A stretch of DNA of 64,000 bases. Origin: Lama guanicoe (Eukaryota). The stretch covers positions 11,980,879-12,044,878 of the forward strand of contig MU053881.1 in NCBI GenBank assembly GCA_013239625.1, in the 5' to 3' direction. The position numbers and the translations under genes are program-made. The notes under the pieces were generated by a model. That model searched no databases, was not told the origin of the DNA, and saw only the letters and a program-made list of their open reading frames with translations. This document shows, piece by piece, positions 1-64,000 of this stretch (positions are counted from its first letter, which is position 1; each line of letters starts with the position of its first letter).

Positions 1-1
1 C

Positions 2-46
2 AACACTAAACCCACGCTAAAAGAAATATTGAAAGGGCTATTCTAA
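2..46 (+). CDS. ORF1: L1 ORF1p C-terminus (partial): NTKPTLKEILKGLF*
   Basis: Manual translation resembles the conserved mammalian ORF1p end (TxPxLxExLKxxL); TAA at 44-46; lies upstream of ORF2. Confidence 0.85.
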   Translation, partial: NTKPTLKEILKGLF

Positions 47-90
47 ATAGAAAAGCAGCAGGATGCTACAGAAATGAGAAACTCACAATG

Positions 91-209
91 GTAGGTGATA
101 ACTCATGAATTACAAAGAAAGAAAACATACAAATCACTGAGAGTGGGAGAGGCAGGCAGGGAAATATAGAATATTTTTTTTTCTTTCTTTTTTAAATTTT
201 TTTTAACAG
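91..209 (+). other. Putative 119-nt GT-AG intron in the L1 inter-ORF region
   Basis: Donor ATG|GTAGGT at 90/91; about 30-nt polypyrimidine tract 174-204; acceptor AACAG|G at 209/210. Confidence 0.4.
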
Positions 210-210
210 G

Positions 211-438
211 ATGAGTTTGAGATCATGTTACTATCAGTTTAATAAAAACAGTTATAGTAATGGGTTAATAGATTTACAAAAAAGGGTAACCACAAGTCAA
301 ATATTTACAAGGGAGTCACAAAAGTTAAACAAAATCCATGATATTACAAAGGAAAATTACCAAACCACAAAAGGAAGAAGAAAGGAACAAAGAGGATATA
401 CCAATTCAACTGCAAAGATAAGTTCAAAATGGCAATAA
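211..438 (+). CDS. Putative third L1 ORF in the inter-ORF region (75 aa, basic, K/R/T/N/Q-rich)
   Basis: Open from ATG 211 to TAA 436-438; preceded by T-tract + AACAG/G; stop overlaps ORF2 start (AAA ATG GCA ATA A). Translation unproven. Confidence 0.45.
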
Positions 439-3400
439 ACACACATCTATCATTAATTACTGTAAATGTTAATGGACTAAATGCTCCAGTCAAAAGACAT
501 AGAGTGGCAGACTGGATAATAAAGCAAGAACCTTCAATATGCTGCATACAAGAGACCCACTTTAGGGAGAAGGACACATATAGATTGAGAGTGAAAGGAT
601 GGAAAAGGATATTCCATGCAAATGGAAAAGCCAAAAAAGCAGGTGTTGCAGTACTGATTTCAGACAAAATAGACTTTAAAACAAAGGCCATAAAGAAAGA
701 TAAAGAAGGACATTTTATAATGATTAAAGGAGTGATACAAGATGAAGATATTACACTCGTTAATATATATGCACCCAATATAGGAGCACCTAAGTACATA
801 CAAGAATTACTAACAGAGATAAAGGGGGATATTGATGGGAATACAATCATAGTTGGAGATTTTAACACTGCATTAACATCACTAGACAGATCTTCCAGAC
901 AGAAAATAAACAAGGCAACAGAGAAATTAAATACTACAATAGAAAAACTAGATTTGGTGGATATTTTCAGAGCATTACACCCCCAAAAAATAGAATATAC
1001 ATTCTTTTCAAGTGCACATGGAACATTTTCCAGGATCGATCATGTACTTGGACACAAAAGAAACCTCAACAAATTTAAGAAGATAGAAATTATCTCAAGC
1101 ATCTTTACTGACCACAATGCCATGAAACTGGAAATCAACAACAGAGAAACAAAGGAGAAAAAAAGAAAAGCATGGAGATTAAACAATATGTTATTGAAAA
1201 AACAATGGATCAATGAGGAAATCAAAGCTGAAATTAAAAAATACCTTGAGACAAATGATAATGAAAGCACAACCACTCAAAACCTATGGGACACAGCAAA
1301 GGCAGTGCTAAGAGGGAAGTTTATAGCGATACAGGCCTTCCTCAAAAAAGAAGAACAATCTCAAATAAACAAGTTAACCCACCACCTGAATCAATTAGAA
1401 AAAGAAGAACAAAAAGCCCCAAAAAGCAGCAGAAGGAAGGAAATAATAAAGATCAGAGAGGAATTAAATACAATAGAGATTAACAAGACCATAGAAAAAA
1501 TCAACCAAACCAAAAGCTGGTTTTTTGAAAAAGTAAATAAAATCGACAAACCTCTGGCCAAACTCACAAAGAAGAAAAAAGAGAGAGCACAAATTAGCAA
1601 AATAAGAAAGGAAAATGGAGAAATTACAACAAACAAAATAGAAATACAGAATATCATACGAGAATATTATGAAAAACTATATGGAACCAAACTGGATAAC
1701 CTAGAGGAGATGGACAAGTTTCTGGAAACATACTGTCCACCAAAACTGAATCAAGAAGAAACTGAACACTTGAACAATCCGATCACTAGAAAGGAAATAG
1801 AAATAGCAATTAAAAACCTCCCTACAAATAAAAGTCCAGGACCGGACGGCTTCACCGGGGAATTCTACCAAACATACAAAGAAGAACTCATACCAGTCCT
1901 TCTCAAACTCTTCCAGACGATTGAAAAGGAGGGAATACTCCCAAACTCATTCTATGAAGCCACCATCACCCTGATACCAAAACCAGGCAAAGACACTACA
2001 AAAAAAGAGAATTATAGGCCAATATCACTGATGAACATAGACGCCAAAATCCTCACCAAAATTTTAGCAAATAGAATCCAACAACACATAAAAAAGATTA
2101 TACATCATGACCAAGTGGGGTTCATCCCAGGGACACAAGGCTGGTTCAACATACGCAAATCAATCAATGTAATACATCACATCAACAAGAGAAAGGACAA
2201 AAACCACATGATCATCTCAATCGATGCAGAAAAAGCATTTGATAAAATTCAACACCCATTTATGATAAAAACTCTCGCCAAAGTGGGTATAGAGGGAACA
2301 TATCTCAACATAATAAAAGCTATATATGACAAACCTATAGCCAGCATAGTTCTCAACGGTGAAAAACTCAAAAGCTTCCCACTAAAATCTGGGACAAGAC
2401 AAGGATGCCCACTATCACCACTCCTATTCAATATAGTCCTGGAAGTCCTAGCCACAGCAATCAGGCAAGAGAAAGAAATAAAAGGGATCCAAATTGGAAA
2501 AGAAGAGGTAAAAGTGTCATTATATGCTGACGACATGTTACTATATATAGAAAACCCTAAAAGGTCCACAAAAAAGCTACTAGAGCTGATCGAAGAATTC
2601 AGCAAGGTAGCAGGTTACAAAATTAATGTTCAAAAATCAGTTGCATTTCTTTACACTAACGATAAATCAACAGAAAAAGAAAGTAAAGAAACAATCCCCT
2701 TTAAAATAGCACCCAAAGTAATAAAATATCTGGGAATAAATCTAACCAAGGAGGTGAAAGAATTATACACAGAAAACTATAAACCATTGATGAAGGAAAT
2801 TAAAGAAGACTTTAAAAAATGGAAAGATATTCCATGCTCTTGGATTGGAAGAATCAATATTGTTAAAATGGTCACACTGCCCAAGGCAATCTACAGATTT
2901 AATGCAATCCCTATCCAATTACCCAGGACATATTTCACAGAACTAGAACAAATCATAATAAAATTTATATGGAACCATCAAAGACCTAGAATTGCTAAAG
3001 CATTACTGAAGAGAAAGAAAGAGGCTGGAGGAATAACTCTCCCAGACTTCAGACAATACTATAGAGCTACAGTCATCAAGACAGCATGGTATTGGTACCA
3101 AAACAGACATATAGACCAATGGAACAGAATAGAGAGCCCAGAAATGAACCCACAAACTTTTGGTCAACTCATCTTCGACAAAGGAGGCAAGAATATACAA
3201 TGGAATAAAGACAGTCTCTTCAGCAAATGGTGTTGGGAAAACTGGACAGCAGCATGTAAAACAATGAAGCTAGAACACACCCTTACACCATATACAAAAA
3301 TCAACTCAAAATGGATTAAAGACTTAAACATAAGACAAGATACAATAAACCTCCTAGAGGAAAACATAGGCAAAACATTATCTGACATACATTTCAAAAA

Positions 3401-4289
3401 TTTTCTCCTAGAAGAAATAAAAGCAAGAATAAACAAATGGGACCTAATGAAACTTACAAGCTTCTGCAGAGCAAAGGAAACCAGAAATAAAACAAGAAGA
3501 AAACCTACGGAATGGGAGAAAATTTTTGCAAGTGAAACCGACAAAGGCTTGATCTCCAAAATATATAAGCAGCTCATACGACTCAATAAGAAAAAAATAA
3601 ACAACCCAATCCAAAAATGGGCAGAAGACCTAAACAAGCAATTCTCCAAGGAAGACATACAAATGATCAAAAAGCACATGAAAAAATGCTCAATATCACT
3701 AATTATCAGAGAAATGCAAATCAAAACTACAATGAGGTATCACCTCACACCAGTCAGAATGGCCGTCATTCAAAAATCCAAAAATGACAAATGCTGGAGA
3801 GGCTGTGGAGAAAGGGGAACCCTCCTACACTGCTGGTGGGAATGCAGTTTGGTGCAGCCACTATGGAAAACAGTGTGGAGATTCCTCAAAAGACTAGGAA
3901 TAGACTTACCATATGACCCAGGAATCCCACTCCTGGGCTTGTATCCAGAAGGAAATCTACTTCAGGATGACACCTGCACTCCAATGTTCATAGCAGCACT
4001 ATTTACAATAGCCAAAACATGGAAACAGCCTAAATGTCCATCAACAGGTGACTGGATAAAGAAGATGTGGTATATTTATACAATGGAATACTACTCAGCC
4101 ATAAAAACCGACAACATAATGCCATTTGCAGCAACATGGATGCTCCTAGAGAATGTCATTCTAAGTGAAGTAAGCCAGAAAGAGAAAGAAAAATACCATA
4201 TGAGATCGCTCATATGTGGAATCAAAAGACTCATGGACAGAGAATACAGACTTGTGGTTACCAGGGGGGTAGAGGGTGGGAAGGGATAG
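429..4289 (+). CDS. ORF2: L1 ORF2p: APE-type endonuclease, reverse transcriptase and C-terminal CCHC domain; intact, 1286 aa
   Basis: EN motifs NVNGLN, CIQETH, NIYAPN, GDFN, SRIDH, TDH; PIP box [10 protein letters not shown] region [17 protein letters not shown] and YADD (2523-2534); CWRGC...HCWWEC; no stops or frameshifts. Confidence 0.98.
4264..4285 (+). other. G-quadruplex-forming motif at the L1 3' end
   Basis: GGGGGG-TAGA-GGG-T-GGG-AA-GGG; identical at 17582-17603. Confidence 0.65.
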
Positions 4290-4719
4290 ACTGGGATTTC
4301 AAAATTGTAGAATAGATAAACAAGATTACACTGTATAGCACAGGGAAATATACACAAAATGTTATGATAAATCACAGAGAAAAAAATGTGACAATGAGTG
4401 TGTATATGTCCATGAATGACTGAAAAATTGTGCTGAACACTGGAATTTGACACAACATTGTAAAATGATTATAAATCAATAAAAAATGTTAAAAAAAAAA
4501 AGAAAAAGAAAAAGAGCACACAAAAAAGACCTGGCAGGGACAGGCAAAAAGGTAGGAAGAAAACCAGGTGATACATTAAGCAAGGAAAGGGTAATAGGAA
4601 GAGATAGAACTCAGTATTACTGTGAGTTACAGACTGTTTAAAATAAGGACAAAAAATCATTTTAGACAGACAATGGTAGGCACACATGAATAACAATCAA
4701 AAAAATATTAAGAATAAAA

Positions 4720-5270
4720 GTTAGAAAATCAGTTAGCAAAATGAGGCACTTGTCCAAACAAGAGATGATAAGATCTGGACTAGTTCAATAGTAATGGGAT
4801 TCTCAGCAAGGGGAAGACTTACAGATGTGGACACATTTGGTGACTACAGATGACAAGACTTAGAGATAAGCAATGAGGGAAAAAACAGAGTCAGGGAGAA
4901 GAGAGATGGCTCCTTTAGTTAGGGAATTGTTGATTTGATTTCGAGGAACTATTGAGATTTCCAAGTATTATACCAAGTGAAGAAAAATGATCTTTCGATC
5001 AAAAGTCAGAAAAAGACCACTAGAGAATCACCAATTATCCCCTTGAGTGAGGAGTGTGCAGCTTGAGGGGGGAGAGACAGAAGGAGAGGATCCTGGGAAC
5101 ATCATCCTACAGGGAAGCAGAAGGAATGCCTCAAGGAGCACCCACTGAGATAGGAAGAGAGCCGAGAGAACAGAGCTCTGTCCAAACTAAGAGAAACAAG
5201 ATAAGGAGTAGCCACAATACCAAACACTGCTGATAGCTTCAATCACACAGGACAGTTCTCCTGGACTGAC
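4720..5270 (-). mobile_element. Degenerate L2 LINE fragment
   Basis: Purine-rich, L2-antisense-like sequence; highly diverged, boundaries approximate. Confidence 0.4.
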
Positions 5271-8200
5271 TCAAGGAAGTCCACTTCTTATCCTAAGTAC
5301 TTACAGTGTGAAGCTACAAAGAACAGAATATCCTTGTAAATACTCAGGACACTTGAGTTAACAAATGAACAGATGTAAACAAATAGAGTATATGTATATC
5401 TAAAATGGATGTGACTATCTGGCAGAATGTTAAGGTTTTAGTGTTTTCCTTTTGGTGAAGTTCATTGTTAGAGCGCTTCTTCAATGACATGTTGAGTAAA
5501 AGCTTGAGTGATCAACTGATAAACAAAATGAATGGCTATACTCTGTAAGGATGAGAGAAAAAATCCTCTAAACAACGATTTGAAGGGAGCACAATACGAA
5601 ATGTTATCTGAAGTATTACACAGTCACTCTCTAAATCTCCATGGATTTACTCAGCTGCACATTGAAGCCAGATTATAGCTAGGAAGTTGACAAGTAGCAT
5701 CCTTTAAGACTATTACATATGTTAGAAATACCATTTATTTCAGAAAAATAAATACATATTATAATGACAATCAGCAACATATTCTGGCTGAATATGATTT
5801 CAAAATAGATACTCTGAAGGAATATGTTTAAACAACTGTGAATGAGAAGAATTGGACACTATAAATCATGGAAAGAGAGGATTAAGTTCAGAAACTGTTC
5901 TGAAAACCACAGGCATTTTAACTCACATTAGCAAAATACTTTGGTAGAACCTAAATGTCTTAAATTACATAATGATTATATTAATGGATAAATACATTAA
6001 CCGTAATATAGGCTTATCTTCTTCCATGCATAAGCAGTTTTCCTTCATGCATTTGCTAATTTGAATGTTTTCATATATAATTAAATTAGTAACTCTAATA
6101 AGATAAATGCTACATACTAAATGCTAGGTTGATCACTAAATATAAATTATCTTGATGTACAATGACTGTAATGAGAATTAGGTATCTCTCAATGCACTGG
6201 ATCTACCCCCAGAATAACACCAGGCTTGTACCACTATCCCTAACTCAACCCCACCCTCACACTTCCAAGTCGTTTTTGCACTGAAAAACTGAGGACTGTT
6301 TGCAGTTCAAAAAGTCCTCACATTATGCATTCACACAGCTTGAAATTACTTAGATGTCCAGATTCGACAATCTCTCAGCCTATAATAAATCCACAATGGA
6401 ATTCACAAGCAGCAGAAACAATAATAGGATATTCTGTCCTTTCAAACTAAAGTTCTGGACCAGTGGCTGGCTTAGTGGCCAGGAAAGTTATGCCTTGGCT
6501 CCAGACCATCGTAAATGGTCTCCTATAGATTCAATAATAAAACCAGTACCTCTAACTTTGAGAGTAAATGGCAGGGGTTCTTTTTTCCACATTTGGATCT
6601 AATAGAGTAGCCATGACTTCATATTTATTAACATCCATGTCATCATTTTAATACACTACTTCATCTTTCCAGGAGAGTGCATAGAGTGCAGCGAAAGCCA
6701 TATTTTACAAGCCAATTTTAAATGCCTTTTAATGATGATTCACGGTGCTCTAACACAGATTTCTCATCAATATCGCCATCCTGCAGGCACGCATTAAAGC
6801 TGCAAATCATTTCTTGGGTGGTGCTACTGTCAGACTCTAAATGTGCTATAAACATAACTCAAAGATCTGAGTGAAGCATCTCCCTTGGATGCAATGGGTA
6901 TAATCTGATTTCTGCAAACTGGAAGGAATGCCAGTTATGCCAGAGAGAGATTTGAATGCCCTTGATTGGAAAGCTTGCCGGAGTCTTTCTACCCAGATGA
7001 AGAGCAGGCAGACATTCAGAGCTGCCGCATCACCCCTCTGCAAAATAACCATGAGTTGAACATCTAAGTTTCTACAATTTGCAAATTGTTTGATTATTTA
7101 AGTCTTTTTCCCCTAGTAAGTGTTAATCAGCATTCCTGCTGGTGGTCCTTAGGGTTGTTACCATGGAACTTGTAAATGATTTCAAAGATGTAGCTGAGAT
7201 AAAGGGGGACACCTGTGGATGAGTTCCTTCCGTTATCATTAGCATAAACCCTTACAGGCCAGTTCCTGCAACATTGTGATAAACTGCTGGAAATAGAAAT
7301 GCCTGATACAAAACATGGTGGGAAGGCTTAAATTGTTCCGGGTCTTTAGCATATTTTCACATTGGTATTAAGAATGTTAGAAATAATTTAATCATTGCCT
7401 GATTATACTGATGTTAGGAGTAATGAAATCCTTGCCTTATTACATATGGACTCATTCAGAGCCTCATTATTTATTTGGCAAGCATTAAGCATCAAATCAA
7501 TTTAGTCATATACTTGAAAATGGGAAGTTCAAGATGAAAGCTAAAGTGAAGATTAAAAGGTAAATTAAAACTATTTATTTCTAGCAGGCATGGGAGTAAT
7601 TTTCTTCACAAGCAACCCATCCCAATAGAGTTTAAAAGGGAAGAACAGCAAATGATAGGGTCCATCCCAGAGAAGGGAAATTAAAATGAAGAAGAATTGG
7701 CAAAGCATCCACTACTTACATTTGCCTGGGTCAAATGACTTAGGAAGAAGAGGGTGGTAACTTTGATTTGTAGCTATGGAATGTACTCTGTGCTTTTATG
7801 TAACTGATTATTATTGGAATAGTTCCATTTCCAGCTCAATAGAAATGGGAAGAAGGGAAGTACATGTTAATCACTTGGGAATTTGTAGTTTCACTTTGCA
7901 TATGAAGATGTACGGACATTAGTAGAATACAATAAATGTATCCAGTAGTGTTTTGGTTTTGGACTTAGCATAGTGGCCACATCAGGGATAGATATTTTCA
8001 CACTGCAATACGGGAGAGTATCCCACCCACACTGACCTGAGGCTGGGGACGAGTCCAGCCTAAGCAGCTATCTGGTCGCTCCTTGTAAGGAAATTTCCTA
8101 ATGTATTGATGTATGATGATAATTGCTAGATTGGGTCACAGGAAGCCAATCAAGGCCACTGAATAACGGGGAATAATTGCCAATAAAATCATACAGGAAG

Positions 8201-8529
8201 CCTTAAGAAAAAAATAACTTCCTTTTCAACACAGACATAATTAGAAGTAGAGCTGGGACTACCACAGGGCAGTACTTGGATTTGTTACCCTGGCTCTTAC
8301 ATAACTGACAGCAATACATAGAGAACCAGGGGCAGCTGGAAGAAGTTGCTGGACTTAATTCTAGTCTTTTTGGATAGGGTGAGAAGATAGACATTTAGAC
8401 TGAATGTTGGAATTGTGTGAGAGCATTAATTACAGAAAGAAAGAGCCATGTTTGTTACTGAAAGGGACACTGTTACTGAAAAGCACAGGAACACAAGGAA
8501 TATATATATTTTGTAACAAGGAAATGGGA

Positions 8530-8690
8530 CCAAAAAAGCAGGTGATCCTGCTAACCATTCAGGCTGAGGAAGGTTCAAATTTAACAGATGAGGAAACAGA
8601 TTTAGGCAGATGTCACTGATCCAGGTCTTCCTTGTTGGAAACGATTTGACCTGGATTTAAAACCAGCTGTCTAATTCTAAAATCTATGTT
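8530..8690 (-). mobile_element. MIR SINE fragment
   Basis: MIR core-like ACAGATGAGGAAACAGA...GATCCAGGTC. Confidence 0.55.
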
Positions 8691-9050
8691 TCTTAAAAAT
8701 TGTACCCTTGGTTTACTCAGCATGTAACATCAGGTAAAATAAACCCTACCCTACCTCCTAAAAAACATCAGCCAATTGCACAGATCCTGTACAGGCACTC
8801 TGCGTGTTTCTGTCAGCCAGCTAGAGGCTGATGGAGAAGACCTGAGGTCAAACAGCTTCTGTGAAGTGACCCCAAATTCAATAAAGAGTCTTTAATCTGC
8901 TGAAGTGGTGAAAGTGACTCTACTTTCAGTCAGGAGTGGATCAATTCATTCCCAATGGAATTTTTTTTTTAAATGCTTAGATTTTACTAGTAAGCTTGTT
9001 TACAGAGCCAAGAGAAGAAAAAGGAGGAAATTCTTTTAAAATCTACTTTT

Positions 9051-9130
9051 TTTTAAACATTTTTTATTGATTTATAATCATTTTACAATGTTGTGTCAAA
9101 TTCGTGTTCAGCACAACTTTTCAGTCATTC
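9051..9130 (-). mobile_element. 80-bp 5'-truncated insertion of the young L1 family
   Basis: Reverse complement matches the last ~80 nt of the L1 at 4414-4495; TSD ATCTACTTTT at 9041-9050 and 9131-9140. Confidence 0.93.
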
Positions 9131-10527
9131 ATCTACTTTTGTTTCACTTATGTTTGCTTGAAGATCTTATGCAGAAACAGATAATATTAATGTAAAGGGA
9201 GAGAATTATTGTGTTCCTTTGCTGTGGTTACCTTTGGGTAATATTTTCACCCATTGCCAGTTCCTGTCCTATTTTCAAGAAAGACCTATTGATTTCTTAA
9301 ACCACTCAACATTACTAGGTTGCACAATTCTCTTTATCATATCAAGTTTTGCTCTGTTTATATCCTGACTAAAAACACACAGCTGCCCAAGGATAATCAA
9401 ACATGTGTGATAGTGTATTGCAAATGCTCCCTGGCTCTTTGCAGAAGTCAATTCATCCTCTCAATGCCTTTGTGAATAATCCTTTCATTCTTAAGAAGTT
9501 TATATTTTTCCTTCTTTAAAGAAATCTGAACTCCCTAGTATTTCATTTCACAACTGTCCATGTGAATATGATTAAAATAGGCTTGCTATTCTGATAAAGA
9601 TAGGTTGTCCCATGTGGTTATTTGTAACCAAGACAAAATAGTTTTACTTTATTTTGTTTTTAAAAATAAAGATTCTTTGCAAGTAAGAGGCATCCCATGG
9701 TTACTGCTACTCAGCCCTTTATTGCAATAAAAGGAAACAGTGCTGTGGGTATATTGGAGGAGAAAGATGGAATGTGGTATTATTTCTCCAAGTATTACAT
9801 CAAGAGGAATATGTATGGCAAATGATATAAAACACAGGTTAAAATGAGAATCAAAGACTTTGATGGCAAGAGGCCCTAGTAAAGAGAGAATTCCAAAGAC
9901 AGACCCATCTTTATTTTTGGCTTATAAAAACTGGGAGGGTATGTTAGATATTCTGCCATGTTTGAATATCACCCAATAAATATCTTGAGGCACTGAATGC
10001 ATGTGAAATCAAGGAAGGGAAGGAAAAGTGGATATTCTGGCACCAGTAAAGGAAAGATATTTGACTATTTAAAGGAAGGATGCTCAAGAAAGAGAAGACA
10101 ATAGAGGGGAAGTTATACTGAATTAGGCAAAAGAGAATTACAAGCCAAGCCCAAGAAAAAGCTGTGTGGGGTGAGCTGCTAGAGCAGAAGGAAAGAACTA
10201 TAAAATACAGTGCATATTCCATCCAACACTGAACTGAGCATAAATAAGAGAGCCTCACATTTCCATTTTTTAAAAATGTTTGCTTTTTATATGAATCATT
10301 ATTTTTTTCTCATTTAGAAAGGTCTTACAAGGTTGTCTTGCTAATAGCCATGAGGACAGGTCATGTAGAATTCCCATTTCCTTTTTTTTTTTTTTAACTG
10401 AGTGGGGGATGGAATGGGGGTTCACTTATTGGCAAAGGGGTTGCATTTCCTGCCCCAGAAATCAATTTCATGTACTCTACCATCTTCCTTGATCTACTCA
10501 GCTGTTAAGTGATACAACATGCTACTG

Positions 10528-10661
10528 CTATAGAGCTATATACATATATACATACAGAGCTATATACATATATTATAAATCAACTATATATGTGTGTATA
10601 TACATATATATACACATACATATACATATATATATACACACATATACACATATATGTGTAT
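10528..10661. repeat. TA/CA/TG low-complexity microsatellite
   Basis: Imperfect (TA)n/(TACA)n with duplicated AGAGCTATATACATATAT. Confidence 0.8.
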
Positions 10662-11004
10662 TTTGATTTATAATCACCAACTAGTTATATTGCTGGTTTC
10701 CCCATCCATGGAAGGCAAATATAAAAAGAAAAATTATTATTGACAATTTACATCTAAATACCATCTATCTAGAGTTATTTTAGAAGGCATGTCAACACCA
10801 TCTTCAGGGTGCTGTATCATTTCCATACTCTGTAGCCTAACAGAGGATGTATAAAAGTGATATAATTTCTCCTATCCTAAAAAAAAAATCTCTCTGGCCA
10901 CCATCTACTCCTCTAGGCACCTTACCCTTTCTCTACTCTCCTTTAGAGAAAACCTCCCTAAACTGTCTCTCTCCAGTTTCTCTTTTGTCATTCTCATTTT
11001 TTCC

Positions 11005-11210
11005 ACCTTATGATTGCAAAATAAAACACACATATATGAAAGTATACAACATATAAATGTATAGCTTAACCAACTGTTGTAAGGTAAACAGCCACATAAA
11101 TATCACCCAAGTTATGAAGTAAAATATTCCCCACAACCCAGAATCCCCTGCACGTCCTTTGATTGTAATGTTTTCCCTCCAACCTATAACCACTGTCTTG
11201 ATTATAAATA
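11005..11210 (-). mobile_element. Old L1 (L1M-type) 3' end fragment
   Basis: Antisense L1 3'-end pattern AAATGTATAGCTT...ATCACCCAAG...CCAGAATCCCC. Confidence 0.55.
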
Positions 11211-11264
11211 TAGAAACAAGAACAGTAATTGATAATAATTTCTTAAGTCAGTGTTCAAATTTAT

Positions 11265-11612
11265 TATATAGATATAGATGTATATGTGTACTTTTTGTAT
11301 ATATATATTTTATAATATATATTTTATGCAGTCTATAGTTTATATGTATGTACATATGTGTATATATACATATATGTATATATTCTGTTTATATGTATAT
11401 ATATACTTTTATGCACGTCTTTTATGTATATGTATATGTGCATATGCATGCACAATAAAAAACTTGAATATTAATTTGAAAATTATTGCATGTTTTGGTT
11501 TAATAATGCAACTATGTATATATATTTTTTTAAGTATTATACACTTAACATTTTATATTTATGCATGATATGTTTATATATATTTGTGTGTGTGTATGTA
11601 TATATGTATATA
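11265..11612. repeat. AT-rich low-complexity (TA/TG) tract
   Basis: Interrupted TATATG/TATA repeats. Confidence 0.75.
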
Positions 11613-11689
11613 CTGTTGTATGAATCTGGATCCAAATAAAGTCTACAGATTTTGTCTGGTTGATATTTTTTGGAAATATTTTCATTTTT

Positions 11690-12800
11690 AACATTTAATA
11701 AATGTTTTTCTTTTGGAAGAATCTCATTATATAGGAAATTTGCAAAGATGGTACTACAGAGTTCCCTGTTTCCTCTATTGTTACCGTCTTACATTACTAT
11801 GGTACATTTGTCACAACTAATGAACCAATTTTATCATTATCTAAAGTTCATACTTTATTCGGATTTCCTTAGTTTTTTACCTAATGGCTTTTGCAGACCC
11901 AGAATCCCATCTAGGAAACCACATTACATTCAGTCATCATGTCTCCTTGGAATTCTCTAGACTGACAGTTTGTCAGGCTTCTCTTGTTTTTAATGACCTT
12001 GACATTTTAATAACTACTGTTCAGGTATTTTGTAGAACATCCCTTTAATTTGGTTCTGCCTGATATTTTTCTCATGGTTAGGCAGGAATGTGGGTTTGGG
12101 GAGACAGACTACAGAGAAAAAGTGCCAAGCTCACTGCATCACACCAAGGGTGTCCACTATCAGTATGACGATCACTTAACTGAGGTCCTGTTTGTCAGGT
12201 TTCTCCACTATCAAGTTACTGTTTCCCCTCTTTTCATACTGTATATCTTTGAAAGAAATCACTGTGTGCATTGTACACTTAAAGGATGGGGAATTACATT
12301 CCCTCCCCTTAAGGGCAGAGTATCCATGTAAATTATCTGGTATTCTGCATGAGAGATTTGTCTATTATCCATCATTTATTTATTTATACAACCAGTTATG
12401 TCAGTATGAACTCAGGGACATTTCCTTTATATTTTGGGTCATACTCCAATACGATGTTATGTATTTAAGTTTTGCTCAAATTGTTCCAGGTTTGATCACT
12501 GGGAGATCTTTTAGTTGGCTCCCGTATCCCTTCAACAAACCTCCATCATTCTGTTTTTTGAACACTTCCTACTTTCTAGAACCACAGGATGCTCCGTGCT
12601 CATCTTACATGTCCACTCCTCTGGTTCTAAAATCAGCCACTTTTTCCCCAAAGAGCCCTGGTTCCTTTTAACGGAGAATGATATTACAAATTGAGGTCTG
12701 GGAAGTGGGTGTGCTCATTGTGAATGAGATGCGGCTGCTTCTAGCCCTCTCAGCAGACAGAGGCAGGGAATACATGTGTATATACTATTTATATCTAATA
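11690..12800 (-). mobile_element. Old L1 (L1MC-like) 3' region
   Basis: TTTGCAAAGATGGTACTACAGAGTTCCC...CACATTACATTCAGTCATCATGTCTCCTT...GAGCCCTGGTTCCTTTTA resemble antisense L1MC 3' UTR. Confidence 0.7.
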
Positions 12801-12893
12801 TATATCATAATCTACAAATATACATATACCTAATATATTCATGATGTTCTTTATCATGACTATGAAAAGGAAAAAGATCTAAAAGAAACCCAA

Positions 12894-13074
12894 GATAAAC
12901 AACAAGTTCATTCTGTATAGCGTGGGAACTATATTCAATATCTTGTAGTAACTTATGGTGAAAAAAATATGAAAGCGAATATATGTTCATGTATGACTGG
13001 AGCATATGCTATACACCAGAAACTGACATGACATTGTTAACTGACTATACCTCAATGAATATGTATACACATAA
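12894..13074 (+). mobile_element. 5'-truncated L1 3'-UTR insertion (intermediate-age family)
   Basis: GATAAACAACAAG...CTGTATAGC...ACATTGTTAACTGACTATACCTCAAT; perfect TSD AAAAGAAACCCAA at 12881-12893 and 13075-13087. Confidence 0.88.
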
Positions 13075-14003
13075 AAAAGAAACCCAAATGGACCATATAG
13101 AGATGAAAATTACCACATATAAAATTAAAAAATAATGCAAATTAGACACAGCCAAGGAAAAAATTCAGTGAACTTGAAAACATAGCAATTAACACTGTTC
13201 AAAATAAAGGTCAGAGAGAAAAAGGACCAAAAAAAAAATCAAACCATCCAACATACTTAGAATTAAATTATCAGAAAAGAGGGAGGGGCTGGGAAAGCAC
13301 GTATAAAGAAATAATGGCCCAAGTGTTGGAGAGGATGGAAAACACCTGGAACTCTGATACACTGTTGATATGGATGAAAAACAGTAAGCCACTTTGTAAA
13401 CAAGTAGATATTTATAAAGTTAATCACGCACTTACTGAATGATAACAAATGTCTGTCTGAAGATTTGTATGTGGGTGCGCATAGCACTCTATCCATTATA
13501 GCCAAAATGGGAAGCAACACAATGTTCATCAATTTGTGACTGAATAAACAAGCTGTTACATATCCATACCATGGACAACTACCCAGCAATGAAAGGGAAC
13601 AAAATCCTGGTACATGCAACACTATGAATAAATCTTCATGGATAATATTAAGTGAAAGAAGCCAGGCACCAAAGAATCTATGTATATGATTCCATTTTTA
13701 TGAAATTCAATATGTATTAACATAATACATTCTATATTATATTATTATATATAATATTTTCAAATAAGAGAACTTATATGAAATTCTCAGAAAGTATAAT
13801 GACAGAATGAAGGTGAGTGGCTGTCAGAATGACAGTGAGAGTAGGGGATTTTATTGCAAAGGAGCACAGATGTACTTTTTGGGGTAATGAAAACTTTGTA
13901 TCTCATATTTGTGGTGTGGCTACAGGACCACATTCATTGGTCAAAATCTACCAAATTTATCAGTATTACATGGAAATTATCACTCAATTAGTAAGATGTT
14001 AAA
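13075..14003 (+). mobile_element. Old L1 (L1ME/MC-like): ORF1-like piece joined to ORF2 end and 3' UTR
   Basis: TCAGTGAACTTGAAAACATAGCAAT (ORF1-like); AAGTGTTGGAGAGGATG, AAGTGAAAGAAGCCAGGCAC (3' end). Confidence 0.65.
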
Positions 14004-15819
14004 ATGACTACTCTTTGGCCTAAGCTTTAAGGGCAAAAGACAGGCTAGGAAGCAACAATCTTAATATATTACAGTGTGACCAGTGCTACATCAGAAATGT
14101 GCACATAGTCTATTTATTCAGCTGGAAGCTATCAGCCTGGGACCACAGTAAGCGCTACAATGACAACTGTCCTCACAGAACTGAAGATCTGGGAAACGGA
14201 GCAGGAAATAACTAATCCTACCCGAGGTCTTAGAAAAGACTTCGTAGGGGTAATTTCTGAGCAAAGTCTCAAGAAAGAATTTCACCAGGCAGAGGGATAA
14301 GTATGTACAAAACTACTAGGACTGTTACATTTAACAGCGTGCCATTAAAACAAAAGGGAGGTTTTGTGTGTTTTTTCCTAACCAGTGAAAGCATATTCTC
14401 TGTGAAATTCTAAAACACTGCTTTCTATAAACTATCTGATGATATGGTTACCACCTCAAGCTTCTGTTTTCTGGTTTTAGACTCATCTTCTGCATCACTA
14501 CTGAAATGCTAGGAAAAAATGATCAATTTAGCTCTGTTTACAATGAAATATAAGGTGTTTTCCAGAAAGTGAAATTTCCCAATAATAGGGTACTTGTAAT
14601 CTGTTTTCAAAGATTTAGCATTTGGATAATTTTAAAAGGTCCAAGGGCTACAGACTGGCATTAACTTCTATCAACACAAGGACCTCGTCTCTTTTGTTCA
14701 ACACTGTATATACCGCAGTGTCTGAAACCCAGTAAATGTGCGATAGATATTTTTGTTGTTAATCAATATGAAATTATGCTCTGACAGCTCATTCCATTTG
14801 CTGCCTGTCCCTTCAGGGCCAACAAGAGTATCTCTAGCCCAGAGACCCCAACCATGCGCTTTTTATTTTCCTCTGCTAATTCCCACTTTAACTTTCTAAT
14901 AAGTGGATTAGAATAAATGTATTAATATTACAACTATGTGTTAAATTTATGAGCTCAGACAGTTAAGATTATAGAGGAGAATCACAGAAATTGTTGTATA
15001 TTTAAGAAATCTGAATTTTCTTGATGTTTATTCAAGCACTCTATAGCCTCTGGTTTCTGTATATCTGAGTGGCTGCCAGAAGCCTGTGTCTGTCTCACAT
15101 AGGTCACCTAGTTTGTGTCCTCATCAGAGACATACTGAACTGATAAACCATGGACACTTACCCTGCAACCTGCCTGCAAACGCTTTATAGCTGTTAAACA
15201 CCTTGCAATCCAAAATGAGTGACAGTAAATGTTTATTTCAACACTTAGCAATTCGACAGGTGTGATTATATTGTGTGGTATCTACTGCCTAGTACCTTAT
15301 TTCATCACAAGAGAATGAGATGAGGTTCAACATAATTGCATGCGAGACAGTGGGCTGGGTTTGCTAGTAATTCAAGAGCTAATGAATCAGCCCAGTTCAT
15401 TTCTGGCACTGTGTCACAGGCCTTTCTGTGTGTTTATCTTTTTTTACCCCCTTCACATATGAGTGGAGAATCTCTCTCTCTCTCCTTCTCTTTTTTTTTT
15501 GAAGGGAAAGAAACAACAATAGTAAATTCTAGATCCCCTTTCCATTACTTCATATAGCATTTGTGACCAAGGAATTACAGTATTGATACATTCTTCTATG
15601 ATTGCTGCAGAGAGGAAGAAAACCAGGCATCTAGATTTAATCAGTACCCACCCCTCCCCGCCAAAAGCATCCTGTATAGTTAGCTTTAGAAGGAGAGAAT
15701 ATTAATTTTAGGTTAGTTTTGAATTAGTTCAAAAGCAGGAACATGAATAACTGAACAAAAATTTCCTGTGGAACTAGCAAAAGCAGATGTTTCTTTTACA
15801 GCATTAAAAGGCATCTTTG

Positions 15820-16052
15820 CGGGTAGAGCTCTGGACTGTAATCTAGGAGGTCTGGTTTATTTGCCTTGCTAAGTCATTATCAGACCCTGAGACTGTCGAT
15901 AAGATCCTTGAATACTGTGTATTTCATTTTCCTTATCTGTCGAAGAGCAATGATATTTTACATACCTCTACAGACTTTTCTATGAAAATCAAGTCTGATA
16001 ATATACGAGAAAAGGCCTAAGAAAGTATTATGCAATGTACAAATACTGTTAT
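15820..16052 (+). mobile_element. MIR SINE
   Basis: AGAGCTCTGGACTG...TTTCCTTATCTGT...AAATACTGTTAT. Confidence 0.55.
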
Positions 16053-16312
16053 CACACAGGCTCTTTTTGTGCACAGAGCATTGTGCTCTATCTTATACAG
16101 AAGTTACTCAAGCAGACAAAATCATCAGAGCTAGTCAACCTCCTTTTGGTAACTACTCATAATTATGTTATGATCCTGCCAAAAAACAAAGAATAGCTCA
16201 CAAATTTTTGGACTCTCTCAAAGCTGAGTAACTCAAGATCCTCAAAGAGAAAAAAACTAGTTGAGCTTCTTAAGTGCTTTAATAGAGAGAGACAAGAGAA
16301 ATGACGCATAGA

Positions 16313-16431
16313 GGGGAGGGTATACAGCTCAGTGGTAGAGCGCGTGCTTAGCATGCATGAGGTCCTGAGTTCAATCTTCTGTACCTCCATTAAAAAAATA
16401 AATAAACCTAATTACCCTCCCCAAAACAAAG
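16313..16431 (+). mobile_element. tRNA-derived camelid SINE (Vic-1-like)
   Basis: A box AGCTCAGTGGTAGAGC, B box GAGTTCAATC, AAATAAATAAACCTAATTACC tail; imperfect TSD GAGAAATGAC(G/T)CA at 16296 and 16432. Confidence 0.85.
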
Positions 16432-16481
16432 GAGAAATGACTCAAGATAGATACTGAATGTTGACCATAATACTATCCCTT

Positions 16482-17814
16482 TCAACTAATCTTCGACAAA
16501 GGAGGCAAGAATATACAATGGAATAAAGACAGTCTCTTCAGCAAATGGTGATGGGAAAACTGGACAACAGCATGTAAAACAATGAAGCTAGAACACACCC
16601 TTACACCATATACAAAAATCAACTCAAAATGGATTAAAGACTTAAACATAAGACAAGATACAATAAACCTCCTAGAGGAAAACATAGGCAAAACATTATC
16701 TGACATACATTTCAAAAATTTTCTCCTAGAAGAAATAAAAGCAAGAATAAACAAATGGGACCTAATGAAACTTACAAGCTTCTGCAGAGCAAAGGAAACC
16801 AGAAGTAAAACAAGAAGAAAACCTACGGAATGGGAGAAAATTTTTGCAAGTGAAACCGACAAAGGCTTGATCTCCAGAATATATAAGCAGCTCATACGAC
16901 TCAATAAGAAAAAAATAAACAACCCAATCCAAAAATGGGCAGAAGACCTAAACAAGCAATTCTCCAAGGAAGACATACAAATGATCAAAAAGCACATGAA
17001 AAAATGTTCAATATCACTAATTATCAGAGAAATGCAAATCAAAACTACAATGAGGTATCACCTCACACCAGTCAGAATGGCCGTCATTCAAAAATCCAAA
17101 AATGACAAATGCTGGAGAGGCTGTGGAGAAAGGGGAACCCTCCTACACTGCTGGTGGGAATGCAGTTTGGTGCAGCCACTATGGAAAACAGTGTGGAGAT
17201 TCCTCAAAAGACTAGGAATAGACTTACCATATGACCCAGGAATCCCACTCCTGGGCTTGTATCCAGAAGGAAATCTACTTCAGGATGACACCTGCACCCC
17301 AATGTTCATAGCAGCACTATTTACAATAGCCAAAACATGGAAACAGCCTAAATGTCCATCAACAGGTGACTGGATAAAGAAGGTGTGGTATATTTATACA
17401 ATGGAATACTACTCAGACATAAAAACCAACAACATAATGCCATTTGCAGCAACATGGATGCTCCTAGAGAATGTCATTCTAAGTGAAGTAAGCCAGAAAG
17501 AGAAAGAAAAATACTGTATGAGATCACTCATATGTGGAATCTAAAGACTCATGGACAGAGAATACAGACTTGTGGTTACCAGGGGGGTAGAGGGTGGGAA
17601 GGGATAGACTGGGATTTCAAAATTGTAGAATAGATAAACAAGATTACACTGTATAGCACAGGGAAATATACACAAAATGTTATGATAAATCACAGAGAAA
17701 AAAATGTGACAATGAGTGTGTATATGTCCATGAATGACTGAAAAATTGTGCTGAACACTGGAATTTGACACAACATTGTAAAATGATTATAAATCAATAA
17801 AAAATGTTAAAAAA
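16482..17814 (+). mobile_element. 5'-truncated young L1 (ORF2 C-terminus + 3' UTR), about 99% identical to 3164-4496
   Basis: About 14 substitutions in ~1330 bp by manual comparison; perfect 15-bp TSD ATAATACTATCCCTT at 16467-16481 and 17815-17829; nonsense change TGT>TGA near 16549. Confidence 0.97.
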
Positions 17815-18039
17815 ATAATACTATCCCTTGCCTTCACAGAGTTTAGAGTTTCTTGATTTATGTATATAAAAATTTAAATTTTATCTTTCTCCAAAATATC
17901 CTTCAATAGCAAATTCTTAAATTCAAAAGAGTCCATGCACTCCATGTCTTCCATCCTTTGTGTTTTCTCCTTCCAACTATGGCCATCACGCATCATACAC
18001 TTGTTCTGACCCCACTGAGATCTCTTGCACCCGTGTTAA

Positions 18040-19185
18040 GAAAAAAGAATTTAAAAACCTAACTTTATATCTGAAGGAACTAGAAAATAAAGAACTAAGC
18101 CCAAAGTTAGCAGAAGGACAGAAATAATAAAGATTAGAGCAGAAATAAGTGACATAGAGACTAGAAAGCCAATAGAAAGTATCAATACAACTAAAAGTTG
18201 GTTGTTTCAAAAGATAAACAAAATTGACAAACTTTTAGTTAGACTAACCAAGGAAAAAAGAGAGAAGGCTCAGATAAACAACACAGTAAATCAAAAAGAA
18301 GACATTACAACTGATACCACAGAAATACAAAGGATTATAAGAGACTACCATAAACAATTATATGCTAGCAAGTTGGATACCTGTAAGAAACAGATAAATT
18401 TCTGGAGACATACAACATACCAAGACTGAATCATGAAGTAACAGAAAATCTGACAGACCGATAACCAGTAGAGAGACTGAAGCAGTAATCAAAAACCTTC
18501 AAACAAAGAAAAGCCCAGGACCAAATGGTTTCACTAACGAGCTCTGCCAAACATTTAAAAAAGAATTAGTGCTAATCCTTCTCAAACTCTTCCAAATACT
18601 AAAGAGGAGGGAACATTCACAAGCTCATTTTATGAGACCAGCATCACCCTGATACCAAGCCAGATAAGGATGGTATAAGAAAAGAAAAACTATAGACCAA
18701 CATTCCTGAGGAATATAGATGGAAGAATTCTAAAATAAATTCTAGATTCAACAGCACATTAAAAGGATCATACACCATGATCAAGTGGGATTTATTCCCA
18801 GAATAAAAAGATGGTTCAACATATACAAATCAATGCATGCGATATACCATATTAATAGAATGAAGGATAAAAATCCTATGATCCTTTTAATAGACGGGAA
18901 AAAGAAAGCATTTACCAAAATTCAACATTTTTTCATGATAAAAGCTCTCAACAAATTGGGTACAGGAGGAACACAGCTCAACATAATACAAGCCATATAT
19001 GATAAACCCATGTTTAATGTCATATTCAATAGTGAAAAACTGAAAAGTTTTCCCTCCAAGATCAGAAGCAAGACAAGGGTGCTCACTGTCACCACTCCTG
19101 TTCAGGTACTGAAGGTCCAAGCCAGAGTAATCAGGGAAGAAAAACAAACAGAAGGCAACCTGATTGGAAAGAAGAGTAAAATTGC
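18040..19185 (+). mobile_element. Old L1 ORF2 fragment (Z region and N-terminal RT), frameshifted
   Basis: ORF fragments FQKINKIDKLLVRLTKEKREKAQI and GFIPRIKRWFNIYKS homologous to ORF2p. Confidence 0.9.
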
Positions 19186-19220
19186 CTGCACACACACAAT
19201 AAAAAAATACTGTACTTGAT

Positions 19221-19411
19221 CCGTGATTTTCAAAGTGTGATCCTTGAACCAACAACATCAGCATCACTTGGACACCTGTAAAAAGCAGCAGTTCTTGGAC
19301 CAAACCCAAGATATCCTGAATCAGAAACTACTGGGTAGTCAGGCCCAGCAATTTGCATTTTCACAAGCCCTTAAGGTGTTTCTGATACAAACTAATGTTT
19401 GAGGACCACTG
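19221..19411. mobile_element. MER5A (hAT-Charlie) DNA transposon fossil
   Basis: TIR-like ends CCGTGATTTTCAAA / TTTGAGGACCACTG; internal CATCAGCATCACTTGG, TGAATCAGAAACT, GGCCCAGCAATTTGCATTTT. Confidence 0.85.
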
Positions 19412-21534
19412 CCTTAGACTAACCTTGTGATAAGGATGGTGTTCCTCACTCTACCTTATGTACACAGAGCATAATTTGGTATTTGAATACAGAAGCCTTC
19501 TCCTTTTAGATCAGGCCATGGTCTTAGAATCCTTCTCAACAGAGAGATACAGGAAGTATCGGCGATCAGTCAGAGCTATACCTTGAGCTGAAATCTTTCT
19601 GTGATTCTTACTATAATTTCCTAGAGGAGTCATACTATCTCTCAGTGCACAGAAAACTGTTTAGGACCTAGGCTCGAGCAATGGAGAAGGGAGGGTTGGG
19701 CATGAAGACATGAACTTTAAGATATCCTCAAGAAAAGAAAGGACAAAAGAAATGGCATGGAAGACAGAATCTCTAAATGTAAGAGAAGATGCAGATGACA
19801 ATGAACAGGAAACCAGATAAAGGGAAATTTTAATAGGTCAGAGTAGAATGGACTGGTATCCAGAATGGAGACAGTTTTTAGATACTTTAACTTTTAAACA
19901 CAATCATATTAATTTATATTCACAGACAGTACTGAGCCCTGTAACCAGGTGCTTGGTTTTGGTACTGTGTAATGGCAGAAATTCTCCCGACTGGTCTTAT
20001 TGAAGTGGAAAGAAAAGGCAAACAAACACTTGCAAAGCAGTTAAATTTCAGGCAGTATTTCCAAATAGGCTAAGTTTAAGGAATTGAAGACAACTTTAAA
20101 AATTGTTTACTTTTAAAATATCACTATAATGGGTTTAATACAGTTAAAATTGAGGCCTTTGAGCCCCACTTACTGCACTGTCATTAGAAAGTCTTTTTCT
20201 TTGATAAATGGCATTGCCCACGAGCTACTAAATGCTTCCTTTTTTTTTTTCCCCCTGAGGAACAGGACACTTTATGGGAATAGAGCAATTTTTACTTACC
20301 CAAACCATTATGTATCTGAAACCTCAATAGGTCCAAAGAATTTATAAACAGGAGTAACCAGAGATTTTTAAATGTATTTATAATAGCCCCATTTAATAAA
20401 TATCTCTTATATTGTCCATTATTTTACAAACACTTTGAAAGCTTGAATAGTCTCATTTGAATGCACATTTTCAATTTAGAATTTGTGTAACTTTGCTGTC
20501 ACCAACAGGTTTCTGTGTGAATTAAATGTTTTTCATCTCAGTATGTTTTCACTGTGCCTAACAGTTAAAAAAAATCAAGGAATAGGCTATACTGTTATTT
20601 TTCTTAAACTTGAGATGCTCTGTAGAGAGCAATTAAGCATTAACATATTGTATCTGGGAAAGTAATTATTATTTTCTGATTTGCTTGAAGAGGAGAGTGT
20701 GAACATATATCAGCCAAAGAGCCATTTGAATTTTTTTTTCTCTAGCAGCAGATTTATTTCTCCATTAAACGTAGAAAGATCATCAATATCTACTACATGG
20801 CTTCAATTAACTGAACATTCTGTCAGCCACTGCTATTCTCCAGCAGCCAGATACACCCTGTGAAATAATAGAGAACCTGTCTTGTTTTCTCATCTTCCTT
20901 CTCAATTAAACAAGAAAAGATAGAATGGCTAGAGGACATTAAATCTAAGCCTGCCTTTTAGCTGGCATCTGCTCTTCTAAAGACAATTTATAAAAAGTTA
21001 TATAATGGAAGAACCCGTGTTAAGGAAGGCAAGAACAGAGAGGTATTAAAAATGTGTCCTTCCCCCGTCTCATTTCATTCTCAACGACCTGGGTTCCTGT
21101 GATTCCCATAAAGCCTCAGCCTCACCAAGACATAAAAGAGAAGAATTCAGAAAGTACTGTCTTTCCACCGAGAAAACTATTGGTCAACCACAAAATAACA
21201 CAAATACTTTATTAATGTAATTCCATATTACAACAGAACCTCTTGTTATCCTTTCATTTTTTTAATAATCCAGACTGGTTTTTTTTTTTAACTAACAAAT
21301 GAGTATTATTTCTCAAGGCTTCATTAAACCTAAAATATCCCAGATAGAAACAGAATGTATTTAACTGAGGTTCATCTTTCTTTTTTTAAATAAAGAATGT
21401 GTACGAATTTAGGATCACATTTATGACAACATAAAGGTAAGCACATAAATTATGCTTATTATATTACACTCAAGTGTCACCCATACGCACAGATCAACTT
21501 GGATTATCTAGAAGAACTGCTCTATTTTTTGTGC

Positions 21535-23300
21535 TCATATTCATGTACTCAGCCTTCTACAAAATGTTTGGTAAAGTGCTGGGCAACTGGGATACAAGAG
21601 CTCCGAGTGAGGGCAGCTGTCCAGCTGAGAGTGTGTGAAGACCCAAGTGAGTATTTATAATTTAGTTTGACAAGTACAATAATAGATGTGTGTGTGTGTG
21701 TGTGTGTGGCCAGAGGGGAGGGGGAGATTGACCGTGAATTTGGAAATGAAAAGGAAGAGAATCTAAGGCATCAGGGAGGGGTAATGGAAGATTTCCTAGA
21801 GGAAAAGTTAGATTGAGTTGAATTACCCAGAATTGGTTTAGGACACTACAGGATGAAAGAGCATTCTGGATCACAATATGAAGCTATTTCCTTGTTTATT
21901 ATTTTACCTTCATTGAGCATCTGTAAGAGAGGCCTTGCTATGCACCTGAAGGAGGACACCTCTTTTCTTCCTCCCTACCAACCGCAGGACATTTACTATT
22001 ATCATTCTTATATAAAAATGAAAAGTAAACAGTCTGTCCACAGTCAAACATACTGGATTTTATCTCAGAGAATCTGACTCCAGAGCCTGCTTGTACAACA
22101 TTAGAGACAGCGTGGCACTTCTAGGAACATTCTAGAATCTGTGGTGTTTGACAGTGGAGGGATGTCACAAATCAGAAATCAGAGTGTCAAAGAGAAGGTC
22201 TCTGAAGTGAAAATGCATGTTCGGACTTTATCCAATTGACTGTATGGTACAATTGCAGGATTTAAAGAAAGGGTGGACAGCATTATGTATTACTTTTATA
22301 ATAGCTCATTATTTATTTTTATCGTCATCTGTACAGAAGATAGACAGGAGAAATAATGATTAGAGTTAGGAGACAGCTTAAGAAACAGGCAATATTTCAA
22401 GCAGGAGATGATAACTTGAACTGAGTGAGTGGTAGCTGAGGACAACTGGACAAAATCAAGAGACAATGAAGATGAAGAATCCACAGGGTTTTTTTTTTTT
22501 TTAAATAGATTAGATGTGTGGAGCAGGGAGAATTCTGCAGGGACTCACATTTCTAGCTTGAGTAATAAAATCTGGATTGTAGTGACTTCAGCTGATGGAG
22601 CATATAGGAAGAAGATCCATTTAGGGGTAGAGTGAAGGAAATAATGGATTCTCTTTCGCAAATGATGTGGCTGACACACTTATATAGACAATATCATGGC
22701 AATTGAACAGAATGATCTTGGATGCAGAGAGAAGTTGGGGCCAAGTGCGTACATGTATGTAAATAATTCACAGGCTACTGAAGTTGTGGCAACTGGCAAG
22801 ATTAGTCAAGGAAATACGATCCCATGAGAGAGGCTGAGAAGAAATATTAGTGAAGAGAGACAGAAGCAGAAAGCTATGTGGAAGAAATAATTTCGGAGGA
22901 TAGGCAATGTCATCAGAAATACTGAAGAGAGAACAAGTCAGATGTATCTGCCGAAAGTGGCCCTGGAAGGAGAAATGTGGTTGTGCTGTAGGGAGAACTT
23001 AGACTACAGTTGGAGGAGAAAGAGATTTGAGTGTCTAGAGAGGCTGACGTGATACACCATGAGGTCCAGATGGGCTAAGGGAAGAAATTAAAGCTCGGTG
23101 GAGCCTCGGAACTGGAGGTTGGGATGAATTTTAACAGCCAAAGTCTTACTATCAAGGTTCTGGGGAAATGGAAAGACTGAGAGGTTATGGTGAAAATAAT
23201 GTGCCACAAACTTTTAAGATTCGAGAGATGAAACATTTCTAAGCAATTTGTATTATCTAGGCTTTCAGCCACAGATTGAGCGACAGAGAATGGAAGTAAT
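21535..23300 (-). mobile_element. Fragmented L2 LINE region
   Basis: Starts with L2 3'-end-like ATTCATGTACTCAG...GTGCTGGGCAACTGGGATACA, then purine-rich L2-antisense-like tracts; boundaries approximate. Confidence 0.5.
21687..21708. repeat. (TG)11 microsatellite
   Basis: Direct reading. Confidence 0.95.
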
Positions 23301-25015
23301 AGTCACTAGAAAAGAAAAGGTCAGAAATTTGGGTAGGTGGCTGACAGCAACCGGAGTAGAAGGGAGACTGAGGAAGAAGCCAATTCACAAAATATACTGG
23401 GTTGGGGGAGCAGGGCAAAACAGGAGACCAGACAGGTGTCATGAGCCTCATGTGAGAGAAGCTTTCCCAAAGGAGAGAATAAATACTGGTTTGGCAGTAG
23501 AAACGGGGAATTAAAGAAGGTTAGCATCTCCTACAAGCTCCAAGATACGCAATGTGAAAAATCAAGGTGTCTTCACTAAAAAGAGCAGCAAAGTAGAAAT
23601 TAATTTCCTCCTATAAGCACCTGGTGAGCTACAAATTCATCTCACAGCAACCTGAACTTCCTCCTACAAACCACTCACTGTACTTACAGTAACAATAGCA
23701 TATTTGTCTTTATCACATTTAACTTTTATCAGAGTACTGGATTTTATCTGTTGTCCCACTCATCATTACGTTCAACCTTAGACCTTCCACAGAATATAAC
23801 TCAGAGCTATATATAATTACCTTCTAATGAGTACTGTGTGAATGAAATGGATGTGTACTGATCAGAAATGCTCCTGTGTCTTTTCTAATTGGCTAACATA
23901 ACAACAACAAAATGGGTATGTCTACATACTGCAAGATATTAATACAGTTGCACTGTGACTTATATCATCAGTAAACAAGCTAGCTAGTGCTTTACAGTGT
24001 TTATTCCAGCCTAAATGATGGTCCACTCAGTTATACATTTTGATCAAACTAATTGGTAATATGGCCATAACCCTACTTCAATTTGTGTTGTGCATAAAGA
24101 GGCAAAGAGATGAACAAATCAAGCCAATTAACTTAAAAAAATCTAGATACCAAAAACCATTTATAAAAAGAAAAAAAAATTGGGGTAATAGTGCCAAAAA
24201 AGCATTTTGCATTCTAGTTTAACTTCAGCCTCCCAATTTAGTTCTCCTGAACCCATCTCACTTTTCTATTTCCTGATGATACTTCCACTTGCAGTTTCAG
24301 AATTGGGCATTACAACACCAGGGACAGAACTGAAATTCTCGGTGCTCAGAGTGACTGTTGTAACGAGCAAGGCTACAGGCTTAGTCAGTGTTTCAGTGAA
24401 AGGATCAATATTTGTATCTTGTCCAAAGTCTGCTGCCTTTCCTTGACAGTAACTTCCACCACTCCCTTGAGGAATAACCTATGTATGTCTGCAATTTTCT
24501 ACCTAAAGTCCTTCTTTCTCTCTCATTATCCATTGTCTTGGCAAAATACCTTTCTTTTTCACTACTTCAGAGACCACCCTGGTTACTTACTCGTCTGATT
24601 TGGCATTAGCACTACTGAACAGGAGACCTGCACTTGGTAGAAGCTGATCTCAAAGAGGTCAGATGGTCAGACTGGCATTTAGATTTTTAAAAATGTATTT
24701 CCTAGAAATAGAATGAAAACTTTCTGATAGATAGCCAGTCGCCAAGTGCCAAATGCCAATATGGGATCAATATTCGATTAGTATTCTTTATAAGTGACAG
24801 TTTTATGAAGCCAAATCTAATAGTGGAAATAGTCAATCTTTCCTATCAATTAGCAGATCACATAAGTAAAAGGATTTAATTCCTTGGATAAATTGGAGCT
24901 TATAAAAAGAGCTGACACCTGCTTTATAGCTTATAAAGGCTTTTAAAAATATGATAAAAAGATAAATGTCATGGATCTCTTTTTGTCAGAGACTCTGTAA
25001 TATTCTAATGATGTA

Positions 25016-25171
25016 TATGGTCAGCCCTCCATATCTGCAGATGAGAAACTCATGGATACAGAGGGCCAACTGTACTGTGCCATTTCATATAAGGGACTGG
25101 AGCATCTGCAGATTTTGGTACCCATGGGGCTCCTGGAATCAGTCCCCCATGGATACCCAGGGATAACTGTA
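25016..25171. mobile_element. MER2/Tigger-type (TcMar) DNA transposon fossil
   Basis: TA-flanked ends TGGTCAGCCCTCCATATC / GGATACCCAGGGATAACTG; internal GGACTGGAGCATCTGCAGATTTTGGTA. Confidence 0.75.
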
Positions 25172-25249
25172 CATTTTGTTTGACATTTTATTTGAAATAT
25201 TGAGGACTTGCAAGGAAGTAGAATCATCAGCAGAAGACAGAACATGATA

Positions 25250-25410
25250 GCGGGAAACAACTGGAATTAGATTAGAATCTTAGAGTCTCGCCCTACTCTT
25301 TCTCTGCCAGTTTGGCCTTAGACAAGTTATTTTCCCATGTTTATCTCTTCATTTGTAAAATGAGAGATATAAATTATAACCTTCTAAGTTTACTTCCCAT
25401 TCTGTGACTC
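25250..25410 (+). mobile_element. MIR SINE
   Basis: GGCCTTAGACAAGTTA...CTTCATTTGTAAAATGAG. Confidence 0.55.
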
Positions 25411-25417
25411 AAATAAA

Positions 25418-25598
25418 ACTGTGCAGCAGCCACTCTGCAGAAAAGTAGGGACGTTCCTTAAAAAACTAAACATAGACATACCATATGACCATGCAATCCC
25501 ATGCCTGGGCATGTATGAAAATTCTAATTCAAAAAGATACATGCACCTCAATGTTTTACAGCCACACTATTTACAACAGCAAGACATGGAAGCAATAG
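25418..25598 (+). mobile_element. Short L1 ORF2 3' fragment
   Basis: Translates as QPLCRKVGTFLKKLNIDIPYDHAIPCLG, homologous to ORF2p [28 protein letters not shown]. Confidence 0.8.
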
Positions 25599-25685
25599 AT
25601 TGATCGATCAATCAATCCAAAGAGCTAGATTCAGAATTCTCCTTCTCTTTCTTCCAGAAATCAAAGAGCAATTAGGAGGGTGGAG

Positions 25686-26023
25686 CAGGTGTAGCCAAAC
25701 TGTGGACGACAGGACAAATTTAGCCAGAAACTAGTTTTGTACAGTCTGTGAGCTGAGAATGGCTTTTGCATTTTAAATGGATGGGAGAAAAAAAAATCAA
25801 TACAAGACTATTTTGTGCCACATAAAAATTATTTTAAAAATTCAAAATTCATTATCCATAAATAAACTTATTGGAAGATAGCCATGTCCATGGGTCTACA
25901 CAGTGCCCACTGGTGCTTTGTGCTACAAAGACAGACTTGAGTGTCTGAGACAGACACTGTGGGGCCCAGAGTCCAAAACATTTGCTATCTGGCTGTTTAC
26001 AGAAAGAGCTGCCTGCTTTCCTT
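25686..26023. mobile_element. MER58B-like (hAT-Charlie) fossil
   Basis: CAGGTGTAGCCAAACT...GAGCTGAGAATGGCTTTT...ATCTGGCTGTTTACAGAAA. Confidence 0.75.
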
Positions 26024-27119
26024 GCCTCTGCATCCTAGTGTTGGTGGTACTGGTCTGTTGAGAAGAAAAATTTTGTTTAATGAAAATGATGCTGAAACAA
26101 ATATCCTCTGATCCCCTCATATACCCAGGAAATTCCCTACGGTAATGGTTGTCAATGCTATGCTACGCTTTGCCTCTGAATAATAGTACCTGGAGTTATT
26201 ACAATACAACATTGAAATATTCCCTTTAGGGTTAGAGATCTTTACACCTTGACTGTTACTAAGAAGTTCTCGTGTAAGAGGCTGCCAAAAGCCAGCCCAA
26301 TCTCCTTTCACAGAGAAGACAGAGTGGAGATAATGACTTGGTTTCAAACCTAAGGTATGTATACTTGAGCTAAAAATGTAAGGCCCCCAGGCTGCCAAGA
26401 TCCTGCAATGCATACCGAGTATATTATCTAGAGAGAGAGGAAAGGGCTGGTGTGTCCTAGGTAAAAGGTGGCGTAGTAACCTAAACTCCAGTTGTAGAAA
26501 TCAGCTCACTTTCTGCTGAGAGGTTAAGGAGCAGGACGACAACCACATATTTAGAACCTTGGGATGGATAAACGATTAGATCTGGTATCAGTTCAGGCAA
26601 CAGTGTTCTCTGGTTCAGCATTTCTAATGAACTTTTGGAACCATACGCTCAACATTATTTCTTAATGAATTTCTTTTGTCTTATTTCAGGAGCCCTCAGC
26701 ACTCCTTGGTTACACTTGGGTGACTCATAATTAGTTCTGCAATACTAACATAGATTACAGTTTGAAAAAAAAGAGAGTAAAAACAAATATGCTTTCAATC
26801 ACAGCAGAGGGGGGAAGGAATTGTTATAGAATGTGTTGGTATTGCAAATTACCTGGTTTTATTACTTGTTCTCTTTTTTATTTGTTTAAATTAAGATTTA
26901 CTTGAATTAAATTCTAGGTCCTTTAATTCTTATTCTTTCAATGACATTCTATTTTCTGAGTTTCAAAAAGAGTGATTTAAAAACATATGTATATTCTTTA
27001 ATGTTTATGGAAGTTACTTAGATAAGCCACCCTGGACATTAAAACTGATCTTTGAGTGAACAGCACAGTGATCGCTGCAAAGCACACCTGAGAGTCAAAC
27101 AACTGAGAATCGCTGAGCA

Positions 27120-27330
27120 TCATGGTAGAATCTGTCATAGGTTAAGATCACAGGTTTTCGGGTCTGACAAACTTCACTTTGAAGCCTGTTCTGCCACTTA
27201 GCAACTTGTAATCTCAAGTAAATTACTTTCACTCTCTAAGTCTTGATTTCAAAGGGCGTGTCCTCATAGTTGTGGACAGAATAAAATCTAGTAATTAATA
27301 CAAAGTCCCCAGCACAGAAAGTGCTCGTTA
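27120..27330 (+). mobile_element. MIR SINE
   Basis: GTTAAGATCACAGG...CTGCCACTTAGC...AAAGTCCCCAGCACAG. Confidence 0.55.
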
Positions 27331-27679
27331 AACATCATTCTTATTACTCCATATTATAACACAGTCTGATAGTCCTGTACTCCATTGACTCAACGTCCAA
27401 TGCCAAATGCATGAGTGTTCTCTAGTGCTCCTGAGAGCCTTTTGGCCATGAAACCTCCACTTGAACTCACCACATGCCCTCAAAGATGCCCATTTTTCTT
27501 CATATAGCTCCAATTACCAAAATTCTTCTTATGTTGGTCTTCAATTATTAAGTGTCTCACCCTAGGCCAGCCCTGTTTCATGAAGCTACACAAAATCAGT
27601 CTGTTCTATGATAATCCACATAAGTTTTCCTCCTCAAACTAATTAACCCAAGTTCCCTCAACCATTTCTCATATTTTAT

Positions 27680-27874
27680 CAGTAGTTCTCAACCCTTGCT
27701 GCATGTAGAAATCACTGGAAAACTTCTTGAAAATTCTGATGCATAGGAAACTCACCAAAAAAGTTAAATCAGAATCTCCAGGGATAGGACACAGGAACTG
27801 GCATTTTTAAAAGCCACCCTCCTGCCCCCCACCCCCGGCAGAACTGGATGAGCAGGCAGGGTTGTGTACCACTG
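27680..27874. mobile_element. MER5-family (hAT-Charlie) fossil
   Basis: TIR-like ends CAGTAGTTCTCAAC / GTTGTGTACCACTG; internal AATCAGAATCTCCAGGG. Confidence 0.75.
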
Positions 27875-28042
27875 TATATATTTTGAATTTTTTCCTTATA
27901 TTGATTACTTTATTCCTAAAAAACTGCTGAAATCATTGCTCTCAGATAAACACTGTACTCTTGATGTGACCTGAGCAAGGTCACCATCACCTCCCCTTTC
28001 CTTAAGGCAAGAAAACTGTCTGCCTTATTCACACAAACATAG

Positions 28043-28210
28043 TCCAGTTTTTTCTCAAACATTACTATGCACAAGAATGACTTGGGAATTTTGTTATGTT
28101 GTAGACCATGACTCAGAATATCGGAGATGGCGCCCAAGATTTGCACTTCCAGGAAGCACCTAGGTAATAATGACGTTGCCAGTCCAGGGACCGTACTTTG
28201 AGTAGAAGAG
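28043..28210. mobile_element. MER5A-like fossil
   Basis: CAGTTTTTTCTCAAAC...GCCCAAGATTTGCACTTCCAG...GGACCGTACTTTGAGTAG. Confidence 0.7.
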
Positions 28211-30039
28211 GTCCACCGGCTGATAAAATCACATTAAAGTGATATGCCACTCCTGAGAAAGAGCGAGCAAATTCTGTCTCATACACATCGTAAGTCATTT
28301 CACTGAATCTTTTATAATCTGTATGTACTTGGTGAGTTTGTTAGTTGGCTGGCAAGCCATCTATCTCAAATATTGGCTATTTTCTCAGACGTTCTGCTTG
28401 GTGCCTAGTCTGGAAACCAGCATCCATTTGTCTTTGTGGCAGCCGGGATGGTGAATTTAGCTACCTGAATTCATAGAAGTATGAATATTGCACTTTCAGG
28501 TTTCTGAGGAAGAAAACTTGCTAAAAGAGTCATATAATTTGAATAAACACCCTCTCTCAGTACAAGGATCATGTGCTTGCTTAATAACATGTCTTGAGAC
28601 ACTCAGTTGTCTTCAACGTCATGAACATAAAGAAGATGCTAAATGAATATCAGTTTATTAACTGATTGATGAGATATACTCACTGGACAACAAAACATGC
28701 TTTTTTTATGTCCATGGAATAACTGAAGAGGGGGACACTATGCCAAAAATGACAAGTTGCACGGCATAAACAGTGAATATAATTTCACTAATAAATGGGA
28801 AAACTGAAAGGGTTCGTTGAAACAAGGCACTGAAAGAGTGATAATCTGTAAAAAGATAGAGAAAGAGGGCAGGGAAACCTTTAATATGGATAATTTTATA
28901 TCCAGAGTCAACATCATGCTTGACTTGGGATATCTAATGAGATTGCAGATCTAAATGGTGTACTTGTAGGACCTTCTGTCACATAATGTCAGGGATAATA
29001 TATTGAGCCAAGGAACATGTGAGTTATATTACAACTGCAAGGGAATAAAAATTAAAACCCCTTCATGTGGAAATAGACATAATCGTGCTGCATTTCCCTG
29101 TAGAAGAGCATACAGTGACAATTTTTCTTCATATAATATTACATTAGTTTTTAATTCTTATTAGTAAGATACAAGAGTCATTAACACTATTAAAAATCTA
29201 ATTATGTTAGCAATTTTCCATCATGTCATATTTGAGCAGTTAAGTATTGGTATTTGTTTTTCCTAATGGGATTCAAAAGTCTAATTAATAGGCTTTCTTT
29301 TGTGGTTAAGTGGAATGAATCTCTGTGAGAAGCAAGCCATTTTTAATAGCTGTGGCAGCTTATTCTCTCATATATTACACTACCAAGCCAGTTGTCCATC
29401 TGTGGTATAAATAACTAGATACAAATTAGGAGATTATTCTATGAAACTGAACAAAGCTTTTCACTACCTGTGATGTTACAGCTACTAAGCTCTATGAACT
29501 TTGATACATTATTTACTAGACAAAAAGCACAGAAAAAGAGTTTGCAATAAATTATTACTTAAGGATATTTGTAGAAAGTGAAGAGAACATATTGAATGGC
29601 TAAGATGCTTTTTTTTTTTGCCTTAGGTGGTATCATTTTGAGGCAGTGCACATCCAAATAAGTAATAAATAGCCAAGAGTTGTGTTTCTTAACTCCAGTC
29701 TTATTTAATTAACCTAAAGTTAATGTCTTAATGCCTTTTTATTCCTTGGTATATATGCTAGTATATATGTAGTATATATAATATCATATAGGTAATATAG
29801 TACAATTGCATATATGTAATATAAAATTCCTATTATAGTATACAATATAATATGATATATATGTATAGATAGACACTAAGATAGTACCAAAGAATAAAGA
29901 ATATTATTCAGAATGCTGTTTCTTGGTTGTTATTATTTTAAATGCCCCTAGTATGCTGGTAATGTTATCAATCATGAAGTCACAGGAATTAAATCATCAT
30001 ATGCTTTCTCTTCAGAGTGTTATCTACAATTTTTAAGAT

Positions 30040-31795
30040 TTTATTTTTTAGAGCAGGTTTAGCTTCACAGCAAAATGGATGGGAGGGCACAGAGATTTTC
30101 CATATATCCTCTGTCCCACATACAGCCTGCCTTATTCTCAACATCCCCCCGCCCCAGAGTTGCACCTGTGTTATAATTTATGAGCCTATATCGACACATC
30201 TTAATCATCCAAAGTCCACAGTTCACATTATGGCTCACTCTTGGTGTTTTTTACTCTATTGGTTGGACAATAATGACATGTATCCATCATTATGGTATCA
30301 TACAGAGTATTTCCACTGCCCTAAAAATCATTTGTGCTCCATCTATTCATCCTTCCTCATCTTCCAACCACTGGCAACTACTAATCCTTTTTATCACTTC
30401 CATACTTTTGCCTTTTCAGAATGTCATGTAAGTGGAATCATACAGTTTACAGACTTTTCAGATTGTCTTCTTTCACTCTTTAACATGCACTAAAGGTTCT
30501 TCCCTATCTTTTATGGCTTGATAGCTCAATTCTTTTTATCACTGAATCATATTCCATTGTGTGGATGTACAACAGTTTATTTACTCATTCGCCTACTGGA
30601 AGACAACCTGGCTGCTTCCAAATTTTGGAAATTACAAATAAAACTGCCACAAACATCCGTATGCAGGCTTCTGTGTGGACATAAGTTTTTAGCTCTTTTG
30701 GGTAAATACCAAGAAGCACAATTGCTGGATTGTATGGTAAAGAATCTAAATTCTATAAGAAAGTACCAAACTGTCTTCCAAGGTGGCTGTACCATTTTGC
30801 ATCTCCACTAGCAGTTTATTAGTTGCTCCGTATCCTAGCCAACATTTGGCGTTACCGGTCTTCTAGATTTTGGCGATTCTAATAGGTGTGTAGTTGTTTT
30901 AATTTGCATTCCCCTGGTGACAGGTGATGTGAAGCATCTTTTCATACACTTATTTTCTATCAGGACATCCTCTTTGACAAGGTGTCTCTTAAGGTCTTTG
31001 GCCCACTTTTAAGTCAGGTTGTTTGTTTTCTTATTGTTGAGTTTCAAGAGTTCTTTGTACATCTCGGGTAACAATCCTTTATCAAACGTGCCTTTTGAAA
31101 ATATTTTCTCACAGCCTGTGGCTTGTCTTCCTACTCTCTTGACATTGTCTTTCACAGAGAAGTTTTTAATGAAGTCTGTATTATTAGTTATTTCTTTCAT
31201 GGGTCATATCATTGTGTTGTTTCTAAAAAGGTATCACCAAACCCCTAGGTTCTCCCCTATGTTACAATCTAGCAGTTTCCAAGTTTTGCATTTTGCATTT
31301 ATGTCTACGATCCACTTTGAATTAATTCTTGTGGAAGGTGCAGTGAGTAATGTCTGTGTCTTGATTCATCTTTTTCCACGTGGACGTCCAGTTGTTCCAG
31401 CAGCATCTGTGGAAAAGACTCTTTCTGCTCTATTATATTGCCTTTGCTCCTGTGTCAAAGGTCAGCTGACTCTATCTGTATGGGTCTATTTCTGGACTCC
31501 ACATTCTGTTCCAGTCATCTGTCTATCTGTTCTTTCACCAATACCACACTGACTTGATTACTACAGTTTTATATTAGTCTTGAAGTCAAGTAGTGTGAAT
31601 CCTCCACTTTTGTTCTTCTTCTTCAACAAAGTGTTGGCTATTCTAGGTCATCTACTTCTCCAGCAAACTTTAGAATCAAAGTGTTGGCTATTCTAGGTCA
31701 TCTACTTCTCCAGCAAACTTTAGAATCAAATTGTCAAAATCCGCAAAATAAGTTGCTGGGATTCTGATTGGGATTGCACTGAATCTATGTATCAT
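30040..31795 (-). mobile_element. Old L1 (L1MB/MC-like) ORF2 3' part + 3' UTR
   Basis: Minus-strand remnants VQPPWKTVWYFL and CEKIFSKGTFDKGLLPEMYKELLKLNNKKTNN homologous to ORF2p. Confidence 0.9.
31631..31730. repeat. Perfect 50-bp tandem duplication
   Basis: 31631-31680 identical to 31681-31730; CAAA microhomology at 31627-31630. Confidence 0.97.
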
Positions 31796-32219
31796 TTATT
31801 TTTCATTCTTTAATGAGACAGTATGGCTATCTTATGGCTAAATATGCATATGCTCATTTTATAAGTCTCATTGAACTATAATTTATTTAAGATTATGGGT
31901 AACATGCTAATTTGTTTCTGAAAATCACTGATTTCAAATATATAAACTGTATTCATCCCAAGGGACCTTTTTAGAGATAGGAAGGAAGAATGTGAGGGTT
32001 GTTAATGAATGAAAACAGGATTATGTCCATACTTCATCCCCCAAAATCAGACGAGCCCTACTTAAAACTACTTTACATCTTAATCGCCTGTATAACATGT
32101 TCTTTTATAAGAATTTCTCACCTTTGAACAAGTTTAAAAATTGAGGTTGAGATTTGCAGATAAAATGGTAGATTAAATACACACCATCTCTGTTCCCTCC
32201 CAAGACTCCGTCCATACAA

Positions 32220-32348
32220 GAGGAGAGGTACAACTTAATGGTAGAGTGTGCGCTTAGCAAGCATAAGGTCCTGGGTTCAATCCCCAGTACCTCCATACAA
32301 ATAAATAAACCTAATTACACCTCTAAACAAATTTTAAAAAGTTTAAAA
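32220..32348 (+). mobile_element. tRNA-derived camelid SINE (Vic-1-like) inserted in the HAL1 5' end
   Basis: TGGTAGAGTGTGCGCTTAGCA...GGTTCAATCCCCAGTACCTCC...AAATAAACCTAATTAC; imperfect TSD AAGACTC(C/A)GT(C/A)CA at 32202 and 32349. Confidence 0.85.
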
Positions 32349-33791
32349 AAGACTCAGTACAATGACAACAAATAAATTTTAATGCCTAAAACTATAAAGA
32401 TAATGGGAAAAGAGAAAGCAGCCCCAACACTTTGGAAGCTAGAAGGCAGGTAGGTGAGTGGTAAGTAACACAGAATTAACTGACTATGAAGCTGTCATGG
32501 AGCAAATCTAAGAAGCAACTGAACTTATCCTTCCCAACTGTAAAGGCTCAGGAATCAGCCACACTGTATACCGCTGGAAGGGGGATGAAGGTGATCTCCA
32601 AAACAGAATCCTGCTTATGAAGCAGTTAACTGTCGAATCTCTCCTGCTCCAGGAGGAGACTAGAGGGTTACTCTTTTTTGAGGGTTTAAAAAAAGTCTTT
32701 CCACGGGGACACTGAGTATTGTTGGGGTCGAGTATCACAATGAGAAAAGGAGGAGAAAGGAACTTCGTGAAGTAAATGTTTACACACAGAATGTTAGATC
32801 CCTTAGGTTTTTGCTCACACAGAACTTCCAGAAAGCTTGCATTCTAGCAAGGAGTTAGAAGAGGCTGCTCTGAGCAATTTAACCAATAAAGAGAGGAAAT
32901 ATGGCAAGACTGACATTCTGTGTTCACCAGTATAACTGCCCGACCATACGACTTAAGATCTCATTTGACAAATCACATTCAAATGTTCAGAGTCTCAAAT
33001 CAACTTTTCTGTTTCTCATTATTAAAATCAGCAGAGTTAAAGATCAGCAGATATGAGGAAATCTCTGGGGTGAAATACAGAGAACAAAGCAAGGAAGCAC
33101 ACAATGTGAAGGAAACAGAAATCATGCAGAGAAGTTTTAGAAATGAAAAACAGTGATTAGTATTTTCATAAAGATGAGTGAATATATTTGTTAAATGTAA
33201 CTATCAGAGGAATGTTCACAAAATAAGGAAGAGCTCTTAGAAATTACTATGAGAGCAGAAATTACTACGACAGCAGACTCAAAGGTGTTAATAGTAGAAC
33301 AAAGGGATAAAGAAATGGGAAAATAGCACAGAAAAGATTTACAAAATTAGAAAATTATGGCATAGGCCCCATCTCTGTACTTGTAATTTTGTAAAGAGAG
33401 AACAGAGAAAGGGGGGGAGAAAAATAAAATCAAGGAAATTTCCCAGCACTAAAGCACTTGTATTGAGATTGTAAACGTCCACTGAATGCCCAGTATAATA
33501 AATAATAATGTACTGACACTAACAATAGACACATTGAAGTATCATTATGAAATTTTAAAACCCCAGAAACTGACAGAAGATGCTCCAAACCTCCTTATGG
33601 AGAGAGTAAAAGGATTTCTGATAAAAGGAAGAGTCAGAATGTCATCTGAGTTTTGAACAGCCATGTTGATGACAAAACAAGAATGCCTTCAAAATTCTGA
33701 AAGAAAGAGATTTCCTAACACAATTCTGGACCTGGATGAACTAAAATTAAGTATAGTGGTAGAAGAGTGACTTCTATAGATATGCTCTATC

Positions 33792-33915
33792 AAAAAGAAG
33801 GAGGAGGAGGGGGAGGAGGAGGAGGAGGAGGAGAAGGAGAAGAAGAAGAAGGAGGGGAGGGAGAGGAGGAGGGGAGGAGGGGGGAGGGGAAAGGAAAGGA
33901 AAGGAAAGAAAAAAG
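33792..33915. repeat. 124-nt pure polypurine tract (GGA/GAA/GGGGA/GGAAA repeats)
   Basis: No pyrimidine on the + strand across the interval. Confidence 0.95.
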
Positions 33916-34439
33916 TACTCCCCATGAGATCATTCTCTGAAAACTTCTAGAAAATAGGCTTCTCCAAGAAGGAGTAATTCAAGAAAGAGGAAGGCAAGGA
34001 ATCTAGGAAACAGAAGATCTAACTCAAAAAGAGAAAAAAGGAATTAGGAAGCCATAAATGAAAACACCAAGGCCACAGCTGAGCAGATGCCTTACAGAAC
34101 CACCAGTCTGGATGGGAACAAGTGAAGACCCTGGGGGAAGTTGCTTTTACAGTGAGACCAGTAGATTGTCTGAAGCCTTGGCCCTTCCTGGGAGAAAACT
34201 CACACAACTGAGCACAGAATATGCAGTTGAATTTCTGATATGTTCATGCAGAGCTAAGCAAATACGTAACAGCAAACAACTAAGTCCAGGGAAACAAAAA
34301 TTTGCCAGAAAGGAAAATTAATCATGAGAGCTAACTCAGCTGAGAATAGTATTTGCATAGTCAAATAAAGTTAATGCTTAATACTGATCTAGAGGAAATG
34401 ATGACATAACTAGATTGGGAAGCTAAGAAGATTCCCAAA

Positions 34440-34441
<2 letters not shown>

Positions 34442-34471
<30 letters not shown>
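34442..34471. repeat. (TG)15 microsatellite
   Basis: Direct reading. Confidence 0.95.
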
Positions 34472-34478
<7 letters not shown>

Positions 34479-35249
34479 ATGTGTATGTGTAGGTATGGAG
34501 GGAGAGCAGACTAGAGGACAGGGGAGGAATGGAAGGTGAAATCTGATGATCATTAGAGGAAAGTAGACAGACAACGTTTAAGACTAAAAACATGAAAACA
34601 GCAGTACACATATTTTATTCAGAAATAAGGAAGTAGTAACCAAAAGAATGAACTAAATGGACTGAAACTAGTTACCTGAAGAGTAGGAAATACTTGAGGG
34701 AGTCAAGTGAGAAGACAGTTGTCATAAAACAGCCTGCAGGGCATCTAATTGATAAAATTATCTGTATCCTTAAGTACCCTAAAGTATATGCATATCCTTT
34801 GATAAAAACAGAAACTAACTTTTAATACCTAAAATTTTAATATCAGAAAAATCAGTAATAAAATTAGTTTCCTACAGCCTGAAATGTGGCATGACTTCAA
34901 TAAACACTTTGATTTTAAACAGCCTGGACAAAGCCCTGTTTAACTGAAGATACTGCATGATAGCATAATACACCGTGCAAGGATGACAAAATAATTTCTA
35001 AGCTCATGTCACCTTTGACCAAAGGTAGTTGTTCAGAATGATGTGACAAGCAGGATTTTGAAACGGGGTATAAGATCAGTGGAAAAGTATCCCGTGATGG
35101 ATTAACAATGTCTGCTACAGGTAGAAGGATGGAGAGTGGCAGCTCTAAGTGAAGCATTTTCCAGCCTTGGTTAATGAGGTGACAGTAAGGTCTAAGGGGC
35201 TCCTCCAATTTTCAGTGTGTGGTTTTATCCTGACCAGCAGTATTACAAA

Positions 35250-35387
35250 TGGCATGATCATATAACTTACCAAACAAGGAGAGATATTTTTTAAAGTGAA
35301 GTGAGGCAGGTGGGGTAACTATTAATAATTATGCAGGGACAACAGGCAGAAATGGGAACTATCCTGGGCAAACTAGGACGGTCTCCA
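35250..35387. mobile_element. MER81-like (hAT-Blackjack) fossil
   Basis: CTATTAATAATTATGCAGGGACAACAGGC...GGGCAAACTAGGACG. Confidence 0.65.
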
Positions 35388-35654
35388 TTTCTGTCTGTTG
35401 TTTCCGCATAATTACTGATGGACACCCCAAGTATAATCTGTAATACTGGATAAAGAATGGATCAGTTTGGTGCTAAAGTTGTAGTTTATATATAGAGACT
35501 TATTCTATATGTGTGTGTATGCATATGTATATATAGATGCAGATATAGATATATATATAGAGAGAGACTTAATTCTTAAATTGATGTTGAGGAGCTATTG
35601 GTAGAATATGAGATATCTAACAGTCCTAGAAATGGCATAATATAAGAGCTCGCA

Positions 35655-35752
35655 AAGGGGACAGGGTCTGGCTCAGGGGTAAGATGCATGTTTAGCATGC
35701 ATGAGGTCCTGAGTTCAATCCCCAGTAACTCCATTAAATAAATAGATAGATT

Positions 35753-35783
<31 letters not shown>

Positions 35784-35851
35784 TGATTTCCTCCCTTCTC
35801 AAAAAAAGTAAAAAAAATCAAAAAATTTTTTAAATAAAAATTAAAATAAAA
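35655..35851 (+). mobile_element. tRNA-derived camelid SINE with expanded (GATA)n
   Basis: TTAGCATGCATGAGGTCCTGAGTTCAATCCCCAGTA; TSD AAGAGCT(C/T)GCA at 35644-35654 and 35852-35862. Confidence 0.85.
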
Positions 35852-36056
35852 AAGAGCTTGCAGTTCTCTAATACATATATCTAACATATATATACATTTT
35901 TCAGTTCATTTATAATAATAGAACTAGTAAGAACTCAAAAAGAAAATACTAAGATTTGACTTTGCAAGTTACAGACAGCAAGACAAACAAAAACACTATA
36001 AAGGACAGGACATATTATTTCCATCTTGAAGTACAGTTCTGAGGCAAAAAAAAAAA

Positions 36057-36485
36057 GTGTCTTTTTTTGACCACTTTAATTTTGTTAGTTATTTTATTAC
36101 CTGTTTTGATCTTATCTTCTTGACTAGATCTGTCCTTTTAAAGCTACAAATGTGTGAAACTTTTCTCCATTGCTCTTTTTGGCCTTTCATGTTGAGAAAA
36201 ATGTTCTTCAGAATTCTGTTAAGTTTTACATGCATAGGTGTTACTCAAGTACGTATTATTTTGCTTTTCCACTTGTTTTATTTTTGGTTAAGTGAATGGT
36301 TTCTCCACATCATCGTTTTTGACTAATCAGTCTTGGCATCCATGCCTACTGCTCCCTTTCTTTTGCTTCTTGTATCTTGTTGATTTCCTAACTTCTTAGG
36401 TTAGATTTTTAGTTTATTTTCATTATTTCTTGTGTTAGTATGTGTTTAGTGCTGTGAGTTTTCATCTGAGCATGGCTTTTACTGT
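36057..36485 (-). mobile_element. Old L1 fragment
   Basis: T-rich antisense-L1-like sequence, e.g. GTGCTGTGAGTTTTCATCTGAGCATGGCTTT. Confidence 0.45.
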
Positions 36486-38424
36486 TTGTTTGTTTGTTTG
36501 TTTTGGTGTAAGAAGTTGGGAACTGTATGTCTTTATTCCAGTATGTTAAAACTAGAAACGAGAGTGGAAATATTTCTGTATTAAGTCTTAGGAAGAGAAA
36601 AATATCTTCTTCTTCAGGAGATCAGCCAGGAGAAGCATTAACCTCATGGACTATGTGCATGTCTCACCATTTGCTCTTCCCATGGTACTATTCAGAGTAG
36701 AGAACATTTCATACATGTGAGAAAACCTCAAAGAAACATTTGCCTTTTCTCTATCTGATTTTAGAATCCAAGATAACACGTATCTCAACAGCACATAAGA
36801 TCACAAAATGCTTTTCCTTAGAAATGAAATATGTAAGAATTCTTCCTGGCCTTGTATGTAACTTTGCTAGATTAATTAAAAAGGACAATAGGCAAGTAAA
36901 AACAAAATTTTCAAAACACTTTCACATAACGCAAACATAAATTTAATTTTACAAATATTCCCAAATATTCCACTTCAAGATGTAATTTTAATCTTGAAAC
37001 AAAATTATTAGAAATAATTCAAAATAGCCTTATAGGAACGTAAACTCCCTGAGAGTAGGTACTTTGTTATGTATATCCCTAATGTCATATTGTGTAACAA
37101 AAATTTTGGTGCCCTCAATAAACTTTTAATAAATACAAAATTTCAGTGGTAGCTTCCCAGTTCTCATAATCGTAAGCCTATCAAGGTAGCAACAATCATA
37201 GGTCCATACTGACCCAAAGTAAACACCTGGGTTCCGTTCTTGTTTCTCATTCACAAGCTCAGGTTATGTTATCTTACTGGTCCTTTTGCAATGAGGTTTT
37301 CACTCAAGGCACCCTCGTTTTCAGGGGAGCAATGACCCCGCTGTAACCTGAGTTATGTGGCTCCAGGGAGGCAGGACTCACAGAAGGGCTCCAACGACAC
37401 GTTCTGCTCATTCATACCACGTGTACCATTCCGTCGTGGCTCACAGTGTTAGAAAAATGTCTCTGCCTGCATGATGAAACACATCTCTCCCAAGGTTCGC
37501 CAGAGATTTGAAAATAAAAAGTAAATCTCCTCCTTGGGTGGGATCCACATTATCATGCAATCTGTGAGCTTGCCCACGTGAGCCCGTTCCAGACACTTTT
37601 AGATCAGTGGAGCAGCTATTAAAGTGCCATCAAAGCATTTTGACTCTATAGAATTAATCATGAAATCTGTTCCTGCCAGCTCACTTATCATATTCGAAAT
37701 ATTAATTTAGAGCAAAATTAAATCGGACACCCACCGACAGCAACATTTTGCCCTTCAGAACTCCTCTTCATATTGATTTATTAATGGCTGCCAGAACAGC
37801 ATACCAGAACAATTTATTACTTCTTTCTGGATGTTTCTGTATACTTACAAATAGTCCTTGGGAATGAGAGGTGTTATCTGATAGTCTTTTGACAGGGGTA
37901 TTTTTCAATTTGCATAACATTTGGGGGATTTACTGGGATTTAAAGAAGAAGTTTTATTTTAGTTTCAGTGGCAATGGGTGATGTGCTTCAAGAAGTTTTA
38001 AAGCCAGAATGGTCGCCTGACTGTGGTGCAAGTTGGAGATAATATAAAACTTAGTGCATCACTGAATTCACTCTCCACTGTGATGAGGTGCTGTAAAATG
38101 CAGAAAGGAAGCTTGGGGTTTCCTTTTATGAACTATGTAAATATTCTTTTTACTTTTGCTATTAAGATCTTAAATGCCCGCATCTGAATACCATGGAAGT
38201 TCAAATGATTAGCTGGGACAGCGTATATTCCAGGCAGTAAAAGCAAATACTTCTCTAATCGTGAGACAAAAGACCTTTATCCTCAGACCTCAGAGAGGAA
38301 CCACACTGCGCAAAGCCACCGAACAACTCTCCTGGGGCCCAGCGTCTCCATCTCATTTGTGTAAACAGCTTTGCAAACACAGATACAAATAAGAGATCGT
38401 CTTGTTTGAGCAGAAAGGCTTTGT

Positions 38425-38920
38425 GCTCATTCATCCAGTCATTCAATGTATTTTTAATTGAGTCCCTATTACCAGGCACTGTTCTGAACACTGGGCATAC
38501 CACGCGTCAAAAATGAGGACAGACAAGGTAGCGTCCACCCTAACTGAGGCAAGGGGAGTGATGACAGAAACTAATAAAGAAACCAAAAATTTCAGGGGCT
38601 GTGGAGAAGATAACATAGGGTAAAGGGATGCCATGTCACTATGGGGTGGATAGAGACTGAATTTTTGCTGAGCGTTCAGGAAAGTTCTCCAGAAACACCT
38701 GGGAGAACATTCAGGCAGAGGAAATGGTCAGCGTAAGATTTTTGCTGTAGGAATGAGTCTGTGTGTACAAGGAACGGAAAAAAAAAAAAAAAAAAGAGCA
38801 ACCAGGGTATGGTGAGTGCAGGGGAGGGGGCTCGTAGATGAGGTCAGTGCCTTTGGGTCTTGCATAGACACAATGTGGTTTATGTTTTAAAATATCACTC
38901 TGCCTACTCTGTGGGGAGGT
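38425..38920 (-). mobile_element. L2 3' end
   Basis: CATTCATCCAGTCATTCAA...TTGAGTCCCTATTACCAGGCACTGTTCT...AACATTCAGGCAGAGGAAA. Confidence 0.7.
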
Positions 38921-41894
38921 ACTTTAAGTCTCTTATCTCATTTAATGCCCACCACCATGCCAGGCCATGAGGTAACTACTACAACCACTCCCACCTTAGA
39001 AAGGCTAGGCAGATTAGCCAAAGGCACAACTAGTTAGTGAGAGAGCTGACCTTCCAGATGCACTCAGGGGCCTTAACCACTGTGCTTTGCCGTTTCCAGG
39101 GAAGCAGAAACCTGATACATTTAAAGTTTCTTCCAAATCCAAGGCTATCAGTACCCCACTGTCACAGGTGAACAGATTCCCTTCAAAAAGGATCCGTCAT
39201 CCCATCCCCCACTGTGCCCACAGTCCAGCACACAAAGCCGGATTTTAGAAGTGGATTCTCCTATTCACTGCCCTTCAGCTAGTTACTTGAGATTTGTCCT
39301 ATCTCCCAGCTGTCCCCAGGGGTATATCTATGCTCCATCTCTTCAACCTGTGATCACACTGGCTCCTTCTGAGCACAGCCATGATGCATGCAGTTCAGGG
39401 TCTCCCCTCCTTGTCTCTGTGAATGCTGTCTGTGTCTTCATGGGCTCAGTCCAAAGGTTCCTCATCATTACACATCCAGCAGGAGGTTAGCTACCTGGAG
39501 CAGTCTCATTATGGGCAAACAAAAATAAATAGTTTGACATTTATATATTACTCTATTAAAGTAATTTCTCTAAGGCAATAAAAAATTATTATTTTTACTT
39601 TTCTTCTGTATTTATCAGGCCTGAAACATACAGTAAGAATTACATCACCAAAAGATTATATAAAGTGTGAATAATAATAATTGTCCCAAGTTCATTTAAA
39701 AATAGCATTTGCTAACTAGTGGTTGATATTTTGTAAATAGGCAATAATGTGGGGAAAACAAAATTTAACCCTCATTTAAACGAAGACATTTAATAGGCAT
39801 CACTGTTTACTGTCTGTCTGTCTGTCTGTCTAATTCATTGCTAAATCATTTATCCATAAAGATAAAATATCAATAGAAAAATGCCATTGGAAGACATCCA
39901 AATAAAACTGTAATTACAACCAAAATCTGTTGACTTCTGCCAAAATCTATCAGCTCTTGCACTTAGATGTCATGACTATATTGCCGGCCAGAACTATTTT
40001 TCCTTTAGAGAGGGAAAAAGAAAAAAAAAAAAAAAAAAAAAAAAAGCAGCCACTGTTTTTCTACTTTCCCATATGAGTGAGAGTAATGAACAAGTAAGAA
40101 AAAGTGAGACGATTAAATTCACACACTTAGATATTCTCCATGTCTTACACAGACTAGAGGAACAAAAACAGAAAAGACAATACAATGGTGAAAGGAAGAG
40201 AGAAGAAAATCACAAATCTCAGCTAAGAAATTACCTAAACGGGGGCAAGAACACAGAGCAGGGAAGCAGAGGATGTTCCTCCAGCTCTGACTTGTCACGT
40301 GAGACATTTGACCACACTGTGCCTTATTCAAAGGAGGCAGACAGCATCACTTTTTACCCACTGGATTCAGTAGATACATAAGAAAGTTTGGAAAACTCGC
40401 TAGATGTAGGTGGTCAATCTTTACGCTTAACATTCTCGGCCTCCTTATCTCCCAGCTTGCTGCTGACCATGTAGAATCCATGACAAGAGGTGCCAGAAAC
40501 TTAATTATTAAGATAAAGGATATTTTATTACATTTTTTAAAAAATCAAAGTTAATGCAAAATCCATGGTGACCCAAATATCAACATATCAAAAATAATTA
40601 AATCAGTGTTACTGATTTCTCCATTGGACCTTAGGCTCCAGCATGGCACTGTGAATTTTTTTGCATTGATTTTGATTTTTTATATATTATATGTAAGTAT
40701 AGTTTATCCTGACTACATCCATTAAATATTACATGTGAGGCAAATGCTTCCCTCCCCTCACTCACCTTACCCCAGCCCCTTTCTCTGTCTGCCAACCAAT
40801 TCCCTAGGAATTCTGACCAAACCAGAGTCGGTGTTATGAGTGCAGATGAAAAATGGCAGACAAAAGTCACCAGCTAAAGTGCAAAATAATAAATGTGGTG
40901 GAAACCTAATGATCTGTAGGGCCTGTTCTGTTTGTGTCTATACCTGCCTTCTGTTTCTCCCCTGAAGAATCCCCGATGGAAAGCTCACGTTAACCAGGTG
41001 CTCCAAGAAAGCTACCGAATATTCTGAGACATTTGCAGCCTTCCCTGATGATATCTAGGGTCAAGAAGTCTATCCCATGAAGTGTCAGATTTTTTTCTCA
41101 GCCTCTCCTCTGCTATTCTTCTCCCTGTATCTTGAGTCCCTTGAAATGCTTCTGAAAATTTGGGGCTCAGATATCTAGCTTTGTAGAACTAGCTTCTCCT
41201 CCAAGACAGCTGGTTTATCAAAAATTTTCCCAAAAGAGAGAAGAAAGCTTTTTCCTAAGAAGAAATCTATTAACTAATTTTACTCTTCACCATCCTGCTA
41301 TAAAATATATATAAACGTGATGAAAGCATAAGGCACATTATACGGGTCAAAAAGATTTCCTTTAGGAGCCTTTGTCCAATCTGAAATTGATCATTTTCTC
41401 TCTTCTCATTCATTTCCTAATGCCAGCAAAAAATTCCATCTACGGTAACAGAAATAGCTTTCTTTCTACAGAAATAGCTTTCTCTCTTTCAAGTTACTTT
41501 TTTATTTTAATTTTAATGGCAATCTTTGCTCTGGATCCTTCATCCTCGCCCGTGGCCACTATGTATGGGTTTTTCTCTAGATCTCTGTGGGAAGAGAAAT
41601 ATCTGGAGGAGACTTCTGAGGTCCATGTGTGGTCCAGAAGAGAAAAGCATGGCCCCAGTACTGGTCTCAGAATGCTAGGGATGAGCAGTGAAACCAGAAC
41701 ACTCGCTTTTCCTGTACTACATCTTATTTCCCTGAAACGCACCTGAGCTGTGGGCTCCCAGAGATACAAACTGTTCCCATGCACCCAATGCTTTTTTAGA
41801 GCATCATGCCTTTGAACTTGCTGGTTCCGCTGGCTGGAACACCCTTCCTTTCTCTGCCTGACAATACTCAAAAGTCTCTCTGCCTAGGAAGCTG

Positions 41895-42165
41895 TTGAAA
41901 GTTTCCTATTGCTGTGGCAACAAATTATTTAAAACAACACAAATGTATCGACCTCACCAGTGCTGGAAGTGAGAAGTCCAAGAAAGACCTGCAGGTTCTT
42001 GCATCTATTTCCTTGTCTTTCCCATCTCCTTCACGCCACCTACATTCTTTGCCTCTTGGGCCCTTCCTCCATCTTAAAAACCATCAGAGTGGCATCTTCT
42101 TATTTCTCTCTCTCTCTCTTCCATCATCACATTGCCTTTTCCTATCTTTATAGATAAGCCCTGTG
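41895..42165 (-). mobile_element. MLT1-type MaLR LTR fragment
   Basis: GTTTCCTATTGCTGTGGCAACAAATTA...AAACAACACAAAT...CTGGAAGTGAGAAGTCCAAG. Confidence 0.65.
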
Positions 42166-44169
42166 GGCAACCGCTTCTACTTGGCTCTGAAGAGAGCACA
42201 CACAACACAGGTTCTGTTGTAGACAAAGTGAAGATTTACTCCACTCTGGGAAATTAGTGAAGGCTTCTGTGATGGATAGAATAATTCCACTTAAATTTTC
42301 TCTATCCAGCCCCAATGGTAGTACAGAATTTATTCCTCTCATGGGCACTCAATATAGAGTTCAAAAGCAAGAAAGACAAGTACAGTCCATTTCCATACTC
42401 TGTACCCCCAGAAGACATTATTAATCAATCCATAACATTCTCCCCATCAGCTTAGACATGCATCAGAATCCTTCTCAACACTAGGCTCTAGGTAGCATCT
42501 ACCAAATAGTTGATCTTAGTTGATCTTGCCATTTGACTTCAAACCTACTTCTCATTCCCTGGGTCAAAGGGTGTTTACTGGCTAGAAAGAATCAAAGAAA
42601 CAGAGGAAATCCAACTGCCCATTTAAACAATGCTACTTTCTTTAAGGCACAACCATGCTTCATTTCTTTTCGTTTTTTAGTATAAGAGAATTGTTCATTT
42701 ACCAAGAACTCAGTGGAGCAACAGTGCCACCCGATGGCTGGTTAGGTGAGTTTTGCATTTAACTGTACCATTTTAACAGAGACACTGTCTTCCACAGATA
42801 AAAATGGGAACTGGAATTGGCTATTAGCTGCTCAAGCTGCTTTTCACCGTTTTTCTAAATGATAGATACACAGAAGGTAGGAGGCATCCTGAGAAATGGA
42901 ACAGTCTTGAAACAAAACTTCCAGCACGTTTCCGCTATCAAACAGCTCAACACAAAGAAAGGCTCCACATGAATTTACAAATGAATAGGATGGATTTCCA
43001 CCTCTCATTTATAAATAGGTAGACTGGGCAACGGTTCCCCAAGACCTCCACACAGCCCCAGGCAAGCATAGTTCTCTTTCTCTATTTTCTGATAAATCAG
43101 TGTGCTAAACACACCCTACTGGAAACCTTAGAGTGGGTATATGTTTTGCAGCATTTTCTATGCAAAATAGGAGTATAAAGGCTATGACAAGTGTTATAAA
43201 GAGAACTATTATTTAGTTTAAAAGGAAGCAGAATTTACATTTCCCAAATTGGAGACCACTCAAGCTTTGAGATTCAAGTAAGCAAAATAAATATGAGCTT
43301 TTTGCAGTGTGAAATCGAAGCTCTGACTCTATTAATAGAAGAGGTGAGTAATAGATTTCCCTGGTTGGATGGTGGTGGGTTTTTATTACCCAATCTTCGT
43401 GATCTGCATAGCCCACCAAAGTGACATTTACTAATGTGAGGTGACAGGGAGTCCCCAGGCACTGAGGTTGCAGGTTGTAAGTACTCGAGTTTTCCTTCCT
43501 TGGAGGGATTTCTTTGAAGATCTAGAGACATCCCCACAAGACTTAAGCCCAAGGAAAGGAAAAAAGCCTGCTCTTCTTTTCAACTTCCAATCAATCAGAA
43601 TGCTCATAAAGTCTTTTTTTTTTTCCCCCAAACGATGCTGATGTTCTTAAAACAACATTCCAACAGTCAAACAGAATGGGTTGGTGCTGGGCTGTTCTGA
43701 ACTTTTTTTAAATGCATAAAGTGCCATGCAAATATGTATTACTGTTTACTAGTATGGCTATTATTAATCACTTTCGAAGAAAAATAAAATCCCTAATTTG
43801 GCATCCGTTTGTGGTCCAAGGGCTTTTTTGTCTAGAACTTTTTTATTCAAACTTTGTCCTCTTATTTCATTTAGCTTTTATTTCAGTGACTTGGACTGTG
43901 TTTTGCTGATAAATATGATTAATTGGAAAAAGACTCTAGCTTTGAAAATGAAATGTATAAGCTGAACAGAGGCACCCAGGAAATATTTCATGCAAAGACC
44001 CGTGTTTTATGCATATGCTCCCAGTGAATCTGAGAAGAATATTCAATTAGATTCATGTTTCTTCATTGAGTCAGTACGTAGGAAGTTCTATTAAAAGGAG
44101 TTTCATGGGTTACTTTGGTATTTTTTTTTAATAATCATAATTTGTTCTTAGAGTGCTGAAGTTGTATGA

Positions 44170-45220
44170 AACTAGTTCAGTGAGAAACAGGATAATGTCC
44201 TGCTTGACTTACACTTTAATCTTAGTTCAGCCACAAATTACCTACGTGAATTTGAGTAAATCACTTAAAGCCTATGAGCCTCTATTCCCAACTCTGTTAA
44301 ATGGAAACACCAATAGCACAAATTCACAATATTGTTATAAGGATAAATGAGTACTATCTGTGGTGAGAGACTGGACTATCAGACACTCTCGAGTCCTCCA
44401 GTGTAACTGGAGTGGCAAGAGAGGTGAGTAGAAAGGAACACTGAAGTTAGAAAGTGACTTGTATCCCAAGAAAGTAGTCTCAGTAGAAAGCCAGAGGCAA
44501 AGAAGGAAGACAAGAAGGATTGCGGGCTCCTGGGTCAAACCACCTACATTTTAGGAGAATTTCACCCCTTGCCAGCATCATAATCACACATCTCCAAATG
44601 CTGGTTTTCTCATCTGTAACATGGGACTAGTAACAACACCTCCCCAGAAACTTTAGGGGATAAACTGAGGTAAGACATATAGAGCTCTAACACAGCTCAG
44701 AATAAACGCTACAGGTCAGGTCATCCAAAGTTAAGTAAGCCTTGTAGAAGACAGAACAACAGGGACCATAACCTGCAGAATCTACAGTAAGTTCCTGAAA
44801 TTCATAACACTCTCTGTAACCTAGTCATTTTTTTGCTATAAATGAGGCTACATTCGTACCCTTACCAGATACACGTAGTATCGGGGAGACAATCTCTGTC
44901 TTCAAAAAGTAGGAATTCTAGCTCAGGAGATAGAACACTCACATTAGTAAATGTCAAGTGAAGGGAACCCATCATGAAGACTTAGGTGCTTTTGCACAGC
45001 AGGAAAGATGGCAGATGCTGAACCGGGACTGCCCTGGTTTGACTGTTGGCATTGCCTGGCAGTGCCTCCTAGGAGGTGTCTGACCTTGAGCAAGTTACCT
45101 AACTCCACTATCACCTTACTTTTAACATCTATAAAAGAAGGTAATACTACTACTTACCTAATAGAGTTAAAATACATAAAGTACCTGGAGCATATTCAGT
45201 GCCAAATAACTATTTACTGA
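44170..45220 (+). mobile_element. Cluster of MIR fragments (~44170-44350, 44590-44700, 45010-45220)
   Basis: TTTGAGTAAATCACTTAAAGCCTATGAGCCTC; TTTTCTCATCTGTAACATGGG; TGACCTTGAGCAAGTTACCTAAC. Confidence 0.6.
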
Positions 45221-45849
45221 TACTCCTACTTCTATCACTAGTAATAAAGATTCACTAATAAAGGCATAGTTGGAGCCAATGTGTTTCAGAACTTTTCTGA
45301 TATTAGAAAGATAAAATGGTATGAACACCATATATAATAAGCATCTCAGTGAATACAGGACAGCACCCATGTTCAAATCTGTTAGTATTTCTTTAGTGTG
45401 AATTTTCACAACTGTTAACTAAATAAAGACCTATGAAGAGACTCACGTCCTGAAGTCAGATTTTGTTGATACATGAGTTCAGATCAGATTTTATCACTAG
45501 ATGAGTTTTTAAAAGCTTTTCATTTCCAAAGCTTTTTGAATTTTGGCTTTGTGGATCTGCACAGCTATGAACATTAGAGAAAGACTGAGGTTTCAGAGAG
45601 GGGCATTTTTTCCTGGTTGGTAGAGAAGAGTGGAGAAATGGCAAGCACAGCGAATTTGTGACAGACTCGCTGGTCAAAGTCAGCAGGACACCCCTGCAAG
45701 ACAGAAGGGCAGAGGAGGAGGTGAGGCTGGGGTCAAATCACCTGTGCCCCCAACAACTGTCAGCGACCAGACAAGGAGTGATCTGTCTCCATCCAAAAAT
45801 GTTAATTCTTTAGGAATCATGACACATCTTTAGACTTTGCGTGTCTCGC

Positions 45850-46071
45850 CAGGGACTGCAAGCCAACAGTTCTGGACACCCAGTGGTGGCCTTGCAGACA
45901 TATTTTGTTTGGGGATGCAGTGTTTAGTTTTTGGAATGTGGCTATTTCGAGAAGGTCACACAATTGCCACTTGCCACAGATGGTCCCCTCACTCCGTGTG
46001 GTTTTCACCCAGCTGGATTCTCTCATTTCTACCACTCTGGTCTCTGTTGGCATTGGAATTTTTGACCCCTG
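45850..46071. mobile_element. MER102-like (hAT-Charlie) fossil
   Basis: Ends CAGGGACTGCAA / TTTGACCCCTG; internal GCAGACATATTTTGTTTGG and GCCACAG...CTGTTGGCATT. Confidence 0.6.
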
Positions 46072-46361
46072 GCTGGCAAATAAAAGAAAGTAACTGTTTG
46101 AAATGAATCTTGAGATTTCAAATGATCAATTATATGGTTGAATTCATCTTATGGTCTCTATACAGACTGGCAGAGAGGTTCATCCTAAATGCCAGCTCTG
46201 ATTGGCAGTGACTTCCCAAAATGCTGTTATGAAGACCCTTTGGACTGCTGCCAGGCTCAGCGTTAGAGAGGATGAGAAAGAGAACATTCATCTGGCCTAT
46301 GTCTACTATCACTTATTCTCAGAATATAATCCAGTGAGTAAAAGTAACATATGATCTTTTC

Positions 46362-46690
46362 CTGTGTGTCCAGTATGGTAGTCGCTCACCACATATGGCC
46401 GTTAAGCACTGTGAAAATGTGACTAATCCAAGTTGAAATACACTGTTAAGTGTAAAACACACACCAGACTTCAAAGGCACTGTGCAAAAAATAATGTAAA
46501 AGATTCCATTAATAAACTTTATATGTTGATTACATAGTACAATGACAATAATCTTATATATGTATTTAATAAAATATATTATTAAAATTAATATTACCTG
46601 TTTTTAGTTTTTTTAACTTTTTTAATGTGGCTGCTCAAAAATTAGAAATCGCATGTGCATCTCATATGATATTTCTATTGGACATCACTA
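46362..46690. mobile_element. MER33-like (hAT-Charlie) fossil
   Basis: TGTCCAGTATGGTAGTC...AAGTGTAAAACACACACCAGACTTCAAAG...TTCTATTGGACATCACT, ~325 bp. Confidence 0.75.
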
Positions 46691-48491
46691 TTCCATATTA
46701 TACATGTTGATGATGATGTAATAATAAAAGTGATTTCTGACTCTCGTTTATATTATTTGTACAATTTTTGGTGACCTATAAACCCCACTAAATTATTATT
46801 TCAGCCAAAACAAAAAAGGATTTCCTGTTAACTCTTGATAGGAGAAAGATAAAGCTGCCCATGAAAGGTAACTCTTTTGATCCGCCCTGCTAAAGATTCC
46901 ACAGAACTTTGTGTTTCCAACCTAAGAACGGACATTGGAATTAACAGTAGATTACTAAGAACCTCCTTACATCAGTTATAAGCATTCTCAACTTTTGGCT
47001 GCTTATTTAATAGCTATTTTTCTAAGTTTCCATGAGAAACTGAGGACACTATATTATTACCTTTGTCGTAACATGTCATTTTTTCTTATAAGTTGAATTT
47101 AAGTCGCCTTTTTTCCCCCAGAAGCATACATGCTTTATTGTTGTTGTTACATGGATTTAAAATTAAATCTCCTGGTTTTCAGAACCCATTAGAGAAAGAT
47201 TCTTGGTTTATGGTTCATGATGCAAAAAGTACCAAGCTCCCGTGTCCAAACGGGTGTTATGCTTAGAAAAATATCCCCTGGAGGCCAACAGAGCAGCGTC
47301 TCCCCCTTCTAAGACCCAGTTACCATATTAAAGGTTGCAGATGTTCATTATCCAATTTTATTAGCTTTCTCTACAATTGGTTAAAAAAGGAAAGAAAAGA
47401 AATTACAATTCTAATTGTGACTCCGCTTAACTAGTTCAAACTGATTTAAGTATGAGCATCTGAGAAGCCTGAAAACCCAGCAGCCATTTAAAAGTCTATT
47501 TGAGCAGTAGATCACAATTCCTTAGAGAAATGGAAAGGCGCTTTATAGTCTAATGCTTCCTTTTGAACTGTATATCACTTTTTCTATTTAGAATTCATTT
47601 GAATGCAGAAATCGAGTTAGGTTCCTTTCGTTGGAGACGCTCCAAATATTTTGACAGTTATTTGAATACCATATTGACAAGCCCATTATATTTACTGGCC
47701 CTAAAACAAATAATTTCCACATATTCTAAGCTTTAAAACTCTTTAGCACAAATTATTAAAAGATTATAAAGTGTTTGTCTGTGCATTTTTAAAGGGAGGG
47801 ATTTGTGACTTCTTAAAAAAGGAAAATATTTGAATAGCAGCTATAATTCTAGTATATTCACAAATCAGTCATTAAAATGCATAGAGCAGAGTTGTTGCAG
47901 CTGTATACAGATTTTATTATTCAGACTGCTAAATGGGTGAAACATATATTTTAATTTAATGTATAATGCACAACTCAGAATGAACCAGAATGATGCTTTC
48001 TCCCCTCCTTTTCCTAAGGAGAAGCCAGAGATCCTTCAACGGGCTGGTGATAATTTCTCCTGGACAACAGCCAGCCGAGATTTATTGAATATGCCGGCAT
48101 CTCTTCATAAAACATTGCAAGAGCTGGCAGAACTTTAGTCAAAAAATCAGCCCATAACATTTCTACTTTTATTCATATATTTTCACAGGGGATTTAATTG
48201 CTAAGCCCTCAGTTCTGGTTACCAATTACGGGAAAGTTCACAAAGGGGTGTCTTCCCATTTCATTATTAAGAGAACAGAAAACTTGGGTTTGTGTGTAGG
48301 GGGGGCATTTAAAGTCCTCACTAAACAAAGCTACAAAAAAAAACCCTCAATATTACTCATAAAGGGGAGGAAAAGGTGAAGAGAGGGTGTTTATTCTCAT
48401 TTAGTAACCATAGTAAGTCAGAGAAGGTATGTTTGAAAGCAAAATAAATCATATGACATGACTGTATTCACAAGGTGCTGGAATCTCACCA

Positions 48492-48604
48492 TTTAATTTA
48501 ATTTATTTTATTTTTATGATTATTATTTTTTCTTATTGGAGTACAGTCAGTTACAATGCGTCAATTTCTGGTGTACAGCACAATGTCCCAGTCATGCGTA
48601 CACA
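48492..48604 (-). mobile_element. Short L1 3'-tail insertion
   Basis: T-rich tail, then TTATTGGAGTACAGTCAGTTACAATG...TCAATTTCTGGTGTACAGCACAAT, antisense to an L1 3' end. Confidence 0.8.
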
Positions 48605-49799
48605 GGAATTCCTCTATTTTAAATAGGCCAGACTCTTGCCTGCAGGGCTCTACCTGTAGAGCACTGTTGTCTAGTTAATGGTCAAACTTTCTCTCTAGCC
48701 AGCTGGAATGCCATCATGGGCCTCCCTGCAAAATAAAGGCCCTCCCCTTACATTTTCAGAACAAACAAAATCCCATTTATAGTTTCTCATACCTCTACAA
48801 ATACTTGCAGTCATTTCATTCCTTCGCTGAAATGTAAGGTTCTCTCGGGTGCAATTTATTCCTTTCTTAAGGTCTCCAATAAGCTCTCATTGGAGTTTGG
48901 AACTCTACTTCCACAGTACAAATCTCACTGGTAGTGCTTAACTACTTTATTGTGATAATCAGAGACTCTGAAAATAATTTTCTTGTGTCTTTCCCTGTCT
49001 AGAGACTTACACTGGTGCTTCGTCTCTGAGAAAGGACAGTGCTAAACTTCATGTCAGTTATGTTGGCTTTTGGATTAGTCAATTCGTAACCATGTCAAGA
49101 GGGGATTATATCTTTTAGCATTATGGGTAATTGCACCATTGAGAGGAACAAATTAGGGCTGAGAATTTAACGGTCTTAGGAGACTCTGAACTTGACTTAT
49201 TGAATTACTGAAGCAAACCGTGACACACAATAGCCTTCAAATCCGTGAGTGCCACAGATTCTCTGTGCTCTGTGGCATACACCTGCCACAGTCTAAAGGC
49301 CCTTTTTTTTTTTTTAACTTCAAGATGTCCAGACTGAACACAAAGCGCTATGGAATCTCTTCTAATTTTTGATCATTTGTAAGAAATCAGTCATATGGCC
49401 TCAACTTTCCATATCTAGACTGTTTCTGAAACATCCTCAGTATTTATTCATGTTTTATCCACTACTCTCTAAAAGGAGTTTGAGGATTCCTTATAATAAG
49501 GGAGATAAATAAATCTCGTAACTTAAATAAAACAGAAAAGGAATTCAGGACCATGGAGTGGTAGAACGTGTGAATATGCTACCTCCTGGAGCAAGTGTAA
49601 CTGAAATTGGACTTAACACGTAACTTGATGCTTCTTGCTGACAGTACAAAAGAACACAAGCCATGCTCCACAGTTTCTTTCCCTTGTTTCTAAAACATAG
49701 TTATCCTTGTTATCCACATCTGTATGACTTTGTGGCCCCAGTGCCTTGTATGTTCAAAATTCATCACATCAATGTATCAAAATAAGAAAAAAAATGGAG

Positions 49800-50725
49800 G
49801 TAAGATTACTCTAACATCTTAATTCATCTTCCTTTACTTGTTAGAGAAAAATATGATCTTAATCTCTTCCAAAGACCATGCCTGACATCTGTGCTATTGG
49901 TTTTATTCTACTTCTTCTGGAATCTTCTTGATCAATTAGCTACTTTCTCTTGCATCCTAACTCACTCTCATCCCTTTCCTTTTGTTTATAAGTGTTGTAA
50001 GTGTCTCCTATTAAGAAAAAGCTTTCTTCCGTTCAGTCTCATTTTCAAGCCTACTATACTCATCTCTTTGCCTTTTTGATGATCAGATTTCTTAAATGAA
50101 TACAGTATTCTCACATTCTTACGTCCCTAATTCTCTGGACTATTGTCAGAAATCCCTAACATTTATCTAGAAAACTTTCTCATGACTCCCTGTTTGCCAA
50201 ATTCAAAAGCACCTCCTCTCTTCCCTTCAGTCCACCTCGAATTTATCCCTAAAATAGCTTAACTCCTGCTCCCAATCTCTCCTCTTGCTGATGCACTGTA
50301 TTTCTATCAAAGTTAACTTTCTAAACAAATGCTGGATTATATCACTCGGAAAACGCAAGACCATTCTCAGCTAAATTTTACCTCATTTCCATATACTCCC
50401 TACATGTACACACACACTCACCTCTAAGACACACACCCACACGGAGATTTAGCTATTCAGAGCTCATGCCACGATGACACTGCTCTACTGAGAATCCCCT
50501 TCCTCCACTCGTCCACTTCGCAAACTCCTGCTCTTTAGTTCTCTCTGTTCCACGTTGAAAAATTCATCCTGTGTGTTGCCAACATACTTAATTAGGTTAC
50601 ATGACAGTTATTTGTGTATATATCTGTCCCCTCTAAAATGCAAACTCATCACAGGAAGAGAATTTGTCTTATTCCCCTTTGAATCTGATAATTTACTCTG
50701 TAATAAAAACTTAACAAATTATCAT
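49800..50725 (+). mobile_element. L2 fragment
   Basis: Pyrimidine-rich L2-like tract ending in TATCTGTCCCCTCTAAAATGCAAACTC...AGAGAATTTGTCTTATTC. Confidence 0.5.
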
Positions 50726-50949
50726 GTTAGTCTAATGTATACTATTCTGCTATTGATCCCAGATATGTGTGTACAGACAGTAAAATACAGATGACTTAGG
50801 TGGCTTTGGTCACATTCCATTTCTATGGTGTTGTCAACTGTCCTTGGCTGCTCAGAACTCACCATGGGCATGTTTTCACTATCTACAGCCTAACACTGAA
50901 ACATGGACCAGAAGTGCCAATCACAGTATTTTAACATATCATTATCAAC

Positions 50950-53070
50950 ACTGACTGTTTGACATGTGCAGTGCCCTGTGCTAAGCAGTCTTTAACCATC
51001 ATCTCCTTTTCTCCTCAAAACAACCCAGTGAGGGGGAGTGACATTTGCAAGATGGTGGAATAGGAAGCCCTAAGACTTTCCTCTTCTCAGTGAACACACT
51101 GAATGAACAGTTCAATGACAGATTCCATTTTTAAGAAATCCAGAAATGAGTTGAGGCTCCCACACACTGAATGAGCAGGAAACCAGTCACACTGAAGCTG
51201 GTACAGAAATATGATACCTTCTTGCCAAATCCTTTCCTGCAGCATAGCATCGTATGATTGGGACAAAAAATTTCAGGTCTGAGTTTCCCCCAGGGGAGGA
51301 AAAAATAATAGAAAAAAATCAACAAAACTAAGAGTTGGATATTTGAAAAACTAAACTAAATTCATATTCCTTTAGCTGGACTAAGTAAGAAGAAGAGACA
51401 GAAGAGCTAAATAAATAAAATCAGAAACGAAAGAGCAGACAGACATTGCAACTGAAGCCACAGAAATTGGGGGGGGGGTGGTTCATAGGAGATTACTTTA
51501 AAAAATTATACTCCAACAAACTAGATAGCTTAAAAGAAATTAATAAACTCCTAGAAACATACAATCCACCAAGACTCACACATGAAATAAGAGAAAAACT
51601 GAGCAGATGGATTACCAGTAAGGAGATTAAATTAATCATCAAAAACCTCACAACAAAGAAAAGCCCAGTACCAAATGGCTTGCCTGGTGAATTCTACCAA
51701 ATATTTAAAGAATTAACCCTAATCCTTCTCAAATTCTTCCAAAAACTTGAAGAGGAAGGTAACTTCGAAACTCATACTTTGAGGTCAGCATTACCCTGAT
51801 ACCAAAGCAAACAAAGACACCTTCCAAAAGATAACTATAGGCCAGTATCCTTGATGAATATAGAGGCAAAGATCCTCAACAAAATACTAGAAAACTGAAT
51901 TCAATAGCACATTAAAAGAATCACATACCACGATCAAGTGGGATTTATTCCCTGGAATGAAAGATGGTTCAATATTCGCCAACTCATTAATGTGATACAC
52001 CACATTAGCAAAATGGTCGAAAATCACATTTAATTCCAGTAAATGCAGAAAAAGCATTTTACAGATCCAGCATCTTTCCATGATAAAAACTCTATGAAGT
52101 ATAGAATGAATGTGCTTCAACATAATAAAGGTCACGTATGACAAGCCCAAATGTCCAAAGAAGACTTATAAATGGCTACAGGTACATGAAAAGGTGCTCA
52201 ACATCATTAATTAAAAAATGCAAGTCTAAACTACAATGAGATATCATCTCACACCTGTTATAATGACTATCATAAAAAAGACCAGAGATAACAAATTCTG
52301 GTGAGGATGTGGAGAAAAGGGAACCCTTGTGCACCACTGATGGGGATGCAAAATGGTGCAGCCATGATGGAAAACAGTATGGAGGTTCCTCAAAAAATTT
52401 AAGATAGGTTTACTATATGATCCAGCAATTCCACTTCTGGCCATATGTTCAAAATAATTGAAATCAGGATCTTAAAGAGATATTAGCACCCTAATGTTCA
52501 CTGCATTCCTATGCATAATAGCCAAGATGTGGGAACAACCCAAATGTCCACCAAAGGAGGAATGTATAAAGAAAATGTGATTCATACATACAATGGAATA
52601 TTTTTCAACCTTAAAAAAGGAAATCCTGCAAATAAGCAACAATGTAGATGAACTCTGAATACATTAAGCTAAATGAAACAGCCAATCACAGCAGGACAAA
52701 TACTGAGTGATTCCACTTATATAAAAGTATCTAAAATAGTCAGACTCATAGAATCAGCGTAGAAGGTAGATGCTGAGATGGGACAGGGAAAATGGGGCGT
52801 TACTTAATAAATGGGCATAAAGTTTCAATCAGGCAGGATGAATAAGTTCTGGAGATTTGCTGCACAATATGGTGGCTAGAATTAAACATACTGTATTGTG
52901 CACTTAAAATTTTGTTAAGAGGGTAGATCTCATATTAAGTTTTCTTATCACCATTAAAAAAAAACAAACCACATGAGGTAGGCATTCGTATCGTCATTTT
53001 CTTATCAGAAACCCAAGGCCTAGAGAGATTAAATACTTTGCCTAAGATTCCATAGCCATGAAGTGAAAGT
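50950..53070 (-). mobile_element. MIR split by an L1 insertion (halves ~50950-51033 and ~52961-53070)
   Basis: CTGTGCTAAGC...CCTCAAAACAACCCAGTGAGG continues as TAGGCATT...AGAGAGATTAAATACTTTGCCTAAG. Confidence 0.65.
51034..52960 (+). mobile_element. Internally deleted old L1: 5' UTR + ORF2 segment + 3' end
   Basis: L1 start GGGAGTGACATTTGCAAGATGG; ORF2 remnant KKLYSNKLDSLKEINKLLETYNPPRL; L1MA-like 3' end; imperfect TSD AAAACAACCCAGTGAGG (51017-51033) / AAAACAAACCACATGAGG (52961-52978). Confidence 0.85.
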
Positions 53071-54535
53071 GTCCATTAAGTGGCATCATGAATTGTGTGC
53101 ATTTACCTACTTGGCTGAAAAGGAAATGGTAATATCAGAAGACTGGCTTTTTTTTTCCCCCCTACTGTTGTCTGTCTATTAATTTTTTTGTTTTGTTTTT
53201 AACATGAGCAAGGTCAAGGTGTTTGGGGAAGACAATGCCTACTTCTATTCCCTGACATAAAGGTGTGAACTTCCACTCACACTAAGAAAGGGAAGAAAGT
53301 AGTGCCTACGGAGAGGAAGAAATCTGAAAGCATCTCCAATCTCTATACAAACTAAGTCAAGTTTCTCCAACTCAGCTTATAAATCAAAGCCCTGAGACTA
53401 GATTTCATTTTTAAGTTTGTCTCTTTCTGACTCTGCTAATAAGTTTAGTCTGTATCTTTTGTACAGTACCTAGTCTGGTGTCATGCTTCATTAATGTTTT
53501 GTTCTAATTAATAATAAAGTAGATAAATCAGAACCCTGAGATGTAAGCTCTCTATCCCATTGTCTCTCCCCCTCAGCCTGATTGAAACCATGCTCATTAT
53601 CTTTCTGCAATTAGTTCCTTATTCCTCAGGCTTATTTCCGTTATCCCAAGAGATGAACCTCCTAGGAGGAGGGCTTTATCGAGATGATTAGGTCACCCTG
53701 CATTCACCAATTGAACAATAGTTAGCTATTGATTTCTACTGAGAAATGTAAATGACTAGCAGATCCTTTACAGAGAGAGCTGTTGTTCTAACAGGTTACC
53801 ATTTTATAGTTCTATTTCCAGAGAACTACTTGGCATTTTCTTAAGGTCAGATGGGATGCCATAGTGCTAACTATTTAAAGAGGATAAATCTGTACCTTAT
53901 CACCATTAAAGAGCACTTTCAGGACCATTGCTAAAGCTCTTCATATAGATTCAAATATTAAATTTGTTCGTATATGAATAATGCAGTTACAAAGAAAAAT
54001 ACACCATAATGTCCTCACTGTTTGCATTTCTTTGAAGCATCACTAGAGCTTCCTCTCTCTTTGTTTCTCTCTCTCACTCTTTGTATCTCTCTCTCTTTAT
54101 ATGTAGATAGAGACAACCTGTAACTCTTGGGATAACATATATACATATGCATATGTGTATATGAACTGTCTTTCAAGATGGACAAACATTCTAGAATCTC
54201 AGGACCAAAAGTGTCTAATCAATCTCTAGTGAAAACTACTTCTGAATAAATCATATCAACATAGGTTGACTTCAATAATAAATGGCTATAATTAGCATGG
54301 CTTTATATATTGCCACTCCCCCTCCATAGATATTCCTAGTTTTGATAACACTGAAAATAGTTTTGGGTGAATGTGAAGATCAAAGCAGACGGCACAAAAC
54401 AGAAAATAAATGTGGTATACATAATACTGGCAGGAGGGGAGGCATTTAGCGTGATAACATGGACAGTTGTTTTCATCAGGTTATATATTTATTTCATGTA
54501 TTATAAAATACACAAGGCACATACAATTCATGATG

Positions 54536-54601
<66 letters not shown>
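54536..54601. repeat. (TA)~33 microsatellite with one interruption
   Basis: Direct reading. Confidence 0.97.
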
Positions 54602-54603
<2 letters not shown>

Positions 54604-54744
54604 TCAATATAAACCTAAATAAAAATCGAATTGAACTTAAGGAAATATTGTAGGTATAGAACAAATTGTGAAGGCTGCACAAAAATATTAGGGGTGGACA
54701 CAGGGGCAGAAAATGTTACCTCCAAGAAGAGAAAGCACCACTAA

Positions 54745-54960
54745 CAGTTAAAATGTATACGACACTTCCTGTGTGCTAAGTGCTATTTTGAGGGCTTTAT
54801 GTTCATTGATGTATTTAGTGCCTACAACAACTCTAAAAATAGAACAGTTATTGTCTTCATTTTCTAGATGAGGAAACAGAGGCACACTGAATTTAAATCA
54901 CTGGCCCAAGGTCATAACTGAAATACGTTCCAGATTCTTTATTCTTAACTTTTGATTATA
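54745..54960 (-). mobile_element. MIR SINE
   Basis: CATTTTCTAGATGAGGAAACAGAGGCAC...CACTGGCCCAAGGTCA. Confidence 0.7.
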
Positions 54961-55188
54961 CTCTTTTCAGTTTTTTGTAATAGTCAAAGCACTGGGGAAG
55001 GACAGTTTTTAAAAATGCAACATTTAATGCCTAATCATAAAAACAGAAGACAGGCAGTAAGACATCGGAGGAGACACTGCTGGGTCGCCATGCTCTATCG
55101 ATTCTTCTCCTAAGCTGGGCTCATTCCTTATTTGATCAAAAAACTGAACAGGCAGAACTATCCCCTAAGAGTCTTTCAGTTATTTTGT

Positions 55189-56160
55189 AATTTTCAGAGT
55201 CATACAGAAATACATTAGGGAAAACTGCCTGTTGTGGACAAATATCTTTTGTTCTCAGAACCAAAAGGTGTCCTATCAACCTATAGAGAAAGTTATTTCT
55301 AAAATGACAGACAATATATGAACATCACTGTCCCAAATAAATAAATGACTATCATTATTATCACTTCCGTTTACTGTGCACTTGCCACAGGCTAGACACT
55401 GGCTAAATCCTCTATGCACATTGTCATATTTACTTCTCAGAATAAGCAAAGTGGTTATAACATCTCCATTCTAAAGAGGGTCTGGAAGATGAAGGGAAGA
55501 TAAGTACCTTATCGAAGTTTCCTTGAATGAGAAGTAGGTGGACTCAGAATGTGAATTTGAGGCTACCCAACTCAAGCATATGCTGTTTTGCCTACCTGTA
55601 AATGATGTCAGAGCATTTTCTTAGCAATGTCCTAAAAATTAATTCTATCTGCAAATTCAACAATAACTTTGCTGTTGTTCCTTCAGAAACAACTGCTGCT
55701 TACAATAGTTCAACTAGGAAAAAAGAAAAATGTGTAGCCATGCAGATGCATAAGTATTTCCTTGCAAAGAATGTGGTTTTTTAGATCTCATAAATTAATT
55801 CTAGCTCCCTAGCTTACTGAACTCAAAATTTTGTTTATGCTTTTTGAAATATGACTTTTATTAACTCGATCCAGCAAGCACCAAAGTTATCTAATAGTTC
55901 CTGATAGCAAGGAACCAACCATCTTGTTGGTTGTAAGTAACAAGTACATGGAACAAGTAACATAATTCAAGACTACAGACTACAGCATAAACTGTGTGGA
56001 ATAGGTAGATAAAAAAGTCACTTTCTATATATCCTTCAATTTTCAGAGTCCATTAAAAATACATTAGGGAAAACTGCCCTTTGTGGACAAATATTCTTCG
56101 TTCTCAGGACCAAAGATGTCTATATCAACTTGTAGAGAAAATTATTTCCAAATTGACAGA
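55189..56160. repeat. Dispersed 123-bp direct repeat pair (55189-55311 and 56038-56160)
   Basis: Shared AATTTTCAGAGTC, AAATACATTAGGGAAAACTGCC, TTGTGGACAAATAT, TGACAGA; about 80-85% identity by eye. Confidence 0.9.
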
Positions 56161-57728
56161 TGAGAACACTTAAAGGGTAAAGATAAATTCTTACTCATCT
56201 TCATATTGTGTATGACAATGGTGGCTAAATGTTAACTTTCACTGAGTACATCTCATAGCACTTTACATGGCTAATTCTTTAAATCTGCACAGCCACCCAT
56301 TGGGTACACACTGTGATCACTGCATTTTTCAGATGAAAAAAAAAAGTACATCACTTGCTCAAGATACAGACTTAGTTAGGGGCAGAGCTGTGATGTGAGC
56401 TTAGGCAGACTGACTTTGAAAAAAAGCAGGTGCTCAGTAAATGTTCATCAAAGTGATCTGAGCAAAATCTGTTTCAAGATGGCATTTACAGAGAAGGTCA
56501 GTATCTCACATTGAAAAACAATTACCAGGGACATTAACCAAGGTTAGGTAGCCCTCTCCTTCATCCCCAGCTAAGCAAGGTCACAGGGTGTTGACACAAA
56601 TACGGCAACAGGTGGGTACTAGGTTGGTCTACAAGTGGGCAGTCTTCACATCACAAGTCATCCTTTGCAGTCACTCACAATGCCTTGAAGGTAAGAACAA
56701 GTACACCAAAGTATGGATCTTGCCTTACTTGACCATAACAACACATGGGAGAGGAAGGGGAGAAAAAGGAAAGTGCCATTTATTATTGAGCAACTATGTG
56801 CATTGTGTTCTGAGCAAGGAACCTCAGATGCCTTACTTCACCAGTCCTGCACAACCCTTCAAATTTTCAAAACTAAGATTCAGTGATGTTGAGATTATCC
56901 AAGTCCACATAAGTATCAAGATTGGAATCTAAGCCTATCTGAATCCAAACCTTTATTATTCCCACTACAAAGAGAGAAAACATGCTTATTCAATTTCTCA
57001 AGATACTTCATGCAATTCTGTGTTTAAAACAGCCACAAATACTAAGTAACAAGTATGAACGAGATATGAGACTTGCTCGCAAACATCAAAAACCACCTCA
57101 ATTTTAATTTTCCTGAGAATAGCACCTAAATTCTGAGAACATCTGTCTGTGATATTAAGCATCGGAGCAGTTTTTCAGTGTGGTATCCTATCAAGTGTAA
57201 GGATGGCTGCTTGTTGATTTATTTAAAAAAGAAACCATTCTCATTCTTTTGAAGTCCAGATATGCTTGCCAAATTCAGGGGCACAATATAGACCATAGTG
57301 TACATGAAAGCTCTTTGTGTTACGATTCACATTAGTCAAAACATGCACTGTGGACTATACCAAAGAGGAAGAAAGGATGGTCCTTGCTCCAGAGATGCTG
57401 GTTTCTTGTTGTGAAATTAAGAACTACAGACCAACTACAAAAATGCATACTGATTTGCAAAAAGAATGATTCAGACAATGTACATGCTATTTTTTTAATG
57501 AGGAGAGACCAATGTTAGCCAGTGGGCAAAAATTTTCAGAGAAGGGAGCATTTCAGTTTGGAAGAAAAATAGTACAGTGTTGCCACCATGAGCTTGGATA
57601 TAATAATAATAGTCATAGCAGCAACAACAATAATAATGACAAATAAACAACCTGGGTTCAGATCCTGGTTGGCCTCCATAGCATACATCTGTGATTATTG
57701 GCCCCCTTGGGTCAACTCTCCATTTATC

Positions 57729-58233
57729 TGATAACAGCTTCTGCATTTGCTTAGGAAATCAGCCCATCATTTCTCTAAGTCCTGTGTTTAGAGGGAGGGA
57801 CTTACCTGAACCCAGATCCAGTGATCCTAGCCTAACCCTCTCAGCATCCTGTGAACATCAAAGATGGCTATGTGACTATAATTGGCCCCATCAGAACCAG
57901 CCCCAGGATTTTGTGGAAACTGCTAGAAATGGAGGATTTCACTTTCAAGAAATAGATGCTGTCCTCGTCTGTCTGTGGCCACCATCATTCTACCACAGGT
58001 GGGAAAGTCTGCCTGAAAATGGAGCCAACAAACATGGAAGCAGTGCCAGGCAACAGAGAGACACGAAGTCCTAATGGAACATCATTTGGGTTCCTTGAAT
58101 CAAGCCATGTCTAAATCCAGTGGTGACTCCTGAGTTTTTGATTATATAAGTCAATAAATCACCTCCATATTTTTTCTCACTTAAGTTTAAGATTGGTTTC
58201 TATCCCTTGCAACTAAAAAAGCTGTCTAATACA
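57729..58233 (+). mobile_element. MLT1J/K-type MaLR solo LTR
   Basis: CTGCCTGAAAATGGAGCCAACA...ATCAAGCCATGTCTAAA...AATAAA...TTGCAACTAAAA...CTAATACA. Confidence 0.75.
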
Positions 58234-58628
58234 GCTAATTACCACTGGCATGTCCTTAGACAAGGCACCCACCTTCTAAGATTTTTGTGAAGGATTTTTT
58301 AATAAAATAATACATGTAAAATATCCAGCATGTAAAATATTGAGCACAATATATTACTTGCTGACGGGGTAAGTATTTGCTGAAGAATAGTAAGCTGCAT
58401 TGATTGTTCAGAAACCCTTACATGGATTTCAGACAGAAGCGCAACAGAGGAGGGGCCGGTGAGTGTGATAACCTTGCTCTCCAGCAGCTCTCTTTGCAGG
58501 CCTGGAGAAACGAGCTTGAGTCTGGAGTGACAAGGCCAAGAACAGGGAGGAGAAACAGGTTAGGTCATGTCTATTCATGTCAATCACCTTCACATCTCAA
58601 GGTGTAGTTTTCAAACAAAAAGCCTTAC

Positions 58629-58811
58629 ACATACAAAGGAAAACAAAATAGGCTGCTTGGGCCACAGCGAGTCTTTCGGGAAAACCTGCTCCGGCACAAT
58701 CAGGCTAAACACAACGGCATCGTACAAAACTATTGTAGGACATGCCAATAACACCAATGGAAGTAACTTGGGGCTTTCTGTTGTGGGCTGTTCCCTTTTT
58801 TTCACACCTCT
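58629..58811 (-). other. Candidate 183-nt phase-0 exon or conserved element of an unidentified gene
   Basis: Acceptor TTTCTCTCTACAACAG, donor TGT|GTAAGG, open 61-codon frame, 5 CpGs; no homology recognised. Confidence 0.2.
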
Positions 58812-59959
58812 CTGTTGTAGAGAGAAATTAATAATGACACAGTTGATTCTAATTATTTCCTTCTGGTGCATAATTTGATAACCAGAAATTTAAATAATGT
58901 GCCTATATTAAAATATTATATTTAAAGGTATTTTTGAAGTTCTCCAGAATTTAAGTCACATTCTTAAGGGTTTATTTTTAGTAAGTAAGGTCAATTCTGT
59001 CACAGAATCAGTATAGGGGGACTAGAATAAAAGAAAGAAAATTTGCATACATGGTTTGGAACTAAGGTATGTATCTGAAGGCTGTGCATTTGAAGCATGT
59101 GTATTTGAAGGAAAATTCAAAATTATTATAATCTGGCTCTGAATAGTACTTTGTTTTGTGATTTCTTGAATAAAAGTAGATATGGTTTCCCTTTTTATAC
59201 GTATATAATTCAACTAGGAAAATTTAAATTTAAAATTTGTATTTGTAATGCCAACAAAAATGTTTCAGGGATTTCAAACTCCAGACATTAGTTAAATCCC
59301 ATATAAAAATTCTTGTCACTTATATATATACTTCTGTAAACTCAATTTCAGAAGCATAGCAAGACATTCAAGTGGAAACATCACAAGGTACATTTTTAGG
59401 TTTAGCCGTAATACTTTAAAAAAGAAATACGAGTGCAAGCAAAATGATACAGAGACAGCAGGGATATAGTTACCCCTGCTAAATTAACTCGACATCTTGT
59501 GAGAATGAGACTCAAACTGATTATGTTTTAGTTAACTTTAGTTCAAGTGTTTTATAAAAATGATTCTATTAAAGAACTAGGTTGTTTTAAAGGACGGTCT
59601 TGAATTAAGCAAACTAGAATGTCAAATATTCAGACCTTTAAAATACACACACAGAGAGATATGCATTATTTCCTGAGTAGCCATCTACAGAGAAAACAGA
59701 GTCTTTCCATTTTTAAAACCACTTAATAGAGATATGACTGACATACAAAAAGCAGTATGTATTTAATGTACACAATTTGATGACTTTGGAGATAAGTGTA
59801 TAAGCAACTCGGATTCTTTTTAATCATACTTTGAACTTCCTCTTTAATCATACATTAGATTTATTTAGTCTAACTCCCAAATGAGGTTCAAGCTTCAATA
59901 TTAACTCCAAGTATGACTTTTTTTTTTAACTCACTGAGTAAAGGTAATCATTTCTAAGT

Positions 59960-60251
59960 GGCACTCTCCAGTAGGAATTTAATACAAGCCACACATGCCA
60001 TGTAAAAATTTTTACAAACTAGATATTTTTAACGTCAAAAGAAACAGCTGAAATTAATTTAAATACTATATTTTGCATAGCTCAAATATTCAACATTTAA
60101 TAGTTTCAACATATAATCAATATCAAAATTTACTAATAAGATATTTTACTTTTTGGGGTACTGTCTGAAATCCAGCATGTATTGTACCCTGAAAGTACGT
60201 CTCAATTCAAGCCAGCCACACTGCTCTAGTGGCTTCTTACTCAACACAGCA
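59960..60251. mobile_element. MER33-like fossil, opposite orientation to 46362-46690
   Basis: CACTCTCCAGTAG...GAAATTAATTTAAATA...GAAATCCAGCATGTATT...GCCAGCCACA. Confidence 0.65.
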
Positions 60252-60737
60252 ATTCTAAAGTCACCAGTGGCTCTTTGTCTGACAATCTCCTTCTTTGACA
60301 ATTAACACGCCGTAGCAAATGTAACATATCCAGTCTTCCCGCCCAAACCCTTTTCACCTATGTCATCATAAGACATTCAGAGAAATCAAAACCTCCAAAT
60401 TCCAGAATATAATTTGAGAACTATTTGGAGAAATGAAAAGGTCTAAAAACTATGGATAATGGAGAGAAAATGAAACCAGGGACTGAATGCGTATCGAATC
60501 GTCTACCCAGTCCAGTGGCTTGACACGTCAGAAAATTAAATGCCTTTGCATTACCACTAAGACACTAGACATACAAAATTATTGAAAGGAAGTACACTCA
60601 TTGAATGCTACCAGGCCAAGAAATACAGGCTATAACTAACTTTGGTAATATAACATTTGAGTTTAAATTATAAGAGCAGTCATTTTAGGTAACACTTGAT
60701 ATGAAATAGTTCTAAAGTTTTCTAACACATCAGTCAA

Positions 60738-61153
60738 ACATGAACCTGGAGAACGTCATTCTAAGTGAAGTAAGTCAGAAAAAGACAGAAAAATAGCATA
60801 TGGTATCACTTATAAGTGGCATCTTAAAAAAAAAAAACTAACAAATGAACTTATTTACAAAACAGAAGCAAACTCACAGACATAGAAAACAAACCTATGG
60901 TTACCGGAGGGAAAGAGGGTGGAAAGGGGTAACTTGGAAGTTCAAGATTTGCAGATACTAATAGATGCAAAATAGATAAACAACAATTTATACTGTACAG
61001 CACAGGAAACTGTATTCAGTATCTTGTAATAACTTACGGTAAAAAAAAAAGAACATGAAAAACAAATATATATATGTTCCTATGTGACGGAAGCATTGTG
61101 CTGTGCATCAGAAATTGACACATTGTAAACTGACTATATTTAAAAAAAAAAAA
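60738..61153 (+). mobile_element. 5'-truncated L1 (ORF2 end + long 3' UTR), intermediate age
   Basis: GAGAACGTCATTCTAAGTGAAGTAAGTCAGA homologous to 4149-4179; 3' UTR and A-tail. Confidence 0.9.
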
Positions 61154-61609
61154 CCTCATCATAACCCTCCCCCCGAATATACATTTGGACTACAAACAAA
61201 GGTAAGAAAATGCTGACATACACAGACATCCCCCCATCTTCAAGCTGGAGAAGGTGGCCAAGGAGTTTTCACAAGTGCTTTCCTATCTTGGGTTGGCAAT
61301 AACGACACTGTGTGCTGTGTCAGATTGCCACAAAAATGACCCCATAGTGCTCTGTCAAACTGCTTGTAGTCCCATGGGGAAAATCACACAACCTGTTACT
61401 TGACATCATACTGACCCCTCCAATAAACTTAAATTATTCTTTCTCTAAAATATTTCTTTGTAGATAGTCCTAGATAATATAATCTTTATCTATTTAAATT
61501 TCCATTTTTTCCTCAGTGCTCTTTGACCATACTTTATTCCAGTTGTACATATAATCTCTTGTACCCCTCAGTCTACCTGAGATGCACCAAAGCTCACTAG
61601 GTGCAGGCA

Positions 61610-61760
61610 CTATGGTGTAATGAAAGCCCACAGGCTGTGGACTAAAGCCCGTTCTAACTCAGATTAATAGCTCACTATTAATGCCCCTGCCATTAACAGT
61701 GAGTGCTTTGAGCAAGGCACTTAATCTCTCTAACTTGCTTCTTACCTTAAAATGGAGATG
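61610..61760 (+). mobile_element. MIR SINE
   Basis: TATGGTGTAATGAAAG...TTTGAGCAAGGCACTTAATCTCTCT...TAAAATGGAGAT. Confidence 0.65.
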
Positions 61761-61978
61761 AGATCTAATGACTTCTGAATATCGAACAACAAAAGACACA
61801 AATGCTAATGCTGTTTTTAGTATTGTTGTTATCAATATTAACCTAATAATCTCACTCCTAAAAGACCTCAAAGTCCTTTCAAAAAATTACCAAGTTTAAA
61901 GTATCTCAGTATTATATCTTTGTCTCATGGATATATAGGTATCAATATACCTGTATTTCTAATGAGATGGATAGAGAG

Positions 61979-61980
<2 letters not shown>

Positions 61981-62020
<40 letters not shown>
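61981..62020. repeat. (TG)20 microsatellite
   Basis: Direct reading. Confidence 0.97.
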
Positions 62021-62022
<2 letters not shown>

Positions 62023-62264
62023 ACTCTGTCTCTGGGTAACATCAGTTGGTCAATAATTTATATATAGAACTCTGACGCTAACCCCTCCTACTGTATTCTA
62101 GGACAGTGATTCTTACGAATTATTCTCTCAGAAGTTAATAGTGTTTTAAAGTTCTATTTCAAAAGACTTAGGAAATAAGTTTTACATGGATTTTTAAAAT
62201 TTTTTGTGAGTTTTTTAGAATATTTAATATGATTAAGAATTTATCAATCTGCAAAAAAAGGGAT

Positions 62265-62368
62265 ATATTATCAGCATTTCCTAAATTTACGTGATCACAG
62301 AATTTTTTTTTCTCAGAGTGTTTTGCAAGACTGGTGTTCCACAGATCCTACTTTGAGAAATGGTACTA
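62265..62368 (-). mobile_element. MER103-like (hAT-Charlie) fragment
   Basis: Reverse strand TTTCTCAAAGTAGGATCTGTGGAACACCAGT...AAATTTAGGAAATGCTG. Confidence 0.5.
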
Positions 62369-64000
62369 GCATGTAATACTTCTTTTCTTTTTTACCAACT
62401 GAATCATAAAACTGATTCAGCATCTTAGGTTTCATACATTTTACAGTTCTTGCCTTTCTACTTGCCTTGCAAATCAAAGGAACAAATCCTTTTCTTGCTT
62501 CAAGTCTTCTCGAAACATTTAATGCCAGGTTTCAAAATACTGTTAATCCAGTCTCTTACATTCTACTGTGTAAACATAATTCCAGGTGAAGAAATAGTAA
62601 TTAGAGGCACAAAAGGAAGAAAGCCACGTTTTCACCCTAAAACATGCTCAGAGCTTCAAGATTAAATAAAACTGAATGTCTCAGGTTTGAATTAAGAGAC
62701 GAAGTTGTTAATAAAAAAAAAATTAAATGCAGAATTTTTAAACAAAACCCATCATGTGTAGCTGAATACCCACTTATAATGAGGTCTTATATAAAATATC
62801 ATTGTTGAGTAAATATTAAGATGTTATTAAGATTCCTTACTAAATTGCTCAAAATCACAATTTTAAAAGGCACAAGTAAACTGAATATATCCTGATGTAC
62901 TGACCTGTAATCAAGTTACTCGCAAAAGCATTTCTCAAATCCATTTAAGATGCCAAACATTTGGAGGGTATTTAATTGACTTTTTCTCTTGAAAGATACT
63001 CAAGTGGAATGTAAACACATATAGCCAAGCATACATGCCAGGATGGTAGCCTCACTCTCTTAGTCTCTTAGCCTTTCTATAAATACCAAGAACTTTCTAT
63101 CTGAGTTATACTAGATCGATCGTTATGGGATGAACTAACTCCTGTTCGTGTCCATCTTGGGAACTACGATAAACACCAGGATTTTCCAAGCATGTCTTTC
63201 TTTTTGTTCTTTTTGCAAAAAAAAAAAAAATTACAATTGAAGAATCCTCAGGACGCAAATTATAGATGAAATTAAAACCAACAGAAGAGAAAGACATACA
63301 TGATTTGAGGCAACTTTCCTCTCACTTAACTATGCATTTGAAAGAAGAAACTATTTTGTTCCAGCATAATACCGTCACTTGTAATTTTCCATGATTTCAA
63401 TAAATTTAGGATATCAGCTACTTCCTATTCTTTATTGTCTACTTCTATTATCTGCATCCATTCAACGTGAGGAAGACAGACAGACAGGTGGACAGATATA
63501 GAAATACAGGCCTCAAAAATGAATCCATTTTTCAATTAATTTTCATTAATTATATTATTTAGAACAGAAACCTGTATGGGGTAAGGGCAGCAAGATAATA
63601 ATCTGTAATTACGTAACAACTTTCTCAGAAGACTTCAACACATTTGTAATCTTTGCAATTTGTAGGCCCAGTTTTCATATGGCAAATTGAAGTAAAATAT
63701 GTATATAATGTCAAACTGTTTGAGATGACAAAACTTTCATGAGCGATCTGTCCATCAAATGCCTGCCAATCAAGTGAATTTATTGATTTATTATTCACTT
63801 GTTTTAAATCACTGGTTGTTTAAAAATATTTTATTTTCATATTCTATTTATTTGACATAAATTGGCCTATATTTAATATTGTAAAGAGCACACAACATTC
63901 ATTAGAAACCAACCTTCTGTCCTAAAAGATACTTCAAGCCAGTCTATTACATAGGAATATTTTGTGGATGGTTGAACTTCATTTGTAATTGCTACAAAAG

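What the first reader, a model, noticed from the sequence alone, without database searches (positions are those of the whole stretch)
211..438. Third ORF in the L1 inter-ORF region, with its stop overlapping the ORF2 start codon
Seen: ORF1 stops at 46 and ORF2 starts at 429, a 382-nt spacer (human L1 has 63 nt). More than half of it is one open 75-codon frame (MSLRSCYYQ...[15 protein letters not shown]...KISSKWQ*), notable in such A/T-rich sequence. It ends AAA-TGG-CAA-TAA, so its stop lies 4 nt after the ORF2 ATG codon in another frame. Established: human ORF2 is translated by termination-reinitiation after an upstream ORF, and overlapping stop/start junctions couple translation in caliciviruses and the SART1 retrotransposon. 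Inference: this L1 lineage may be tricistronic, with the extra ORF delivering ribosomes to ORF2 and/or encoding a small basic nucleic-acid-binding peptide. I recall a similar T-tract/AG/ATG...KWQ* layout in pig L1, but this is unverified.
Basis: partly seen in the sequence, partly recalled or inferred. Interest (0 to 1): 0.85.

Follow-up and report, generated by a model that had tools for sequence, protein, structure and literature searches.

The report
Long upstream ORF abutting L1 ORF2
The spacer between the two genes of this mammal's LINE-1 retrotransposon holds a 73-79 codon reading frame that ends on the start of the second gene and stayed open for tens of millions of years while its amino acids drifted freely, which suggests it carries ribosomes to that gene and does not make a useful peptide.

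Summary
ORF1 ends at 46, ORF2 (1286 aa, intact) starts at 429, and a 75-codon ATG frame runs 211-438. Its TAA lies 4 nt after the ORF2 ATG.

I compared 65 independent L1 copies from the same genome, sampled by ORF2 anchors that do not depend on the spacer.
- **Stops:** none of 52 variants shared by at least 6 copies creates a stop in this frame (4.0 expected, P=0.012). At the looser threshold of at least 4 copies there are 2 stops (5.2 expected, P=0.09).
- **Indels:** all three shared indels (6, 12, 30 nt) are in frame.
- **Amino acids:** changes are as frequent as chance predicts (13 synonymous, 39 non-synonymous; 11.8 synonymous expected).
- **Rate:** the first 120 nt evolve almost as fast as the non-coding spacer.

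Best reading (about 0.5): a long upstream ORF whose translation up to the ORF2 start matters, not its peptide. That fits termination-reinitiation.

No protein relatives, Pfam match or RNA family were found, and no expression data could be obtained. Published pig L1 consensus sequences share the junction, T-tract and ATG, but the frame is interrupted there. Long L1 spacers, and a 3.3-fold effect of removing their small ORFs in a megabat L1, are already published. This is a new variant of a known kind.

The parts
1..46 (+). 3' end of L1 ORF1, stop TAA at 44-46
   Evidence: The same C-terminal peptide ends the 300-aa ORF1 of copy L015, which matches Pfam Transposase_22 and Tnp_22_dsRBD. Upstream of the window the sequence reads N.
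47..428 (+). Inter-ORF spacer (IGR), 382 nt here and 397 nt in the dominant young subfamily
   Evidence: Long spacers are published for alpaca, horse, megabat, panda, pig, elephant, hyrax and opossum L1.
63..140 (+). Four very short upstream ORFs (ATG 63, 74, 88, 105; 4-11 codons). Only ATG 105 is kept in all subfamily groups.
174..204 (+). Pyrimidine (T) tract just upstream of ATG 211. Its length varies between subfamilies, and a T-tract sits at the same place in pig consensus sequences.
   Evidence: pig by eye.
211..438 (+). The extra ORF: 75 codons here, 73, 65 or 79 in other subfamilies. Start context is A at -3, with G at +4 in most copies (A in the window, T in the oldest group).
338..421 (+). 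Second small ORF (27 codons, third frame) ending 7 nt before the ORF2 ATG. It occurs only in the recent subfamilies.
331..428 (+). Purine-rich 3' part of the spacer. It evolves about half as fast as the rest of the spacer and is recognisably shared with pig L1.
   Evidence: Shared-variant density 0.224 per nt, against 0.463 (47-210) and 0.383 (211-330). Pig by eye.
429..438 (+). Overlap ATGGCAATAA: ORF2 start codon and the extra ORF's stop
   Evidence: ATG at 429 and TAA at 436 are the commonest forms in all five older groups. The motif AAATGGCAATAA occurs 34 times in the pig consensus file.
429..4289 (+). L1 ORF2, intact, 1286 aa (endonuclease and reverse transcriptase)

Best explanation
The frame 211-438 is a long upstream ORF of ORF2 that selection keeps open so that ribosomes translating it terminate on top of the ORF2 start codon (UAA 5 nt past the AUG) and can restart there. 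This is translational coupling by termination-reinitiation.

Shown: the frame exists. It has stayed free of stops and frameshifts in every independent subfamily sampled. Its amino-acid sequence is not constrained. Its ATG and the ORF2 junction are kept.

Inferred: that it is translated at all, that termination at 436-438 feeds initiation at 429, and how ribosomes reach ATG 211. They could resume scanning after ORF1 and the short ORFs at 63-140, or enter near the T-tract.
For: 1. Sampling. Copies were chosen by ORF2 anchors that do not depend on the spacer.
- A 22-mer gave 793 exact hits; the first 100 were listed, 80 were fetched and 61 span the spacer.
- An older-state 29-mer gave 194 hits; 100 were listed, 40 were fetched and 21 span the spacer.
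- After dropping 18 copies that are duplications of dead insertions, 65 sequences remain, the window included.

2. Stops.
- Variants shared by at least 6 copies: 13 synonymous, 39 non-synonymous, 0 stop-creating. Placing the same base changes at random sites of the frame gives 4.0 stops, P(0)=0.012.
- At least 8 copies: 0 stops, 3.8 expected, P=0.015.
- In none of five older groups is the commonest codon at any position a stop.
- Stops seen in 2-4 copies are scattered across groups, except one at a CGA codon in 3 of 6 copies of one group.

3. Indels. The only shared indels inside the frame are 6, 30 and 12 nt, all in frame. Modal segment lengths of 66, 63 and 89 nt hold from the oldest to the youngest group. 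In 47-210 the shared indels are 1, 2, 3, 8-10 and 20 nt.

4. Intactness equal to ORF2's. The frame versus the first 70 ORF2 codons is intact in 22 vs 23 of 23 young copies, 8 vs 8 of 21 intermediate copies and 1 vs 5 of 21 old copies.

5. Age. The oldest groups differ pairwise by 16-18%, so the frame has been open for roughly 8-9% of neutral decay, which is tens of millions of years.

6. No constraint on the product. 13 synonymous of 52 variants against 11.8 expected (P=0.39). Shared-variant density is 0.383 per nt in 211-330, 0.463 in the non-coding 47-210 and 0.19 in ORF2.

7. Start codon. ATG 211 with A at -3 is kept in all groups.

8. Published support.
- Changing all spacer AUGs to AGU in a reconstructed megabat L1 lowered retrotransposition 3.3-fold, and a shuffled spacer lowered it 8.8-fold (Yang 2014, passages read).
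- That paper cites Alisch 2006 for ORF2 translation depending on termination of a nearby upstream ORF. I did not read Alisch 2006 itself.
Against: - No evidence of translation or even transcription.
- The statistics are post hoc and depend on the threshold. With variants shared by at least 4 copies there are 2 stop-creating variants (5.2 expected, P=0.09). In the 44 younger copies alone P(no stop) is 0.15-0.33.
- Three in-frame indels are a small sample (1/27 under equal thirds).
- In pig consensus sequences with the homologous spacer, the frame from the matching ATG has an internal TAA followed at once by ATG, or is shifted. The last small ORF ends at +5, ends at -34, or runs in frame into ORF2, depending on an A-run of 7-10 (hand reading; run lengths in consensus sequences are unreliable). 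Continuity is therefore not a general requirement.
- Pig subfamilies with 67-68 nt spacers, and human and mouse L1, do without it.
- From general knowledge: reinitiation after 75 codons is usually inefficient, and four AUGs lie between the ORF1 stop and ATG 211.
- In HeLa assays, long megabat and pig spacers lower activity compared with the human spacer.
Confidence: 0.5

Rival explanations
1. The frame is an untranslated by-product of an A-rich, T-poor spacer. ORF2 is reached by internal ribosome entry or another route that uses the conserved purine-rich 331-428, and the open frame has persisted by luck.
For: - A frame this long arises in 0.9% of shuffles, which is not vanishingly rare given how many L1 lineages with long spacers exist.
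- Amino acids evolve neutrally.
- The part of the spacer that is really conserved is 331-428, and 3 of its 4 shared changes in the younger set are non-synonymous, as expected for an RNA element.
- Pig does not keep the frame whole.
- Internal entry sites upstream of ORF2 are reported for mouse L1 and predicted in silico for long spacers (Boissinot and Sookdeo 2016, passages).
- The stop-avoidance P value weakens to 0.09 at the loosest threshold.
Against: - 0 stops against 4.0 expected among 52 subfamily-level variants.
- 3 of 3 shared indels are in frame.
- Intactness matches that of ORF2.
- The other two frames of the same stretch gain or lose stops at 6-7 of the same variants.
- No Rfam match, and predicted folding no better than shuffles (z=-0.11).
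Confidence: 0.3
2. The frame encodes a functional small basic peptide, a third L1 protein.
For: - The frame is kept open.
- The C-terminal third is rich in K and R.
- In the 44 younger copies, synonymous changes are somewhat over-represented at the strictest threshold (7 of 15, P=0.075).
Against: - Over the whole sample, 13 synonymous to 39 non-synonymous equals expectation.
- Subfamilies tolerate losing 2 or 10 codons or gaining 4.
- No Pfam family.
- Only two near-identical hits in 5.8 billion clusters and one in 1.84 billion representatives.
- Pig breaks the frame.
Confidence: 0.07
3. The T-tract followed by AG at 174-210 is a 3' splice site that yields a spliced L1 RNA lacking ORF1. The ATG behind it is incidental.
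For: Pyrimidine tract plus CAG/G directly before ATG 211. Other copies read CAGTAG/G. That L1 RNAs are spliced in human is recalled, not checked here.
Against: - Pig consensus sequences keep the T-tract and the ATG but have no AG between them (by eye).
- This does not explain why the downstream frame stays open.
- No read data could be laid.
Confidence: 0.04
4. The frame is joined to ORF2 by a programmed -1 frameshift and forms an N-terminal extension of ORF2p.
For: ORF2 lies in the -1 frame relative to the extra ORF, and the ORF2 frame is open back to 342 (worked out).
Against: - No X XXY YYZ slippery heptamer in 342-436 (read).
- No stable structure downstream.
- An extension would be expected to constrain the peptide, which is not seen.
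Confidence: 0.02

Closest known systems
Human L1 ORF2 translation by unconventional termination-reinitiation (Alisch et al. 2006, as cited in Yang 2014 and Boissinot 2016; not read here)
   Same: A downstream L1 ORF2 whose translation is proposed to depend on termination of an upstream ORF close to its start.
   Different: In human the spacer is 63 nt and the upstream ORF is ORF1 or a tiny ORF. Here a dedicated 73-79 codon ORF fills more than half of a 382-397 nt spacer, overlaps the ORF2 AUG, and shows an evolutionary signature of being kept open.
Long spacer of megabat L1 lineage 1 with its 'small ORFs' (Yang et al. 2014, PMC4072516)
   Same: A spacer of about 400 nt in a laurasiatherian L1. 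Its AUGs were shown to matter: changing them to AGU lowered retrotransposition 3.3-fold. The authors interpret this as reinitiation and were puzzled by the spacer's persistence.
   Different: No single long conserved ORF or frame conservation was described there.
Pig L1 spacers (Chen et al. 2019, PMC6501411, Additional file 1)
   Same: Homologous spacer: T-tract, ATG followed by GTTTGAG, a purine-rich 3' part, and the junction AAAATGGCAATAA with a small ORF ending ...KWQ*.
   Different: In the homologous pig type the frame is split by a stop or shifted. A different pig spacer type carries a 99-codon frame ending at the same junction (hand translation).
Stop/start coupling in caliciviruses (TURBS) and the SART1 retrotransposon (UAAUG)
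   Same: Stop and restart codons lie within a few nucleotides of each other.
   Different: Here the stop lies 5 nt downstream of the AUG, not overlapping it. No 18S-complementary motif within about 70 nt of the restart site was established, and the upstream ORF is not a functional protein gene.
Primate L1 ORF0 (Denli et al. 2015, as cited in Ivancevic 2016)
   Same: A lineage-specific extra ORF of about 70 codons in L1.
   Different: ORF0 is antisense in the 5' UTR and its product is reported to raise mobility. This ORF is sense, lies between ORF1 and ORF2, and its product looks unconstrained.

Membership tests
LINE-1 element with a long inter-ORF spacer | ORF1 with L1 RNA-binding domains upstream and ORF2 with endonuclease and reverse transcriptase downstream, separated by a non-overlapping spacer | tested here: met
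   Pfam on L015 ORF1 and on the window's ORF2. The spacer is 382 nt.
Termination-reinitiation (translationally coupled) ORF pair | The upstream ORF's stop lies within a few nucleotides of the downstream start | tested here: met
   TAA 436-438 and ATG 429-431. Both are the commonest form in all groups.
Termination-reinitiation (translationally coupled) ORF pair | Downstream translation depends on translation and termination of the upstream ORF | not testable with these tools
   Needs reporters or ribosome profiling. The only indirect support is that the frame is kept open while the peptide is not constrained.
Termination-reinitiation (translationally coupled) ORF pair | A cis element that holds the post-termination ribosome (TURBS-like 18S complementarity or a structure near the junction) | tested here: inconclusive
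   331-428 is conserved, but there is no excess structure and no Rfam family. Complementarity to rRNA was not computed.
Conserved protein-coding gene (functional micropeptide) | Purifying selection on amino acids (excess of synonymous change) | tested here: not met
   13 synonymous to 39 non-synonymous against 11.8 synonymous expected, P=0.39. Power is limited: the first 70 codons of ORF2 give only 8 to 14.
Conserved protein-coding gene (functional micropeptide) | Relatives or a recognisable domain | tested here: not met
Internal ribosome entry site of the mouse-L1 or dicistrovirus kind | Structured or protein-binding RNA directly upstream of ORF2 that recruits ribosomes without upstream translation | tested here: inconclusive
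   A purine-rich conserved stretch is present. No structure signal or Rfam hit. Activity is not testable here.
Programmed -1 frameshift site | Slippery heptamer X XXY YYZ followed by a structure, in the overlap of the two frames | tested here: not met
   None seen in 342-436 on reading. The fold of 47-470 is unremarkable.

The most novel reading that the evidence does not exclude
This L1 lineage is functionally tricistronic. The conserved T-tract plus ATG 211 acts as an internal landing site, resembling the pyrimidine-tract-spacer-AUG motif at the 3' edge of picornavirus entry sites (recalled, not tested). The sequence-free ORF then serves only to carry ribosomes across about 220 nt to the ORF2 AUG, so ORF2p output is set by a dedicated upstream ORF and not by ORF1 translation.
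Probability: 0.15. Interest if true: 0.8.

Novelty: new variant of a known kind. Interest (0 to 1): 0.55.

Why it matters
How ORF2 of the bicistronic L1 RNA gets translated is a long-standing open question. Reinitiation and internal entry are both proposed, and only the short-spacer human and mouse elements have been studied in depth.

Long spacers in many mammals have been called puzzling, because they lower activity in cell assays yet persist. Here an ORF has kept its frame but not its sequence for tens of millions of years and ends on the ORF2 start. That offers an explanation for why such a spacer persists, and it gives clean experimental handles: the start codon, the frame and the stop position.

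The support so far is comparative only, comes from one genome, and the idea that small ORFs in the spacer aid reinitiation is already published.

Tried and rejected
- **Protein searches with the 75-aa product.** They returned only this genome's own kind: 2 hits and 1 representative. Pfam gave none.
- **RNA searches.** Rfam at E<=1 on 1-700 gave none. The fold of 47-470 has z=-0.11.
- **Sequencing runs.** No RNA holder was listed.
- **The search of earlier findings.** Nothing by sequence, words or place.
- **First shared-variant test on all 62 sequences.** Rejected. It mixed in 12 copies that share TAA at 277 and TGA at 379, and 6 copies with an ATA start and a 2-nt ORF2 deletion.
  - I first read the 12 as an old subfamily lacking the frame.
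  - One search showed their relatives lie in same-strand arrays about 34-35 kb apart on a few contigs. They are duplications of one decayed insertion and say nothing about active founders.
  - The 6 share an ORF2 frameshift and were dropped on the same reasoning. Their being duplicates is inferred, not shown.
- **Protein-ranked list of copies.** 150 were scored of 3107 candidates, and by my count 12 have one stop. It is not used as evidence because the ranking favours intact frames.
- **Pattern with up to 3 mismatches.** It listed only exact hits again.
- **Supplements not read.**
  - Boissinot and Sookdeo 2016: the zip was listed but not opened. It may hold pig, elephant and opossum spacer sequences and entry-site predictions.
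  - Pig paper, Additional file 2: not read, so the pig consensus sequences I read are not assigned to named subfamilies.
  - Pig sequences could only be read by eye, not put through scripts.

Full report
**What is in the window**

Window 1-46 is the end of L1 ORF1 (...NTKPTLKEILKGLF, TAA 44-46). ORF2 runs 429-4289 and is intact (1286 aa, endonuclease plus reverse transcriptase). Between them lie 382 nt.

An ATG frame of 75 codons runs 211-438. Its TAA (436-438) begins 4 nt after the ORF2 ATG, giving ATGGCAATAA.

ORF1, the extra frame and ORF2 occupy three different frames. Upstream of ATG 211 there are four short ORFs (ATG 63, 74, 88, 105; 4-11 codons) and a T-tract (174-204). Inside the frame there are out-of-frame ATGs at 225, 260 and 338. 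The one at 338 opens a 27-codon ORF ending 7 nt before the ORF2 ATG.

In 5000 dinucleotide-preserving shuffles of 47-460, an ATG frame of at least 75 codons appeared 47 times. That is unusual but not extreme.

The stretch before the window reads N, so this copy's ORF1 is not visible. A young copy, L015, has a 300-aa ORF1 with L1 ORF1p domains, a 73-codon version of the frame, and ORF2.

**The window's copy is odd**

Its ORF2 429-1950 differs at 0-1 of 1510 places from the young copies. Its 47-330 differs from every other copy at more than 10 places, including two 2-nt indels.

The best other copies are 95% identical over the spacer. No sequencing run holds more than 72% of the sampled words of 1-900.

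The stretch borders a run of N. It may therefore be a recombinant, a converted copy or poor sequence at a gap edge. I cannot tell which. The forms common in the genome are a 75-codon and a 73-codon version.

**Sampling other copies**

The host assembly (2.05 Gb, 55,231 contigs) can be searched. Searches ranked by similarity return mostly the dominant young subfamily:
- DNA search: 40 scored of 2080 candidates.
- Protein search: 150 scored of 3107 candidates, about half of them identical 73-aa copies, and by my count 12 of the 150 with one stop.

Ranking favours intact frames, so I did not use these as evidence. I sampled instead by exact ORF2 motifs, which do not depend on the state of the spacer, and took hits in contig order:
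- A 22-mer at window 468-489 has 793 exact hits. The first 100 were listed, 80 were fetched and 61 span the spacer.
- A 29-mer with the older Ile codon at ORF2 residue 21 has 194 hits. 100 were listed, 40 were fetched and 21 span the spacer.

**A false trail**

In the first sample, 12 copies (16-19% from the window) share TAA at 277-279 and an A-to-T change at 379. That change makes TGA in the frame and, at the same time, an ATG in the ORF2 frame 17 codons upstream. I first took them for an old subfamily without the frame.

A search with one of them showed that the 40 best relatives lie on the same strand in arrays spaced about 34-35 kb apart on a few contigs (C2504, C5360, C7373, C6328, C6432, C979). 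They are one decayed insertion multiplied by tandem or segmental duplication, and they say nothing about active founders.

Six further copies share an ATA in place of the ORF2 ATG and a 2-nt deletion in ORF2. I dropped these as well. Their being duplicates of a dead copy is inferred.

**The test on independent copies (65 sequences including the window)**

The older sample falls into groups that differ pairwise by 14-18%. That corresponds to roughly 8-9% decay per copy, or tens of millions of years at usual mammalian rates. I recall that rate and did not measure it.

- **Frame length.** From ATG 211 to the ORF2 ATG the modal segment lengths are 66, 63 and 89 nt in all groups. One oldest group has 89+12. 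The only shared indels inside the frame are 6 nt (young subfamily, 73 codons), 30 nt (one older subfamily, 65 codons) and 12 nt (oldest group, 79 codons). All are in frame. In 47-210 the shared indels measure 1, 2, 3, 8-10 and 20 nt.
- **Stops.** In no group is the commonest codon at any position a stop. ATG 211, ATG 429 and TAA 436 are the commonest forms everywhere. Placing the same base changes at random sites of the frame gives these expectations:

| Variants shared by | Synonymous | Non-synonymous | Stop-creating | Stops expected | P |
|---|---|---|---|---|---|
| at least 6 copies | 13 | 39 | 0 | 4.0 | 0.012 |
| at least 8 copies | 11 | 35 | 0 | 3.8 | 0.015 |
| at least 4 copies | 19 | 47 | 2 | 5.2 | 0.09 |

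  At the loosest threshold one of the two stops is at a CGA codon and the carriers are scattered. In the other two frames, 6-7 of the same variants touch stops.
- **Amino acids.** 13 synonymous of 52 against 11.8 expected (P=0.39). The method has little power: the first 70 ORF2 codons give 8 synonymous to 14 non-synonymous.
- **Rates.** Shared-variant density per nt is 0.463 in 47-210, 0.383 in 211-330, 0.224 in 331-428 and 0.19 in ORF2 429-638. The first 40 codons are nearly free. The last third is constrained, but by changes that alter the peptide (3 of 4 in the younger set).
- **Intactness of whole copies**:

| Copies | n | Extra frame intact | First 70 ORF2 codons intact |
|---|---|---|---|
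| Young | 23 | 22 | 23 |
| Intermediate | 21 | 8 | 8 |
| Old | 21 | 1 | 5 |

  This is as expected if the frame was intact at insertion about as often as ORF2.
- **Younger copies alone.** In the 44 younger copies the signal is weak (no stops P=0.15-0.33).

Taken together, the absence of stops and three in-frame indels give a nominal probability near 4 in 10,000. The tests were chosen after seeing the data.

**Other species and the literature**

Long spacers are published:
- Alpaca 442, horse 328, megabat 407(445), panda 580, hyrax 421, elephant 458, opossum 531 (Yang 2014, Table S2, read).
- Pig 390-529, except two subfamilies with 67-68 (Chen 2019, passages).
- Boissinot and Sookdeo 2016 discuss gain and loss of the spacer and in-silico entry-site predictions (passages).

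Yang et al. tested a reconstructed megabat spacer. It lowers activity about 26-fold compared with the human one. A shuffled version is 8.8-fold worse than the native one. Changing all spacer AUGs to AGU costs 3.3-fold, which they read as reinitiation helped by 'small ORFs'. So the idea is in print and partly tested.

Four searches of the open library listed no paper describing a conserved long ORF in a mammalian L1 spacer. I read only the listings, apart from the papers named here.

I read the pig consensus sequences (Additional file 1 of Chen 2019) by eye.
- The junction AAATGGCAATAA occurs 34 times.
- One spacer type is homologous to the window's over its whole length (T-tract, ATG followed by GTTTGAG, purine-rich end).
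- In that type the frame from the matching ATG meets TAA after 47 codons, followed at once by ATG and a further 27 codons ending ...KWQ* at the same junction. In an older consensus it is shifted and stops after 21 codons.
- Depending on an A-run of 7, 8 or 10, the last small ORF ends 34 nt before the ORF2 ATG, ends 5 nt after it, or runs in frame into ORF2.
- A second pig spacer type, unlike the window's in its 5' part, has a 99-codon frame ending at the junction.
- Run lengths in consensus sequences are unreliable, and I could not put these sequences through scripts.

Continuity of the frame is therefore not shared with pig. The overlap itself follows from ORF2 codons M-A-I-(N/R), which pig shares.

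**Mechanism**

A frame that avoids stops and frameshifts while its product drifts fits an ORF that matters through being translated. The stop sits on the ORF2 start, so the simplest reading is coupling by termination-reinitiation (confidence about 0.5).

The steps from 'kept open' to 'translated' and 'feeds ORF2' are inferred. Arguments against:
- Reinitiation after long ORFs is inefficient.
- There are AUGs upstream of ATG 211.
- The frame is broken in pig.
- Long spacers are inhibitory in cell assays.
- There are no expression data.

Rivals, with my confidence in each:
- The frame is a lucky by-product, and ORF2 is reached through the conserved purine-rich 331-428 (0.3).
- A functional peptide (0.07).
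- A splice acceptor at the T-tract/AG (0.04). The AG is absent in pig.
- A frameshift fusion (0.02). No slippery site is present.

**Verdict**

This is a new variant of a known kind, of moderate interest.

Noticed in passing
Loci L093-L099, L111-L140 (contigs C2504, C5360, C7373, C6328, C6432, C979): One old, decayed L1 copy recurs on the same strand at about 34-35 kb spacing, with about 10% divergence between units. This looks like a large tandem or segmental repeat array carrying an L1 fragment.
   Followed up: partly
Same array copies, window-equivalent positions 378-381 and 429-431: A single A-to-T change makes an ATG in the ORF2 frame 17 codons upstream and a TGA in the extra frame (ATGA). 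The usual ORF2 start is ATG, TTG or ATA among these copies. This may be post-insertion decay.
   Followed up: partly
L031, L049, L067, L069, L074, L089: Six copies on small contigs share ATA in place of the ORF2 ATG and a 2-nt deletion at window-equivalent 499-500. Three of them also share a stop at codon 15 of the extra frame. A dead copy was multiplied by some route other than its own ORF2.
   Followed up: no
window 1-345 versus 346-1950: More than 10 differences private to this copy cluster in the 300 nt next to a run of N. The following 1500 nt are identical to the young subfamily. The stretch may be recombinant, gene-converted or poor sequence at a gap edge.
   Followed up: partly
window 344-850, minus strand: A 168-codon antisense ATG frame overlies the spacer end and the ORF2 start. 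Copy L015 has a 181-codon version.
   Followed up: no
window 174-204 and about 365-392: The minimum-energy fold pairs the T-tract with the purine-rich tract 170 nt downstream, looping out the first half of the extra ORF. Both tracts also occur in pig. Overall folding is no better than shuffles.
   Followed up: no
window 16482-17818 and other stretches (9047-9132, 18071-19184, 51308-52617): Further L1 fragments lie in the window. One 3' piece is 98.9% identical to 3164-4500. None covers the spacer.
   Followed up: no
L012, L015-L030 (young subfamily), window-equivalent about 126: The dominant young subfamily carries a 20-nt insertion in the 5' spacer together with the 6-nt in-frame deletion. 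L008 has the deletion only and L003 has neither, while all share an identical ORF2 5' part. Several spacer forms therefore coexist among the youngest copies.
   Followed up: partly
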